64,000 nucleotides of DNA from Auanema rhodensis. Lineage: Eukaryota; Animalia; Nematoda. The translations under genes were made by a program, and so were the position numbers. The notes under the pieces were generated by a model, which searched no databases, was not told where the DNA came from, and saw only the letters and a program-made list of their open reading frames with translations. Shown piece after piece: positions 1-64,000 of the stretch. Each line of letters opens with the position of its first letter. Position 1 is the first letter of the stretch. The DNA lies in assembly GCA_964057225.1 (NCBI GenBank), contig OZ059894.1, forward strand, positions 10,106,001-10,170,000. Direction: 5' to 3'.

Positions 1-2036
1 CATGCTAATTAACTAGCTTGGAAGAAGAAAAGTCAATTTTCAGTAGCTTAGCTCAACAAGCACATCTGCTTTTCAAGTTTTTCATCTGGCTCCTCCTTCA
101 GCATCTCCTTCTTCTCTAAACTCTTTGAAATAAGAGCTTTCCTGTTACAAACGAATAAGGATTGTCCGGGAACATCCTCACTTACATGTTTGGTATGCTT
201 TGTTGATGTCTACACGTCATAGAGTTTGCATATCATAGTTAAGATATCAAGTGAAAAGTATTAATTTATGGAAAAAAGTTATAAAAATCCTCCAACATTA
301 AATATTTTTCATAATTTAGAGGAAGAAAAAGGAAAAAGAAGCATTGTCCAGGAAATGCTTGCTCAACAGCTTTGCCTGAAAGAATAAATGGCACTAAATC
401 TCTTTGGCCTTACAGCGAATTTGGATTTTTCAAAAAACAAAGAAATTAAGAAAAATAGATCTTTATCATGCATTAGTAATACTACAGTAATAGTTTGTTA
501 TTATGAGAATGAATGGACAGAAAAGGAAAATGGGAGACAAATGGATAAGAAGTTTGACGGAGTTGAGTTGAGACTACTTCTTTGGCATGTACTACATACA
601 TTCATATGAGAAAACAACACATTCTCTTCGTTTGCCCGAAAATTCATCAAGTTTTCAAACAACTTTTTGGACTTTTATTTGACTTTGTTGATGCTGCAAA
701 CAAAATAGCCAAAAACCTCAGAACTGATCATTGAAAAGCATTTCAATACCGGTAATTGTTTTTTCTTTTTTTTTTTTGCACGTTCAGTCTAATACACATG
801 ATTCGCATAATTAGATAATCTGTAGTAGTCATTGGTAGTCAAAGTTTGAAGACAACGAAATTTAATGATAAATGAACAGATTAGCTATGAACATCCTGTT
901 TGAGCATTTCGGGGGTTTGTACCTTATCAAGTAGAATGCTTCCGCGTTAGTGCCAACCTTCATCGTCTGTCTCTCATACGGATCTTCCCAATGAGTCCAT
1001 AATGAAAATGCTCTATGTTATAGAATAGCCAACTTGACATGGCTCAGCAATTAAGTTGAAGTCATTCTGTATCCGGAAAAGGAAGTTCGGTTACTCATCT
1101 TATCCCCCGCAAAGCTTTCTGTTTTTATTACAGAAGGAGCTACTGCGTTGTAATTCCAGAGTTGAAGTGGATGTAGCTCGTTGAAATACTAATTTCCTAG
1201 CAAAAAAAGGAAGGAGAATATATGACACATATCACATATTTATGCACATTTCGTAAATTAAGACATAATTATATATTAACAACAATAATAATCTGATCAA
1301 TTGGTAAGATTTTGATACAATTGATCATTAAGGAATTCTAGGCATCTACAAATGCAGTGAGGTAGTGCAATCCTTAATTCTTTAAGTTTTACTGCCTATG
1401 GATTGAAGCAATGCCTGGGCTCCCAAATTAAATACATATGAGCTTAATCATAGATGCTCTCATTAATAACATAATCTGAGTCTATACAATAACGGTGAGA
1501 GGTTAAACAAGCAGGTAGGTTATGAAAAATGAAAGAGAAAATAAGAATAGGAGTGGGAGGAAGAGGAAGGGAGAGACAGTGGGATAGGGTGTGGGAACAG
1601 TAGAGGACAGTGAAAAATAAGAATTAAAAAATAATTCCAATATCTAAAATGATTTTTAGGAGAGAAAGGGAGCAGAGAGTGAATACCGGACAAGAGGCAC
1701 CTGGAGAATTAGCAGATGTAAAGCCAGTGTTAATAAATAGTTGGTGTAAAAGATGACTACAATAGTACAGAAATAAATTTTGCCGTTCTTTCTTGAGAAA
1801 AAAAAACAGAAGAAAAAAAGAAGAAAAAAACAATAAAATGTATCACAATATATAGGACTATGTAAATTATATATATATGAACAAGGCAAAATACATATAA
1901 CCAGCAGCAAACTTAGCACCGAAATAGGCATTGATATAGGTGAACACATACGAGGAATTTCCTATTGAAGCAGACACAAGGAAGGGCAGTAAACCACATT
2001 TAAGGATATAATTTTGACTCTAAAACGAGACACAAG

Positions 2037-10262
<8,226 letters not shown>

Positions 10263-10673
10263 CTAAATACAGAATATCTCAATATGAGCCGGTGAAAATT
10301 CGTAAACAATTGGTTCGCTATGACTCAAAAATCTACTATGAGTTGAGCAAAGATTAATCAGTTTGAAAAACTAGGACGACAGCCGGAAATTGAAACAATA
10401 TAACAGGCGGTGTAGAAATGTTACTTTTTCATAAACACTCCAATTTGTTTTATAATAAAACAAAGCTAATACGTAAAGAAAAAACAAAATTTGCAGCCGA
10501 GAATTTATATTTCTAAGTCATATCGATTGCATAAAGTGCATTTCTCCTAGGGTTACAACACATTGGGACACTGGTCATCATTTACTCCAACTGTTCAGAG
10601 GATATTTCAGAATATAGACAAAATTAAACAAGAAAAAGAAGAAAAGTAAGATGGAAAATAATAGAAAACTCAC

Positions 10674-10769
10674 AGTGATTTTATCGAGCGTGCTTGGGGC
10701 TGACCACACGATGATATGAACGTTCTACTTTAATGATCTTGCAACGGCTGTAAGGACATCTATCAAATC
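10674..10769 (-). other. Probable non-coding 5' UTR exon of mrck-1
   Basis: Bounded by a GTTTCAG acceptor and a GTGAGT donor. All three frames contain stops. The mrck-1 ATG sits immediately after an acceptor. Confidence 0.55.
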
Positions 10770-13700
10770 CTGAAACAGTGGATTAGAGAAAAGATAGCTA
10801 CAACAGGGAAACGAATTAAAGTCTGAGAAAGACGAATAAATAGTTGAATTGGGAGAGTAAGTAGGTTCATTCAAGTGCCAAGGCAAGCCCGAGATTATTT
10901 ACTCACTCAAATCAGAAGAAAATATCCATTAATCAATCAATGAAACAAGTTGATCACTGGTGAACTTTATAAAAATTTTTATGGAGAATTAGTATTTGAA
11001 TGAATGTAGTGAATGTTCATAAGAGATATCATAGACGAAAAATTGAACCAGCAAGCAACATAAGGGAGAGGCCATTCACTCAACACACACCACATGCATA
11101 CAGAGAAATACACACACACAATGTCATCTGCCGTGTTTGGTAATATAGAGGAGTGTTTTGATTGAATTTAGTCGGTATTGGATTATTTTAAATGGAATTC
11201 AATGATATAGAGATGTATTCCATTCAGTTGAGAGCAGAAAATTAGCATACTAGCCCAGCAAAGTTAGTGGTCTTGTACCGAATTGTTCATAGTTTAAAGA
11301 GGTTACGAGTACGGAGTTTGCGCCAGCAAAAATAAATGCGCCTTAGATGGTCAAGGCGTCTTATAGCTAGCGCGTATACAAGAAGTCTCGTACAGTGCTG
11401 GTTGAAAAACATCTTAAAGAGCAGAGGATGATAAAGAAGATTCGGGTGATGAAAATGGTGACGATGAGAATGTTGTGTTGATCAGAGAGGAAAGTAGTAG
11501 CATAAAACATCATTGAATAAGACACATAGAGGTGTGGCTATACTTAGAGTCAAAGAGTTTTGTTGACTTTCCGTACCCTTTTTTGGTCAGCATCTAATGT
11601 CACCTTGAGCGCACAACGGGCCTAGGAGGACAGTTGCGTTAGCTGCCAACCTACTGCTGGGTAAGAAAGACTTGGAAGACAGATCCGAGTGATGAGGCTG
11701 AGTCATAGCCGGCAAAAACGAAACAGACGCGGAAAAGAGACTTGACAGTCCTAACAGAATATAAGCACAAAGGGCCAACCATTGGGAAAGCGAAAAGAAG
11801 GAAGAATCGGTTGGAAATAAGTGTGGATGGGTATAAAAGGGACGCCAGGTCAGTTACGATTGGCCAGCTTATCGCATTGCGCTATCTTATAACGTGAAGC
11901 TGACGGCTAGACAGCTACTAGACATGGGGAAAAGGGGAGAAAAGGGTGGGAACATTGAGCTCTAAGTTGTAATATTTCGAAAAGGTGCCAAATAAACTGA
12001 CGAACGAAAAGAACTAACAAAATATGAGAGGAACTGATGATCGAGTGTATATGTGTGTGTGTGTTGTGATCAAATCAGAAATTGTAGCCACATATCGCAA
12101 TTTCAAGAGGATGTTCTAGCAAATGGGAAGGCACATCGTGTCTCGGGATCGGATCTAGAAGGGAGAAAAAAAGAGAAGACGACAAAGCTAACTACTCATT
12201 CCAAAGGCTGTAGGGCGAAGAGGGCAGGCCAATTGAGGGCGTTTTCGGTTGAGGGATTTAACGAATAGAACATCTAAGATATTATGTTAATCGACGAGAG
12301 TCCAGACTTCGTGTTGTTCTCCGACAGCAAGGGAGTTAAAGAGAAAAAGAGAGAAAGATCATCACCAGTAGCAGCAGCAGACTAACAAGTCGACCTCCTA
12401 ACTGGAAACTATACGGAGGAGGACGAACAGAGCGATTCTCCTCGGGCCCTCTAGCATCACAGTGAACAGGACACACAGTAAGACAGCACATACTGTCTAG
12501 AGAGGACTAGAGAAACAGAAACTAAGAAACGGTTCGAGCTGAAGCTGATGGTTGGCCTATCATCTTCTTGTATGTCATAAACCAGTGAAGAGAGACAAAC
12601 ATGTACTTGGGTCACCGACAACTAAGCGGGTTGATAGAATATGCCAATGACTGAGAGAGCAGGGTAAGAAGAGCTAGTATACAAGAGCAATCGAGGTTAT
12701 AAAGGGATAGAATATAACAAGATGGGAGCGAAAAATGGGATTTAAGACTAACCGTCCGCTGTATTTAATCGAATCGAAATAAACCAAAAAGTAGTTTTGC
12801 ATCAGCCGTGAGCACTCACGTGAGTGTGTAAAACAAGGATTGAATCACTCAATAAACAGATAGTTGAAGAATGAAAGATCATTGAAGAAATAAATATATT
12901 CATAGTTCGAAACCTAATTCAATTTAGAATCATGGTGTCTTCGGCATTGTCTGTACATAGTGAGACAAAGATGCTACTGGTTATGTTGTTGAACACCTGC
13001 CTCAAGCAGTGTTCTCTTTCCAACCATCTGCACCTTGTTCACCATATCTACTAGCATGTGACTTCCCATATTTGTATTTAGTAAGCAAAGCTCACATACA
13101 ATTGATTTTCTATGCCTTAAACTTAATTAGTTTTGAATTTATTATTAGTAATTACAATTAGAATCATACGAATTTTTAAGAAGTGATTCTATTAAAAATG
13201 GAAGCATTAGAGGAGAAACAGTTTTCGGCATGAACTTTCATAGATTTCGATCGTTTTAAGATATTTCAATAGCATCTCCAATTGACTTTAACTTCAATTC
13301 AGCACGGAACAATACAACTAGAAAATGACGAGAACAAGCTTAATCAACAAGCATGTATGTGCCACCCGCATTCAATGAGATGAAACCCACTGGTATAGAG
13401 AGAGGGGTAGGAAAGAGGGTAATATCGTTTGCTAAAGGGTATCAGATCAAGAAAGGACATGCGGCTTGCTTGAAAAGTAAAAAGATCTACGAATCAGATT
13501 ACACCATAATACGGTAATGGCTGTTCACGATCGGATTACGAGACAGACGACACGTACTCAATGAAAGCAATGAAGGCGTGTGAAGCTTAAAAAGGGGTAA
13601 ACGTATGGTCAAAAGGCTATCGTAAGATTGTTCTTACATTTTCCATGTATGTACATCTTATGGAAGAAGACAAGCAACAAGCTGTATATCATGAAGAATG

Positions 13701-16700
13701 ATCTTCTGCGACATTTGCAAGAAGTCGAAGAAGACGTTTTTTGTGTGGAAAATACATGGATAGTCGGAATACCTTGATTTGACGTGTCATATATACATTT
13801 CAACGATCAATGTAATGACAAGCAAAAACAAAAAAAAACCAAAAACGAAATGGGGAAGAATTAGAAGAAAGGCTTTGAAAGAGAGATATAACTATTGGTT
13901 GAAAGATTGGTAAGTCGAGGTCACTCTGTTTGTACGCATTAGGATTAAGTTCAGCTACAAGCAGATGTTATAACTAAAGCATTCTTTTGAAAGAAATATG
14001 TATGTACAACTGAAGAAATTGCTCAAGTAGTTGTTTCCTTGACGCTGTATATCCTGGGCTTCCAAAAAATGGCTCGGAATAATTCCTAATTTTCGACGGA
14101 AAAATTGGAAATTCCATCAGTATATCGAGTGTACGAGTGTATGGGCTAACTGAAAGCAACTGCTAATTGATGTCTGTCTGACGGGCAAAGGAAGTTTTCT
14201 TTCAAAAAAAAAGAAAATTTATACTATCAAATACGAAATTATGAGCAAAAAATAGTAGAAAGAAAGTGGTATGAAGCTGACAAGTTGGAGCAGGCTTCAT
14301 ATATCGCGTGGTTAGGCTGCCCTTCCACCAAAATCGAAGACTTTGTCGACAACCACGACGTACAAATACAAGTCGTCGATCGCGTCGTTGCTTTGTTCAA
14401 GCTGAAACCAAAACAAAACTTTTCCTCCTCTCTTCGATGTACAACCATACTCTTTTTCTCTACTATCAGAGGTATGTAAAGACAAAAATGGTGGGCTAAG
14501 CAAATTTTTTTTTGTTGGAAAATTCTTTTCTAAACAGTCATCTAGGAAGATTCCTTTGTATTGAGTACACATTAAGCTGTGCTCAATTCGTAAGTTGAAT
14601 ATGATGAATAGCCCATCCACCTACTACAGCAGATTTACGAGCACATCTGTAGTTAATCAAACTCTAACCCATCCTCATCTGAAGTTCTTTCAAGTTTTAG
14701 AGAAATTGTAAAGGTTCAATTCAAAGTTCAGTAAATCTGCTAGTGCACTACTCACTACTCAAGCCACATAGCATTGATTTCAAAGCAGAAAGCATAAACT
14801 CGTATAGATCATCTTCCAAGCTTGAAATAGAACAGCGTAAAATTTGTTAACAACTTTCTTAAGCTTTTAATAGATTATTTTCAATAATTTGAATATAAAG
14901 AATTAATTGATTAATTAGTAAAAATCAAAATTTACATATATGACTATTGCTCTTGAGCCAACAATTGAATGACCAATTCTGCTAATTTGACTTGGAATGG
15001 CTTTGCTCTATTATTGAATTTTGGTTGTAATCAATTGTCATTCTACTTTCTTACTCTAAATGTATAAATGAAAAATGAGAAGAAATTGATTTCTTCATAT
15101 CATTTCAATTTTTCCCGAAATACAGTTCATTGAGCAAAAAGCATGATTGTTAAAAGAATTAGCAATATAAGTGGTTATCGATATATTTCATAGAAATAAC
15201 GAGAGGAGAAACATCAGAAAGTACGGAATATGTGGTTATACAGATGATAACTGATGACAAATCGTTAATCATTTGTATACAATCTGAAGAAAAAGGAAAA
15301 ATAATAGGAAACATGACAATTGGCGTGTTTGTGTGTGTTTGTGAGTGAGTGTTATATTCAGAAGTTTCAGGAAAAAAGGTTTTTTTTCTGTTTAAGATGA
15401 AAAAGACAAATTAAAAACAAATTAATGTTATAATTTTGTAATAAAACTCGCAATTCTTTGATAGAAAATAGCCATGAAACTTGTAGTAGCATAGAGAAAA
15501 AGCTATGATAACGATGAATGAAAAGGAATAAGAAAAACCGGACAGAATGAGATAGTTAGGATTGGGAACTGAGTTGGAAAAACGACAGACGAAGACAAAA
15601 AAAAACTATTTGACAATAGAATCGGAAAGTCGTTGTTAGAAGAGCTTTGAGCTAAACATGAGAAAAAGTATCGAAGAAGCGTGAACTGCTCACACGTACC
15701 AGAGGATTACGGGTTAAATGAAATAAGCTGAACAATTATTCTCATTGGAACAACGCTTAAGACGTTGTGCTAACATGTTAAGACCGGAAATACGGTTGAT
15801 AGAACATGCTTCTGATTCTGAAGTCGTTCTATCATCAATTCACAGCATATCTCTTCGAGGAGTTTAAACTTTGAGGGCAAACGAAGAACAATACGCACTC
15901 AGAATTTATAGAAAGTGAACAAAGAATGCAAGAACAGGTAACATTGAAATGAATATTAGAAACGTTCGTATAGCTATATGGTATAATATAGTAAAATATA
16001 ATGAATTTATAAGGTTTTTCATCGAAATGTATTAACATACGTAGTTAGATACATGTATCTGTACGTAATATGTTCATAGGTATGTAGGAATATAGAAAGA
16101 AATCAATAAATATATCAAATGATAAGTGAAATCTTGTAATGAAAAATGTTTTCAATAAATGAAAGAAACACTATGATGATTTAGAAATGTCCACGAAAAG
16201 ATTTTCAAAACGAAGTGGAAGTCAGAAGAAAGTTGGATAATAAAAAAGGAGAAAGATAAAGAGAGAGAGAGAGAAATTAATGAATAAAGAATATGGAAAA
16301 AAGAGATAGGGTAACAGATAATGAGAGAAAACGAATAGATTAAGAAGAAGAAGAAGAAGAGAGAGGGAGTGAGGGAGAGAGAGAGAGAGAGAGTGACAAA
16401 ATACAACCGCTTTCTCTATTCTACGTATAATAAAATGAAATTCAGTCGGTGTATCTAAACTCACGTGCTCTCCCGCTACCGGTTATGTTTGTAAGCACGT
16501 AAATCCACGTGTGTCATACGGAGATATTATGCAAATTAAATGAGATTAATTTGAAAATTACGAGAATAAGTAGCATTTCTGAGGAGGAAAGAAAGGATTG
16601 TAGAGTAGAGTGCTTGTGTGAAGCTTTGAGAGCAGATGTTGTGTCCACTACGTAACGACGTCAAATTAACGGCGGCAGACTGAGAGGATAAGAAGTGCAA

Positions 16701-18487
16701 ACACACAAGACAGCAGATCCCTGCAATACTTTATCCAAAAGTGAAAGAACCTAGCTATAAGATGTGATTTGACTTCCAGGTAATAGTTCGAAATTCTTGT
16801 CATAAATTCAAATTAAGATGGAGAGAGAGAGAGAGAGAGCAAGTTGAAAAGAGATGGGGAAGCTTCATAAGCTTAAAAGCTGCAAAGTAAGTTTGTAAAT
16901 GATTTTTGATGTTAATACGGTAATACAAGGAAGATAAACATACATATATCAGTTTTTGTGTATAGTTAGTTATGTTTATAAGTAGTATAAGTAAATAAAA
17001 TTAATATAAAATATTTATATTTAATTATAAAGAATAGACAAGTAAGTAAGTGCATTAGCTAAAAAAAGAAATGAATGAAGTTGCTTTGAATAATATTGTT
17101 ATGACAATAGATAATTTGAAACTTTAAAACTCTTATCAAACAGTTTTTAATTACAAAAATTGGATTATTGTAATGAGTGTGTAGAGAACATTCAAAATAT
17201 TATCATTAACTATATGCTAAAATAATTGTAAATACACCAAATTATATGAATAGTTAGCTCACTTCAGCCTGAGTATAGGTTATAAAGCTTGCAACCCAAC
17301 CCAACAATGCGCGAGACTCAATAAACTTGCTAGAAAGATGAGAGAAAACATGACTGTAATCATAAAGTTTATGACTTCCCAAACATGGAACACTAATCGG
17401 CTTATCATATACAACACTATTCATCGATTATATCATGAACTATATAGTGCTTGTTACTTAGACAGTAGTTAAAAATCTAAAATATCCTAAAAAAACATTG
17501 AAATTCATGAAACTAATTGGATTTAGCTACACGAAATTCGTGGAAAATGGCAATACCTCAAAGATTTTTGAATTTTTTTTCAAAAAAAAAGAAAGCATTT
17601 TGAGAGAAAAATAAATATAATAGTAACTATACTGTTATTAGTTGAAAAGAAAATGTTTGAATTTGTTTTTTTGTGTTAAAAACAAAAATTTAGGGAGATT
17701 TGTGTGTGTGGTATTGGAAAAAGACAAATAAACTTCAGGATTAACATTCTGGTTGTCCAATAGCACTAAGAGATGAAAAATGAATTTTTGAAAACGATAA
17801 TGAAACTGAAAGCTGAGAGTAGCGCCTAAACCATATGAGAAGCTGTATTTAGGCGACAGGCTGTTTATGCAAATTTCAAGTTTTAATGCTGCAATCGTTA
17901 AACGCTGCAAGCGGCATCTGGGTGATGATAGACTGACTGTCAATCTGCATTCTGATTAATCTTGGCACGTGCTAGTTATATGGCGGTGTCTGTGATGCTG
18001 ATGATTTCTAATAAGTAAAATGATGCCCAAACAAGAAATACAGTGTGATATTGTAAAATTTGAGAAGAATGTGAGTGTGGGGGGCTAGCGCATTTGGTAC
18101 GATAAAGCCTACTTTCGATCGTAAAAAAGCTCTAAAGTTAAGAAAAGTCTTTAGTATATACGAATAGATTCGGAATTTTGTTATGGTAGCAGGATTGGAG
18201 GAAAAGGCGAAAAATCGCCAAAAACCAATGACGAGAAACGGAAAATGAGATTTATGGAAAAATAAAGAAAAAACACCGCAAAAACAGGACCGACATGTGA
18301 ATATTGTTCTACTCAGGTATCCAGCAAAAACCCATTATACATAGAGGTATAGCTTCTTCAGCAGCTCATCAGAAGCATCTGCTTATCGTTGTCGAACAGC
18401 GCTTCTTGTGTTGTCTCTGTTGGTCCCAGCTCGGAGATGAACAAACACGAAACGATTACAAAGAGCAGAGGAACGAACACATTTTTA

Positions 18488-18489
<2 letters not shown>

Positions 18490-18542
<53 letters not shown>

Positions 18543-18563
18543 TCTTTCTCTCTCTTTCTCTCT
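18490..18563. repeat. (TC)n microsatellite
   Basis: Direct reading of the sequence. Confidence 0.95.
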
Positions 18564-20932
18564 GTTCCTTATTCTTCCTTTTTCTCTAACTATAGTAGTC
18601 CACAGATGTCTCTCTGGTTCATAATCATCTTCTCTTCCTCTATCTTCCTTTTCTCGTTTTCTTACCCGTCGGTTCGTTTTTGTTTCCATCGTTACAATCA
18701 ATCTTTTAGCTATTTCAAGACTTTCTCCGATGGTTTGTAAGACATCACTGAACTGTTAATGAAAAAAAGAAATTCGAGCTGCTGTGCGTGAATGACCTTG
18801 CTCCGTGGACACCTACCAATGAGAGTTTAAATGGGTAAAAGCAGTTTCATCTCTTCTTTTCTCAAATCTCAAAGCTTTTCTCTGTGTCAATGAAGATAAG
18901 AAGAAGAATTAGAAGAAGAAGAAAGTATGAAGCGTATGAGAAAAAAAAATTGGCTTTGAGTTTTAGTAGAAGTGTGAAATGAGCAGCTTAACTATAAATA
19001 TTGGAAGAAACGGAAGAAGTTATAGCTTTACCGCCTTCCTTTATTCCATATCGCAACTAGCACACCCGTAGAATAAGAGGAAAAACTAAAAATAGGAGAA
19101 AGCCGAAGGAAAAACAATGTATAGACGGATAAACGGCTGGTTTTATTCTGGTCAGGAAGAATGCCTCAAGAGGATGAGGATGAAGATGATAACGCTTCTT
19201 CTCAAGAGCATAATTGAATGTATGTTATCCGGAAATCTTGACTAATTAACAGATATCTTGTTTCAGAATTTTGCAATAAATCGTAACATCAAATGATGAA
19301 ATCAATGATCCTGAAGCTGACACATTAATGGACAGCATACATGACCATTGCCTGGAGATTTATTGCTGTGACTTCATACTGTCATGAGTTACTTGATACA
19401 TCTGGTCAGCAAGAATAGTTTTTCGTCTATGTAACATGGAGGGAATAAGATTCTGGAAGACATGCTTCCAAGATATTGCCATTGATGTATATAGATGTAT
19501 GTATGACTATGTATGCATCGTTGGCGCCAGCCTGAATCTGGAATTCATTGAGGGCTTGTAGGAGACGCAGCTTGATTTTCTCTGACAGGTTGCCATTCTA
19601 ACAGGCTATATTCAAGGACTAAAATTCTGTGAAATTAGACGAACAAAATTAAAAAAAATATTTTTACAGAGAGAAAACAAGATAAAAGGATAACGATAAC
19701 CGGAGGATTATGGAAAGGAAATCTGGATAAGATGAAAAGTGGTGGGTAATGAATGAACAGGAAAAGCAGTAGATGCAGATGAAGAAGAAGAGCAGAAGCT
19801 CTTAGTGCTTGTCAAGTTAATTAGCTAACAAGAAGAAGCAGACAGCTGATCATAGCGATCGTCAAGACGAGACAAAGCAACTATGAGATCACAGGAACAG
19901 GATGAAAGCAAAGAAACATATTTAAACAAATATTTGCATTTGAATTACTTATTCTATTAAGATGATATAACTCAGATAGTGAGCAGAAATATGAATTTCA
20001 ACAACAACAACCATCGAATCTTCTTGCAAAAAGGACAAGACTGCTTATGCAGGTATGATTTCATCGAGAGAGTCATCAAATGACAGCAAAAATTGCTCGT
20101 GGAAATGGAATTCATATTGAGAAAATCATAATGTACAAAGTTTGGACGACAACAAACGACTGATGATAGGAATAACAAAGGTCATCTGAAGAGATAGCAC
20201 TGTAAGGAGGATGACGACGTCAGAATGGTCATACGACCGCTTACAAGGATTCAACAGATGTTTCCGATGAAATCATAACATCTTTCAGAGTGAAAAGAGA
20301 AACAGTTTATGACCGATAATAGTATTTAAACATTTTTTTGCTTTCCAATGTACATTCACACACATACACACACACACATCAACACATAGTTGATCCTTTC
20401 CCTTTTGTTATTATTTTTTGTTGATTTCTTATCATAAAAAGTAAATAAACATGGATTTTAATCAAAATGTGTGTATTCTTCATTGATGAAATTTATATTT
20501 TCAAATTTTCGTTCATATAACTTACTCCAATGATTGCATAAGACGTAGTACAAATGATGTCAAATGAAGTCAAGTTGCATTTAACGTCCTTAAAAAAGTT
20601 TTTTTTTCTGAAAAGTTCAAGTGAGTGGTTGAACAATGAATATGTAGTAAGTGACCATTCAACATATTTCAAAATACAATTTTATAACATATAGTAAGCG
20701 AATATTATGCCGAAATAGTTAAAATGGCGATACATTTGAAAGCCTAACGTGCAGAGATATGTAATTCATTAAGCTGTATATGCCTTTCATCGCCGGAAGA
20801 TATTAAAACTTTATCCCGCACAAGGACATGTTGAAGATTTTCAAAGAGGAAAAATTCAATAATAAGACGAAATGAGAGGTGTTTCGCATGGCTAAGCGTC
20901 TTCTTCTTCGTTGTCATAGCCTTTTTCTCTTC

Positions 20933-20935
<3 letters not shown>

Positions 20936-20975
<40 letters not shown>
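20936..20975. repeat. (TC)n microsatellite
   Basis: Direct reading of the sequence. Confidence 0.95.
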
Positions 20976-20976
<1 letters not shown>

Positions 20977-21810
20977 TACAGCATCAGTCAGCCTAAACCA
21001 TCCTTGTCATCGGCGCCCCCTAACAATCACCACGACCACCATCAGCAATTCAAATCCAGTTCGGCGACAAATTAACAGCATTTATCCACTGAGGGATATA
21101 TCTCCCTGTCAGGTTGAAATTTGAAGAGAAGGTAAATGTAAATGTTGGTTCAAACTGATCGTAGTTCAACACGAATTTTCAGTTTTAATTATGATTTGTG
21201 TATTCATCAACATCTTCAAGTCACAAGAATAAAATTTATATTGCTTAGCAATAGCATACACGTATAACAGAAAGGCCACCTATATAATAAAACTACTGCG
21301 AATAGGACATACATGGCGAACTTGGTAAAGATTTGGCGAAAAGTTGAAACATAGCATAGCAGCTAACAACAAATGAGATTATTAGACCTAAATACTAAAA
21401 ATGAATATATGTATTGCTGTGGAGGGGAGAGGGATTTTTAAAATAGGAAAATGAAAATTATAACGAGAAAGACAAAAAGAAAGGTGTGGACGAGGGACTG
21501 AGAGAGAGAGAGATAGAGAGAAAGTAAGAGTGAGAGACATAGGAACAAAAAAGGAGGTAACCGTGACATTAAACTTTCCGAGAGCAGAAACAGCTGAGAT
21601 AATGATATGTGCAATAAAGTCATCTATGAACCAAAATTATCAGTAGTTACATAAAAAGTTCAAACACGTAAGAAATGGATGGATATAACGCATAAAATAT
21701 TTTGGGTGCTTTAAAGATAAAATATAAACTTGGAAACGAATTATATTAAAGAAGAGCAAAACATATAAAGATCTCTGTAGATCTGTGAAGATCATTCAAA
21801 TGCCCTGAAT

Positions 21811-24800
21811 TCATTCTTCGAGACTATTTTCTTCTACATGTAAGCTAGACTCTTCTTCATCGAGTTCTTCGTCGTCATGTTCTGGATCATGCTCATCCTC
21901 ATTTTCTTCATTATCATGAGATATTCCAGCAATACGGGCACTGCTATTTCCCATTTGCTGTTTTCTGAAACAATATTTGCCTCATTTCATTTTGAAAAAT
22001 TGTATGTGCTTACAGCTTCTCGATATCTTGGGCAGTTGGAATGGGCATGTCAACGAAGAAATTGGAATAACATTTTTTGATGGTCCCCTTGATATCTTCA
22101 GCAAATTTCAGACGATTGTCAACAGCACGGTCGTTACTGTCATGAACTTCGCGGACGTGGCGAGTTACGGCGTCTCTATTCGAAGCTCCCTGAAAGGTTA
22201 TGGTTAATGATTCGCGAAAAACACGTGCATGACTTACGAAATCGCACTTAGGACAAAGGAAAAGAAGCTGGTCCATATGAGTATAAGCATGCTCACCCAA
22301 TCTCGAGCTTGTTAACTTTCCACATAACTCACATGAAGCAACCTCGGTAGTTTTCTTCTTATAGTAATGGGCACCACCGAGAAGAAGACTGATCTGGAAT
22401 GAAAACCATGCATTGCAAAACATAAAGACGAGAAGAGAATGCAGCCGTTCTGGGCAGGAAAGTCGAGATGTTATAACCGACGCATACCTCTCTCAGCTTA
22501 GCCATTTCCAATTTCTTGACTTTCGACGCCGGACGACGTAGACCGAAACGTGGGAATCTACCATTAGATCGCCTTTTACGGGCGGGTGTTCGGGATGGTG
22601 AAGATTCCTAATGTTCACATATTAGCTAACACAAAATTTTGTTAATTGAAACCTCATCAACAACGTCTTCTTTAGCACTCAATGGATCTGATTCAACTTT
22701 GACTTCAGTAGATGAAACTTCGGCTTTAACAACCGATGACTGGTTTTGGGAAGCGGCAAATTCTGGTTGGTTTTCCGCTTCGATGTAAGTTTCCGCTACG
22801 GTATCAATATCGTCAAGAGTCAGAATCGGTTCTTCATCCTGGAACTCGGTGGAGTTCGTCTCATCTTGTTCGCTGTTAGTCCCTTCACCGTCATCTTTTC
22901 TCCTTTTCTGGACAAGTTAATAAGCGATTAACTATACACCAAGCACCCATACAAAGATGAAAAGGATCTACAACTCACCGATGATGGGATAGTCACTGGA
23001 ATCTTGCTACGACGTTTGTTATCCTGGGAAAACAGGGCTTGGAATCCAAAACATTTCTCTGACATCTGTTTAACTTCATCTTCATACTCCTGAAAGATTA
23101 AAAACTTCGTGTGCGCCTCTCAATCAAGAATCTTACATTTATACGGTCTTGAACTACATCTTCGGTACCATGTTCTTTCTTGCCGTGGGTTTGCACGGAC
23201 TGTGAACGATCATGGCCGAAATTACAAAACTTGCAAATATATCTATTAATGCCCATATCTTTAGCCATATGCCACAAGATGTGGAAACCCCGAATCTGAA
23301 AGAAACATTTAGTTCCATCTAGTAAAAAAATAAAGCGAAGCTTACTCTGTTTTGCATGGTTTTGCCGCACAGACGGCACTCCAAAGGATGCTCATCATCG
23401 GTGATTCCGCGATTTGTCAACATGGAGTTAGACATTGTGGCGGGAGACTTAGTTGCACCGGAGTTCAGCCCCCGAGCCTATAGTTAAACCTTACGTTACA
23501 GTATAGTTATAAGTTAATCGCAATGAGTAGCAATGCTTACCTTATTAGCTGCTTGTTGAGCTTGATAAGCAGCTTCAGCTTTAACGGCAGTTGGTCCAGG
23601 TGTGCTTCCATTTTTGGTGCCCAAAAGTTCCATTGAGAGTTCCTGAAAAAAAAACAATTCACTAAAATCCTATGAAAGGTAAAAAGCTGGTGTGAAAAAG
23701 CTATGTATGATTGAGCTATAGGTTTTCTTTGATAATTTTCAAGTACAAGCTGCTGAGAGAAAGAGAGAGAAAGAGAGAGAGAGTTCAAAAGTTCAGCGAA
23801 AACCAAATGTTAACCAGCTTAGACTCTAATATCAAAGAACATACAGCACAAGAAACAATGAAAGAATCTACACAAAAGCATTCCTAAACTATCGACTTAT
23901 TTTAAAGCTTAACAGAAATTTTGAAGTGAAAAGATAGTACACGGAACACGAACAAAACTCATATCACGTTCAATGTTGCTTGAAATAAGTAACTTCGAAC
24001 CGGGTTAGTTCTCAGGCAACACAACAGGACTTAACTAAAAAGCGAAAAAAAACATGCAGAGGTTAGGGAAGAAATATATATATAAATAACTATTAAACAG
24101 AGGAACTAAATGTGAGCTCCTAGCTTTGCGATAGATATTGAAAGATAGAGACAGCGAGAGACCTGTTAGTGTGCCTGAGAACTCACCTGTGGTGGAAAAA
24201 TGGCGGATATCAGAGATCGGTTGGATACAAAAAGCTCATGATTCAACTCCTGAAATCACGAGACAACACTGATAACCAACAATAATGATGCAGTTTGGCG
24301 ATATATATATATTCATCTGCCTTCACAAGTCACTCGGGTGGCTGACATGTAGACAAAGATGTCCTATCATTACCTATCATACAGGGCAGTTTTTTCAAAT
24401 TAAAAAGAACAGGGCTTCGACTTGTCTCACAGTAAGTTTACAAACTGGTCAGACATATTTAAGATTCCGTGACACGCGAACTTTAAGAGAATCATCGGAC
24501 GTTTCGGTTCTCGGATGCCAAACATAGAGCAGAACAAGCAAAAAAACGACTTTAAAAGAAAAGCAAGAATCATATCGACATCAGTCAAGTCAGTCAGTCA
24601 GTCACAGAGGATAACAAAAAAAGAAACTGAGTATTACCTGACAGCGCTGGAACAGCTCTAGTGAACGGTCTTCCATCATATCAGGGTCGATCTTTCCGTG
24701 AACTTTCGATTGGTGATTTTCCATCTGGTCTTTACGATAATGCTCTACCTGACAACCCTCAAACTTGCAACGGAATCGATAAGTCTAAAATTCTCCAAAT

Positions 24801-26477
24801 TAACCCAACATCTACTAGATGAAACCAATAACCCCATGATCTTTGGCTAAATGGAAAAACATATGCATCTGACGAGCACCCGCTGTTACTGGTTTATTGC
24901 ACTTGCTACATTCTCCTAATACACGCTTTTTGCTGACTCTTAAGAAAGAAAAATTCATAAGATAAATCCAAACTTTAACGCACTGGCTGGATTTAGAACT
25001 ATTTAAACGCTTCTCAGATGCAGCTTCTTCAATACGTCCATCTGACTGGCCAAACAGAGCAGCTACATCATCAAGAACAGATCTGAAACAAAGTTAAGTA
25101 ACTTTCATTAAAAAAGTTAAAACTAACAATGGGTTGAGTCCTTCTAATACATTCTCATCGCCATATCCATCGAGTTCAGAATCGTTGTGACTAGCTTCCA
25201 TCAACTGATCAATATCGGCTTTAAGTTTCTTAGCATTAAACAAGGAAGAAAGTGGATTAACGTCATCTAACACTGAAAATTACAAGTTTAATAAGGAGAA
25301 AAGCCGCTTAAAAGCTGAAGCGCGCTTAAATGAAAACTGCCCACGTAAAACACGTAAACCACGTAATTACGCAAATAAGGAAAATTTGAAATGAATAAAG
25401 GTTATGAATGGTCTGACAAAGCAGTGAACGAATAGCGTAAGATATTATAAAATTGCTTTGTATTCACCTTCACCCTCAATAATGGCTCCAGCGGCAGTAG
25501 CAGCCCGACTAATACAAGCAAGCAGAGCATCAGTACTGGATGAACCTTCGGTAATTTCAACATGGGGACGTTTACGACCTTCTGAAACTGAACCAGGCAT
25601 GGGCTCAGCAGGTGGAGACTCAGATAAGTCGAACTTTCCATTTTTGAAGTTCTGGAGAAGTAAAAATTAAAGAAGGATAATAAGAAATTGGTATACTTCA
25701 TCTCTAATATTGACAGCAAATGAATTCTTTAGATTGTTTAATTGATTTAAAGAATTATTGGAAATAGTATTATTCTTCTTGTCTTTCGTCGATGAGTCAG
25801 ATTTACGACGAGAAATAGCATTACTTAATGAACGATCCATAAGAGTTTGTAACTCTCGTTTCGCTGCCACATTATCAGCGTATATAAACTGGAAATATAT
25901 AAAATATTTACGAATGAAAACAATAATACACATACCTTGTGCATAACTTTTCTGTGCATGACGTGAACATGCTCTCGCATTTGGGCATCTGATGCACGTT
26001 CGCAAAGACAAATTGGGCATTGGAATGGCAGCCATCGAAGATGCTCTGTTTTGATATGTACCTAGAAACTCCTATAGTTCAGCACAATGGAGGAAATGAG
26101 CTAATACCTCCATATCTTCCGAACTATTCTTTTCGAGGCCACAGTCATCACAAATTAATGTCATGAGAGGAGTATTATTATATATTGAACTAGGATCACT
26201 AGGCTCATCCGTAAGTACCGTATTCATATTTTCGGATGCCTAAAAGAGCAATTTTTACTTAAAAGCAGTTGAAAAACAAATGGATACCCCGTTTTGTTGC
26301 TTTTGTAAACGAGCAGCTATATCCTCTATACCGCAATTTTTAGAAATCTGCAAATTGTCAATGAGATTCAAAATCTATTCTGTTTCATACTTGGCCTAAT
26401 GCTGCAGAGGTCGTTCCTCCAAGAAGTTGCTTAACCATCATCTGCCCTCTTGATTGCATCAGTTCGGGTGGGTACAT
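21811..26477 (-). CDS. Multi-exon C2H2 zinc-finger protein with four paired-finger modules and an acidic C-terminal tail
   Basis: ATG at 26477 (MYPPELMQSRGQMMVKQLLGG). Finger pairs: CDDC..HIKTEH / CPIC..HVHVMH; CSKC..HMFFH / CKFEGC..HQSKVH; CRLC..HILWH / CKFC..HGKKEH; CELC..HAYTH / CPKC..HVREVH. Each pair is followed by D-(N/R) and a predicted helix. Introns are canonical GT-AG. The D/E-rich last exon ends in TGA at 21811-21813. Orthologue not recognised with certainty. Confidence 0.9.
24003..24187 (-). promoter_or_regulatory. Intronic inverted repeat / pre-mRNA stem covering the cassette-exon 5' splice site
   Basis: 24003-24028 (ggttagttctcaggcaacacaacagg) is the reverse complement of 24162-24187 (cctgttagtgtgcctgagaactcacc) at 24 positions, with one mismatch and two 1-nt bulges. 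Confidence 0.8.
24187..24249 (-). CDS. Frame-preserving 63-nt cassette exon of the zinc-finger gene (ELNHELFVSNRSLISAIFPPQ)
   Basis: TTTCAG acceptor and CAG|GTGAGT donor, phase 0/0 matching both neighbouring exons, no stop codon. Lies in the gene's only ~1-kb intron. Confidence 0.75.
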
Positions 26478-29400
26478 TCAGCACATTCACCTGGAAAATA
26501 CGTCATCTTGAAAAGAGTTTTTGGTAGAAAAGCGGGAGAAACAGAAAGAACGCGATAACAGTATTGTAAGAAACCAAGAAAAAAAGATAGTGTCGCAGAG
26601 CATATCAGTCATCAGACTACAAACTATTTGTCAATACGCTGCAAAAATGCTCCAGATAGGTTAAGAGTCATTCTGAGATTTCATAATATGGTTACATACA
26701 GAAAATGAGAACATAAACCATAAAGATACGATGTAAACACCACAAAAACAATGAGAAACAATCAGAGAAATCGAGGAAAAATCGATCAAAAATTAAAGAG
26801 AAAGAAGAACAGAAACACAACCGCCAAGAGTCTTCAACACATACCAGATTAACAAAATATAAGAATTGCTGTTCAAATGGATATCGAAGAAAAGTAACCA
26901 CCGACACTACGTATTAATACGTGAGGGATTCTTAGGAGACATTTTCTCCACAAAGAAATAAAGACTTTGTTGAAACTTTATTGTGAATTTCACGAATATG
27001 TCGATCAGTGGAAATAAGAATAAGAATAAGATGATGATGATAATGATGAACGAATAGATGATTTTAGAAGACGGGAGAACAAGATGATGATGACCAGGAG
27101 CGGTCCGAAAAGATAGTTTTGAGACGGAGATGTGGTCATGACGATGTGGGACAAGGGAAGGCCAGCGAAGATGAAGATGATGACGACGAATTGACGTGAA
27201 CGACTACAACGATGAAGAATCTGGACGTATGGTATTGAACGGAATGCATTTGTTGACGAGGAGCGAACAGTGGATGAATATATGGATTGAACGGAACGAA
27301 TCGGCAGCTACGACGACGTACAACACTGACATTCAAGGAACTAGTTCCAACTGGCAAATGAAGACCAAGATGGTCAGATTAGCTGGGTCGCTATGAATTT
27401 GAATCGCTTTTCGAGTGTCAAGCAGCAAAAATGGAATTGTTGTCATATTAATAAATACCTCAGCTGATAGAATATGGACAAAATACTAAGAAGAGAATGA
27501 AGATGAAGAGTCATATGCCCTCGAATATGATATTGAATGCGACTAGTGTGTGAGAACGTCCACCCATTAAGATGCTGATTAAGGAACATGTGGTAGACGT
27601 TTTGAAAAAACCATGGATTTCACAATTCAAATTTCTGGGAACTGAAAGCCAAAAGATGCCGATGATGTCGCGTTGTTCACGGCTCAATGATCAGATTCTG
27701 TCTGATCCAACGGTTGTCAGAAGAGTAAATGGACGAGCTTCAAAGACATGGTGTGGCAGAAGATAGAATACGAGAGGATGTGAAATGATTGTATGAAGCA
27801 GAAGAGCGAAAGTAAGAGAGAGAGAAGAACACCTGCGTACATATATGAAGATGCAGACTTCACCCTATGCCTCTCTTGGCCAGGGTTGAATTGGTTCAGA
27901 AGTGAATCAGACTGGGGAGGTTGCTGATAACGTACTATGTGAGGCCACAAACTTCTGTGTCAAATAAAAGGCAAACATATAGGCTGCAGCGGTGAAAGAG
28001 TATGATAGATATAAAGGTATGATAAAGCGAAAGCAGAGAGAAGCAGATGAAAAGAAAAAGAGAGAGAGAGAGAGAGAAAGAGAGAGAATGGCGAGGTGGC
28101 GTGCAGGCATGAATAGATGCTCTCTGCTCTGTAGGACAGCAGTTGCTGCACAGGCACCTTTGGCCTGATTCTGGAGTCATGAGACGGCCTCGTCCGTTTG
28201 GCTTATCATCCGAGCAGAAGAGGACAGGCGAGGTTAAGCAAGAGAAGTAGGGCATTGAAGAGAATGGAGAGTAAATTGATACCAATGAAATTACTATTGA
28301 TACCCTTTTGTGCTAAACTTCCAGATTTCGAATATAGAAAGAATGAATAAGTGGACTTTTTCCCAATTTTCGATGAGAAAATCAGGAAAGAGGTTTAGAG
28401 GGTAGTGGGCGTGCATCACCAGACATCTGGAAGATGTAGCCAATTTTGAATGTTATTGATAATCGGCTAGATTCGTGATATGGAAATAGAATGTAGGCAA
28501 AGAAAAGATAATGTGAAGCCGTGAAGCTGAGGATTGTTACGAGAAACGAAGAAATGAGAATGAAAGACAGAACAGGCGATTGGAAGAAATGGGCCACACG
28601 GAACAGTTGTTCAGATGAGAAGGGTTCTGTCCGCTCCAACCTCACAGAAGAGCAAGATGAACCAATGGAAAATGGTTTAGAGACAATGACGAAGTGAGAG
28701 AATCAAAGATGCGATGGTGAGGGAAACTCATCGTTGAATCCATCCGCCGTCATCTGTTACAGCCTGCCCGCGTCATTCGACGTCGTCAGGAGGACTAGAA
28801 CCCAGAAGCATAGAAATAGATAAACGTTTCAGTGAAGAAAGAGATGATGAAGAAGAAGAAGATAGGAGGAAATGAAGAATACGCTAGGAAAATCTAAAGA
28901 AAAGACAACCGTAGACGTGGGGCCAACGAGTGACACCATACCATCTCAGTAGACAACTGAACAGTCAATCAATGCTAGGGGCGCCTCCGACTCTTTTCTG
29001 TCAAGGACGAAGATCGTGCGCTCCATCCACACCATCGTCCAGTATCCTCAAACTGAGCGTCATGATAGAAGGCTTCATACAAATTGGGAAATAGCCATGC
29101 TTTCACCACCCACAAGTTAAGCCACCATGACAGGAATAGAGTGCTGGGTGGGTGGAAAACGCTGTAGAAGGTTGCAACGGTGAATACATCATGAATATAA
29201 GACGATGGCCAGAATTCCTTATCAGCCATGTTAAAGTGGATAGCAAGGTCGATAGACATAAGATCCTCGATACTACTCATCCTCAGGAAAGTTAATTATG
29301 AAGAATAAAGTGAGAATGACAAGGACACCAGCTTCTGTTATCAGTATGTAAGGTTGAGCGGTGAATGTGAAACATGACGAAGAGTCTGACGACATCCAGC

Positions 29401-32400
29401 GATGAAGCATTGAACTAGTGTCAAACCTCTTCTGCTCAATCACTTTCTGATTGATAGAATGTTGGTTAGCAAGAATGCAGAGAGAAGAGAATGTGAGGTA
29501 AGCAACAAGATAGAGATAGAAGGAGAGAAATAGAATGTAGTATATATGTAGAAAGGAGCTGATGATAGCACACTGACAAAGTAGAACAGGCATGTAAACT
29601 AAGCGGCAACGATGAATCAAAAGATGACGCTGGTTTGAACACATTTCTTGAATTTTGGTTGTGAATTGACCAACATCAACATCACCGTCGTCATCTTAAT
29701 CATCTGAATTGGTACGATTGAAAACCTCAAGAAGAATCGTGGGGCGACAATTTCTTTTGTGAGGAGATGTACGACCAGGTTGGAGATGTGACCCCAATTC
29801 AGGAAACGACGACATAGTCATCGTCGTCGGATTGTTCCCAAGAAGTTGAAATGCTTGACGATGGGTGAGCCTCGGAATGAGAGAGAGAGAAAGGATAAGT
29901 CAACTAGCTCGATGTGGCCGTTCTGACATTCTTGGTGACGACAGATGTGACTCCACCCATTTAAGTTTGTCATCGAAGAGTCATTGCGTCTTCATCATCA
30001 AAAGCCATAAGACGAGGAACTGATGGTTCTAATAGTACGTAGAAGAAGCTAACTGAAACTGCCTGAGCAGGAAGAGATATAGAGATGAAGAATAAGAAAA
30101 AAAAGAAGAAGAGATAATAATTGAAAGAAGGAGGACATAGAATGACAGAATGAGAAGAAGATACAACATAGAAGCATGATGGGTTTGAAGAGACACGCAG
30201 AGGATTGAAAGACAGACGAACAACATCAATGGGAGAATAGAGAAGACGAGAAGAGGAAGAGAATGAGTGTCTTGGCCGTTGGCAGCATACATAGATTCAC
30301 AGACCAAGTCAGCTTCGAAGGATAAGAAGATGAGGGAATGGAAGAGCAAAGCGGCCGAGTTGAGTGTATCCTTCTGCAGCGACACCACCAACGCTGACGG
30401 CAAGGATGACGACGTCAATGAAATGCTCTCTATATTCCCGCTTCCGCTTCATTCATACATCTCATTCACGTTCACAGTTTCTGCTTCATCAGCATTAGCT
30501 TCATCTTTTTTGAATGTGGTGAAAACCTTCAGAAAAAATGAAGAGCATAGGCCCGTTGCAGTGAATGAATGAAGATTAGCTTGAAGTTGTCCGTCATTGT
30601 CATGGAGATGATTTCAACGTAGCTGATGACAACGACAACTAAGCAGCAAAGATGAGTGAGAAGCAGCATATAAATCTTATGAAAAGAGATTGAGAGAAGA
30701 GCGCTCTGAGTGAATTGGAGGTATTAGGAAGACGACACTTTAGGCAAACGAGCAACCAAAAAGCTTGATATCAATATTGATTTGAAATAGTTATAATTCT
30801 GAAGGTAAAAAAAAAGATAAAAAGAGAAATGATTGGTGATGACATTCGGAAATTACGAAAGAAACAACTGTGGTGTGGTGTGTGTATGTGTATGAGAGAG
30901 GCGTTTCTTTCTCTCGCTCCTCTTCATTTTTCAACTTAAAGTGTGCGTGTATGTGAAAGAAAATTCATCTTCGACCATGTACGATCTGATTCTGAATGTC
31001 GCGATAGGTTCAGCAATTCGCTCGCGACTGATGACACGACGTCAAACGGAGGACCGACAACAGAGATACGAGGAACAAGCGATTAGGAAATATGTTGTTC
31101 ACAACATCGTTCGATAGCTGTACTGGTTACAGGTAACAAGGAGCTCGTTGAGCGGTGGACGAAAAAAAAAACGATTGATGCAGATAGGTGGGAAGAGTGG
31201 TAGCCAGGAAAGGAACTCTAGGAGAAAAAATTGAAGACAGAAAGATAGAGAGAGAGAGCGAGCGAGCGAGGGGCGAGAGGGGTGGTGAGGGGAAAATAAA
31301 ATACATATATTTCATCTTGTGGAAGAAACAAGCACAACATTCTGCAGGTATATTGTGAAAACGATAATTTGACGACAATGTTTGAAGGCTGATTGACTGA
31401 CTCGTTGCATAGACCAGCGAGGAAATAACAGGCACGCAGTCAAATGATCATCATCGGACGCTCAACCTTCCACGTCGTCTTCAAATGCATCGTTGTCGAC
31501 GACCAGATGGATCTGTTCGTTCTCTTCAACTTGCTTTCTCTCTCTCTCTCCCTTAGAAATATTGGATTACAGTTAAAAAGAGGAGAAGAGAAAGAAGACA
31601 GAAAGTTGTTGTTGCAATTTAGAGCGTAGAGAGGTGCAATGGTTGTAACGAGAAGAGGAATGCTGATCTCAGAATCTGCTGACGATACGCTCAGATGTTG
31701 CTCTCAAAGAGATAGATAGGGGAGAAAAGCTATTCAGAAAGTAGGGAAACGAGAGAGAATATGTGGAGAGACCAATAGGCATTTGCGATAGCAGGAGCCG
31801 GAGTGATGCATGATAAGAAGGATGACGTTTACTGCTGAATCAGTTATGCATTGAAGACGAAGCATCGAAGGAAAAGCGTCTTATGTGAGAAGGAATGAAA
31901 GGCCAGCAGAAGAAGACGAGAAAAAGGAATGTGAAGAACATGACGAGAGAAAGTGGAAAGAGCAGTCGTCTTGTCCGTCATTCAGATGCTCACTGATGCC
32001 GTCGGGAGAGTAGAGCTGGCATCAGGCTGAAAGCAGTCCGTCAGTCATTCAGATGACGCTAGACGACATCGGATAAACTTCAGATTTGCTGGCGATGTGG
32101 ATATTCGTGTATTTTCCGACATCCCGAGGGACTGTCGTTGTACAGCAAGATGGGCCATAAGAACGAGACAAGAGGAAGAAGCAAAGCGACCACAAAGACC
32201 TGGCTCATGAATACATCCTCTTGTTCGCAGCCAACCGAGAAGAGCACCCCGCGACAGCTAGGAACTTTGGGGTGACAAGGCACAGAACAGAAAAAGAGAT
32301 CAAGATTGGATGAAATAGAAACATAGGAATACATAAAAAGGGCAGAACCGCTAGGCTTGAGAGTTTGAAGTTACAGAATAAAAGAAGAATTCAGCTGTTT

Positions 32401-35400
32401 TTGCTTCTCACCACGATAACTGAAGTCACACGTTTGCGCGTGGGCCAGACAGTGGTGATTCAAAAACAGTTCTAATGCGAAGACTTTAAAGATAAAATCG
32501 AGAAGTAATGTTCAGAATAAAAAGCGGCATAGGAGAATTATGGGTTATCATGTTGGGAGGCATATCGCCACAGAATTTCATTGGCCAACAAACAATTCTA
32601 GTGATATCAATAGACTTGCACGTCGACGAAACAAGTGATAGAAGAGATAACATGAGAATCGAATAGTGAAAATGGCGAATTCTTTGCAGTTGACTTACTT
32701 CTGCTACGAAGCACAAAGCACGGTATCACTCGAGAGATGAAGACTGCAGGGGGTGAGATCGAAAGACCTGGAGACAGCAGAGGAAGGATGAAACAGAGTT
32801 GGAGATGAAAAGAGCTCAACTGGTCTCTTCTGGTCTCTCGAAGAGACGACAACTAATCCGACACTCGTCCAGCTACAAGAGGGCCAGATGACGTGACGAG
32901 CGGAAAATAGAACCTTGCTCATATGTATGAAACGATGATGCTGTATGAATGCTGAAAGACCAGGAGCCACGAAGCGCACAAGAGTTGACGTGGCACCATC
33001 CGTTATCTCCACAATCTCCTCTAAACTCAGCGCAACAGACGTTGCATGTGTGAACAGTTGTTTCCAATAAATGCTCCTCCATTCAGCTTCATCCACACCG
33101 CCATCACCAGCATCATCATCATCATCAGCAGCAGTAGCAGCAGCCCACAGCATCATAGCTACCATCATCATCATCCACATCGACTTCAGCAGAAATAGCA
33201 GCAGTAGGAGACTTCAACGTTGCTTTTCCGATGGGATAAATGGGAAGAAGGAAGAGGGGGGAGGAAAAGAGGAGGAGGGGGTGGAAGGAAAGTGAGCAAG
33301 AAATGAACCGAAGATAACACTAAGTAGTAGAAGCTGGCCAGGAGAGAATATCCAACATTTCACGTAATTCAACGATTTTATGAGATTTTCGAGAGATGAT
33401 GGAAAGCATTCAACTGCTTTTACACTTTTTTGTCAAAAAAATCATATTTTCACTGTTGCTTACCATCTTTGGAATAGACACAGACAGGCTAAATTGCTAG
33501 TCTTCACCGAGGCAACCGACAGAATTTCGATGTTCTCAACCAAATTATGAATACTGTGTTCTAGTTATGAACGGCTTGTTGCTGTCGGGCCGCGAAATTT
33601 TCAAGCAGTTAGCTCGTCAGATCGTTCGATTGTTAGACAGGCAAAAAGGCTGACAGAGAAACTTTTAAACGGACGACAGAGATATGAGGCAACGACGACG
33701 TCGTCTTGACGAAGACAACCACGACGCCAGCCACGACGACATGGGCAAATAAGTGAAGAAGCATGGGAAGAGACGATACGCCGAGATGCCAACGTATTGA
33801 CTTGACATCGGTCTCTGCTCTTCGATAATCATCACCCAAATGAAAGTTGACGACTACGACGCAGATGAAGATGACAAATGAGAAAATGCCGTTGGAGATG
33901 CTACAGCGTGAGACAAGAGAGCAGAATAAGGAATAAAAAAGAAAAAGGAAGACTTTCAATGAGAAAAAGCATGGGGTCAGTTAATATGGAGACCCAGTTG
34001 ATACCATGTAAGACTTAACAGGAGGCCGACCTACACAACGGTTTGGGCACGCTGCCAATGGGTCACTCAAACCTCATTCAGGCTCCAGGACACCATCATG
34101 AGTTGAGTCGTTGGGCTGAAGAAGTTAGTGGCTCGCAAGTAAAAATAAGAGTTGAAAGAGAACAAAGTGGGATAAGCTGACTAAGTACAAAGCGGATAGC
34201 CACAAGACTACAACGTTTTAGCTGATTGTTAAGACGTAGGTTGAGATAGCTTCAGAAGGAGTGGAAAGTGAAAGAAGCGAAGAAATGATGGGAAGGAAGG
34301 AAGGAATAAAGGAATAAGATGTCGAAAAAAAGAAAAAAGAAGAAGAGGAAAAAGATGAAGAAGAAGAAGAAAACCAAGGAGAAGAAGGAGAAGAAGAATC
34401 GATAGAAGACGACGTCAGACTCTTGCTTCCACATCGTCCGACGCCAATAAAGCCACATACATACACACACACACACACATACACACAACAGCTGGTCGAC
34501 GACGAAATATGTGTGTGTGTGTGTGCGTGTGTAGGGCACTTATGGCTGTGGATCATAAAATAGCGTTGACAACGTAGACGACAATGTAGAAACTACGACG
34601 ACGACGATGAAGATGAAGATGATTATGATTATAATGAGGATGAGCATTATGATTGCCGGTGTTGCTGACTATGGTGAACGATAAGCATAGGCTGCAGCAA
34701 TGAACAAGCTGGTGAAGAGGACTTACGAGACTATATGCAGAGAGAGAAGAACGATTACGAGAACCTCAATAGACCGATGATGAAGTAAAAGAGAATCAAC
34801 ATACACACACGTACAGACAGCTAGATAGATAGATAGATAGATATATAGAAAGAAAGAGCAAAGCACCGAGAATACATCATAAGCCCACAGACGATGCCAT
34901 TGAACGTTGACGATAACGGGCTATGATGTGTCTGGGGCAATGGTGATGATGACAGAATGTGTGTGTATGTGTGTTTAAACACGGTATCTCTTCCACTCTC
35001 TACTTGCTATCCCTCACTCTCTGTATGTATCTCTCACCCTCTCTTTCTCTCTCTTTTTCCCTCTCTTACTATCTCTTTGTGCGATGAAATGTGTATACAG
35101 TATGGAATACCATATAGACCAGAACGTCATCAGATTATGATATACATATACTGGAATAGCAATACAGATGAAAAGCGAGTGAATGATATGAGGAGATAGG
35201 CATCAAGCGAATATTGGGGACAAGAGAGTGAAAGGAGGACGAGAAACAGAAGAGTGAGGATCAGCAGCAACCACGGTTCGCCGTCGATGGGAGAATAAGC
35301 ATGGTTGATGATCGAGCGATGCATTGAAAGCGAGAGGCTAGTTGCAGCTCAAGCAGCAGGTGGGTCGCCTCTCAACGTTGACGAGGATGACAACTGAATA

Positions 35401-38303
35401 TGGAAATCGCGGCTATATGCTCGATCTGATGCTTCTATGGTCGTCAAGAGAGACGAAGCAGGAAGAATAGAATCAAAGTCCGGTGCAACACAATAGAGAA
35501 AGACAGAATGTAACTAAGAGAGAGAGAGGGGGAGAGGATGGTATAACGAATACGAGACATGAAGAGAATAGAATAGAAAGGTAGAGTAAGAGTAAGATGA
35601 CAGCAGAAGGGTATAATAAGCGATGACAAGGTAAAATTTGAATGAACTTACGTTGAAAGTGATGTTGCTGAACGAACTAACACGACTTCTGAAACTCTGG
35701 CTGAAGCTAGGTGGCAGACGGTGAGAGACAGAGAGAGAGATTGCGAATCTGGAACCAAATGCATGTTAACGAGTCAATAGATATGAAAACGGAGAAATCA
35801 GTAAGAGACATGAAGTTTATACAGTTGCAATGGAATAACCAAATGAAGTTGGTTGAAATGAATGAAAACGAAGATGAGGATGATGACGATGATGGTGGTG
35901 GTGCTAGTGGTGAAGATGATGATGTTGATGACGAAGTAGGAAAGGAGGATGGTGAAGAAAGAGACGACGAAGACGATTCTCGCGAGGACAACAGTCAACA
36001 GATAGAGAGAGCAGGGGTACGGAACAACAGGGCAAGCATCCGAGCGCAGTAAAGTGGCTCGATAACGGGTAACAGCGGTAGCAACACCATCGTGGGTCGT
36101 CCGTCTCCGGAAGTAGGAGAGAAGAGAACTATGGTATTTTCGACTGATTGGTTTGTTGCTAAGGCGAAATGTGGACGAGCGTTAGATGAAAGAAGAAGCT
36201 TTACAAGAAGGACAAGAAGAAGAATAAACGGAGAACAGTAGTGGGGTGAAAAGCGAAGAATGACTGAAGGCAAAGTGAAGTATTGATGTCAGGTAACACA
36301 GCTGCAGAAGTTCAACAAACGTCCACCAAGTGAATATTCTCTTTTGAGTCGCGTGATGTCGAGAAAGAATAAGCTGAAAGGCCTCCTGCAGAAGGAAGTG
36401 AAGCAAGGATGAAGCCATACATCTTACATATATCTATGAGGCTTCATATCTCAATCAGTAGCTATAAGCAGGTGGCAATAGCAACAAGCTGAAGCCGTGC
36501 TTCTTAACATATCGATAGTTTATTTAAGCGAAAGATGTTCTGAGACCAGAGACCATGTGAGGCACCAGGAGACCTAAATATGAAGCAAAAGCTAAAGTGT
36601 AGGGAAGAAGGAGACAAAAAAGCTTGTTCAGAAGAAATTCCAAGGGAAAGCTACCACAGCACATTCGCTTGACAGTCAAATGACTCTCATCATAGCTCAT
36701 GCAAACGAGAATAGGAAGAGAAGAAGTCTAGACGATGATGCGTCATCACGACAACTGCTGCAGTGGCAGCAGCAACAGCAGAAGAAAGAACTTCAAGGAA
36801 TTCAGAATGAGAAAAGTTGAAAGCAGGCTTTAGATGCGAGAGAGACATTCAGCATTATGCTTATAACGCCTTTAGATTTAGAAGATGCTCCGTTGTCAAG
36901 GATGAAAATGTTGAACATTATACGATAAGTATTAGATAGTCATAGATGATTAAAAGACGAAATGATTTGAAAAGACGGCTTAAAGAAAGATTAATCAGTC
37001 TCCCTCTTTCCCTCTCTCTCTAACAATCTCTCCCTTCGATACCGACGCTCTTTCTCTCTCTATCTCTCTCTTTCTTTATATTTCTTTAGTAATAACGAAA
37101 GGATTCAATAAAACATCATCTGGATATCCAACAGAAGTATTGGCTAATCTGTAGCAGATACTAATCAACGTATTGGCACCAGAAGACATTCTCTATTATC
37201 TTTCGTAGTCTTCATACTTAGACAGATCCTCAACGTCGACCTGATTCTTTTCGGTCGTATGGCCCAATAGGCTTTAAAGAGTTGGAGGTGCTCGTATGGG
37301 CGACCTAGAAAAACAACAGCCGGACGCATATAAGGACCTCTTTCACTGTCTATCTGACATAACAGCAAAGCAACAGATTTTAGATTATATCTCTCATAAC
37401 ATGTTCGAATTGCCTCCCCCCCCCGTGCTCAAGAAGTATGGAGCTAGAAAAAGACTTATTTTTCTTGTTGCAAAGTTTGTTAAATACTTGATGATCAGCA
37501 AGAGCTAGGCAACTTTGCTTTCGCTTTTGACTTATGGTCCGTCGAAATTGCTTCAGTCGAGGAGTTGAAACCAGCCGGTTGTCCAAAGTGAAATGGAACT
37601 ACTAGGATCTCCAGGAGATGAAGACGAAGGTTGAAAACGTTTACCAAGGGATAGACAGCCATTCAAGAAACTGAAAGACAAAGACACGTCACTCCTTTAA
37701 CTTTGAAGATCTTTTCCAAGTTTTTCGTTTTAGAAAAACGAAAAGACTTGGGTATGATGGCAGCTGTGACCCTGTGTCTTCTTCTTCTTCCAGAAGATGG
37801 GCGATGAGACGACAGAAGATAATCGAAAGAGAAACGAAACTGAGAGGAGAAAGGCCAAGTTGAAAGTAGAAAGCAGCAGGCCCGAGAACGGGATAGAAAA
37901 AAGCCAAGGAATGAGAAGAAGGAGAAGACGGCTAGTTGAACAAAGCAGCAGTTTGTAGACTACCACATCTTCGAGCACATAATTACGTCGTCATTTCGCT
38001 TTTCTCTGTTTCTCTTTCAACTTCCTTTACCAAATTCTTTCTATCAGAAAAGATTGAAAAGGCTCTGACACATTCTCATCAAAACCTCTCATCAACTGAT
38101 TTAGAATCAGATATACATGCATATATAGATAGAGATACACACATCATTTCTCACATATTCGCTAACATAGCGACAATCACAACGACAACGACAACGACGA
38201 CGACGACGATCATCATCATCATCATCATCACAACGGTGTTAGTGGTGATGATGATGATGTTGGCGACTACAATGCATCTGGTTGTCGAGCAGGGAGAGAT
38301 ATA

Positions 38304-38305
<2 letters not shown>

Positions 38306-38374
<69 letters not shown>
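38306..38374. repeat. (TC)n microsatellite
   Basis: Direct reading of the sequence. Confidence 0.95.
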
Positions 38375-39074
38375 CATCCTTTTGTCGGCATGATCGAGGC
38401 CAAGCTATCGAGAATATACATAGAATGAAAGAGAATATCCAGATGTTGATAATAACAGCAAATCTGACTGGATAAGTCAAATTAGAGAGAAATAATCCAA
38501 AATCATCGGCTCATTATCAATATGAGTGTTCTGATAAAGTATGAGAGAATCGACGCAGAAGAATGATAGATAGATACATTGATAGATAGATAGATTCATA
38601 CATAGAATTCATCAAACAAATGCTTCAGAAAATAAGATTTTAAAAATAACTTTCATAAGTGAATAACAATACGCACAGCTTTCTGCAGAAAAAAAAAGCA
38701 AAAAGTTGGTTTTCCCAACAGATTTTTCAACTATAAACAATCAAAATGATGACATGCCATTTCAACGAATCGCAATACGACATGAGAGGTGGTAATGCTG
38801 ACGACGCCAACGTCGACGACGACATGATGATGATCATGATGATGATCATGATGATGGTTGTGGTGTTGGTGGTGATGGTGATGGTGGTAGTGGTGTTGGC
38901 GGTGCGGATGTCGGCTGCCCGTCATCGGAATTGTTCGAACAGTCAGGTCAACGATCATCATCATGCCTTCAGGTCGTCATAATGTCAGCATAATCATTGT
39001 TAGTGATTCAGATGAAAATTTGCAACGGAGATTACAATCAAAAACATTGTATCATATTATACATCATAGTATCA

Positions 39075-39107
39075 AGTAGTAGTAGCAATAATAGGAGTAG
39101 GAGTAGC

Positions 39108-39142
<35 letters not shown>
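39075..39142. repeat. (GTA)n-type trinucleotide repeat
   Basis: Direct reading; imperfect at the left end. Confidence 0.85.
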
Positions 39143-39143
<1 letters not shown>

Positions 39144-40153
39144 CGTTGACAAGGACGAGGACGACGACAGTGATGGCTGATGATGATGTGATGACGAGGT
39201 CGACGTCCACCTAAGACGACGCTGATGAAGGGGAGGAAGATGGAAAAAACAAATCAGATTCCTCATATAGGATGTAAGACCATATGATCTTCTAAGAGCG
39301 ATGTACAGCTTTCAAATATGAGTCATTTTCAATGATTCATGCTCTTCTTCATCACATCCTCGCCCCCCCCCCCTCCTCCTCCTCTTCTTCTTCCTCCCCC
39401 TTCTTGTTCTTCGCGTCTGTTGAACCAGAGGCATCGCTGCTGTATTCTTCAAATCACATACTATCTACGATTATCGCAGCAGACCTTCAATGTTGGCTGC
39501 TCTCCAAGTCGCCAAACATGGACCACATGTCCAAACTTTGAAAGTTAGTTTGACGGCACTCGAAAAGTAAAACCAAGAGAGAAAATGAGAAATCGAAAGC
39601 GAGAAATGGGGGAATAGAAGAGAAGAGAGAAGTGTGAATGAAGAGAAAATGAATAGGAATTGAAAAAGGGAAATAGAAAAAGGGTATTGCTGAAACAAAA
39701 ACAACCATTTTGTGAGGCTTCCCTCGAATGCAATAAGAGGTTTCACATAGAAATTAGCAGAAATACACGTGAAACGTAAGGTTATAACTAAGTTTATACA
39801 TGATTTTAATGAATAAAAGATCAAAGAAATAAAGAATATTCTTAGAATTATTTGAAATTAGACAGCGTGACTTAGAGGTTGTCTCTTGAACAACGATGAG
39901 CAGAACGAATCGAAATGTTAGTAGTGATGAGCATCATCTTGTGCTTAGCAATAGATTGGAATTTTGGAATTATTTTGAAGTTTGAACCATAATATAATGG
40001 AAAGAAACGAACATTCATACAGTCGTCCGCCCATCCATCTATGCACAAGTGATTCTTTGAATCAAGCGATTCAGACAATCGTGTCTCAAAGACACCACTA
40101 AAGGACGGCGATGGTAGCGTTGGTGGTGCTGGTAGTGATGTTGATGATGATGG

Positions 40154-40184
<31 letters not shown>

Positions 40185-40921
40185 GAAGACGATGAATTGC
40201 TAGGACGACGACGACGTCGACGTCGACGACAATCAGACCAGACCCCATGCGTTTTCTTTCGTTCGCATCTCATCTCTCCGTCTCTCATTCTTGTATTTCG
40301 ATCATCTATCTCGTTGCCACTTTCCATCTTCAACTCTCTCTCATTTTCGTTACGTATTTCACATTCTCCATTTCTCCCTTGTTTCTGAGGCAACAGGATG
40401 ACATCAGGCCCAGACAGACATTAACACTGGCGTGCCTTGAATCAACGTTGTTGAGGCTGAAGGCAACGGCGTCAACATGAGAAGCAAAATAAGTAAACGG
40501 AGGAAAAAAGTAATTTCTGCAAAAGTAGACGCTGTTATGCCGTAGTACTACGATAGTTCTGATTGCTGGTTAATATGTTGAAATATTAGTGAAAAAGAAG
40601 GAATAACAGATGAAAAAATGAAGACAATGTTCTCAAGAATGAATTCAAATGTCATGAAAGTTATAGAAGAAAACGATTTGAAGTTGAATAACCATGATGA
40701 CGACGATGACGATGACTTGAATGTTGAAGATGGAGAAGAAGAAGATCGCGAATAATGAAACGGCGGAGATGATGAAGGAGACGACGAAGAAGCGACAACT
40801 ACGACGTCAACAATAGATTACGATCGCAATAGGCGATAATGTGAGCGACGAGCGCCGATACCACCTTCTGAAGACATTTGACGCTGTGTAGAAGGACTTG
40901 ACGGAGTGAACAAGCAAAGAA

Positions 40922-40923
<2 letters not shown>

Positions 40924-40980
<57 letters not shown>

Positions 40981-41008
40981 GAGAGAGAGAGAGAGGGGGG
41001 AGAGAGAG
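40924..41008. repeat. (GA)n microsatellite
   Basis: Direct reading of the sequence. Confidence 0.95.
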
Positions 41009-44000
41009 ATAGCGTTGAAGGAACACAACACGCAAATACAATTCGTTTTCAGATAGTCAACGGCTGGCAAACTTAGTGAATGTCGTCGGAAATGTGAAGA
41101 AAAGTTGTAATCGACAGATGAATGAATATGAAGTTCTGTGTGTGAATGATCACAACGACGAAGACGACTATCCAGCCTGGCCTTTGACTCGTCTTCTATC
41201 TCGGCATCGTCGTCGTCAGACCCGTCGTTGACGACGTCGGTGAGTAGTGTTGAAGGAAATACGAGAGAGGCGCGCGATTGTCTGAATGACACCAGTGTAG
41301 AATACATAGAGTGGACGGAGAGCCCAGACATCAGATGAGCGCCGTGAGACTAAATGAAAACGAGAGGACAGAGAAAGATGGTTTGGGACCGAATCAACAA
41401 AACGACACCGCCGCGGCGCATCTGTGGAGGGATTCTGCAGACCCCGTAGACTTTGATGATGACGATGTCGATGTCGACAAGAAGTTGGTGTTAAAGAAGA
41501 AAGGGGATATCTGAGAGGAGGATAGAGACAAACGAAAGAAGCAGAGCCACGTCAAGACAACAGTTGAACATCGATTAAGTATCAAGATATCACATCAGGC
41601 ATGATTGAACATGAAATTCAGAATTTCAACCGCAAAAGAAGTTAATTCAGCATTATGAGGTGTCAGAATACCGGAGAAAGTCTGGTAGAATAAACCATAC
41701 TAGCAAGTTGTCGCCGTGAGGCCATGTGAACATCTGGCCAGAGGCTATATCTGAAGAGGTGGAAGCGACAGACGATAGAGGACAGATGACGATATTGTCA
41801 TGAATAGAACGCAGGCGAATCGTCAAGGAGACGACGACAACAATCAGCACGATGATGACAAAGATGGTGACGACAACGACGACGACAACAGCTACAGCCA
41901 GTGAAGAAATGATGTAACGGCTGACAACGTCAATGATTTTCGAGTTGAAAGATATGGTTGGTGGAGAAAGTTCAAAAGAAGAAGAAGAAGATGATGATGA
42001 TGATGAGATGACTCCAGAACGAGTGGAGACAATCCAAATGCGAAATGACTTGCCAAGGCGAAGCATCGTTGAAATGAGCGTATAATGATGAGAATAATAG
42101 TAAATCTATCATCAATTGAGCATTAAGGCACCCAAGTTATTTGCTGTCATCAAGGAGCAAATGATGACTGGTTTAGAACGAAGTTTGACCTAACCATCAT
42201 GTTGTTTCAGCACTGACTGATGATGAAACCTTGCCGAAATCTTAACGTGATCTAAACTGAGGAAGATGATAAAGCTCATGATTTCCATCTATCAATTGCC
42301 GACAAAATCTTTTTAGAATCTATTTTAACAATGAGTGAAGTTCTATCGTCATACTTCCGCCTGTTTCTGAAGTTTGAAGCTATATCCTCTGCTTCTCTCG
42401 TTGCTTGTTGTCGTAGATTCAAAGGCTCAATGTCTTCTAGCTCATGGCTTTCTCAGAGCTTATTCGTCGTCATTTTCTCTGGGCTTTTGCCTCACTTTCT
42501 GCCTTCGTGGCTTCTCTCAGAAGCCAACGAGCAAATGAGAGATGAGAAGTAGAAGAAGGGGAAGAAGAAAAGGAATTGGGAGAGACAAGCTGAATGGCAA
42601 GCAGTAGATGCAGATGCAGAAGAGGAGAGCTTAGAAGATCATCTGATGGCATCCAGATGCTGTTGCCTTCTCTCTAAGTAGTGTTATCCACATAACACGT
42701 ATATTGCTGTAGAAATAACGATATAACAAATACATTTCGAAGCTGAACAGAACAGAAGAGAAACAGAAGACCGTCAATCTGCCAGATTTCGTTCAGCTTC
42801 TCATCAAGAGACATCAGACGTTGCACAGACACATCAATAAGAAGCAGCGCCTGGGAATTTGTGAGCAGCTTGCTTCGTGGTTCCAGGCCTTTGCTCTGCT
42901 ACTGCTCTCCTATTGAAAGAATTAGGAAAATTGTGTAGAAGGTGAAGAAGAAAAGAAGAAGCAAAGGGAGAATTTGGAGGTTGACAGACAGAGAGGGAAG
43001 AAGGGAGAAAAGAGGGGTTGAGAGGTCTGGAAGAGGGGATGATATTGGGGTTTTCAATGAACAGACATGAAGTTTCAGAATATGTAGTTGAAAATACTAG
43101 TTACATCTATGATAATATAGTCGATAGGTCAGGTTTGGCTGAGAAAAGAATGATGAAGTAAAGATATACTAGCGTCATGTTCATGATGTAACTCTTCCAG
43201 AATTGATGAGACTGCCCTTTTCAGAGAAAACAGACAGTCAAGAATTCATACACTAGTATGAAGAACAACTTGTGTATGTCGTTTCCTGGCTCTCATTCTG
43301 AATACATCATCGATGTGAAAGAGAGAGAAGACTTACAACCTTCAGATGGGCTTCCTTTCAGACGACGCCAACATTCGGCTGCGGCTGCAACGACGACTAT
43401 GTCAAGTCTGACCCACTTCAATCGACTGTAGTTAGGGGCGACGACTCCAGGACAACGTCATCTACATGATTGGCTTCTTTTGCTTGGATACGAAGCTGAA
43501 TCTAGTCGAAAAGCCGTGTATAAGGAAGGATTATAGGTTAGAAATTGTAAGCGCTGGGACTTTCGTCAGATGAAGCTATTATGCCGGGAAAAAGCTTCAT
43601 TCTCGGAAAAGATTTGTGAAGCATTTAATTGTATCAAACTGAAGTTATAACAGATCCAAAGAATGAGAGATTATGAAGAGATGTTCAGAGGGAATGATTT
43701 TGATTGTTAACCAAAATTGTACATTTGAAAATCTAGCACACGATTTGATGTTTCATCTTAACGCTCACAAGCTTAAACCAGAATCCTATTCATCAAACCA
43801 AATATCAGGAAATCTCAACCTGATTTTGCTCAGCCTGTTGAAAAGAGAGCAGTTCACTAAGGATATTAATATAAGAAGAACAGAAGACGTGAGATGGGGA
43901 GCGGAGAACTGGAATACACGAGATGAGTTGAAGCCAAAGAAGACTTCCATACTCGATGGAAATAGAAAAAAAGGTTTCTACGTTGGGATTCATAATGTTA

Positions 44001-44774
44001 ATTGTCTCGTTGTCGTCGAATCTTCGTTATGGAATATGGGGGGAGAAGACCAGCTGTTATGACGACGGGGCAAAACGAGGCAAGATACAGAAGTTGATGA
44101 AGACGACGGGGACGAAAAAGAGACGACCAAATGGTAAAAAAGATTTGAAAAAACGTGAAAAATGGATGAAAGACATTGTAAAAGGAGGGAGAAGAAAAGA
44201 AGGTGAACAGATCTAAGATCTGCTTTCTAGTCAATACTTTTCTTTCCTTTTTTCAAGTAAAAGAGAGAATGAAAGAGAGAGATGCAGAGTGAGAGGGGGG
44301 TGAGAGGGGAGAAAGAGTAGAAGAAAGAGAATGGAAGGTTGAAAGGCACAAATGAAAAAGAGAGAAAGAGGAAGAAAATGAATGACAAATTCTACATGAG
44401 GATGAAGAAGTAGAGAAAAGTTGGAGAAAAGAAAGTTTCGTTCAATGTTTTCTTGGCCAATCGAGAGGCCTATGATACCGTACGAGTTGAAATGGAAATC
44501 TCTTCAATCTGGGTTTTGTTCTTGAACTTCTGAAGGCGGCTAAAGCAGAAAAACGAAAAACTTTTCAACTTCACATGGTGATGCAACAAGCAGAGCTGAG
44601 AAGGAATTGGAAATTGCTGTGGCAGAAAACAAAAAAACGAATTCAAGAAGAACCGGATTAGAAGTCTTCATATCACATCACAATATTTAGCAGAGGAAGA
44701 GTAGTATACGATGAGTAGAAGGAGAAGATGCTTCTGCGGATGGTGTTAGTACTTATGATGCTGCCGCTGCTGTT

Positions 44775-44805
<31 letters not shown>

Positions 44806-45723
44806 ATTGTGATGATGAAAACCACAGAGAGATGACGATAACGAATACAATGTATTTGATGACGTCTTCGATGAACGAACGTACGGACTAACAGCCGGTA
44901 TGTTAGAGGAGCAGCCTGAACGTTGTCGGAACGAACTAACCAAGGAATGATCGTTGATGACGACGTTGATGAAGAAGAAGATGAAGGAGATGATGAAGAA
45001 GATGATGAAGACATCGACGTCGAAGAAAATTCTAAAACTACTGATTTTCATAATGACATTCACAACATCATCGTCATCATCCTTCTTCTTCTTCTTCTTC
45101 TTTAATATCAGCATTAGAAAAAAATAAAAAGAAATATGTAGAAGGATTAAAGGAGATGGGAGTGAGAAAAACGCAATTGGAAGTTGAAAAAAAGTTTTTT
45201 TTTTCGCAAGAAAAGTATGGAAGATGAAAAAGACAATACTCATCTTCTTTATCGATTTTCTGATTGGCATTGAGAGGATGTATTTCGAGTTCAAAATAAG
45301 AGAGAAGGAATAGACAAAGCATGAATTTAGGATAAAACATGAATAATATGATTAAAAAGCAAACAAATTACAAAAATAATTACGTAAATAGTTAAATGAA
45401 ACTAAGAAATATTATGAATTTTTATGAAAATTCGTTCATTCGTTCAGATTATATGGAACTATAAAATATTTTTGAGACAAAAAAGTTCAAAAATCGAAGA
45501 ACAATTGATCAAAAAAAAGGAAAGAAAACATCATCATCATCATCATCAACTAATAAAAAACTTTTATAGATATACATAGTTAATTTTATTTAAAAAAACC
45601 ATTTAATTAACTTGTATAATAAGGAAAATCCTTCAATTTCTTATAGAATATCACACCGTTTATCTCAGGGTGTCTTTGTGTATGTGGTTTTGTGAGCTTA
45701 GTTGATGTTGTTGAAAGTGTGGT

Positions 45724-45798
45724 GATGAGGATGAGGATGAGGATGAGGATGAGGATGAGGATGAGGATGAGGATGAGGATGAGGATGAGGATGAGGAT
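45724..45798. repeat. (GATGAG)n hexanucleotide tandem repeat
   Basis: About 12 perfect copies read directly. Confidence 0.95.
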
Positions 45799-47570
45799 GA
45801 TAATGCTGACGTTGATGATATTATCAAACCGGATTAATCTGATTATTGAACTCTTTTCATATTGACTAACAGATATAGTATAAAAATAATTTTTTTCAGT
45901 CTTCCACCGAAAAAACTCAAATTATTCCTAAATGAGCTACAACTTCCGTTTTCCAAGCTAGATATAGATAGATGGGTGGAAAACTATGTATGAACAGAAG
46001 GATATAATCCAGATTAAGATTATCCATAAGTATCACTTCAATCTTTCTTTTCCTCCATTTATTCAACTTCAAAATATAATTATTTAAGTTTTCAGTGAAT
46101 CTTAGATGAAAACGTCCATTTCAGCAGCATCCAACAGTGGGAAGACGAGGTTAATGTACTCAAAATCTTTTGGAAAAAAAAAAGAAACCGATCAAAACTA
46201 CTTCTTTTCAAATGTCTTCTTTCAAACAACAACCGTCATCTCTTAACCCCTTCCTCTCCCCGTTTGTCTCTCTCTTACTCTCTCTCTCTCTATCTCCTCT
46301 ATATTTTTCTCGGAACTATTTCAGGAGCCACAAATCAAGAAAGAAAGAAGACTCACCTTTAACAAAAGAAAAACTTTGGAACTCTTCCCGTTGTTCGGCT
46401 ACACGTGTACTTTGGTCTAAGCTTGAACTTTTATTTAAACAGTAGATTTATTGTAGATTGATCAGAATTTCTTTCAAATCTGAATAAAATAATTTAAATA
46501 ATACATAAATTCCAATTAAAAGTTTAAAATAAACTAAAAAGGATGAGAAAAGGAGCTTTTTTTGAAGAAAGTTCATCGTCTGTTTGAGACGACTGGTGTT
46601 GGCCATCATTTGCAGATGATATGCTATGAATAATTGCCAATAGCTATGTATTTACAATCCAAAATAATCATATAAAGTCATGTAGAAACAGCAATACTGA
46701 TCCAAAACTCTTCCCAAATTCTATTTATCGATTATCAAGAGATAGAGCGCCAATATAGTGCATTTTGGAATGTTGCCAACGTCATCATTAAGCGGTATTC
46801 ATAAACATCATAATACACATAAATTAATTATTATTTGATAAATAAGTTTTATTATTCGTTTATTTACAAATGCAATTCTTTGGTTTCATACATAGCTTTG
46901 AGTTGGAGAGATGTAAACATCTGGAGAAATCGTAGCATCGCAAACTACATGTCTGTGGATCTTCCATGGTTTCGAACCTGTGACGACTGTTCATGTAAGC
47001 TTCTCGTTCAATTATTTGATTCACCCAATGATCAATATTCCCATAATTTGGCTGAAATGTTATTTTTTTCGAAAGTCTCTGAGAAATAACAATAGATAAT
47101 GCCGTTGTTAAACAGGGATTTTGACAGGAAATCTCAAATAAAATACAATACGACTTACATATCCGGTACGATATACATAGCTTGACGAGAAATTTATGAA
47201 AAAATTCAGAAATAGGATGTAGATGATGATCATTTCAAAGACGAAATGACTCTTGCTGACCAATTCAAAGCAATGAAAGCTTATTCTCAAGTTCTCGCAA
47301 GGACAATTGAATTTTGTTTATTTGATTTTGTTTGTTTGTCAACAACAACGAACAATCAATTCAAATGAGTAATTGAATTCCTTTCTCACCTTTTCTAACA
47401 CGTCATCATCTTCACTTCACAACCTTTTGAGCAACTTAGCAACTTAGCAAAAGCGATACTTTCAAAAACAAATAGTTCTGTTCACGTGAAATTCTTTCTC
47501 AAAGAAAGGTGTACGAAATAAAATTGTATTTGATTTGATATAAACATTAGAGATCAGATATAGGCAAAAG

Positions 47571-47926
47571 CTAAAAGTTACATAAATCTGTATCACAGAG
47601 ACAAGTTATGATGTTTGGTCCTGTTCTTCGCTGAATAAGCTTGTTATAGGTTTGAGCACATCCAAGAGCAATATCACTGTTATTGATGGAGATACATTCA
47701 CGGTGTATAGCATGAAGAGAAACTAAAAAGAAAAACTCAAATGAAGAACGATAGAGAGAGAGGGGGGAGAAAGAGAGAGATGATTGAAACCTGGTGAGCT
47801 TTCCTCTATAAGAGCTGTTTTCAAGCAATATCCATCGCAATCAATAGATCCATGATTATCATCCAAACACCGAAAGCATTCAGATGTTTTCAATAGAATG
47901 AGAAGAAGAATGAACTGAATTTTCAT
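47571..47926 (-). CDS. Small secreted Cys-rich three-finger (Ly6/uPAR/activin-receptor-ectodomain-like) protein, 95 aa, 2 exons
   Basis: Exons 47926-47791 and 47722-47571 splice in frame. They give the signal peptide MKIQFILLLILLKTSEC, then FRCLDDNHGSIDCDGYCLKT...RECI...LGCAQ...ITCLCDTDLCNF*. The terminal C-x-C-x2-D-x-C-N motif is typical of this fold. Confidence 0.85.
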
Positions 47927-48193
47927 GGAAACTGATTCGTTTGAAACTGGCAGATGCTGTGATTGAAGAATGATGAAATGAGTGAAAGCCTGATAGGACT
48001 GGTTGCCTGACAGACGATGTCATCATCATCTTTGAGGCAAACAGACGTTCAACGTCGAAAATCTTCAGTGTCGAACAGAAGTTACTGAAAGGTCATACTC
48101 ATCTACTATGGATTCAGATGTTTCCTTTTTCCAAAAAAATAAAATTTTATTTCCACGCAAAGTTCACGTGAAATATTAATTTTCCCGTGTTAA

Positions 48194-49402
48194 ATGACAA
48201 AGCATGGTCGATTTTCACTCCAAACGATCCTTGTAATTCAAGGATGTTTACTTTATTTAGGTAAATAGAATGTAATGATTTCTTTCATTTATTTAGAAAT
48301 TTAATAAAACTTATTCTTTAAGTTCTTGAAAAAACATGGTCATTAGTATTCCGTGATGATTTGCCTGTTATATATGATCAAAACGAATATTATCGTTTCT
48401 ATCAAGGCTTCATCATATGTTGCTCATCTTCATTAACATGCATTCTAGTTATTTTTATTTTTTTGTTTACCAGTGTAGGTTTTTTTCAAATTTTCAATAA
48501 AGAAATTTTCACCTTTTTCCTTATTCAGTTCAACTTTTTGAAGAAAAAATTAATTGTTTTGATAAATTGTCTCCATATTTCCTTGTTTATACCATTCTAT
48601 CTATCCGGTAATGACTATTTCTCATTTTTAGAAAGTTAATAAACGAATTTTCAGGGTTTTATCTAACCGTTGATAGACCTGGCTTACAGTTGAACCACAA
48701 TTTTCAGCTCGTCTATGAAAAAGGTTGGGAAATATCTCAGAGAAATAGTTCGTCAGATTCATTTGAACATATTATTCAAACTAATAAGTTTTATTGTTGT
48801 TGCGGATTGGAGAATTCAGATGATATCATGGATGTTAGCTAGCAATAATCCGTAGTATTTGAAGCCTAATCATTGAATTCATAGAATTCGACTCTCTTTA
48901 CACACATATTGTGTCCGCAAAGACGATTCATAATCGGGGGATGTTCGAATACTTATTATCAAGGATGTTCCATTGTAATTCCCCTGAAACATAGAACTCG
49001 AGTCAAGGTAGTCAGCTCGTTTATGATGGTTCTAATCACAATTCCTTTAGTATTTTTCTTTTATTTCGCTTTTAACCAGTCTTGCAACATTGATCACATC
49101 TCCATTTTTCTATGCCATTTTCGAGGTTTTTTTTTATCAAAAATGTTTATTCTAACCAAATATTTTACCTTTTATTTAAGAAAGAAAGAAGATTATTTCG
49201 CGCTAACTATATACGTCAATGGCAAATAGAATGGATAAAGAAATTCAATAATGATAGAGCTGAATATGAAGATATAACTCAACTATCATCAAAACGAAAT
49301 ATTATTCATAAGAACATTAGCGAAACACGCTATTTGCTGGATAATACTCAGATGGATTCATATTCACAAATGCCGAGTACAAGGACAGTTGTCAAAATTT
49401 GA
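48194..49402 (+). CDS. Divergent tetraspanin-like 4-TM protein, ~292 aa, 7 exons
   Basis: Exons 48194-48260, 48323-48474, 48529-48607, 48655-48833, 48885-49018, 49080-49125 and 49181-49402 join in frame (879 nt). They encode three N-terminal hydrophobic segments, a large loop with IQTNKFYCCCGLENSDD and YYQGC, then a fourth hydrophobic segment. The exon-5 donor is the least certain junction. Confidence 0.72.
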
Positions 49403-49571
49403 ATAAAAATATTTTTTCGCTTTAGGACCATTTTCTTGATTTTCATTTTAAAAGATATTAGATTCATGCAACGGTTGCATTCGCATAAGCTTTAATGTGA
49501 AGGCTGATAATGAATTTCAAATTTAAAACTATTTATTATTAATTTTCTCTTAAAAACTAAAAAAAACATCT

Positions 49572-51684
49572 TCAAGCTATGGATTTCTGTTTCTTTTTTT
49601 GTGATTCCTCATACGGTATCATTCTATTAAAGAAGACAAACCAAAGAAGTAGGACAGACGTAGCTTCTACGGCCTCAATTACCCATATAACACGTGGCCC
49701 TCTGGTTGTGTACACATAACTGGAATAAGTTACATATTTAATTTGCTCTACCTATATAATGAGCTAAAACCTTGTGTTTAATGGAGCAATCATTCGGGCA
49801 ACACTACCAGCCATTTGGAATATTCCTTGTAGAGTTCCCTGGAAAAAAATATGAATGATGATATGCTTCCCAATCCTATATTGAATACCTGTTGTTGTGG
49901 TCCAATAATATGAGAATATAATGTATTAACTGTAGCATTCAGTAATGCATATGACATTCCAAAAACAAAGATTGAAAATCCATAGTAAGCCTTTAAAAAT
50001 TTCTGTTCTCAACAGATTTCAGTGGAAAACACTACCCATATCGAAGTAACCGTTAAGTTGGAACACCATTTGAAGCGTTGATCATCACACCCGTAATCTG
50101 ATCCTAAAACGAATTTTTTTTTTGTGAAAAGAAAGATCTAAAAGCACGTCTCGTATGAGTATTTACCAACCGTTTACACGTAATTCCACCGTTTGTGGAA
50201 GGAATGGATATTGATATGTTACGATAAACATCAAAACAAATGTTATTTGAGCGAATATGGCACACGCTCTGCTATTCAACCTTCAAGAAAAAAAAAAGGA
50301 ATTTAAGATTCAAATTATATAAATTATTGTTTTGTTTACCTCTTTCCTACGTTAAAAACAATGAAAAAGAAGTACATTGTTGCTCCGACTGAGCCAGCTA
50401 TGGCATACACAGTAGCATTATACTTGACAGCTTCTTCTTTATTAAAATGAAACATCATCATCGAGAATGGAGAATTGATTCTGAAAATAATTCGTCTTAG
50501 CAAGAAAATCCTCCATTCCTATGTTTCCATACGTGTCTATGGTGCAGTGAACGAAAATCTGTGAGAACCGAGTAGCAATGATTATGAACAGAGCAAGCAC
50601 ATCTGCGCGAACTTTCGGGGCTTCACCTTTCTTGAAAAAAAAATTTTTTTAATTCAAAAAATTGATTTTAGAAGAATTAAACCTCGGTTTTTCCTGTCGC
50701 AAAAGGTACTTTAGTTTCAATAAAAACAAATTTGACCAGGCTGAACCCCAACACATTGAGTAGCAAAGACAATATAGCTGGACCAGTGTACACATTAAAC
50801 TCAAATAAACCAAAAATTGAAAATCCATTTTCGCCTAATGGAGTGAAAAGCAACTGAAAAGCTTCAAACAGCCCAATGCTAATCAAAATTATTGCAATAT
50901 ATAGCTTTACCTGGCCCTATCATACTACCCACGGCAATACCTCCACTGACACACGATACAGCTCTCATACGATCATCTTTAGTTGAAACAGAACTAACAT
51001 AAGTTCGAAGTAATGTAATATTTCCTATAAATTCAATGATCTAAGAGTTTCATTTGTATGATAATGATGAATACCCGTTCCAATTCCAACGATAAATCTA
51101 GATAACATCATTGTATACATAAGCATTGTTACTGGCATATGTTCTAATAGTAAATAACTTGAATTACCAACTATCATACTTAAAAATCCAACTAATAATG
51201 GTATTCTGATCTGAAAATTCACAATTTTTCTTCAGAAGCTCTTTGTTTTATTTTTACTTGTTGAATACGATTGCTCCAGATGCCAGAGGTCGGAGCTCCA
51301 ATACATTGCGCAACACTATATGCTGTTAATATGATTCCATATGATGATTCAGTAATTAATGGATCCAACTTAATATAAACTTTTATTTGAAACTTAAAGT
51401 TGGAATTAAAAAAAACCTTTCGTAGATATGGCCACATAGAACTTGAATATATTGAAAATTGAACAGCTTGAATGAAAGCACATATTCCAGCAATATAAAT
51501 TGATTTCCATGGAGTTAATTTTGAGCTTTTCGTTATAAACGATAATTCTTCTTCTCCATCATTATACTCTGCTACTTCGTCAGTTTTTATGTTATTTTCT
51601 TTACAATCGATTAGTGAATGAGTTTCCTAGTTATGTCATAGATATCAGCCTCAAAATCCCCAAAATACAGTTTCTCACCTTCAT
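49572..51684 (-). CDS. Major facilitator superfamily transporter, MFSD8/CLN7-like nematode family
   Basis: Spliced protein reads MKETHSL...TPWKSIYIAGICAFIQAVQFSIYSSSMWPYLRKLDP...SRFIVGIG...YTGPAILSLL...LYSHIIGPQQQGTLQGIFQMAGSVARMIAP...FFNRMIPYEE...SIA*. Many short GT-AG introns. Confidence 0.92.
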
Positions 51685-54199
51685 AATAGTCGGTTAATCC
51701 TATATAATTATGTTACATCAAACAAATTCTGATGCTAGTACCTTAAATGAAATATTTTAAATTACAATTTAGAAGAATAAACAATCTATTAACAGTGAAT
51801 ATAAGGAATTAATCTGTAAAAGAACAGGAATTTCGAATAACTCATGTAAAATAAAGCATTCCATCAATAAAACAGCTGCGCATAGAACTGGCCACGGAAA
51901 TCGATGCGAAAAGCTTAGGCGATATGTGAATAACCCTAAGAATTTTTCGTCTATGTCAACAAAATTTAAAAAAAATTGATAAATATAGGAAGACGATCGA
52001 GCTCAAAGTTGAGGTACCACAGGTTTCAAAGTTCAATTGAATGTGCTTAATGCAACAAACTCAAACAAAACCTTTTTCGTAATATAACTCCCAGCAGGCG
52101 GAAGAAGCAGAGCTCTGGACGTATAATAGTATATATGAGAGAATTAGAGAGAGGAAAGAAGCAGCTTATGGCAAAAAACAAGCTTTTCATATATATATAT
52201 ATGTGAATTAAGCATGCTCACATAATTTGTTGGCAGATTCTCGGTATACGTTAATATAATAAAACATCTGAAACATGCTACTGATAATAGGTGGGGACAA
52301 ATGAGTTGAAACTGATAAAAGAACAATCGTTATTAATTATGTTTTATAATTATAACATGTTGTGATGAAATTAATATAATAAGAGATGCATCTTGATATC
52401 TGAACCTAGTTCTAGCTTAAATGTTTTTTGATGCGAGTATATAAAATCAGAGAAGAGTCAAGTCTAGTTAGATTAAAAATAAATCGTAGAGAATAGACAT
52501 CAAATGAGAGGGAGGATGGAAACTACTTACAAGATGAACCAAAGAAATAACTAAATAAATGAATTTCAAAAAGACCATTTGTTTCGTATAGTTAGCATAT
52601 GATTCAGAATTTTATTGCAAAGATTTATAATCTCAGGAGAAACATGAGCAAAACGATTTCGAAAGAAGGCGAAAAACTTTTCAAAAATCAATTCGGCGAC
52701 TCCAAACCTCAAATTAGTGATCTCCGCAATAGTGACGAAACTGCTCATGTAATCTACTAATATTTGTTTATTTCCTTTTTTGCTCTTTTGTTTCAATATT
52801 TAAACTGTAATAGAAATGAATGAAAAAAGAATAAGAAATATTCAGTAGAACTCATCTGTCTTTTATAAAAAAAAACATTTGAAAACAAAAAAAATTACAA
52901 AAACTAACCTTTTATTAAACTTTTTAAGTTCTTGGTAAGTATGTGCGAGTGTGTGTGTATGTGTATGTACAACCGTTCTAGTTACTATGTCGCATGAGAA
53001 ATGAAAATGACGTAATCCACGTGAGAAGGTAATTCGTCATGCTAATTTGAATGCTGCTAACTTTAATAGGTGATAGAAGTTGATAACAAAAATATATTAT
53101 TTTATATCTTTGATTATAAATTTTCATTTACCTACCATTTTCGAAGATTATTCAATGTGAATGAATTATGAAGCTGATTAGCTCTTATCATATAGCAGAA
53201 AAAATTTATTCTATTTTCTTTAAAAAAGCCTGAACTAAGATCAAAAACTAATGGAGAGAAGGTGAATATGTTTTGCAGACAAATTCTATTTTCGTCTCTA
53301 ATCGTTATATTTCAATGAAAATTATTTATTATAACTTGACTATATACTATGTGAATATGATGGAATTAATCTCAAACAGAGATATTTGATCTGTATTCTC
53401 ATGAAAACGTTCTCTCTTCATCTAATCAACTCTGTTTGGACTTTTGACCGACAGTTACAAGGGGATAAATGCTGCAAAGACGTTTGGATGCAGTTAGCAC
53501 GACGGCTGGTAACACAATGCTAATCTCATTCCAAAACAGTTGACAAACTTTGATGTTACCGGTATTTCCGGTTAGTCGTGTTGGCAACTTCTTGAGAAGA
53601 TGAGAATGAGGGCAACATATTGGCTTTCATGTATCTCTTCTTCGTCTATCCTCTATGTTCTATGTTGGATGGGATTAACTCCATATGTCTCAAATACTTT
53701 AACAAACCGATTAGCAACTTTTGTTCTTTAACAGCCACTGTATGACCGACTAAGGTAAACACTCATAATGGAAAATATCTTTTGACCTTTGTATCAGTTG
53801 GGAAAGTTGCATATAAGGCTTTTCAAATGATTGAGCCAACTTATTGTCAGATTCTCTACCTTCATATTGAGATCAACTCATTAGATTATACGCTTCACGG
53901 TTTATTCACCTTGGTAGAGTGAGTGAATAAGAGGTTTCAGATGTAATGTGAGAAGATTAGATAAACATGATATGAACCGAATAAAGGTCTTCAAACGAAA
54001 ATTAATTTATTAATTCTCACATTTTTTTTCTCAATGATGTAGCGCTTGAGTTATTTGCAATGACCGAGTAAGGTTGAAGAAAACAAAAGAAGTTAAAGGT
54101 ATGAGGGTAATGTAATAGAATGCGAGAGAGAGAGAGAGAGAAAAAGAGAGAGAGTGGCAAAAAAGTCCCATACCTTGAGCATTAGAGTATAACATACAT

Positions 54200-54202
<3 letters not shown>

Positions 54203-54274
<72 letters not shown>
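54203..54274. repeat. (GA)n microsatellite
   Basis: Direct reading of the sequence. Confidence 0.95.
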
Positions 54275-54276
<2 letters not shown>

Positions 54277-55537
54277 ATCATATACCTTCATCTACGAATT
54301 ACCGTATTCTCAATATTGACCATCAGCAGCATCTCTATAGTAGATGATGCAGCAGTCTGCATTGACCAATCATTTAATCGTTCGCGCAAATAGAAAGAAG
54401 CCCAACTAACTATCTTTTTATTTTTACCTTTACATTACAAATAATAAAAATGAAAAGTTTGTCTGTTGAATTGTCAAATAAGAACAGAGAAAGATATAGA
54501 TTAGAGCATAGAAATAGTAATATATAAAGAGAGAAAGAGAGAAATGAATAAAGAGAAACAGGAAGGAAGATGGACAACTAAAATAGTTTTTTTGACCTCA
54601 GGAAGGATATGGATATATCTTGTTATTCTTCTATGTAAATTACTAAAAGATTACAATAATTATAATATTATTAATGCGGTAAATATTGTTTTAAACTCCT
54701 ATTATCAGGTAGCAGGAGGTTTGAAAATTTGAGGAAAAGTTATAAAACACAGACTATTCAGCTGCTTTTCATGTCAACATTCTCAATCTGTCATCATCTT
54801 ATTTTGCAATTTTTAATAAAATAAAATTGAAAATAGATTGAAATGAAACCTTAAATTAAAAATTTCATCTTTATATATTAATCTTTACTATTTATTGTTT
54901 TTTTAAAATATGAATAAAGGTGATGAGATGACTTGTAAATATGTATTCGTCATTCAAATATTTAAAATTTTATGATATGGTCAATGATATCTTGAATTTG
55001 TAAAGAAAATATAAAAATTGATAACATAAATGAAAAGGAGAAGCTCTATGAATATCCATAAGATATGAAGGAGTCTAAACATCACTTCATTTGTAGTTGG
55101 CTATTGCTTGAGGGGGGATGTCTCAGAGATTAAGAGCGATTAAACTTCAGAAAAACTGTAAAGGATGAAGATGTGATCTTCAGTAAAGTCACTAGTTCAG
55201 TAAAACTTCTACTGACAGAAGAATCTGAATTTTTGCTGATGATGTGTACAGCATCATCAACTATGAAGCCGACAAACTCTCTCCAGACAACTAAAAAGTT
55301 CTCTCTAACACCCTCAATTAACTACTTATTTCATATTCTTTTCAATCTGATTTTTGATTTTGATTTGAATTTTAATGGTTTTAAAACGAAAATAATTGAA
55401 ATCATATTAAAAGTATGATGTATCTTACAGTATTCCTACCAGCCGTAGAAGGGTCAGTTGTGGGCGGAGCCAGATGGGAGGGGTCAGACGAGGAAGTGGC
55501 TGGTTGATCCGGCGATCGAGAAGCACTCAAGCGAACC

Positions 55538-56602
55538 ATGAACTACTGGTCAGGCTGCCAAAGTGCTTCAACCAATTGGAACACAGTAGCAACAGAAAGT
55601 TCGTCTCCAACAGGTAAGCTTTAAACTATTTTTGAGTCAAAAAAAGCCCGTCAAGTTGGTGATGTTTGGTAAAATTTTCTTTTTTTTCAGCTTCAACTTC
55701 ATCAGCAGGTTCTTTAGGAGAACAAAATCAGTTAGGTGGTTGGTTTGTAAATGGACGACCACTACCTACTCATCTTAGAAGATGTATCGTTGAAATGGCA
55801 CAGGTTTGAACAAACCTTATTAAGTTGGTAATTAAGTTTTAAAAATTATTCAGAACGGTGTAAGACCTTGTGATATATCTCGTCGATTGAAGATAAGTCA
55901 TGGATGTGTCAGTAAAATTCTGAATCGGTACTAGTTTTAATTTTTTTCTTTTGATAATAGCTTTTCTGTTTTCACACTCACACTCACACCTTGTTTGTTT
56001 AGTTTCTCCGAGAGTGGTACGATACTTCCTGGAGCGATAGGGGGAAGTAAGCCAAGAGTTACGACCCCAAAGGTTTGTATACAATTCTTTTCTTTTTCCT
56101 TTTTGTATTTTCTGTTTTAGTTTACATTTTACTTTAATCAATAACTTATGCTTTAAGGTTGTTGAGCATATTCGTTACTTGAAATGCACTGATCCAGGAC
56201 TATTTGCTTGGGAAATTCGCGATCGTTTGGTCTCAGATGGAATATGTGATCGAGCTAATGTCCCATCTGTTAGTAGTATCAGTCGAATTCTCCGTAACAA
56301 ATCATCCGAACAAAGTAGATGTACGTTTCTTTATCTCTTTACTCATCGTTATCTCATGATTCTCTTTTCAGCTCCAACCCACATTACTCCATATCAGAAG
56401 TGGCCACAGCCGGATATGATGCTTCAAGCTCAACTAAATGCTCAAATGAGTCTCGGTAAGTCATTGATATCATGTTGCATCATCTGATTTTTCATTTTTT
56501 TCTATAGAATCATACTTAACATGTATTCCACCGGACCCATATCCAGCTGCTTATTCTCCATTACCCTGCTCCTACGATCAATTTGCTTCCAATAGCGTCT
56601 GA
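55538..56602 (+). CDS. pax-1: Paired-box transcription factor, Pax1/9 class (no homeodomain)
   Basis: Exons 55538-55613, 55691-55803, 55854-55927, 56003-56072, 56158-56320, 56372-56455 and 56508-56602. They give [17 protein letters not shown]...[20 protein letters not shown]...[19 protein letters not shown]...[13 protein letters not shown]...[41 protein letters not shown] and ISRILRNK are Pax1/9 signatures. Confidence 0.93.
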
Positions 56603-57485
56603 TACGAAAATAATAAGATTACGGTATTTTTGAAGTAAAATGTATGAAAGGGTTTCTGATCTGAAAATTTGTTATTTCTCATTATATCTCATCAATTATG
56701 AGCTGCTTTCCATATACCTCAGGAATTTTTGATTTTTTTCGATAACAATACATGTGATATCATTTAAATAATCAATGTAAATACATACATATGTTTATTA
56801 ATAAAATTATATTTTCTTATAAACAAAATTAATAAAAATTAAAAAAAAAATAAACAAATAAACAAGTAAACAAATAAATTATTATTATTATACATAATAT
56901 ATACTTATTTTGTGTATGTGAAATGCTATAAAAATTGGACAACAACAACAACATAAATGAAGTTAAATTTTAAATTTTAAGTTTTATAATGAAATATTAG
57001 ATGTTGTTGTTTGATATTCTTCTTCATTTCAACTTAAGTTGAACTTAATTAAAGTTTAAAACATATAAAATGTATCCAACTGTTAGAACACAAGTAAAGT
57101 ATATACTATATATTATTATTATATTATTATTATTATTATAATAAACTTACATAATTATTTTAAATAAAAATATTTTTTAGAGATGAATTTCATTCAAAAT
57201 TTCATATAGAAGTTGAAGATTAAGAGTAATATTTTCCAACTTTTTCTTCATTAAAACTATTGAATTAAGAAAAAATTTAATTAATTCTATATTTAAATTA
57301 TTATATAAGTTTATTAGTAATAATATACAAATTTATAATTATTATTTGTTTTATAAAAAAAAGAAATATTTAAATTATTTTAAAAATTTAAAGATATATT
57401 GTATATGAGATCAAAACAAATAAAATATGATTGAGCGAGATCAATTACCTCATATTATAGTCAAATGATTTTGCTATTTGTTGAA

Positions 57486-58382
57486 TTAAACTATAAAACT
57501 TTGTAGATCTTTCATTGAATAATTAATTCTTTCTTCAGTATTAATACCAACAATAGCACTTGATAAACGAGCTCTTAATTATATGCATATAGTTAAATAT
57601 TGTTAAGTTTAAAACTTACTTTTCTAAAAATTCTTTTTTTAAAGCTTTATATTTCTTATTATCACCAAACCAAAATGGACATAGATATTCTCTTTAAAAT
57701 AAAATTTAATAATAATATAATAGTTAATTATGCTATTTATGCTATATTATACTTATAATACTAACCTAAGTGCATAAATATTGAATACAAGCCATGCAGC
57801 AAGGCAAAGAATACCAAAAACAATGTATAGCGTTTCTCGATATTCCGTTAAATTGAGCAGAATTTTGCTGGCTGAAAATAAATGTTTATTGAGAAAATAA
57901 AATAAAATTTAATTGAAATTTAAAAAAAAATTATTGGTTTGTTATTATGTACGACCGCATTACATTTTGAATAATTATAAAATAATTTTCACGTTGTTTT
58001 TAATGTTTTATTCTAATTTTACGTGAAGAAAAGGAAAGTGAACGTTAATGTAAAGTGAAGAAAATGATAAAGTTTGTTGTTGAAAATATTTTTTTTTCTT
58101 TAAGTTTAAAAGCTTTTATAGGGCTTTTAGACAAAGTTTAAAAATATGTCTGAGAATAGAAATAGGTTTTGATGACCAATTTGTTCTTAAAAAAAACAAA
58201 AAAGTTGTTTTATTCAAAGAACAAAACAAGAAACAAGGTGAATCTATCTATCTATCTATCTCAATGTAGTTAGGACGATAGGATAATACAGAAATGTTCT
58301 TGCTATCTAAGAACAAATAGCAGAAACATTGAAATTGCAATAAGTTATAAGGAAAAATACCTGTTAACCAGCTAGAAATCAT
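57486..58382 (-). CDS. Uncharacterised 95-aa single-pass membrane protein, 4 exons
   Basis: Exons 58382-58361, 57871-57766, 57691-57620 and 57573-57486 (288 nt) splice in frame at GT-AG sites. Product: MISSWLTASKILLNLTEYRETLYIVFGILCLAAWLVFNIYALREYLCPFWFGDNKKYKALKKEFLEKARLSSAIVGINTEERINYSMKDLQSFIV*. The first exon is the least certain. Confidence 0.7.
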
Positions 58383-59867
58383 GCCCCCTGTAGTTGTGAC
58401 TGTTTAGCTTATTCAATGATTAAGAGAGATTTTCGGAAAAACATGAGCCAACAAACGGTGGGAGGTGGCTATTGATATAACAGATATGAAGAGATTAACC
58501 TATAGGTTGATGTGATGACGGACTATGAACTAACTGGATGTGTTTCAGTCTGATGATTTTGAACTGTTTAAGAGAGAAGTGTGAGATAGATAGATAGATA
58601 GATAGATAGATGAGGTAAGATTGAGAGAAATAGAGAGAGAGAGCAGGAAATGGAGAAATGCTAGAGAGAAGATGTTGTCCAAAAGACATGTAAACTTAGT
58701 GAGAAAAACATGTATAACTAAGAAGTCAGTTGTTCTTTTAATTAAAAAGAAAAAGAAGTGTCGTTGTCGCGTCGTCGTCGTCGTCGTTTGTCATTGACGT
58801 TCGTAGTTCAGCTAAGAGCTCGTCAGCCTCCCATCGATATCATCTCTTATCCATTCAATTTTGTCATTTTAAAGCATTTTACAGCTTTACAGATTGACAT
58901 CATCAACGTTACTTTCATATATAAACTGAGGAAAAATGGGTGATGAGTTAGTGTGACATGAGATTGATTTTCAAAGATTGATAGCCATAGCCATATCATC
59001 ATCATTCCCTGCTTGCCCCCACCTACTCTACAGACGCTAATCATGTGAGATGAAAATGAGCAAGAAAAAAAATGAAAAAAACGATGAAAAGTACGAAGGA
59101 ATTGTTGGAAAAATGAAAATTTTGACTGAATAAGCAGCAGAAGATGAAGTAGTCGAAAGAATATAAATTGAAAAGACAAAATCAATTGTAATAAATCAGA
59201 AACAGATTTTATATAACAGGTGAAGAAGAAGACGAAGACAATTTGAAAGTGAGGAAGAAAAGAAAAACGTTTTTTTTTCTTTTTCTCTGTCATTTCTTGT
59301 TTTCAATAAACTATTTGATATTGAAAGTAAGAAATGTTGGTCAAACTATTCTTTTTCTTTTCTCTTTTACAATCTTTCCTAGTTTGCTTCTAACAACTTA
59401 TTCTATAAAATTGAATTTAAGGAAGAAGAAGAAGAAGAAGAAGAAGTGGAGTAGGAGGAGTGGGAGGGAGGAGCAAGATTGAGAATAAGGGAAGACTACA
59501 AGAAGAGATTCAACTAAAGTTTGATAAAATGAAACTTAACTAGAAGAATTACATAGCTTTAGCTATTTAGTATAGAACAAATCATTAAATCTTCTATTAT
59601 ATAATACATTTAACTATATTATATAGTTTATATATAAACAAAGAATATAAGAACAATCTTTATTTCTTAACTTAACTATAACATTTATTTTTTACATAAC
59701 AATCAAAGTTTTTAATGAAATCACAATTACTCGTATGGATATTTGATTTTATTTATAAATACATGTATGTACATTCTTTCTTTCTTTTCAAATTATATTT
59801 TTTTTCTTTAAAAATATTAATTTGTTCCTATTATTCAGATGTTTCATCATCATCATCTTCTGCTTTG

Positions 59868-61293
59868 TCAACATTCAGTAGCTTTAATAGGAGCAACACC
59901 AGGAATTTTCGGTCGTTTATAAACATTGGCTTTGATAAGAAGTTGACGATAATAACAAAGAGTTAAATAGCTCCACCAGATTTCAGCTAAACCTATAATA
60001 AAATAAATTATATTAACTATATCATATAATAATATAAATTTTTTTTAAAAATTAAAAAAGAATCAAAAAATAGATGTATTAATCACAAACATATAGCCAT
60101 GTGTATGTATGTGCATGCATATGCATTTCGGTATTTGAATTTTGCAAAATTTCTCAATCTCTTGATGCTGAAGTTGTGTGTGAATTATTGAAGTGAAGTA
60201 AATCCAAATGTTATTATTCAATGAGATAACATCATTTTTATTTTTTTTATCTGCTTTTTCATTAGTATTTAAGAGATTTTATCTTAATTTTATGTGGAAA
60301 AGTTGAATAATTACCAGGAACTAACAGCATACAACTCAAAACAATACTTGACGGCATCAACATTTTGCCATCGAAGCCAAGATTTAGTAAAACTATAATC
60401 ACATAATTAATAAATAAAATATACTAATAGATAATACATACCACTTGCTAATATAATGGTCATAATGATGAATGAGATCTGCCACAGATAATGGAGTAGC
60501 ACATAGCTTGGACGTCGATGTCGACTTCCAATATACAGCAAGAATGCTGTCATAACACATGATACACTCACTGAAATAACAGGAATCTCTTGATAATTAT
60601 GTGAAATAAAATGAAAAGCAATAACATGAATGAAGGAAAACCTACTTATAAGATGGAGAGCAAAGAAATATTCTCCCAATCCATCAAACATTCCCAAAAA
60701 ATAAAAATAAGTTCCATCCATAGCAATCAGATCCGGTGATTGAATGAGAAGCACCATGGAGAAGAAAACCTGTAAAGCATACGTTGTGAAGAATCCCAAA
60801 TTGGTATAAGGAAGCTTTGTAAGTAGGTTTTAGAATCCGAATGAGTTTCAAATGCAACCGAATATGACGCAATCATGTTTTTAAACTATTCTATCTTATA
60901 TAAACGTTGTGACGTAAGTAATGAAACGTGAGAATATCACGTGAATAATCTTTATTCTAATTAAGTTTTAATCTAATTAACTTACTTCTATACAACAAAT
61001 TAGATGTACGGATAATGATAAGTTTAATAATCCACAAAGACACATATCCTAAAGACATTTCGTTTAATAAGTGTTTTACTTGTCTTTTTCTCTTTTTCTT
61101 TTAGAAAATAAAATAAAAAAAGAAAATTTGAACACACCTTCTCATTTTGATTATTTTTGCTCGTATCTAATGATTTTTCTGTCATAATTGATAATAGATT
61201 AGCTGCTTCAAATCGAATAGGTGGTGGTTTAAGAAGTTTTTGGGAAGATTCTCCCGAAGTAGGAATACATTTCCAAATTTCCGAATCATTCAT
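59868..61293 (-). CDS. Uncharacterised 4-TM membrane protein (~224 aa), nematode tetra-spanning type with CLCG motif before TM1
   Basis: Exons 61293-61138, 61048-60986, 60769-60646, 60570-60442, 60392-60315 and 59992-59868 (675 nt) join in frame. They encode four hydrophobic segments, with MCLCG, LLYIGSRHRRPSYVLLHYLWQ and EIWWSYLTLCYYRQL. The ATG lies just after a TTTCATAG acceptor. Confidence 0.8.
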
Positions 61294-63758
61294 TCTATGA
61301 AAAAAATAAAAAACTTTTTTAGAGAAAATGAAATGAAATGGAGAAAAAAAATAAAATTATGAATGTAAAAAGATTACAAGAGTATGTGTATATGTGTGTG
61401 TGTGTGTATGTGTGTGAACGATGAATGAGGAATGAAGAATGATATTGAGAAATCAAATATTATGAGAAAAACCTTAAACTGAAATCTTATAATACATATA
61501 GTATAGTATAGTATAGTATAGTATATAACTATATGTATATACATATGTATATGTCTTCTATCCATCTATCTATCCATCTATCTATCTATCTATGTATATT
61601 CAAAAGAAAAAAACAAAACAAAAAAAAATATACAGATGTATTGAGAAGTGATAGATTTGCATAAACGACTTACATACATATTATAATTTCTTTTCTTTTT
61701 TTTTTATTTTTCTTTTAGCTTTAATGCAAAAAAATGTTATTTTTCATTTATAATTGAATCAAAAAATATATAAACTATAGTAATATATATAGATTTTGTA
61801 TATATTATATGTATATAGTTAGTATATGTTAAATGAAATCTTCAAATTATTCTAAATACGTTCTGAAAACATGTATGAACTGTGTTGATGAGGATGATGA
61901 AGGTGATGGGAAAAGCAGTACTACAATCAAAATAAGATATCATCAGAAATGAAGATGTAACTTAAGTGTCGTGAGAAATCATTTTTTCGTTCAAAATAAA
62001 GAAAGAAGCTTTCACATAGATGATATGTTGCAATCACATTAGATATTCAAAATAGGAAGAAAATCGGTTCTTCTACACTTTGAGATTGAGCACTTTTTGG
62101 GAAAAAAAAAGGAAAAAGAAAGAAAAGATATACTTAAAGAAATGACACAACAATAGAATCATGAAAAGCTGGGAAAAGTTTTGCTTTCTCTCCTTGAGTA
62201 TGTGGTTGACATCTCTCAAGCAGCTCTAGATGAAGTTGAGAAAGCCATGTATGACAGATGAGAGAGACGAACGACGGCGTCTTTAATTTTGAAAAATAAT
62301 TTTTTTTTTGGAAGAAAACAGACACAAAACATGAACATGTGCATACGATGGATGAAAGCTTGCAATATTGCTATACCTTTGATGCTGCTTCCTACATCCA
62401 CTCATCATCACGCAATTCTCATTGTACGTCTCAGGCTCAGAGCCTTCTTGGCTACGAACTCTCAACATTTTCTTCGTCTCATGAGTTGATGCAGAAGCGG
62501 AAAATAGCAAAGAAAAGAATGCTGGGACTCTTCTAGGCGATCAGCTCAGCAGTTTGCTTCAATTCAACAAGCTGAGAATGAAGTACTTCAACAGCTTCAA
62601 TTAGAAATTATGAATGAGAATTTCAATGAAATCTGCAGAATCTCAAGCAAAATCATGAAAAATATCATTTCAAAAAGGACAAAAAGTACATTTATTTGCA
62701 TAGATGTATAAGACAAGCTTTATTTAAGATAAAATTGAATCATTTTTCTTAAAAATTCATGAACGAACGTTACTTAATTCAGCTCTTGTTCTCTTTCCGC
62801 TTTAGCGAATATTATTCTTTGCTCAAAAAAGATTTTTGTTTCATATAATATATACATATGTCTATGTTTCTCCTTCAACATTGCATATACTTTCATTGAT
62901 TCTCATCATTCTTCTAAGCTAAATCTCTTCATTCAAGACATAATTCTTCTTTTCCGTTACGATAGTTGGAGTCATTCACTCGTCATCGCAATGGAAAAAG
63001 AAGAGAATTTCAGATTAACGGTAAGAACGACGACGACGACAACGACCAACGACGACGAAATTTGATGAGAAATTAAATTCAATTTCAGATGAGATTTCGT
63101 CAATGTTCACGTATATCTACTGAGTTGTAAACGAGTAAAATAAGGAAGACATGGAAAATGATTGTTTTCTTTCAAAATAAATAACAAAATATATAAAAAT
63201 AGTATTAAAACTATACTATTTCTAGTATATAGTATTCAGGATTCCAAAAGGGAAATCAAAATACATTGAATGGAAAAAGTGGGAAGTAAAACTTCAAAAA
63301 AAATATTTATTTTGATAAAACTTTGACGGAAACATTGTTTAAAATATTTCTAAACAAGATTTTCTTCAAAAAAAAAAGAAAAAAAAAAGATTAAAATTTT
63401 GATTAAACTAATAAATTAAAATAATTTTTTATTAAATTAATTAAGATAAAGTTGAGAAAAAAATTTTTCTGCAAACTAAGCTCGTAAATGAAATGATTCG
63501 AGAAATATGACTAAGCAACATCAAAGATGAAAAGATCGAAACTTTGATGTTCTGTGAAGGAAAAAAATACTTTTGAATTCTGACGCCATTAAGCTGGAAG
63601 TTTTATAAGCTTTATAGTCAACAAACGCCTGATATGGTCAGAATTTGATTCATATCTATATATAACTTCAAATCAATTTGTTTTTGTACTTTTATTGAAG
63701 ATAGAAGACTTATTTGATACATTTTTCTTAAAATAGTAAGATTTACAAAGAAAGAAAA

Positions 63759-63761
<3 letters not shown>

Positions 63762-63846
<85 letters not shown>
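63762..63846. repeat. (GA)n microsatellite
   Basis: Direct reading of the sequence. Confidence 0.95.
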
Positions 63847-63849
<3 letters not shown>

Positions 63850-64000
63850 GGGAGGGAAGGGGTTACAAAGCAATAGATACGAGCAAAAACATGTATTGAG
63901 GTGGCCAATACGGTTTCAAATATAATTTTTTTGGTTATTTATTAATAATAAAAAAAAGTTTTAACACATAAATGAAACTTACAGCTTTGTCAAAAACAAC

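What the first reader, a model, noticed from the sequence alone, without database searches (positions are those of the whole stretch)
24003..24249. RNA-structure splicing switch: a 24-bp stem buries the 5' splice site of a zinc-finger cassette exon
Seen: on the minus-strand pre-mRNA, G|GTGAGTTCTCAGGCACACTAACAGG (24187-24162) pairs with CCTGTTGTGTTGCCTGAGAACTAACC (24028-24003) across a 133-nt loop. That gives 24 Watson-Crick pairs including an unbroken 12-bp run, and it covers the donor. Both arms and the loop each contain CTAAC (24165-24169, 24062-24066, 24004-24008), and the loop holds TGCATG (24053-24058). Established: CUAAC is bound by STAR proteins (ASD-2/QKI) and UGCAUG by RBFOX proteins (FOX-1/ASD-1), both nematode tissue-specific splicing regulators. 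Inference: the exon is silenced by default and exposed when these proteins bind and melt the stem.
Basis: partly seen in the sequence, partly recalled or inferred. Interest (0 to 1): 0.78.

Follow-up and report, generated by a model that had tools for sequence, protein, structure and literature searches.

The report
Conserved RNA stem over splice donor
In a nematode zinc-finger gene, a 63-base optional exon has its splice donor paired with a stretch about 150 bases downstream, and the pairing is kept with matching changes on both sides from free-living Auanema to parasitic strongylids, so it is very likely a working RNA structure that tunes use of the exon.

Summary
On the minus strand, 24187-24159 pairs with 24031-24003: 24 Watson-Crick pairs, a 12-bp run, duplex -41.7 kcal/mol, z about -6. 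It covers the donor CAG|GUGAGU of a 63-nt in-frame exon (24249-24187).

The gene is the ortholog of the protein a C. remanei record names CRE-ZTF-12. The exon is a real alternative exon. RNA contigs break at its two neighbour exons, and depth fits 63 nt at intermediate inclusion. Auanema sp. JU1783 has two annotated isoforms that differ only by these 21 residues, and the exon is annotated across clade V.

Both arms are 97% identical to JU1783, against 61% for the loop. Ancylostoma and Dictyocaulus have the same donor-to-+150 stem (z -5.2, -5.5) with compensatory changes (A:U to G:C; G:C, G:U, A:U). C. remanei and Diploscapter lack it. UGCAUG at +80 to +130 is conserved in five of six species and lies in the loop.

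Not supported: 'silenced by default', and two of the three CUAAC sites as protein sites. Melting of the stem by proteins is untested. The exon encodes a linker, not a zinc finger.

This is a new, well-supported member of a known kind (5' splice-site masking stems such as SMN2 TSL2/ISTL1). First readers noted similar stems elsewhere in this genome; those notes are unchecked.

The parts
24638..24784 (-). Upstream constitutive exon U (49 codons, ...LELFQRCQ), donor CAG|GUAAUA
   Evidence: Spliced RNA contigs run through it and end 1-2 nt past its last base in all four runs. Gene model.
24250..24637 (-). Intron 1 (388 nt). Its last 49 nt (24250-24298) are 96% identical to Auanema JU1783
   Evidence: A low-depth unspliced contig covers 24224-24666.
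24187..24249 (-). Alternative cassette exon, 63 nt, in frame (ELNHELFVSNRSLISAIFPPQ), acceptor UUUCAG|G, donor CAG|GUGAGU
   Evidence: Frame. Excess RNA depth fits exactly these 63 nt. JU1783 isoforms P0136 and P0069 differ only by this exon. The exon is annotated in many clade V orthologs.
24159..24187 (-). 5' arm of the stem: last exon base plus intron +1 to +28. It holds the donor and ACUAAC (24165-24170)
   Evidence: 97% identical to JU1783 over +1 to +32.
24032..24158 (-). Loop of 127 nt, 61% identical to JU1783 with indels. It holds the conserved UGCAUG (24053-24058) and a non-conserved CUAAC (24062-24066)
24003..24031 (-). 3' arm of the stem: complement of the donor region. It holds UGUUGUG and, at its end, ACUAACC opposite GGUGAGU
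   Evidence: 97% identical to JU1783. Homologous arms in Ancylostoma and Dictyocaulus at the same distance.
23643..24002 (-). Rest of intron 2 (whole intron 24186-23643, 544 nt), not alignable to JU1783
   Evidence: An unspliced contig covers 23617-24215 at low depth.
23541..23642 (-). Downstream constitutive exon D (ELSMELLGTKNG...)
   Evidence: Spliced contigs. The junction RCQ|ELSMELLGT is conserved in all orthologs.

Best explanation
The stem is a conserved, functional long-range structure in the pre-mRNA of a ztf-12-type zinc-finger gene. The donor of a 63-nt alternative exon (exon -1 to intron +25) pairs with a segment that starts about 150 nt further into the same intron.

Proposed mechanism (inferred): once the 3' arm is transcribed, it competes with U1 snRNA for the 5' splice site. 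This holds a near-consensus donor (CAG|GUGAGU) at partial use, so that both the 827-residue form (exon skipped) and the 848-residue form (exon included) are made. The loop displays a conserved UGCAUG, a likely FOX-1/ASD-1 site, which probably raises inclusion in some tissues.

Shown here: the pairing, its selection, the alternative exon, and the conserved motif. Inferred: that the stem represses the exon, and that proteins shift the balance.
For: - Pairing and its strength.
- Alternative exon. All 15 other introns are spliced through in the RNA contigs, but the contigs break at U and D in all four runs. Excess depth fits the 63 nt. Three further joints were reported as not shown. The depth model for X3 and X4 gives inclusion plus skipping equal to the flank depth, with PSI about 0.4-0.5. 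Two JU1783 isoforms differ only by this exon.
- Selection. The arms are 97% identical to JU1783, against 87% for the exon itself, 61% for the loop and 29-47% for the flanks.
- Same stem in strongylids. A donor-to-about-+150 duplex is found independently in A. ceylanicum (-42.3 kcal/mol, z -5.2) and D. viviparus (-38.7, z -5.5), with 0 of 200 shuffles as good.
- Compensatory changes. +11 changes A:U to G:C, and +12 goes G:C / G:U / A:U. Both are seen in an unguided MAFFT+RNAalifold run and in the manual alignment, which adds two alignment-dependent cases.
- Covariance model. A model built from the two Auanema sequences puts its top hit at the homologous place in both strongylid introns (E 0.019 and 0.014), and the sense strand scores well above the antisense strand.
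- Motif. UGCAUG lies at +80 to +130 in 5 of 6 species and never in intron 1. GCAUG is a neuron-biased intronic enhancer in C. elegans (PMC13199693).
Against: - There is no functional or structure-probing data.
- The direction of the effect (repression) is inferred only by analogy.
- Predicted accessibility does not single out this donor: two constitutive donors of the same gene are predicted equally buried.
- The exon is well included in whole-animal RNA, so any repression is partial.
- C. remanei and Diploscapter keep the alternative exon without such a stem, so the stem is not required for alternative use of the exon.
- Covariation rests on only three lineages, and just two of the four compensatory pairs are free of alignment ambiguity.
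- The junction reads themselves were not displayed by the reads tool, so inclusion levels come from binned depth.
Confidence: 0.66

Rival explanations
1. The stem is functional but works as scaffolding, not as a mask. It closes a loop of about 130 nt to present the conserved UGCAUG (and perhaps ACUAAC) to RBFOX or STAR proteins next to the exon, or it shortens the effective intron. Its net effect would be to promote or time inclusion rather than repress it.
For: - UGCAUG lies in the loop in all four species with the stem.
- The distance from donor to 3' arm is nearly constant: GAGAAC at +155 to +177.
- Inclusion is substantial.
- RNA bridges for RBFOX are described in reviews (PMC7404189, PMC10790352).
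Against: The pairing includes the GU and positions -1 to +6 in every species. A mere loop-closing helix would not need that, and a paired donor cannot bind U1 at the same time.
Confidence: 0.15
2. The two arms are separate single-stranded protein-binding sites: ACUAAC for a STAR protein in the 5' arm, and UGUUGUG or GUGUG for CELF/UNC-75 or SUP-12 in the 3' arm. Their complementarity is a by-product.
For: - ACUAAC is kept in the 5' arm of all four species.
- The 3' arm is GU-rich, with UGUUGUG in Auanema and GUGUG in strongylids.
- UUGUG and YGUGUG act as intronic enhancers in C. elegans (PMC13199693).
Against: - Compensatory double changes at +11 and +12 lie outside these motifs.
- The donor-complement part of the 3' arm changes along with the donor: GUGAGU/ACUAAC against GUUGGU/ACGGAU or ACUAAU.
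- 23-25 of 28 columns stay paired in each lineage.
Confidence: 0.08
3. It is a neutral leftover of an inverted duplication or a small inverted-repeat transposon that landed at the exon border, with no role in splicing.
For: - An inverted repeat of this quality arises by chance in about 1 of 60 random windows.
- The + strand folds as well as the - strand in this species.
Against: - It is single-copy in the window.
- It sits at the orthologous place in four species of three lineages.
- The arms are better conserved than the coding exon.
- G:U pairs and covariance-model scores favour the sense strand.
Confidence: 0.04
4. The duplex is a substrate for double-strand RNA enzymes (ADAR editing, or Dicer/RNAi), and any effect on splicing is secondary.
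For: An imperfect duplex of about 26 bp is within the range such enzymes bind (general knowledge, not tested here).
Against: - The unspliced RNA contigs over both arms show no other letters, though depth was low.
- A 127-nt loop is unlike a miRNA precursor.
- There was no Rfam match.
Confidence: 0.03

Closest known systems
SMN2 exon 7: terminal stem-loop 2 (TSL2) over the 5' splice site, and ISTL1, an intra-intronic stem formed by a long-distance interaction (PMC1802598; PMC3783185)
   Same: An RNA helix that involves the donor region of an alternative exon and a partner strand far inside the same intron. In SMN2 it is inhibitory, and sequestering the 3' strand restores inclusion.
   Different: - Here a single continuous helix of about 26 bp joins the donor itself to a strand about 150 nt away.
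- The donor is strong, not weak.
- The evidence is comparative (conservation and compensatory changes), not mutational or from probing.
- The host is a nematode.
MAPT (tau) exon 10 donor stem-loop (own knowledge; covered in review PMC7404189)
   Same: A stem at the exon-intron border limits U1 access and sets the ratio of two protein isoforms.
   Different: The tau stem is a short local hairpin (a loop of a few bases), whereas this one spans a 127-nt loop that carries a conserved protein motif.
RBFOX-dependent exons and 'RNA bridges' (reviews PMC7404189, PMC10790352); GCAUG as a FOX-1/ASD-1 intronic enhancer in C. elegans (PMC13199693)
   Same: A conserved UGCAUG lies about 100 nt downstream of a cassette exon, inside a long-range RNA structure.
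   Different: In RNA bridges the helix brings a distant RBFOX site close to the exon. Here the site is already near, and the helix itself covers the donor.
Conserved intronic stem-loops that conceal branch sites (SF3B3 poison exon, PMC11162794)
   Same: A conserved intronic structure hides a core splicing signal of an alternative exon. Both arms here even carry the branch-site-like ACUAAC.
   Different: The hidden signal here is the 5' splice site. The ACUAAC in the 3' arm lies 360 nt from the next acceptor, and the exon is an in-frame coding exon, not a poison exon.

Membership tests
5' splice-site-masking RNA structure that controls a cassette exon | Base pairing includes the donor nucleotides (about -3 to +6) | tested here: met
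   Positions -1, +1, +2 and +4 to +25 are paired in the window. The same holds in JU1783, A. ceylanicum and D. viviparus.
5' splice-site-masking RNA structure that controls a cassette exon | The exon is alternatively included | tested here: met
   Contig breaks, and depth that fits 63 nt at intermediate level. Two annotated isoforms in JU1783. Included and skipped forms are annotated in several species. The junction reads themselves were not shown.
5' splice-site-masking RNA structure that controls a cassette exon | The structure is conserved, with compensatory changes | tested here: met
   three lineages, with two unambiguous and two alignment-dependent compensatory pairs.
5' splice-site-masking RNA structure that controls a cassette exon | Disrupting the stem raises inclusion and compensatory mutation restores it; the stem forms in vivo | not testable with these tools
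   This needs a minigene or genome editing, plus DMS/SHAPE probing.
RBFOX (FOX-1/ASD-1) regulated exon | Conserved (U)GCAUG within a few hundred nt downstream of the exon | tested here: met
   UGCAUG lies at +129, +111, +80, +92/+105 and +115 in five species. Diploscapter has only GCAUG, at +203.
RBFOX (FOX-1/ASD-1) regulated exon | Inclusion depends on fox-1/asd-1 | not testable with these tools
   No knock-down data. A full-text search for ztf-12 found no relevant paper.
STAR protein (ASD-2/GLD-1/QKI type) regulated exon | A conserved ACUAAY element near the exon that is not explained otherwise | tested here: inconclusive
   ACUAAC in the 5' arm is kept in the four species with the stem, but it is part of the helix in Auanema. 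The 3'-arm and loop copies are not conserved as motifs. There is none near the donor in C. remanei or Diploscapter.
Miniature inverted-repeat transposon | Many copies, target-site duplication, presence/absence between relatives | tested here: not met
   The arm core occurs only twice in the window, as the two arms. There is no flanking duplication. It sits at the orthologous site in four species. A genome-wide copy count could not be made.
miRNA / mirtron or other described RNA family | Match to a curated family, or a short-loop hairpin of about 22 bp | tested here: not met
   No Rfam match at gathering score. The loop is 127 nt and poorly conserved.

The most novel reading that the evidence does not exclude
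The stem and the motifs form one protein-gated switch that has been kept since the common ancestor of Auanema and the strongylid parasites. The helix keeps a strong donor shut. Tissue-specific proteins open it, either by binding the loop UGCAUG (FOX-1/ASD-1) or by binding the single-stranded arms (ACUAAC: STAR; UGUUGUG/GUGUG: CELF or SUP-12). The result would be a tissue-specific isoform of a ZTF-12-type transcription factor. To my knowledge this would be the first nematode splicing switch supported by covariation, and it could be tested with compensatory mutants in a culturable worm.
Probability: 0.25. Interest if true: 0.72.

Novelty: new member of a known kind. Interest (0 to 1): 0.6.

Why it matters
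Splicing control by RNA structure is well documented in mammals and flies. In nematodes, splicing regulation has been explained almost entirely by short protein-binding motifs.

This case combines several things:
- a validated alternative exon in a conserved but unstudied transcription-factor gene;
- a donor-masking helix kept, with compensatory changes, across free-living and parasitic clade V nematodes;
- a conserved RBFOX motif in its loop;
- relatives (Caenorhabditis, Diploscapter) that keep the exon but lack the helix.

That gives a natural comparison and a simple experiment (arm and compensatory mutations) to measure how far structure and proteins each set the isoform ratio.

Tried and rejected
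- **Transposon or repeat origin.** The arm core occurs only in the two arms, and all other inverted repeats in the window are microsatellites.
- **Known RNA family.** No Rfam hit.
- **Predicted accessibility as a discriminator.** RNAplfold puts this donor among the most buried (1e-4), but two constitutive donors score the same, so the measure does not decide anything.
- **A competing RNA helix (a true RNA-RNA switch).** Neither arm has a significant alternative partner in intron 1, the exon or the rest of intron 2 in any of four species.
- **Word search with the 137-residue ORF.** It found nothing because of its length window. The exhaustive search was then needed.
- **More relatives.**
  - Look-ups failed for the Mesorhabditis, C. 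elegans, Haemonchus, Necator, C. briggsae and short JU1783 products.
  - The Cooperia locus has an assembly gap over the site.
  - A metagenome scan with the exon-start pattern gave seven chance hits and no nematode.
- **Covariance model with default filters.** It missed the strongylid sites. With filters off it found them.
- **Depth model in runs X1 and X2.** It does not close there, so only X3 and X4 give a usable inclusion estimate.
- **Literature.** A search for ztf-12 found nothing relevant.

Full report
**1. The observation**

On the minus strand the window reads ...CCACCACAG|GTGAGTTCTCAGGCACACTAACAGGTCT... at 24195-24159 and ...AGTCCTGTTGTGTTGCCTGAGAACTAACCCGG... at 24031-24000.

- The repeat finder reports arms 24003-24031 / 24159-24187: 29 nt, 79% complementary, 127 nt apart.
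- The 201-nt stretch folds at -52.2 kcal/mol, z -5.1. The + strand folds about as well.
- The arm duplex alone is about -40 kcal/mol.
- Every other inverted repeat of 20 nt or more within 400 nt in the window is a microsatellite.
- One of 60 random 64-kb sequences with the same dinucleotide content holds an inverted repeat as good as this one.

So the stem is real and unusual. On sequence statistics alone, though, a scan of a whole genome would meet a few such cases by chance.

**2. The gene and the exon**

Four RNA-type runs from one study hold the locus as spliced contigs. Fifteen introns of 45-195 nt are removed with GT..AG on the minus strand.

Joining the exons gives an open frame from the ATG at 26227 to the stop near 21811. 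It encodes 827 residues if 24638 is joined to 23642, and 848 residues if the 63-nt piece 24249-24187 is included.

- The piece has a UUUCAG|G acceptor and a CAG|GUGAGU donor.
- It is open only in the gene's frame and encodes ELNHELFVSNRSLISAIFPPQ.
- That is a linker insert between zinc-finger modules, not a finger.

An exhaustive protein search followed by a word search identify the gene as the nematode-wide family that one record names CRE-ZTF-12. The closest relative is Auanema sp. JU1783, at 81% identity.

**3. Is the exon alternative?**

- The long RNA contigs cross every other junction, but in all four runs they stop 1-2 nt past exon U (24638) and at exon D (23642). An assembly graph does this where paths branch.
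- Low-depth unspliced contigs cover both introns.
- The tool stated that three further joints exist but were not shown.
- Every depth bin outside 23612-24668 is explained exactly by the two main contigs. Inside that range, the excess in run X1 equals a depth of about 155 over exactly 29 + 34 nt of the candidate exon.
- For X3 and X4, a three-contig model gives inclusion of about 40-54 and skipping of about 47-56. The sum, 87-97, matches the flank depth of 87. That is a PSI of roughly 0.4-0.5.
- The model does not close for X1 and X2, so these numbers are rough inference, not read counts.

Independent support comes from annotation. JU1783 has two annotated products, 887 and 866 residues, that differ only by ELNHELFVSNRSLISTIFPKQ.

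The exon always starts ELNHELF and ends in Q. It is present in annotated proteins of Caenorhabditis species, Diploscapter, Heterorhabditis, Necator, Haemonchus, Dictyocaulus, Nippostrongylus and Parelaphostrongylus. Skipped forms are annotated in several of these groups too.

The exon is therefore an old, genuine alternative exon, and in whole animals it is not silent.

**4. Is the stem under selection?**

Comparison with the JU1783 locus (L001), by segment:

| Segment | Identity to JU1783 |
|---|---|
| 49 nt before the acceptor | 96% |
| Cassette exon | 87% |
| 5' arm | 97% |
| Loop | 61%, with 19 gap columns |
| 3' arm | 97% |
| Sequence on either side | 29-47% |

The arms show no change between these two species, so this pair cannot show covariation.

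In Ancylostoma ceylanicum (L002) and Dictyocaulus viviparus (L003) the exon is longer and its donor is CAG|GUUGGU. In each species the best partner of the donor region in the downstream intron again starts at about +145 to +150. The energies are -42.3 kcal/mol (z -5.2) and -38.7 kcal/mol (z -5.5), and none of 200 shuffles does as well.

The arms differ from Auanema at several positions, yet 23-25 of 28 columns remain paired in each species:

- +11 changes from A:U to G:C.
- +12 runs G:C / G:U / A:U. These first two lie next to an ungapped invariant block, and MAFFT plus RNAalifold recovers them without guidance.
- +15 (A:U to C:G) and +23 (A:U to U:A) depend on where an indel is placed.
- Near the donor, the 3' arm follows the donor: GUGAGU faces ACUAAC, while GUUGGU faces ACGGAU or ACUAAU.
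- G:U pairs favour the sense strand.

A covariance model built from the two Auanema sequences puts its top hit at the homologous site in both strongylid introns (E 0.019 and 0.014). The antisense strand scores far lower.

C. remanei and Diploscapter keep the exon but have no such duplex: z +0.4 and -1.7, with no full-length model hit at the donor. Diploscapter has a different local hairpin after the donor.

No alternative partner for either arm was found in any species.

**5. Motifs**

- UGCAUG lies at +80 to +130 from the cassette donor in five of six species and never in intron 1. In the four species with the stem it is in the loop.
- GCAUG is a neuron-biased intronic enhancer assigned to FOX-1/ASD-1 in C. 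elegans (PMC13199693).
- ACUAAC at +17 to +23 is kept in the four species with the stem.
- The CUAAC in the 3' arm is not conserved as a motif, and the loop CUAAC is lost in JU1783.
- The 3' arm is GU-rich (UGUUGUG in Auanema, GUGUG in strongylids) and resembles CELF/UNC-75 and SUP-12 sites. This is a lead only.

**6. Mechanism**

Best reading: the helix competes with U1 for a near-consensus donor once the 3' arm has been transcribed, about 175 nt later. That sets partial inclusion. Proteins at the loop UGCAUG, and perhaps on the arms, shift the balance by tissue.

- Shown: the pairing, its conservation, the compensatory changes, alternative use of the exon, and conservation of the motif.
- Inferred: the repressive direction, the kinetic competition, and the protein gating.

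Predicted accessibility does not single out this donor. The stem is also not needed for the exon to be alternative, since Caenorhabditis lacks it.

**7. Comparison with known systems**

The closest known systems are:
- SMN2 exon 7, with TSL2 over the donor and ISTL1 formed by a long-distance interaction (PMC1802598, PMC3783185);
- the tau exon 10 stem;
- RBFOX RNA bridges (PMC7404189, PMC10790352);
- concealed-branch-site stem-loops (PMC11162794).

This case belongs to that kind. What is new is the host group, the single long helix that joins the donor to a strand 150 nt away around a loop with a conserved RBFOX motif, and its conservation between free-living and parasitic clade V nematodes. 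No paper on ztf-12 splicing was found.

**8. Limits**

- Only three lineages could be compared.
- The Cooperia locus has a gap at the site.
- A metagenome scan gave only chance hits.

Noticed in passing
window 24250-24298 (minus strand): The 49 nt before the cassette acceptor are 96% identical to Auanema JU1783, while the intron further upstream cannot be aligned. The block is GU-rich (UGUUGU) and is probably a second regulatory element.
   Followed up: partly
P0014 (C. elegans record), junction after ...LELFQKCQ: This annotated C. elegans product reads the exon after the cassette in another frame (ISPWNCSELKMERYPDRL...) and later returns to the normal frame. It is either an odd isoform or an annotation slip at the same junction.
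   Followed up: no
L002:4841-5186, L003:3685-3816, and proteins P0058, P0061, P0063, P0073: The cassette exon varies from 63 nt (Auanema; 21 residues in Heterorhabditis too) to 132 nt in Dictyocaulus and at least 346 nt in Ancylostoma, counting an assembly gap. Strongylid versions carry Ala/Gln or Gln runs. Only the first 8 or so codons (ELNHELF) and the final CAG are kept.
   Followed up: partly
L006:4180-4255 (Diploscapter pachys): A separate local inverted repeat of about 18 bp starts about 25 nt after the cassette donor. It does not cover the donor and is unrelated in sequence to the Auanema/strongylid stem.
   Followed up: no
window 24249-24232 and 23642-23625 (minus strand): The cassette starts ELNHEL and the next exon starts ELSMEL (13 of 27 bases alike). 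This may be the trace of an old partial exon duplication.
   Followed up: no
window about 26241-26285 (minus strand): RNA contigs have a loose end at 26240 whose letters continue at about 26286. This suggests a 45-nt intron in the 5' untranslated region.
   Followed up: no
window 23612-23642 and 24638-24668: In runs X1 and X2 the binned depth over the exon ends that face the alternative region is 2-3 times the flank depth. The simple contig model does not explain this.
   Followed up: partly
window 34443-34546 and 58242-58611: (CA)n/(TG)n and (ATCT)n/(AGAT)n microsatellite pairs form the other long inverted repeats of the window.
   Followed up: no
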